Positions 1-17,880 of a stretch of 17,880 bases of DNA are shown here, one piece after another; position 1 is the stretch's first letter, and the number at the start of each line of letters is the position of its first letter. Position numbers and translations under genes: made by a program. The notes beneath the pieces were generated by a model. It saw only the letters and a list, made by a program, of their open reading frames with translations. It had not been told where the DNA came from and searched no databases. Source of the stretch: Candidatus Heimdallarchaeota archaeon (GTDB taxonomy: Archaea; Asgardarchaeota; Heimdallarchaeia; Heimdallarchaeales; Heimdallarchaeaceae); the NCBI GenBank assembly GCA_030668825.1, contig DAOVET010000048.1, forward strand, positions 1-17,880, in the 5' to 3' direction.

Positions 1-79
1 CTGAAAATCATTATGCTTTTTAATTTTTCTTCTTAATACACTAGGTTTTTAATTGTAACTAATTAAGGCTTCATGAGAA

Positions 80-919
80 ATGAAGAGATATGCTGTACGT
101 GTATTTTACGAAGGTAAAGGATATTATGGTTATCAGAGGCAACTTGAAAAAAAGACCATAGAAGGAACTATTATCCAAGCATTAGAAGAAATGAAATACA
201 TAGATTCACCAGAAGAAAACAATTTTAGAAGTGCAAGTAGGACAGACAAGTATGTTAATGCTATAGGTAATGTTTTTTCATTCAATAGTGAAAAAAACAT
301 AATTTTAGAAGAATTAAATTCTGCTTTACCAAAAGATAAAACAATTGCTTGTTGGGGGTATTCTGAAGTTGAAATGGATTTTTCTCCAAAATACAGTATG
401 TGGAAAAAATACTGGTATATCATCTCTAAGGAGTTTTTAGAATCGAACTCTTCTATGACAGTTGATAAAATTAAAACTGTCAGTTCTTTTTTTAGAGGAG
501 AACATGATTTCAGTTTATTTTGCAAGAAGGATCATAGAAAAACGACCAGGAAACTTGATAAGCTAACAGTAATTGAGCAAGAAAATAGAATTATCCTTGA
601 ATTTCTAGCGAACTCCTTCTTATGGGAACAAGTAAGAAGAATCACAAGTTACATCCTAAATTTTGATACCTTATCAAAAGAACTACAAAATACAAAAAAG
701 CTTCTTCAAGCACAAACAAGTGTTAATGCATTAAATTTAGAGCCAGCTAACCCGAAGCAGTTAGTATTGGTTGAACATTTCTATGAGAATCTCAACTGGT
801 TAATTAGTAAAAGAACAAAAGAATCAATTTTAAAGAAATTTGAAACAGAAATACTAAAACTGAAGCAAAGAGAAAACCTCGTTACTTCGGCTCATAAGTT
901 CTTTCTTGATTTGGGATAG
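80..919 (+). CDS. truA: tRNA pseudouridine(38-40) synthase TruA
   Basis: N-terminal YEGKGYYGYQRQ, catalytic motif ASRTDKYVNA (canonical AGRTDxGVHA, Asp kept), FRGEHDFSLF and ANSFLWEQVRRI. Confidence 0.92.
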   Translation: MKRYAVRVFYEGKGYYGYQRQLEKKTIEGTIIQALEEMKYIDSPEENNFRSASRTDKYVNAIGNVFSFNSEKNIILEELNSALPKDKTIACWGYSEVEMDFSPKYSMWKKYWYIISKEFLESNSSMTVDKIKTVSSFFRGEHDFSLFCKKDHRKTTRKLDKLTVIEQENRIILEFLANSFLWEQVRRITSYILNFDTLSKELQNTKKLLQAQTSVNALNLEPANPKQLVLVEHFYENLNWLISKRTKESILKKFETEILKLKQRENLVTSAHKFFLDLG

Positions 920-940
920 GGAAGAAAAAGTAGAAAGAAT

Positions 941-1918
941 TCAAGAATCCTTTGAATCACTTTCTTTGACTAGTTTTGCTAAGAATGCACTAAGTTGAAT
1001 GTTACTTGAAGCGCCTTCTGATATTCGAAAATCAACCTCTGCTAAGTATTCATTTAACACCAATTTTTGTAGATCTGGTAAAGTTAAGGAGGGAATTTCT
1101 CTGTAAATCTGATAGGTTACATCAGTTCCAGAGAGGCCATATTCAAGAATCAAATGTTGAAGAATATCTCTTGCTTTATAGAAATCACCTTTGAGAGCAA
1201 ATTTAAGCATCTCACGAATTTTTTCAGGGTCTGCATGACCTACTGTTTGAAGAACGGTTATCCTTTCAACGGATTTACCTGAAGCAACGGTTGATTGTAA
1301 AATGTTAATGGCTTTCCTCAAATCACCCTCTGAAATATAGAGCACAGTTTCAATGCCCTCAGCATCATAAATTAAACCTTCCATATCACATATTTGAGTC
1401 AGAAAATCCTTCATGCTTACTTCATCTAGTGGTCTAAAACGAAAAATCGCACATCTAGATTGGATAGGTTCAATTAACTTGCTTGAATAGTTACAAATTA
1501 GAGCAAATCTGCTAGTTTTTACATATCTTTCCATAGTACGTCTCAAAGCATGCTGTGCTGCTGATGTTAAGCTGTCAGCTTCATCTAAACAAACAATTTT
1601 GAATGGAACACCGCCATATGATGCAGTCCTTGCAAATTCTTTTACCTTATTACGAATTGCATCAATTCCACGATCATCTGATGCATTTAACTCTAAAAGA
1701 TTTCTAGACACATTACTGGGCCCAAATAGGTCATTAGCTAAAGCAAGTAAAGCTGTTGTTTTACCTGTCCCTGGAGGACCAGCAAAAAGAAGATGTGGAA
1801 GATTTCCCCTTTCAACAAAGCCTTTTAACCGCAAAACAATATCCTTATGACCTTTGAGTTCGTTTAGATTTTTTGGTCTATATTTTTCAGTCCACATTAT
1901 GTCATAATTATTTACCAT
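941..1918 (-). CDS. rfcS: Replication factor C small subunit (clamp loader)
   Basis: WTEKYRP, Walker A GPPGTGKTT, ELNASDDRGID, Walker B LDEAD, SRC motif (IQSRC); 325 aa, no intein. Confidence 0.97.
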   Translation of the reverse strand: MVNNYDIMWTEKYRPKNLNELKGHKDIVLRLKGFVERGNLPHLLFAGPPGTGKTTALLALANDLFGPSNVSRNLLELNASDDRGIDAIRNKVKEFARTASYGGVPFKIVCLDEADSLTSAAQHALRRTMERYVKTSRFALICNYSSKLIEPIQSRCAIFRFRPLDEVSMKDFLTQICDMEGLIYDAEGIETVLYISEGDLRKAINILQSTVASGKSVERITVLQTVGHADPEKIREMLKFALKGDFYKARDILQHLILEYGLSGTDVTYQIYREIPSLTLPDLQKLVLNEYLAEVDFRISEGASSNIQLSAFLAKLVKESDSKDS

Positions 1919-2070
1919 TTTTCCACACTATCAAGTAAAAGTTTTTTCTATTTAAATCTATTACCAGAAGTTTGGTAAAAAATGTTATTTCTAAGAATCA
2001 GATTTGAAATATCAAGAAAAAAGTGGTGTTGATATACTAAATACCAGAATAACAATTGAAAAAGAAGCTG

Positions 2071-3519
2071 ATGAAGATGACTAGTTGTAATAGTGTACAA
2101 CAGGGAAAACATGCAGAAAAAAAGGTTATCAGTGAGTATACCATACAAGGATTCAAAATTATTATTCATGAGGAAGATGGAATAGTCTACTATACAGCAG
2201 AACCATTGTTTGTCTTTCAAAAGGATCCATTACTATTTGCTGAACTGTCTGCTTTAGTCAATAAAAATAAGGACAGACTTGGAAAAGAGATTCTAAGATT
2301 CGATGATTTAGTTGATACAATAAAATCAGTGTGTATGTGGAAAGTTTTAGAAATAGATGGGCTTGAAATAGATCCTGAAGTATTTACAGAACTTTTTGTT
2401 TACAGGCTAATCAAATTAGACAGACTAATTCCTGCTTTATTAGATCATTATGTAAATGAAATTTATATGGACCAAAAGGGGTCTGCTTTGTACTTAGATC
2501 ATCAGACCTTTGGAAGGTGTAACACTAAGGTAATCCTTGATGATGAGGAGTTAGAAGCACTGATAACTAGAATCAAGCTTGAACACCCAATTACTGTTTC
2601 AGCTAAGAAACCATCATTGAAAATTGAATTTCAAACACAAGGATTTCATTCACGTATTTCAATGGACTTTCCCCCTCTTTCACCAAATGGACCTACCTTT
2701 AATATTAGAAAACTAAAAAGAAAACCACTCGAATTATTAGACTTAATTAATCTCAATACTTTACCTACATCCTTAGGATCTTACTTAGTGGAAGCTGTAA
2801 TCAACAGGCAAAATATCACTATTATAGGAGAACCTAATGCAGGAAAAACAACCTTGGCAAATGCTATTGATTTATACACACCTAAGCACTGGAGAAAAAT
2901 AGCAATTGAGGATGCAATAGAATCAACCAATCAAGCATCAATGGGTTTTAAGCATCTATCTATCCAAGTAGATTCTTTTGAATCAAACAAAAGTAACCAT
3001 ACCAAGACAGCTGAAATCTTAAAATTGTTACATAGATCGCCAGATTGGATATATTTAGGAGAAATTCAATCTAGGGAACACACTCAAGCAATGTTTGAAG
3101 CTCTTAATGCTGGTTTGAAAGGAATACAAACAGCCCATTCAGATTCAGTTGAAAAAATCCTTAGAAGGTGGGAAAATCTTCATAAAATCGCTCGTTCAGA
3201 TTTTCTTTCTTTAGATATTATCATAATAATGAGGAGGGAAATAACAAAAAGCACTTTCATTCGAAAGATAGTTGATGTTTATGAGGTAAATCCTAACAAC
3301 GTTAGCAAAGAAAATGATTATGGTTTCTTAACTAGAGTATATGATGAAAATATGAATGAAAATCAAATGTTTCAAATAATAAAAAACAAATCAAGATTAA
3401 GTAGTAAAATTAATTCAATTCTAGAGAGAAATCATTTTTTCAGAAGCATGCAAGCAGAGAAATGGGGATTAAAGCTTGAAAATAATAACTCAAGTAAAAG
3501 TGAGAAAGATTATTTATGA
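2071..3519 (+). CDS. Type II/IV secretion system ATPase (TadA/CpaF/VirB11/ArlI family)
   Basis: Walker A GEPNAGKTT, Asp box IAIEDAIE, Walker B RSPDWIYLGEI, His box TAHSDS, upstream PPLSPNGPTFNIRK. Start uncertain (TTG 2056, ATG 2071 or ATG 2077). Confidence 0.88.
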   Translation: MKMTSCNSVQQGKHAEKKVISEYTIQGFKIIIHEEDGIVYYTAEPLFVFQKDPLLFAELSALVNKNKDRLGKEILRFDDLVDTIKSVCMWKVLEIDGLEIDPEVFTELFVYRLIKLDRLIPALLDHYVNEIYMDQKGSALYLDHQTFGRCNTKVILDDEELEALITRIKLEHPITVSAKKPSLKIEFQTQGFHSRISMDFPPLSPNGPTFNIRKLKRKPLELLDLINLNTLPTSLGSYLVEAVINRQNITIIGEPNAGKTTLANAIDLYTPKHWRKIAIEDAIESTNQASMGFKHLSIQVDSFESNKSNHTKTAEILKLLHRSPDWIYLGEIQSREHTQAMFEALNAGLKGIQTAHSDSVEKILRRWENLHKIARSDFLSLDIIIIMRREITKSTFIRKIVDVYEVNPNNVSKENDYGFLTRVYDENMNENQMFQIIKNKSRLSSKINSILERNHFFRSMQAEKWGLKLENNNSSKSEKDYL

Positions 3520-4319
3520 AAACAATAAATTATGGTAAATCCAGTTCCAAAGTTACTCAGCTCAGCATTTTTCCGAAGGCAATATTATATAGATTGGCTC
3601 TAGGAAAAGTTGAGAAACATTCCAAATTCTTTATTTCTGAAAAGGATTATAGGAACATAAGGTTAATTGGAAATTCATCTTTATTGTTTTTTGTAATTTC
3701 GTTTGTGCTTTTCCACTATGTTACTCTAATTAATGTTCCAATTGCTTTAATTATCAGCTTAATAGCGAGTATATCATTTCTTTTTGTGTTAAGTGATTAT
3801 ATTCGCACCAAAATACTAAACCGTCATCAAAAATTTGAGGAAACAGCTTTTCTAATAATTAATTCGTTATCAATCAATATGGTTGCAACTCAATCCTTTC
3901 CGCACTCTGTTGAGCTTCTGCTGACTAAAGGAATCAAAGACAAATATTATACTAAATATTTTCAAGATATGCTTTACAGTTTGAATCTAGGGGAAAATGA
4001 AGATGAGATAATCAATAATGGCGGAAAAATTTTCTTGAATAAACAGTATGAAACATCATTCCAAAATATAAAGAACGAAAATGCTTTCATTGAATCTGAT
4101 CCAGAATTTATATTGTATATAAGAAAAGGAATCAAATTGATAGAAGATAACATAGTAATTTTTATCGCGGTTTCTTGTCTATTACCACTAGTACTAAGTA
4201 TGGTTCTATCATTCCTGTTACCATCAAACTCTCCAACAATATTCATTTTCCCTCTTCTTTATGCAGTCTTTGGAACCCTGATTCTTCGTTTCATGAACAA
4301 TAAGAATATCGGTGATTAA
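3516..4319 (+). CDS. Membrane platform protein, TadB/TadC (T2SSF)-like
   Basis: ATGA overlap with the ATPase stop; two N-terminal and two C-terminal hydrophobic helices around a helical domain containing SLNLGENEDE; typical position after a T4P ATPase. Confidence 0.6.
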   Translation: MKTINYGKSSSKVTQLSIFPKAILYRLALGKVEKHSKFFISEKDYRNIRLIGNSSLLFFVISFVLFHYVTLINVPIALIISLIASISFLFVLSDYIRTKILNRHQKFEETAFLIINSLSINMVATQSFPHSVELLLTKGIKDKYYTKYFQDMLYSLNLGENEDEIINNGGKIFLNKQYETSFQNIKNENAFIESDPEFILYIRKGIKLIEDNIVIFIAVSCLLPLVLSMVLSFLLPSNSPTIFIFPLLYAVFGTLILRFMNNKNIGD

Positions 4320-4938
4320 TGTGATAAGATTAAATTGCACAGATTTTAACTTTCTTAACAATATTGCTTTGAAACTTGAAAATGGTGAAAATCTAGAAAG
4401 ATCTTTCTTTCTATCAGAAAATGTACCAAAGGAAATTCTTACTAGATTACAATTAGGAGAAAATTTGCTAGATATAATTTCTTCTATTGATTTCAGTTAT
4501 CCTGCTTTAAGAAATCTTTTTTCCTCTGTTGACTACGCAGATGAAACGGAAATTCTTGAACGAGTAAAAACTACATCTAAATTAATTAGAATGCGTGAAG
4601 AGGTTCTTAAAGAAAAAGAATCATCTTTAAAAATTCATAGAAGAAGACTAAAAATTATACGTTATGTAACTATGTTTACTATTGCAATGATTGCGGGTTT
4701 TTCTCCTATATTCTCAAATCTATATAGTTTTATTAGCACAGGGGAGTTTACTAGTTCTTTTTCTATTTGGTCAATATTATCTGTATCATTTCTTATCATA
4801 AATTTACTAAACAATTACTATCTACTTAAAATGGGTAATGAAGAAGGAATAAAGCTCAGGCTTGTTCCGGTGATTTTATTGCATTCAGCAATAGTAGTAG
4901 GGGTCAGATTTTTCATACTAAATCTTATCCCTATTTAG
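4312..4938 (+). CDS. Second membrane platform protein, TadC-like
   Basis: GTG start overlaps the previous ORF; repeated L.L..GENLE/LQLGENLL helical motif followed by about three C-terminal TM helices. Confidence 0.55.
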   Translation: MINVIRLNCTDFNFLNNIALKLENGENLERSFFLSENVPKEILTRLQLGENLLDIISSIDFSYPALRNLFSSVDYADETEILERVKTTSKLIRMREEVLKEKESSLKIHRRRLKIIRYVTMFTIAMIAGFSPIFSNLYSFISTGEFTSSFSIWSILSVSFLIINLLNNYYLLKMGNEEGIKLRLVPVILLHSAIVVGVRFFILNLIPI

Positions 4939-4985
4939 AAAGAAGACTTCAATATCCTAGTTATTTCTGTAGATATTTCTTGAAA
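4935..4985 (-). pseudogene. Degenerate in-frame duplicate of the TFB C-terminal 16 codons, downstream of the TFB stop
   Basis: Reading past TAA gives FQEISTEITRILKSSF*, which aligns to the TFB end YEDIITEISERLSSSF (8/16 identical, 54-nt period). Confidence 0.6.
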
Positions 4986-6017
4986 TTATTCGAAACTAGA
5001 GGATAATCTTTCACTAATCTCTGTAATTATATCCTCGTAATCGTAGGAAAACATGAACTCCGCATGATCCCGAATTGTGAATTCAGCAACATTCGCAGAC
5101 TGTGCAACCAACTTCTGGGTTAAAGCAGAGGAATGTTTTATCTTTCGTGATAGGAGTTTATCAGCCACATAAGCTGAGGCAGCAGAAAGAGGATAAGGTC
5201 TTCTTCCTCCACGATCAGGATAAGGAATTCTTTCAAGTATTTTTAAGCAAAGAAGTTGAAGTATTTTTTCATAAACATAAACATCTATTGAATATTTTTT
5301 CTCAATTCTTTGTTTTATTGCTTCAGAACGACAGATTAGAGAACAAATTCTAAAAACATAGTCTTCACTTCTCCTAATTCCACTTACAGTGGGTTTAATA
5401 TTCAAATCTTGCATGAGACTTAGTAAATTTTTACCAAGAACTCTATGTCCTAGTTCTCTATAAGTTCCAACAATCTCTTTTAAGGTAAGGGGACAATTAT
5501 GCCCACATTCACGAACACTTAGAAGTAAAGCCATTGCAGATAAAAGAACATGGTTTGTTATTTTCTTCTTATGTTCAGACTTATATTTATGATAAAGAAA
5601 GAGTGTTCGATTTCTTATCTTAGTAGGAACTTGAAGTCGCGAAAACACTTCGTTTAAAATTTTAATTGTCCTAAAATCCGTTTCCTTCCCTTTTATAGCT
5701 CCTGGAATATGATAATAATTTTTGAACTTTCGAAATTTATATTGATTTGTTTCATCTAATAGAGATCCATTAGCATCTCTAAACATGTACTCCTCAACTG
5801 AACCAATCGAAGAACCCAAAGAACTTACAACGGCTAGATTATTATTAATTGATGTGTACTGTTGATTTCTTCGAGTTCCATCTCGAGACACTGTACCCAG
5901 TTGAAAGGAAGATGATTCAAGAACGGAATCATGTACAAGACCACATTTTTGGCACACATTGAGACCATTTTCTTGAATAATTCTAGAACCGCATTCATCA
6001 CACAAGCAGCTTTCCAT
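4986..6017 (-). CDS. tfb: Transcription initiation factor IIB (TFB) family protein, divergent paralogue
   Basis: Zn ribbon CDECG...CQKCG, two cyclin-like repeats (PLTLKEIV; GRRPYPLSAASAYVA) and C-terminal HTH LTQKLVAQSANVAEFTIR. ATG 6017 preferred over TTG 6053 because it directly precedes the Zn ribbon. Confidence 0.82.
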   Translation of the reverse strand: MESCLCDECGSRIIQENGLNVCQKCGLVHDSVLESSSFQLGTVSRDGTRRNQQYTSINNNLAVVSSLGSSIGSVEEYMFRDANGSLLDETNQYKFRKFKNYYHIPGAIKGKETDFRTIKILNEVFSRLQVPTKIRNRTLFLYHKYKSEHKKKITNHVLLSAMALLLSVRECGHNCPLTLKEIVGTYRELGHRVLGKNLLSLMQDLNIKPTVSGIRRSEDYVFRICSLICRSEAIKQRIEKKYSIDVYVYEKILQLLCLKILERIPYPDRGGRRPYPLSAASAYVADKLLSRKIKHSSALTQKLVAQSANVAEFTIRDHAEFMFSYDYEDIITEISERLSSSFE

Positions 6018-6354
6018 TTTACTCAGAAAAATAACCTTTCTGAAACTATTCAAAATTGTTAAGATTGAAATAAAGCTATGAACTATTTTATGTACAATTC
6101 AGTACTATGTTTGGTGTTTTTGTCTGACTTTAAAAGAAAGAAGAGGCAGAGGGTTGAAAGTATTCAGTCTTCAGGAAAAAAGCATTCTTGTGTGCTTAAA
6201 CACCTTTTTACCCAAATGAAACTAATATAAGGTATAAAAAAATAGACAAGAAGTGAGAATGAAATCTCCAAATACAAAAAGAGTATGTTTTGGCTTACTC
6301 AAAACTATTGAAAATTGTGCTGTTTTTAAAATATAGTTAGTATATAAGATTAGA

Positions 6355-9243
6355 ATGAGACTCAAAAAAATAATTCCAGTAATATTTTTACTCTATATGC
6401 TAATATTTCTTAAATCTCCTTTAGTTGATAGTAATGATTCCACATCTATTGTTGATATTAATGGCAATGAAATCATAAAAGATCTAAATGAAGAAGAGGT
6501 AAAGAAAGGAATTGAAATCACTGATAGTTCTGGGTTTCTAAAAAATAGTCAAGCTGAGCTAGATGAGGAAATATCAGCAAGCAATGAGGAAAATTCAATA
6601 GAGGATGCGTTAAATGGTTTCAGTCCAAATATAAGTTTGACGGGAAATTATGTGGGGGAATCCTTAGAAGGAAATTTTGAAGATGAAAACTCAAGTATTT
6701 TCTTACCTAGCAACGGACAATATTCACTAGAAGGAAATATTACTGATTTACAAGCTCAATACATTAATAATCCAGGGGCGGAGGATAGTCAAGAATTCTA
6801 TTCAGAAGGTGCTATTAAAGCTGGAGTAGAAGTTGAAAGATTGCATTATTCCGGAAGCTGGGATGGGGAGTATGTATGGAAATTCTATTCTTACAATTCT
6901 GAATCCATAATGTATGCACTTAATCAAAAAGACATAAGTTTATACAATACTAATACAAAAATATCTTATAATTATCTTCTAGCATCAAACTCAAGCTTAC
7001 AGTATGTGTTAAATTCATCTTTAATTTTTGATTTTGTTTTTGATACTTGTCGTATTATGGTGATTCATTGGCACTACACAGATGTGGAACCACCATCAAT
7101 TGGAGATAATACAACATCGCCATTCATAGTATATAGGCTATTACAAAACAGTAGCTGGGACAATCAATGGAACGATTATACGCTTTATATGAGTGATCTT
7201 TTTTCTGAAGAGGATCCTTTGATACCCACAATGCTAAAATCATTTGGAATTTATGTGATATCTCCTGAGGTTTCGGATTGTACAGTTCTATTTGATGATT
7301 TAAAACTCGAAACCTCATTAACACCTTCAGATATTGATCTAAGATTAAATGACATACAGATAAGTTCAGCAAACATGGGGGAAGGGAATTTTAATGCAGA
7401 TATCTTATTTGAGGGGATAGCACCCTATGAATATAATTTAGGTTGGTATCACAATTCAAATTATAAAATAAGTGCTAATTTCACAGTAAGGGCGTCAGGT
7501 GTAGTATCCATACTGTATGAAAAACAAATCTCTTTTCAAAATGAAACATCTATTCTACTTTCTATCTCAATTAATAATCTTTCACTACTTGTAAACCCAG
7601 TCAATTTTTCGTATCCTAATAATTGGTTGATGACAGGAAGTCTACAAGGTGCAGATATTTTGATTGATATCGATACAGGAGGAGGATATCGGAATCTTTC
7701 GTTAACAAGAAAAGCTGGAATCTATGATATTAATTTTCAGTTCATTCTACCGAACCAAATAAAGTCTACAAGTATCGAAAATTTAACTATTTTCGAAACT
7801 CTAAATGCCACATTTATCTTTCGAGAAACACTTCAAAATAACTTAATTGAGCTGTTCTGGGTTGGTGCTGAAAATGGAAGTGCAATGGGTGAGTTAGTAA
7901 ATGATGAATTAGAATTTACCTTTCCGCCAGGGATTACAAGTGGAAGTGTTGAGATAACGTTCCTTGTAATCGAAAACAATCTAATAGGGTATGAAAATGC
8001 CACTGTAACTCTAATGAGAGAAGCTTCGGAATTAATAGTTGAACAAGAAATTAATATTCCAAAATATGCGTTGAAAGAAATAAGTGTGTCTTATCTCAGC
8101 CTTAATCATCTAGTGGAAATTGAAAATGCTACCATTAATGGAATTTTGGATAATGAAGTTATTCCTAGTTTCATAATAGAAGGTCAATATGTTTTTAGAA
8201 TTTCTTCTTTCTATCTGACAGAAAATAACTATACATTGGAGATTCATGCTGAGTCCTCTTCTCATGCAACAATCCGAAAATCTGTTAATGTTTTGATTTA
8301 TGACAGTGAAATAAATGTAGATTTCGAGTATGAAAATGCAGAGATTTCATCAAATTTTCTTTTGCACTTCAATGTAACTTCCAATAATTCACCGGTTGGT
8401 CTAGTACCAATCACAATTGAAATCAATGAATATGAAGCTCACACTGGAGTTACTGACGAATATGGATTTTATACATATGTAATTTCTTTACCTCAAGATC
8501 TCCTTATTGTCAACATTAATTGTTCAATTTTCAAAGCTTATACACCAATTGTAATAAAGACATTTCAAATCTTGCTAGAAAATTTACTTATAACGGCTGA
8601 AAAAGGCTATGAAGATGTAATAATTACAGAGAATATTACGCTTACATATGATATTACTTATCCATCTGCACATGATAGGTGGGTATATTACATTAATGAT
8701 GATATGGTGCCACTTTTAGATGTTTATGTTGAAACAAATACCTTACAAATTCCTGTTCATGTGGATTCAGGTGCGCTCTATTGGCATATCCAAGCAGATT
8801 CTAGTATAGATGACCACAAATTGAAAATAACTACAATTGGTCCTAGTTTATTAGCTACGACAGAAGAGAATGATGATATAATCTCAATACACTTTATTAT
8901 TAATTCTGAGGTTAGAAGCTATTCTGATGTTTCCATGTTATATTATTTTAATGAAAGTTATTCTACTTCGAAATATGAGTGGAAGCTTATATCAAATGTT
9001 CAGGATGATGTAACTAGTTTGTATGAATTACAAGTAAACGATCTTTACGTTTATGCAACAAATCTGCAAATTACAAAGGGAAGTGCACTAATGCTTGATC
9101 TGGTGGGAACCAAGGTATCAAATACAAGATCTATAACAAACGTAGTAGTACCATTAGTATCAAGTTCAGGGGTACTTCTTGGTGCAATCACTGCCGTAAT
9201 TAAAATCTACAAGAAGAAAAAAGGAATGGTTCTCGAAATTTAA
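6355..9243 (+). CDS. Large membrane-anchored cell-surface protein, probable glycoprotein with beta-rich/Ig-like domains
   Basis: Signal peptide MRLKKIIPVIFLLYMLIFL, acidic beta-rich ectodomain, C-terminal TM followed by YKKKK; about 24 N-X-S/T sequons by hand count. Confidence 0.8.
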   Translation: MRLKKIIPVIFLLYMLIFLKSPLVDSNDSTSIVDINGNEIIKDLNEEEVKKGIEITDSSGFLKNSQAELDEEISASNEENSIEDALNGFSPNISLTGNYVGESLEGNFEDENSSIFLPSNGQYSLEGNITDLQAQYINNPGAEDSQEFYSEGAIKAGVEVERLHYSGSWDGEYVWKFYSYNSESIMYALNQKDISLYNTNTKISYNYLLASNSSLQYVLNSSLIFDFVFDTCRIMVIHWHYTDVEPPSIGDNTTSPFIVYRLLQNSSWDNQWNDYTLYMSDLFSEEDPLIPTMLKSFGIYVISPEVSDCTVLFDDLKLETSLTPSDIDLRLNDIQISSANMGEGNFNADILFEGIAPYEYNLGWYHNSNYKISANFTVRASGVVSILYEKQISFQNETSILLSISINNLSLLVNPVNFSYPNNWLMTGSLQGADILIDIDTGGGYRNLSLTRKAGIYDINFQFILPNQIKSTSIENLTIFETLNATFIFRETLQNNLIELFWVGAENGSAMGELVNDELEFTFPPGITSGSVEITFLVIENNLIGYENATVTLMREASELIVEQEINIPKYALKEISVSYLSLNHLVEIENATINGILDNEVIPSFIIEGQYVFRISSFYLTENNYTLEIHAESSSHATIRKSVNVLIYDSEINVDFEYENAEISSNFLLHFNVTSNNSPVGLVPITIEINEYEAHTGVTDEYGFYTYVISLPQDLLIVNINCSIFKAYTPIVIKTFQILLENLLITAEKGYEDVIITENITLTYDITYPSAHDRWVYYINDDMVPLLDVYVETNTLQIPVHVDSGALYWHIQADSSIDDHKLKITTIGPSLLATTEENDDIISIHFIINSEVRSYSDVSMLYYFNESYSTSKYEWKLISNVQDDVTSLYELQVNDLYVYATNLQITKGSALMLDLVGTKVSNTRSITNVVVPLVSSSGVLLGAITAVIKIYKKKKGMVLEI

Positions 9244-9247
9244 GCAT

Positions 9248-9358
9248 TTAAGTTGCTTCTTCCTCTTTTCCTACACTAAATGCATGGTAAAACAGTGCAA
9301 AAATGACAGCAATTATAATTATAATAATTATCACGGTTTTTATTATTGTGAAATCCAT
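9248..9358 (-). CDS. 36-aa single-TM peptide, OST4-like (putative minimal OST subunit)
   Basis: Hand translation MDFTIIKTVIIIIIIIAVIFALFYHAFSVGKEEEAT*; one TM ending in YH at residues 24-25; own BRE-TATA promoter; fills the gap between rpa and the surface-protein gene. Confidence 0.6.
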   Translation of the reverse strand: MDFTIIKTVIIIIIIIAVIFALFYHAFSVGKEEEAT

Positions 9359-9384
9359 ACTAACCCGGTTGAAGTTGCATTTTG

Positions 9385-9403
9385 TTTATTAATAAGCTTT
9401 TCG
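9385..9403 (-). promoter_or_regulatory. Archaeal BRE-TATA promoter of the 36-aa ORF
   Basis: Minus strand reads CGAAAAGC-TTATTAATAAA; TATA element about 27-37 nt upstream of ATG 9358. Confidence 0.6.
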
Positions 9404-9412
9404 ACTAAATGC

Positions 9413-9420
9413 AAAAAAAA
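9413..9420 (-). terminator. Oligo-T terminator of rpa
   Basis: T8 tract on the minus strand about 11 nt after the rpa stop. Confidence 0.5.
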
Positions 9421-9431
9421 GGTAAGGGTTT

Positions 9432-11552
9432 CTATTCAGTATAAATCTGCTTTACCATGTTTTTGGTTGTTTCTGCATATCTAACCTTCTCTATTGATTT
9501 AGCAATTAGTTCTAAGCTTTTAAGATAAAGATTTTGATTTACTTTGCCACTTATTATCAATTCTGAGTTAACAAAATTATTAGCTTTCAAAAAGGAATAA
9601 GGCGCTTTTTCTGATTCATTTTCCTCCACCATTCTTGCTGCAGTGTCAGCAGACAGTTCTAAGACAATTTCAGCCAATTTACCAGCGCATAGTACATTGA
9701 TATTTCCTGTTCCATCATTAGCAACGAAAGTAAAAAGAATACGATTTAATGGCTTATCAGTATCTCCATGCACTGCACAGTTGTAAGTATCATTTTCCTT
9801 TTTCATTTTCTTTTTACATTCAGGACATAATGGATAAACAAATTGTTTCTCTATGAGCTTCACTACAGTTGCTTGAATAGAAACTTCATCTCCTTCTTCA
9901 ATATCCTCTATATCTTTAATTTTCTCCAGGTCAATTTCAAGTGATGAAACCTCTAAGCTAGATACAAAGTCTTGAGGATTAGAAGGATTATTTAATGCTT
10001 TTTTTACAATTGAATTTTTACTGATTAACAATTCAGTTCCATAACCAGCGTCTTCTTTAACACCCGCATTATAAATTTCAACACTATCACCAATATTTAA
10101 ATCAGAAATCTTAGTTATATTTTCACGCCAACAAGTAATGCGAATGGTACCTGATTGGTCTTCAACTCTTAAGTTTCTTAGTTGAATGATTTCATCTTCT
10201 TTGGTTTTTATATCTTGAATTGGACTTAAATCACTTACAATACCTTGTATGTGTGCTTCCTTCATTTCGTCAGTGACATCTTTAATGTTTGTAAAATCTA
10301 ATAGATATTGGCTAATTGAATTGGAATCTATGCTCTCGACATCTACTCGTGTTTGATTTCCGCAATGAATCTCAATATCTGAATATCTTCCTTTTCTTGT
10401 AAAACCATTAATTATAGAAATGATTTTGTTTATGTCATTTTCATTTACTAGTTGAGTCTTATCATCCCATAAAACAACACGAATAATCCCTGTGCTGTCA
10501 GAAATTGTGATGTCTCTTACTTTACCTTTAGATCCATTTTCTCTGGAAAATTCATGTAAGGGATTCACATTAATCATCAAGCCTTTTGTTGATATAAGAG
10601 AACTTAATTCAGTAATCTGATTTATTGGTAATAATTGAGCAGCAATATCTGTTCCTGAGCCAATAAAGCCTTTTTTCACAATTATGTCAGCCAAATTGTC
10701 CCTCTTAACAATATTTGTGTATTTGCTTGAATGCAATTCTAGGTGTCCCTTTAATCCTACTTTTGAAGCTAATCTCACAACTTCAATAATATCCCCTAAA
10801 CCGATATCTTGAACATCATCAGCTTTTTCATTCCAGAAATTAACATAAATCTCTCCGGTTTCATCACCAAGGACTAAACCTTGTTTATTACCTTTTGAAC
10901 CATCAGACCTTTCAAATTCAAGGATGTCATCTTTTTGAGTTACCTTACCAATTAAAGAAAGATCAATCTCATTTCCTCTAATATTCTTAATTTTGGAAAA
11001 TTCAGATTCAAATACAGGTAATTCAGAATCATCAATACCTGAGGGTCTAATTTGAATTTGGCTTCTTATTCCTAAGTGTACCTCTACAGATTCATCCCGT
11101 CCGGCTTTTGTATAGCCATTTAAAATTCTTATTGGATCGCCTATTTTGCAGTTAGTGTCTTGTAACTCAACTACTTTCTGATCCCAAAACACAACGCGAA
11201 TTTTACCTGTTTTATCCTCAATGAGAACCGATTGCAAAACTCCATCGGAGCCATCTTTTTTCTTAAAATTATGTTGGTTGTAAATTCTATAAATACGACC
11301 AATTAGATTGACATTGTTTAGTTCCAGAACTAATTGATCGATACTTAAAGTGGTTTGTACCTGAATTGGAGGTTCTGAAGATAGGTCAACACCCATTTCC
11401 CTTGCTACAATATGAACAGCCCCAAGCTGTGTCACAAACTCCCCTAGTTCTTCCATCTTATCATTGATAAGTTGATGAATTTCTTCTTTTCCCATACTTG
11501 TTTCAGTTGAAATTATATCAACTATTTCCTTTAATGAGCGTTGACTTGACAT
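9432..11552 (-). CDS. rpa: Replication protein A large subunit (ssDNA binding; 5 OB folds plus Zn finger)
   Basis: Five repeats of the OB-fold D.TG.I motif (EDKTGKIRVVFWD, GDETGEIYVNFWN, SDSTGIIRVVLWD, EDQSGTIRITCWR, NDGTGNINVLC); CPEC...CAVH Zn finger in the last OB fold; helical N-terminal domain; GGGAG RBS upstream. Confidence 0.92.
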   Translation of the reverse strand: MSSQRSLKEIVDIISTETSMGKEEIHQLINDKMEELGEFVTQLGAVHIVAREMGVDLSSEPPIQVQTTLSIDQLVLELNNVNLIGRIYRIYNQHNFKKKDGSDGVLQSVLIEDKTGKIRVVFWDQKVVELQDTNCKIGDPIRILNGYTKAGRDESVEVHLGIRSQIQIRPSGIDDSELPVFESEFSKIKNIRGNEIDLSLIGKVTQKDDILEFERSDGSKGNKQGLVLGDETGEIYVNFWNEKADDVQDIGLGDIIEVVRLASKVGLKGHLELHSSKYTNIVKRDNLADIIVKKGFIGSGTDIAAQLLPINQITELSSLISTKGLMINVNPLHEFSRENGSKGKVRDITISDSTGIIRVVLWDDKTQLVNENDINKIISIINGFTRKGRYSDIEIHCGNQTRVDVESIDSNSISQYLLDFTNIKDVTDEMKEAHIQGIVSDLSPIQDIKTKEDEIIQLRNLRVEDQSGTIRITCWRENITKISDLNIGDSVEIYNAGVKEDAGYGTELLISKNSIVKKALNNPSNPQDFVSSLEVSSLEIDLEKIKDIEDIEEGDEVSIQATVVKLIEKQFVYPLCPECKKKMKKENDTYNCAVHGDTDKPLNRILFTFVANDGTGNINVLCAGKLAEIVLELSADTAARMVEENESEKAPYSFLKANNFVNSELIISGKVNQNLYLKSLELIAKSIEKVRYAETTKNMVKQIYTE

Positions 11553-11569
11553 GTAACAAACTCCCTTAT

Positions 11570-12835
11570 TTAATTTGTATAAATCTTTTGATTGGATTGT
11601 GATATTAAATTCACTGCTTTTTTTCCTACAACTAGGAAAATCTCTGAGTGATTCTTGAGTTTTGAATTAATAAAGGCAAAATCACTAGGAAAAATAGACA
11701 TGAAAGAGAACCATTTACTATTGGTTTCCATGTTTTGAACTTCATATGATTTAACAAACGGTACTTTGTTGTAAAACTCAAGAAGTTCTCTTGGGGATAT
11801 AATTACAAGAGCCATCAATTCATCATTTTCCACAATGATTTGAGGTTGGATTAATCCTCTATCCTTAAGTTTAGATTTAATTCTAAATAATGTTCTAATG
11901 GAAACGTTGTTTTCTTTTGCTATCTTTTTAATATTTGGTCTTCTAAAATCCGTTTCACAGTTCTTCATGAGTTGTAGGACGTGGTTTTTACTTGATGTAG
12001 GAACATAAAAATTATCTAAATCTTTCTCTCGATTCAAGTTTTTCGAAGTTTTCTTAGATTTATTTACAGAAATCCAATCCTGAAACGAAAGACCACGGTT
12101 CAATATTTCTGTGTTACAAACTATTTTTTTGTTTATAACTTGATAAATGTAAGGTCGTTTAATCTCTTGAGAAGATAAACCATGGAAGAGTTTGAAATCT
12201 GGAAACAAAGTTATTTTATCTAAGAATTTAAGCTTATTGTTCGAATTTTCAATTTCAGTGAAACCAAAGAATTCATAGGCATCTATTGGAGAATAATCGG
12301 CAAAACAACCAAGAAAAACGCCTCTTGATTTCAGGGAATTAATTATATTGCTTATTTTTTTCTCTGAAATATTTAGCTCGTTTGCTAAATCCTTATTGAG
12401 AATATTGGGGTTTTTATCAAGCCTTTCTATTACTTTCCTTTCCACAAAATCTAGTTTTACTTTCCTCTTATTTGTCAATAGATTTGTCTCAAAAAATTGA
12501 ACAACCCCACTTAAATTCATTCTTCTCGAATAAATGTAATCATGAAAGTTTTTCATTTCAATCCAAAAATCTTTATAATTAGTAAACTTCCAGAATTCAT
12601 TCACTTGCACATTTTTTTCATTATAACAATATCTTAGAAAAATATTAGTAAACTTATCTCTTAAATTCTGATTAAATCTAGGAAAGCTATCTCTAAAAAG
12701 ATTCTTAGCCATAGTTTGGGAATATTCATTAATCTCAAATCTAAAGTCAGCTATATCTATTTCACCATTAAATAATGATTTTAGCAATCTAAGAGCTTCC
12801 GTACTAGTACCATATGCTCTCTGAACATTCATCAT
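11570..12835 (-). CDS. Transcriptional regulator with two winged-HTH domains (Lrp/AsnC-like tandem)
   Basis: HTH1 ILNKDLANELNISEKKISNIINSLKSRG; HTH2 NIKKIAKENNVSIRTLFRIKSKLKDRGLI. Start moved to ATG 12835/12832 because the longer ORF overlaps the upstream gene and its terminator. Confidence 0.72.
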   Translation of the reverse strand: MMNVQRAYGTSTEALRLLKSLFNGEIDIADFRFEINEYSQTMAKNLFRDSFPRFNQNLRDKFTNIFLRYCYNEKNVQVNEFWKFTNYKDFWIEMKNFHDYIYSRRMNLSGVVQFFETNLLTNKRKVKLDFVERKVIERLDKNPNILNKDLANELNISEKKISNIINSLKSRGVFLGCFADYSPIDAYEFFGFTEIENSNNKLKFLDKITLFPDFKLFHGLSSQEIKRPYIYQVINKKIVCNTEILNRGLSFQDWISVNKSKKTSKNLNREKDLDNFYVPTSSKNHVLQLMKNCETDFRRPNIKKIAKENNVSIRTLFRIKSKLKDRGLIQPQIIVENDELMALVIISPRELLEFYNKVPFVKSYEVQNMETNSKWFSFMSIFPSDFAFINSKLKNHSEIFLVVGKKAVNLISQSNQKIYTN

Positions 12836-12854
12836 AAAAATAAAGCAATTTGAA

Positions 12855-12862
12855 TATTTATA
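12855..12862 (-). promoter_or_regulatory. TATA box for the regulator-rpa unit (probably leaderless)
   Basis: TATAAATA on the minus strand, ending about 20-23 nt before the tandem ATGs, preceded by purine-rich AAAAAGTGGTG. Confidence 0.5.
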
Positions 12863-12875
12863 CACCACTTTTTGT

Positions 12876-12895
12876 AAAAGAAAAAAAACGAAAAA
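12876..12895 (-). terminator. T-rich terminator of the GIFT-domain gene
   Basis: TTTTTCGTTTTTTTTCTTTT on the minus strand about 20 nt after the stop at 12915. Confidence 0.5.
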
Positions 12896-12914
12896 TATGA
12901 AGAGAACTTGATAA

Positions 12915-14012
12915 TCACTTAATTGTAACAGTGATTTTTCTTTTATTTCTATATCTGAAAACAAGAATTGAAATACCAAAAATTACAGCAGAGAGAGCAA
13001 AAACAAGCAAAGCATAGTTCTCAAAAACCCATATTGCAGGAGGATCTCTTTCTAGATGAGGGGTATATTCCAAGAGCCAGAGAATGAGGTTGTTCCATAG
13101 TTCGAGATTCTGATTCTGTTCAATCCAAGTTGAATTTTCTGCAATCTCTAAGTCACTGAACATTATTGTTGAACCCGACATGACTAATCTGGTACCTTTA
13201 GTTTTTTTTGCAAAAAGCCAAGTAAGGAAACCATTGGTTGGATCTCTAAATATATCATATTCTTCGTTAATTGCGTATGATGTAATGGGTGTTTTTCCAA
13301 CTTGAACCATTTTTTCCAATGAGTCATCCTCCAGTCTTTCATTTCCTAATGAAATAGAGTCTGAATAAATCGTAACATTGTCAATTTTTGTTTCCTGCCA
13401 GAAGAAATCTATGTTTTCATTGAAAATTGTCTTTGTTGAATTATACTCATTAAATGTTACATGTGTTGCATTTCCATATGTACTATTAAAATCATCTACA
13501 ATTACTCTAGAAAGCGACTGGTTTGCTCCAAACATGAATCTTGCAGATGTTAACCAATTGTCTCTCTCATTTAGAAGTTCATTCATTGTAGTAGGATGAC
13601 CTGTTATATTATCTTGTTGAGTCAGTGGATTGCAAAGTAAAAATAAAGATCCACCAAGTTCTATGTAATCAAGGATTGCATCTTTCTCTGCTTGATCTAA
13701 GCTATCATCCTCTCCAAGTCCAGGGTTTGTAAAAATAAGCAAATCTACACCTTGAAGGTTTGTAGAATTAAACCTTGTTTCAGTTTGGAATATAAGTTCA
13801 ATTACAAGCTTAGTGTCCAGATCTTCAATTGTAATATTAGTAAGGGAGCTTAAAGCAGTATCCATAAAAGTCCTATTGAAAACTTGTCCATGTGATTCAT
13901 CAAAAAGAATTACATAATTCAGTGTCTGTTGACCAGAGATATCATATACGTAGGGTACATTTGTTACTGTTACCAAGCAGAGCAATAAGAATACTAAAGT
14001 GCGATTTTTCAT
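12915..14012 (-). CDS. Type I membrane protein with GIFT/DUF4350 (GATase-like) domain; WBP1/OST48-, IFT52- or GldG-related
   Basis: Signal peptide; ILFDESHGQ, DLLIFTNP, AILDYIELGGSLFLL, GTRLVMSGSTIMFSD, NLELWNNLILWL; C-terminal TM plus basic tail. Confidence 0.72.
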   Translation of the reverse strand: MKNRTLVFLLLCLVTVTNVPYVYDISGQQTLNYVILFDESHGQVFNRTFMDTALSSLTNITIEDLDTKLVIELIFQTETRFNSTNLQGVDLLIFTNPGLGEDDSLDQAEKDAILDYIELGGSLFLLCNPLTQQDNITGHPTTMNELLNERDNWLTSARFMFGANQSLSRVIVDDFNSTYGNATHVTFNEYNSTKTIFNENIDFFWQETKIDNVTIYSDSISLGNERLEDDSLEKMVQVGKTPITSYAINEEYDIFRDPTNGFLTWLFAKKTKGTRLVMSGSTIMFSDLEIAENSTWIEQNQNLELWNNLILWLLEYTPHLERDPPAIWVFENYALLVFALSAVIFGISILVFRYRNKRKITVTIK

Positions 14013-14052
14013 ATTATCCCTTATTAAGTAATTTGTTAGGAAATTAAAGAAA

Positions 14053-14070
14053 GTATATTTAGACTTTTCG
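14053..14070 (-). promoter_or_regulatory. BRE-TATA promoter of the GIFT-domain gene
   Basis: Minus strand reads CGAAAAGT-CTAAATATAC, about 40-50 nt upstream of ATG 14012. Confidence 0.45.
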
Positions 14071-14172
14071 CCCTTTGTGGATTTTTATTCTTAATTTCGA
14101 AAATAGTGCATTTGATGAAAGGGATGGGGAATTTAAAGGGTTTTTCTTACAATATAACATTGAATCAGAATC

Positions 14173-14180
14173 TTTAAAAA
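14173..14180 (+). promoter_or_regulatory. TATA box of tRNA-Thr
   Basis: TTTAAAAA preceded by CAGAATC, ending about 28 nt before tRNA position 1. Confidence 0.45.
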
Positions 14181-14207
14181 TTATAGAAAAAGGATTTTAT
14201 TGAATTT

Positions 14208-14283
14208 GCCTCGATAGCTCAGCTGGTAGAGCGTTACCTTGGTAAGGTAAAGGTCAGGGGTTCAAACCCCCTTCGGGGCTCCA
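14208..14283 (+). tRNA. tRNA-Thr(GGT), intron-less, CCA encoded
   Basis: Acceptor GCCTCGA/TCGGGGC, D arm GCTC/GAGC, anticodon stem TTACC/GGTAA with GGT at 14241-14243, T arm AGGGG-TTCAAAC-CCCCT, discriminator U, then CCA. Confidence 0.97.
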
Positions 14284-14355
14284 TAGACTGTTTTGTACCC
14301 ATATATTCGTATTGAAAGAATTATTAAGCTCAATTATCTAGATATCATGAGTTAA

Positions 14356-15138
14356 ATGAAAGATTTCCTTAAAGATGAAAACGCCACAATTGAAGAAATT
14401 AAAAAGTTTATAAGACAAAAAATTGAAATTTCAAAAACAAAAGGGGCAGTAATTGGTCTCAGTGGTGGAATTGATTCTGCAGTTGTTGTACATTTAACGG
14501 CTCTTGCTATTGGTAAAGAAAAAATATCACTTATTCATTTACCTGAAAAAGAGCTCGATCCAATTCATACTCAAGATGCCCAATTAACAGCTGGTCAATT
14601 AGACATTCCTCTCCAAATCATCGATATTTCACCTCTGATAAGGGAAATGATAACAGTACATTCAGAATTGAAAAAGAATCAGTTAGCTAAAGGAAATTTA
14701 AAAGCTCGATTAAGAGGAGTTAACCTTTACACAATATCTAATCTCGAAAATAAACTAGTAATAGGAACGTCAAATAAATCCGAAATTTCAATAGGCTATG
14801 GAACTAAATTCGGCGATTTAGCTGCGGATATATGGCCTATAGGAGACATTTACAAAACAGAATTGTATAGAATAGCTGAAAAACTCAATGTGAATCTAAA
14901 AATCATAACAAAACCTCCAACTGCAGGACTTTGGGCTAAACAAACAGATGAGGAAGAAATAGGGATCTCCTATAAAAAGCTAGATCTATTACTTCTTGGT
15001 TTAGAGAATGGATTGAGCGAAAAGGAGTTAATTAAAACAATTGGATTAAAGAAGAATCAAGTAGATAGAATAAAGAAATTAATAAAAAATAACAAACACA
15101 AAAGGATGATGCCTGGAATGCCAAAGATTCAAAGGTAG
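14356..15138 (+). CDS. nadE: NH3-dependent NAD+ synthetase
   Basis: PP-loop GLSGGIDSA, GNLKARLR, GTSNKSE, GYGTKFGD, KPPTAGLW, QTDEEEIG; no glutaminase domain. Confidence 0.96.
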   Translation: MKDFLKDENATIEEIKKFIRQKIEISKTKGAVIGLSGGIDSAVVVHLTALAIGKEKISLIHLPEKELDPIHTQDAQLTAGQLDIPLQIIDISPLIREMITVHSELKKNQLAKGNLKARLRGVNLYTISNLENKLVIGTSNKSEISIGYGTKFGDLAADIWPIGDIYKTELYRIAEKLNVNLKIITKPPTAGLWAKQTDEEEIGISYKKLDLLLLGLENGLSEKELIKTIGLKKNQVDRIKKLIKNNKHKRMMPGMPKIQR

Positions 15139-15208
15139 CAACAGAAAAATCTTTCCTTGATTTTCGTGGAGTATTTAACTTAAACTATGTTTTAATATTT
15201 GAAAAGAA

Positions 15209-15433
15209 ATGGTAGGAGAAATTGGTGAAGGAACCCTTCAATATATTCTCGATTTGGTTCTATTGATTCTTCTTTATGCCTCTAAAACAGGAATTTGGAT
15301 TGGTTTAATGATTACAACTGAAAAAACAAGTAAGGGATTAATTCAAAGGAATCTAGGTTATAGCTTAAACAAAATTGGAAAAGGTATCGGAATTATAATT
15401 TTCTCCTTGATAATTTACCTACTACTGGTTTAG
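15209..15433 (+). CDS. Small two-helix membrane protein, function unknown
   Basis: 74 aa with two hydrophobic segments and a basic loop; fills the nadE-radB gap. Confidence 0.65.
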   Translation: MVGEIGEGTLQYILDLVLLILLYASKTGIWIGLMITTEKTSKGLIQRNLGYSLNKIGKGIGIIIFSLIIYLLLV

Positions 15434-15505
15434 ATAAGAAAATTATCTTCTTTTCAAAGCTTTAATATATAATAAAACTGAATAAATTAATATTCTCTAA
15501 TATCA

Positions 15506-16153
15506 GTGATAGATTTGGCGCTTCGAGATTTACTGGAATACGGAACAATTCCTCAAGGTATAACCCATTTAGCGGGTCCTCCAAATTCAGGAAAAACAAC
15601 GCTACTTTATCAGACATGTAGAGGTCTAAAAGGGAAGAAAGCGCTATTTTTTGACTGTGAGATAAATTTTAGTGCACAAAGATTAATGGAAGTTAATCTG
15701 AATTACAAGGTTGAACTAAAAAATATCACCGTTATTAGTTTATTTAATAAGAGTCAACAAATTAAAACATTGATGAAGGTTCATAATTTTATTTCAAACA
15801 CAGATTACACATTCATAGCAATTAATGGGATAACGAATCATTTTAGATTTAGAAGCACAAATATCAATGAAATGAGTATATATAAGCTACTAACATTGCA
15901 AATGGCATACCTAAACATGATTAGCAAAGAATATCAGGTTCCTATTTTAATAACAAATCAAGTTACTGCTTTCAGAGAAAAGGATAAGAGAACTATTAGA
16001 CCTGTAGCAAATTCAGCTATAATGAATTATTCAGACAGAGAAATTAAATTAAAATATGTTAATAAAAAACTGTGGAAAGCACAGCAAGAAAAAGAGGAAA
16101 TTTTTTATAAAATAACTAATGATGGTCTTGAAACCATTAAAAGTAGGTATTAA
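15506..16153 (+). CDS. radB: RadB-like RecA/Rad51 paralogue
   Basis: Walker A GPPNSGKTT, FFDCEINFSAQRL, ISKEYQVPILITNQV; no N-terminal HhH domain; Walker B reads IAING instead of hhhDS. Confidence 0.72.
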   Translation: MIDLALRDLLEYGTIPQGITHLAGPPNSGKTTLLYQTCRGLKGKKALFFDCEINFSAQRLMEVNLNYKVELKNITVISLFNKSQQIKTLMKVHNFISNTDYTFIAINGITNHFRFRSTNINEMSIYKLLTLQMAYLNMISKEYQVPILITNQVTAFREKDKRTIRPVANSAIMNYSDREIKLKYVNKKLWKAQQEKEEIFYKITNDGLETIKSRY

Positions 16154-16584
16154 CCCACTAATAATTTAGCTCTAAAAATCAATAATACAGCAATGTACCA
16201 TACAACTACTAGGATTGTTCCAATCAACTCAACTTTTTGAGCAGTTCCAACATCAAAAGCAAATTTTGTTGCATGATCAAGCAAATATAGACTTACTGCG
16301 GCGAAAACCAATATAAATCCTATAACTAATCCTTCAATTAGATATTGTGTATGTATTGACCGTGCAATGAAAAGAGGGCTATTACCAAATTGGCCTATAC
16401 TAATCAGAACATCCTGATTTACAACCATATATGCCCCTCCTCCAAAGATATAGAATACAATCCCATATATGAGAACATAAATTAAACTTCTGGGAATTTG
16501 TTTTGGCATACGAATTGATATTCGATGCAGATTGAAATTAGGTCTGCGAATTCCAGGTAGTAACCAAGGTAATCTTCTAGCCAT
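16150..16584 (-). CDS. Oligosaccharyltransferase subunit OSTC/DC2 homologue (OST3/OST6 family, TM part only)
   Basis: 144 aa, three TMs; motifs RLPW...PNFNL...RMP, FGGGAY, FIA....QYLIEGL, LLD and FRAKL match remembered DC2 motifs (RVPF..PNLKL..HMP, TGGIIY, FLA....QYIMEGL, ILD, RMKL). Confidence 0.85.
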   Translation of the reverse strand: MARRLPWLLPGIRRPNFNLHRISIRMPKQIPRSLIYVLIYGIVFYIFGGGAYMVVNQDVLISIGQFGNSPLFIARSIHTQYLIEGLVIGFILVFAAVSLYLLDHATKFAFDVGTAQKVELIGTILVVVWYIAVLLIFRAKLLVG

Positions 16585-16613
16585 TCTTATCTGAAGTTTG
16601 GGTTACAACATAC

Positions 16614-16629
16614 TATTTTAAAGATTTCG
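16614..16629 (-). promoter_or_regulatory. BRE-TATA promoter of the OSTC homologue
   Basis: Minus strand reads CGAAATC-TTTAAAATA; TATA about 30-38 nt upstream of ATG 16584. Confidence 0.55.
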
Positions 16630-16674
16630 ACAGATAAGATTAAAGAAATTTCTTAATTTTCTCTAACCATGTCA

Positions 16675-16708
16675 ATTATCCCTTGAAGATTATCCCTTGA
16701 AGATTATC
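16675..16708. repeat. Perfect 14-bp tandem repeat, 2.4 copies (ATTATCCCTTGAAG)
   Basis: 16675-16688 is identical to 16689-16702, followed by ATTATC at 16703-16708; spans the stop codon of the winged-helix gene. Confidence 0.95.
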
Positions 16709-17448
16709 TTTTTCTCCAAAGGATAAATAACTAAACTACCTGGATTTTTATTAACATAACTTACAAGAAAAGGTTCAATATTAGTTGAAGGTACTTCTAG
16801 TTCAGAGGAGATTTCATCAAAAGATAATTCTTTTTCACTATCCAATTTATCCTCTAGAAACTCAGTAACAATATTTTCAAAGGTTTCTGAGCTTAAAAAC
16901 ACCAAATTATGTCTTAATACACCCTTTAGTATTTCATTTTCAATCATATTAGCAATAATCTGAGCAAAAGTGTCCACTTCTATCCCAAATTTTTTCTCAA
17001 ACTTTTGAATCTCATATTCTGGAACATTTGTTAAGGAAGAATCTATAGCATTTTGAAGATAAGTAATTGTGAAATATTTCTTATCACCAATAATTCCTTT
17101 TTCTAGATGATTCAACAATGGAAGTAAGGTTTTTTCTGTTACAGTCCAGCGATTCTTGATTAAGGATATTTCTACCATCCCTTGTTTCTTAAGTGAATTC
17201 CTGATTTCCGATAATTCCTCATCTAAAATGGAAAAGAAGTGAGATTTCTCCGGAAGAAAAACACCTGCCACTTTTCTTTTTGAAAGTAAGTCGCTAATCG
17301 CTACATAGCGTTTTTCCAAAGAAAGGTTTGATTGAATCTTTCTTATATTAATGAAATTGATTGTTTCTAACTCCTCTAATATTGTTCTAGTGAATTTTTT
17401 TTCCTCAGAAGCAAATAGATCTTTTATCTTTTGTAAAAATGAACTCAT
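16690..17448 (-). CDS. Tandem winged-helix (PCI-like) protein, UFL1/DDRGK1-like
   Basis: About four WH-type repeats (EIRNSLKKQGMVEISLIKNRW; IIANMIENEILKGVL; LSFDEISSELEVP) and an N-terminal amphipathic helix MSSFLQKIKDLF; ATG at 17448. Confidence 0.55.
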   Translation of the reverse strand: MSSFLQKIKDLFASEEKKFTRTILEELETINFINIRKIQSNLSLEKRYVAISDLLSKRKVAGVFLPEKSHFFSILDEELSEIRNSLKKQGMVEISLIKNRWTVTEKTLLPLLNHLEKGIIGDKKYFTITYLQNAIDSSLTNVPEYEIQKFEKKFGIEVDTFAQIIANMIENEILKGVLRHNLVFLSSETFENIVTEFLEDKLDSEKELSFDEISSELEVPSTNIEPFLVSYVNKNPGSLVIYPLEKKIIFKG

Positions 17449-17603
17449 TATACTCAAGAATGATAATTTCGTTTCTTTTCTAAAATGTTACTCTTTGTGT
17501 TCATTCTCAAATTGAACAATTAAAGCTTAGAGCGATTGACATGATAATTTACTCCCAAATAGAAATTGTGGAGTTTATTTAGGTTGTTAGTGTATAACTA
17601 TAG

Positions 17604-17880
17604 ATGTCTATGATAAACCACGAGAGAATATCTTCTGGGATAGAAGGTCTTGATGTTCTAATGAATGGAGGAATATTCAAGAACACTATTAATTCAATAG
17701 TAGGTAGTAGTGGAACAGGAAAAACTACCTTTGCCTTAGCATACTTGTATCAAGGACTTTTAGAAGGAGACCACACCCTATATTTGTCTTTTGAAGAAAC
17801 ACCATCTAAATTGATTGGTGAAGCTGAATCATTAGGAATTAACATTCGTAATATGACAAATGATGCTGAAGATTTGATTC
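17604..17880 (+). CDS. KaiC-like RecA-superfamily ATPase, truncated by the window end
   Basis: Hand translation MSMINHERISSGIEGLDVLMNGGIFKNTINSIVGSSGTGKTTFALAYLYQGLLEGDHTLYLSFEETP..., with Walker A and the KaiC EE motif; absent from the ORF track because it has no stop in the window. Confidence 0.88.
   Translation, partial: MSMINHERISSGIEGLDVLMNGGIFKNTINSIVGSSGTGKTTFALAYLYQGLLEGDHTLYLSFEETPSKLIGEAESLGINIRNMTNDAEDLI

Follow-up and report, generated by a model that had tools for sequence, protein, structure and literature searches.

The stretch of DNA analysed here (the window, 17,880 nt from a genome of the Heimdallarchaeaceae) carries at positions 9248 to 9358, on the minus strand, an open reading frame of 36 codons plus stop for a single-pass membrane micropeptide. 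Comparison across genomes shows the peptide to be translated, encoded in single copy and widely conserved with an invariant histidine, and its translation, its 24 orthologues under purifying selection and the matches to a family profile make it nearly certain that the gene is real. The reading that we prefer, with a probability of roughly 0.55, is that this is an archaeal counterpart of the eukaryotic OST subunit Ost4, encoded by a separately transcribed single-pass gene. It is a plausible reading that rests on motif, register, architecture and context, without significant sequence similarity, and we infer topology, partner and function from it. The helix would pack against the membrane domain of the catalytic STT3/AglB, where it would stabilise STT3 and help to hold an Ost3/6-like membrane protein, and the core of the contact would be formed by the invariant Leu-x-Tyr-His, which stands where the helix ends on its C-terminal, presumably cytoplasmic, side.

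The gene and its conservation within the genus

The ORF runs from 9358 to 9248 on the minus strand, stop included, and its translation of 36 aa (MDFTIIKTVIIIIIIIAVIFALFYHAFSVGKEEEAT) is identical to that written in an earlier note on this DNA, which had proposed both the gene, missing from the list of ORFs, and its kinship to Ost4. It lies in a spacer of 188 nt between two stop codons. On one side is the upstream gene for a 706-aa RPA-like ssDNA-binding protein (9432 to 11552, minus strand, stop codon at 9434-9432), assigned through Pfam OB-fold families, and on the other a convergent 962-aa ORF (6355 to 9243, plus strand) that matches no Pfam family at E ≤ 0.01. The stop of the micropeptide gene is 4 nt from that of the 962-aa ORF, the same gap as had been counted before. 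The peptide is hydrophobic over roughly residues 4-28, with a 19-residue Kyte-Doolittle mean of up to 3.25, and so has the length and the single transmembrane (TM) helix that had been described as Ost4-like. Its core, F-[AG]-L-F-Y-H-A-F-S, is invariant and is followed by an acidic tail, GKEEE. As to the surroundings, genes of replication and repair are frequent in the window, namely an RFC small subunit (941-1918), the long RPA (9432-11552), a winged-helix protein (11570-12979) and a short Rad51/RadA-like ATPase (15506-16153); the long RPA carries an N-terminal DUF2240-like part, and the winged-helix protein has an MCM-WH-like match.

When 41 related genomes were searched in six frames, the micropeptide appeared at full length, with E ≤ 1.7e-11 and 68-94% identity, in 23 of the genus's 24 other genomes; the remaining one (G014, 82% complete) gave only a chance-level match. 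The ATG stands exactly 23 codons before the Tyr, and the stop is kept, in all 24 genus loci (our own and the 23 others). Averaged over the 276 pairs that can be made from the 24 genus orthologues, pS is 0.61 and pN 0.14 for the whole ORF, 0.57 and 0.23 for codons 1-19, and 0.685 and 0.037 for codons 20-34, and dN/dS is about 0.16 for pairs with unsaturated pS. Leu22, for instance, is invariant yet encoded by five different codons. Among the most distant congeners, identity is about 54% for the flanking RPA and about 40% for the 962-aa protein but about 70% for the micropeptide, whose C-terminal 15 residues are almost unchanged. The proposal of an unlisted single-TM micropeptide gene is thus borne out by conservation in relatives, on which the earlier note had made it depend, both in these congeners and, by profile, in further families.

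The gene also appears to have its own signals. A BRE-like element, CGAAAAGC (9403-9396, minus strand), is followed directly by a TATA-like octamer, TTATTAAT (9395-9388, minus strand; about -37 to -30 from the ATG), the two together lying some 30-45 nt 5′ of the ATG. The segment GAAAAGCTTATTAAT shows no difference among the 24 genus loci, in a spacer that diverges around it, CTTATTAA is retained in 30 of the 30 loci read from the family Heimdallarchaeaceae (f1), and boxes of the TTTAAA type occur at a similar distance in other families. A run of eight T (9413-9420, minus strand) lies 12 nt past the rpa stop codon, and most genus loci have T-runs in the corresponding position. The promoter and the terminator that had been claimed here are therefore present as elements, the first invariant across the genus, but their functions are inferred only: the BRE/TATA-like pair would serve as promoter of the micropeptide gene, and the T8 run is likely an archaeal oligo-T terminator separating it from rpa. 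The position of the octamer relative to the ATG points to transcription of the gene as a unit of its own, the leader being very short. Contigs from runs labelled RNA-Seq, which are probably DNA, do not contain the ORF, and a DNA contig from a related strain covers it; both are uninformative on expression.

Spread of the family and its Tyr-His core

We searched more widely with three profiles, A2 being built from 25 diverse members, A1 being narrower and A5 the widest, from an alignment of 39 rows. Of 400 Asgard genomes, 69 were matched by A2 at E ≤ 0.005, each by a single strong hit, and A1 gave the same picture of the distribution. Family by family, A2 matched 29/30 genomes in f1, 1/1 in f2, 12/12 in f3, 3/3 in f4, 8/12 in f7, 4/7 in f24 (which has a member named Njordarchaeia), 3/5 in f25, 3/19 in f12 and 0/22 in f5; the four matches among 135 genomes of f20 are weak and unconvincing. 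With A5 the family was not found in 21 of 22 genomes searched in the sister genus g14, the other (G075) having a plausible small ORF (E 6.7e-4).

Most members have 34-38 aa and one TM helix, with conservation at its C-terminal end and a variable tail, which is acidic in Heimdallarchaeia (EEE or EEADE) and strongly basic in the group named Njordarchaeia (KRKKK). His25 is invariant in the 39 rows of A5, and the Leu that stands three positions ahead of it nearly so. The 66 peptides that we collected have YH in 54 cases, FH in five, NH in three and HH in one, so that the Tyr-His expected among orthologues if the earlier proposal was right is indeed the rule. The three without His are weak matches from f31 whose membership of the family is doubtful. 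These f31 peptides (L091:280-387, L058:2501-2608, L059:2501-2602) have 34-36 aa, end in LGY[IV]AYG-EEEE, resemble the f7 form of the family apart from the missing His, and give weak matches to Pfam DUF4500 (best E 0.0017).

The register is kept as well. In the 47 loci that were read, the start codon stands 23-24 codons before the motif (27 in one locus), the Tyr being replaced by F, N or H in eight of them. In genera g3 and g6 the sole start at the conserved distance from YH is GTG rather than ATG (L027:2980-3093, L063:2492-2605, L065:2495-2608, L067:2501-2608). Members from f3 and f7 start with MID or MIS, carry a Gly in the middle of the helix and have YH at 25-26, and the genus of the window is one N-terminal residue shorter. 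The caveat first attached to the Ost4 proposal, that the N-terminal MI[ST]D and the mid-TM Gly are absent, thus holds for this genus but not for the family, and it is weakened by the relatives that carry both.

In public protein sets a word-indexed search gave 50 relatives; all lack a Pfam domain, no name goes beyond "hypothetical protein", and some are over-extended to 83-96 aa. A search among longer proteins returned only two over-extended calls, of 84 and 96 aa, and no fusion protein. A profile search of 1.84 billion representatives likewise gave no bridge to eukaryotes; its 15 matches at E ≤ 0.001 are all of 35-96 aa and family-like.

Gene neighbourhood and candidate partners

The gene order of the window is a property of one family. 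An rpa gene flanks the micropeptide gene only in genera g1, g10 and, in the other orientation, g13, and the 962-aa protein adjoins it throughout f1 (30-97% identity over the parts compared). Synteny with these two genes is confined to f1: none of 17 loci from families outside it has either neighbour. In the same 17 scanned loci (33 flanking proteins) neither STT3 nor any other glycosylation gene is adjacent, the neighbours being an Lhr-like helicase, TetR, a cytidylyltransferase-like protein, an NYN RNase and others. The cytidylyltransferase-like gene (CTP_transf_3/NTP_transf_3) adjoins the micropeptide gene in three f3 loci (L027:2132-2965, L065:1655-2485, L068:2767-3618), an adjacency that may reflect lineage synteny or a loose link to sugar activation.

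The subunits with which Ost4 would be expected to associate can be sought in the source genome itself. It has one STT3 of 758 aa with the WWDYG motif, whose close homologues, like one homologue of the micropeptide, bear database names that place the window in Heimdallarchaeaceae. Two further ORFs, 703 and 632 aa long, resemble ribophorin-I (Ost1) and exceed the Pfam cut-off (G000:C82:45491-46237 and G000:C95:274-1056). The window adds a 144-aa Ost3/Ost6-like membrane protein (16150 to 16584, minus strand), which we presume to be the third member of an STT3-Ost4-Ost3/6 subcomplex. It matches PF04756 over model positions 181-288 with E 4.1e-6 and 26.9 bits, the cut-off being 27, and scores 24.4 bits when the genome is searched in six frames. 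Models for DAD1, OST48 and Ost5 gave no match in the source genome; since the DAD1 and OST48 controls were also silent, the absence of these two says little. Homologues of the Ost3/6-like protein are found in all 10 micropeptide-bearing genomes tested. Its gene is 6.8 kb from the micropeptide gene here, and the two share a contig (7-43 kb apart) only in f1, lying on different contigs in five other genomes, which speaks for lineage synteny and not for functional linkage.

The match of the 144-aa protein is confined to the membrane part of the Pfam model. The N-terminal thioredoxin-like part is matched separately in the same genome (G000:C32:25608-26105, positions 12-175, 31.9 bits, with one TAA inside), and the Ost3/6 of this lineage may be split or consist of the membrane part only. 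A gene for a UFM1 E3 ligase-like (UFL1-like) protein with a weak DDRGK match (16690-17457, minus strand) immediately precedes the Ost3/6-like gene, and in Candidatus Heimdallarchaeum aukensis (G054) its homologue (L061:2873-3628, minus strand) lies directly upstream of the micropeptide gene instead.

Tests of the Ost4 reading and comparison with known systems

The Pfam model for Ost4, PF10215, has a gathering cut-off of 25 bits, and the micropeptide of the window does not match it at E ≤ 10. In six-frame searches nothing exceeded the cut-off in the 41 relatives or in the 400 Asgard genomes, and no listed match fell at a micropeptide locus. When 38 distinct family peptides were compared with the model, 37 gave no match at E ≤ 10 and one, L063 from genome G030, matched at E 0.044 (14.1 bits), its residues 10-30 aligning to model positions 10-30 with G15 and Y25-H26 in register. 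Judged from chance matches, the model appears to reward I-S-D at 2-4, G at 15 and Y-H at 25-26. Unrelated small-TM families score as well as Ost4 or better, FeoB_associated for instance matching six of 25 members (best E 0.0099). No Ost4 chain from the PDB was found at E ≤ 10 with profiles A1, A2 and A5 or with two single peptides, and for a homologue, P0021, the ESM Atlas gave only unnamed clusters and an MgtS-like peptide at 0.82, under the lead level of 0.9. The claim of an Ost4 counterpart hence draws on motif, register and architecture, and sequence statistics do not bear out the homology, PF10215 staying under its cut-off everywhere and the PDB yielding no Ost4 chain.

The best PF10215 matches in Asgard genomes (22-23 bits) were considered separately and rejected as noise. 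Either stops interrupt these frames or a usable start is missing, and they are unconserved, occurring in one of 22 genomes in g14 and in two of 135 in f20 (22.0-22.8 bits).

How far can the peptide be explained otherwise? That the ORF arose by chance in an AT-rich spacer, its conservation being that of a terminator, a promoter or some other element of the DNA or RNA, we regard as hardly credible. The G+C of the window is 31.5%, and an ATG ORF of at least 36 aa appears in 456 of 5000 shuffles (9%) of the spacer, taken as a 194-nt piece, so the ORF by itself proves nothing; it is conservation that makes the gene real. Synonymous sites are saturated where the amino acids are invariant, a codon pattern that effectively refutes chance, frame, start and stop are kept in every genus locus, and recognisable homologues in other families have different genomic surroundings. 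A small toxin or stress peptide that acts on membranes, similar to type I toxins, would suit a short, very hydrophobic product whose gene stands alone and has a promoter of its own. Loci for toxins, as a rule, are patchy in distribution and multicopy, whereas this gene has a single copy per genome and is conserved vertically through the whole order and beyond. Purifying selection is strong on its polar residues (Y, H, S, G, K and E), and no antisense or antitoxin feature was seen; we thus consider a toxin very improbable.

A more serious contender, though one that we lean against, is a conserved micropeptide unrelated to Ost4 that serves another membrane machine, such as a transporter or a respiratory or secretion complex, as a small accessory or regulatory subunit, and in which the Tyr-His would be convergent or coincidental. 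All the HMMER tests for Ost4 fail or stay at the level of noise, matches of similar strength are obtained to FeoB_associated, TRIQK, PsbT, CydH and MgtS-like peptides (single helices being easily alike), the neighbourhood offers no link to glycosylation, and the charge of the tail is opposite to that of animal OST4. However, no test suggests another partner, and the length, the position of the helix, the G15/Y25-H26 register and the location of the core all fit Ost4. The lineage also has partners of the eukaryotic type, and Ost4 homologues have been published for most Asgard classes, as noted below. It is on this balance that we favour a counterpart of Ost4.

An Ost4 in Asgard archaea is not a new idea. 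The earlier note knew of no description of this subunit in the group, a claim that falls with Eme et al. 2023 (Nature 618:992; PMC10307638), the excerpted text of which reports Asgard homologues of Ost2, Ost4, Ost5, Swp1 and Wbp1 and places Ost4 and Ost5 "in most Asgard archaeal classes". Going by that text, the micropeptide is at most an unannotated, somewhat derived form of a kind already reported. Among the matches listed in our literature search only this paper concerns Ost4 (other occurrences of "ost4" stand for OST48), and the excerpted text of a 2024 study of the MK-D1 translocon (PMC11417166) names only OST1, OST3/6 and STT3. The likeness to the Ost4 of Eme et al., which may be the same family, is one of stated distribution: the phylum is the same, and the distribution fits the spread across families of Heimdallarchaeia and members named Njordarchaeia. 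That the Tyr-His family is an Ost4 counterpart lying outside the published set seems rather unlikely to us.

Were the peptide Ost4, the catalytic subcomplex STT3-Ost4-Ost3/6 would predate eukaryotes and be present in the archaeal lineage closest to them, in support of the published view of a complex pre-eukaryotic translocon. Were it in addition outside the published set, Heimdallarchaeaceae would build a complete subcomplex II from STT3, the micropeptide and a membrane-only Ost3/6, and the invariant His, where the helix meets the cytoplasm, would be an ancestral contact residue of pre-eukaryotic age. As the public records that we examined leave the gene a "hypothetical protein" or unnamed, and sometimes over-extend it, it merits annotation and inclusion in any reconstitution of Asgard OST, for which the invariant His offers a simple mutational handle.

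Among known micropeptides, CydH/YnhF, PsbT and MgtS-like peptides are similar in having about 30-35 aa and one helix and were the top non-significant profile matches in the PDB and the Atlas. They differ in that the matches have E 0.8-10 or a cosine below 0.9 and no motif in common, and the complexes of CydH and PsbT (cytochrome bd and PSII) are not implicated for our peptide.

The comparison with eukaryotic Ost4/OST4 (PF10215; OST subcomplex II, Stt3-Ost4-Ost3/6) is closer. According to excerpts of published accounts (PMC3687696, PMC7226087, PMC6929149), OST4 has 36-37 aa with a TM helix at about residues 10-28, is conserved within its first 28 residues and variable in the tail, has its critical residues close to where the helix reaches the cytosol, adopts an N-out/C-in topology and is required for the incorporation of Ost3/6; the yeast helix is described as lying between TMH1 and TMH13 of Stt3 (PMC7226087). 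The micropeptide differs in staying under the Pfam cut-off in every test, in the lack, within the genus of the window, of the N-terminal Ile and the mid-helix Gly, and in its tail, which is acidic (GKEEE) and neither basic as in animal OST4 nor of the KKXX type. With an acidic tail and a neutral N-terminus the positive-inside rule is silent on topology in this genus, and the strongly basic, K/R-rich tails of the Njordarchaeial members fit a C-in topology. Tyr-His is presumably shared, as we take it to stand at the TM ends of yeast and human Ost4, and it is found at 24-25 in the micropeptide and at 25-26 in relatives. The other likenesses are of size, of a single TM helix, of a conserved core at the C-terminal end of that helix before a variable tail, and of the partner subunits, STT3 and an Ost3/6-like protein, both encoded in the same genome as the micropeptide.
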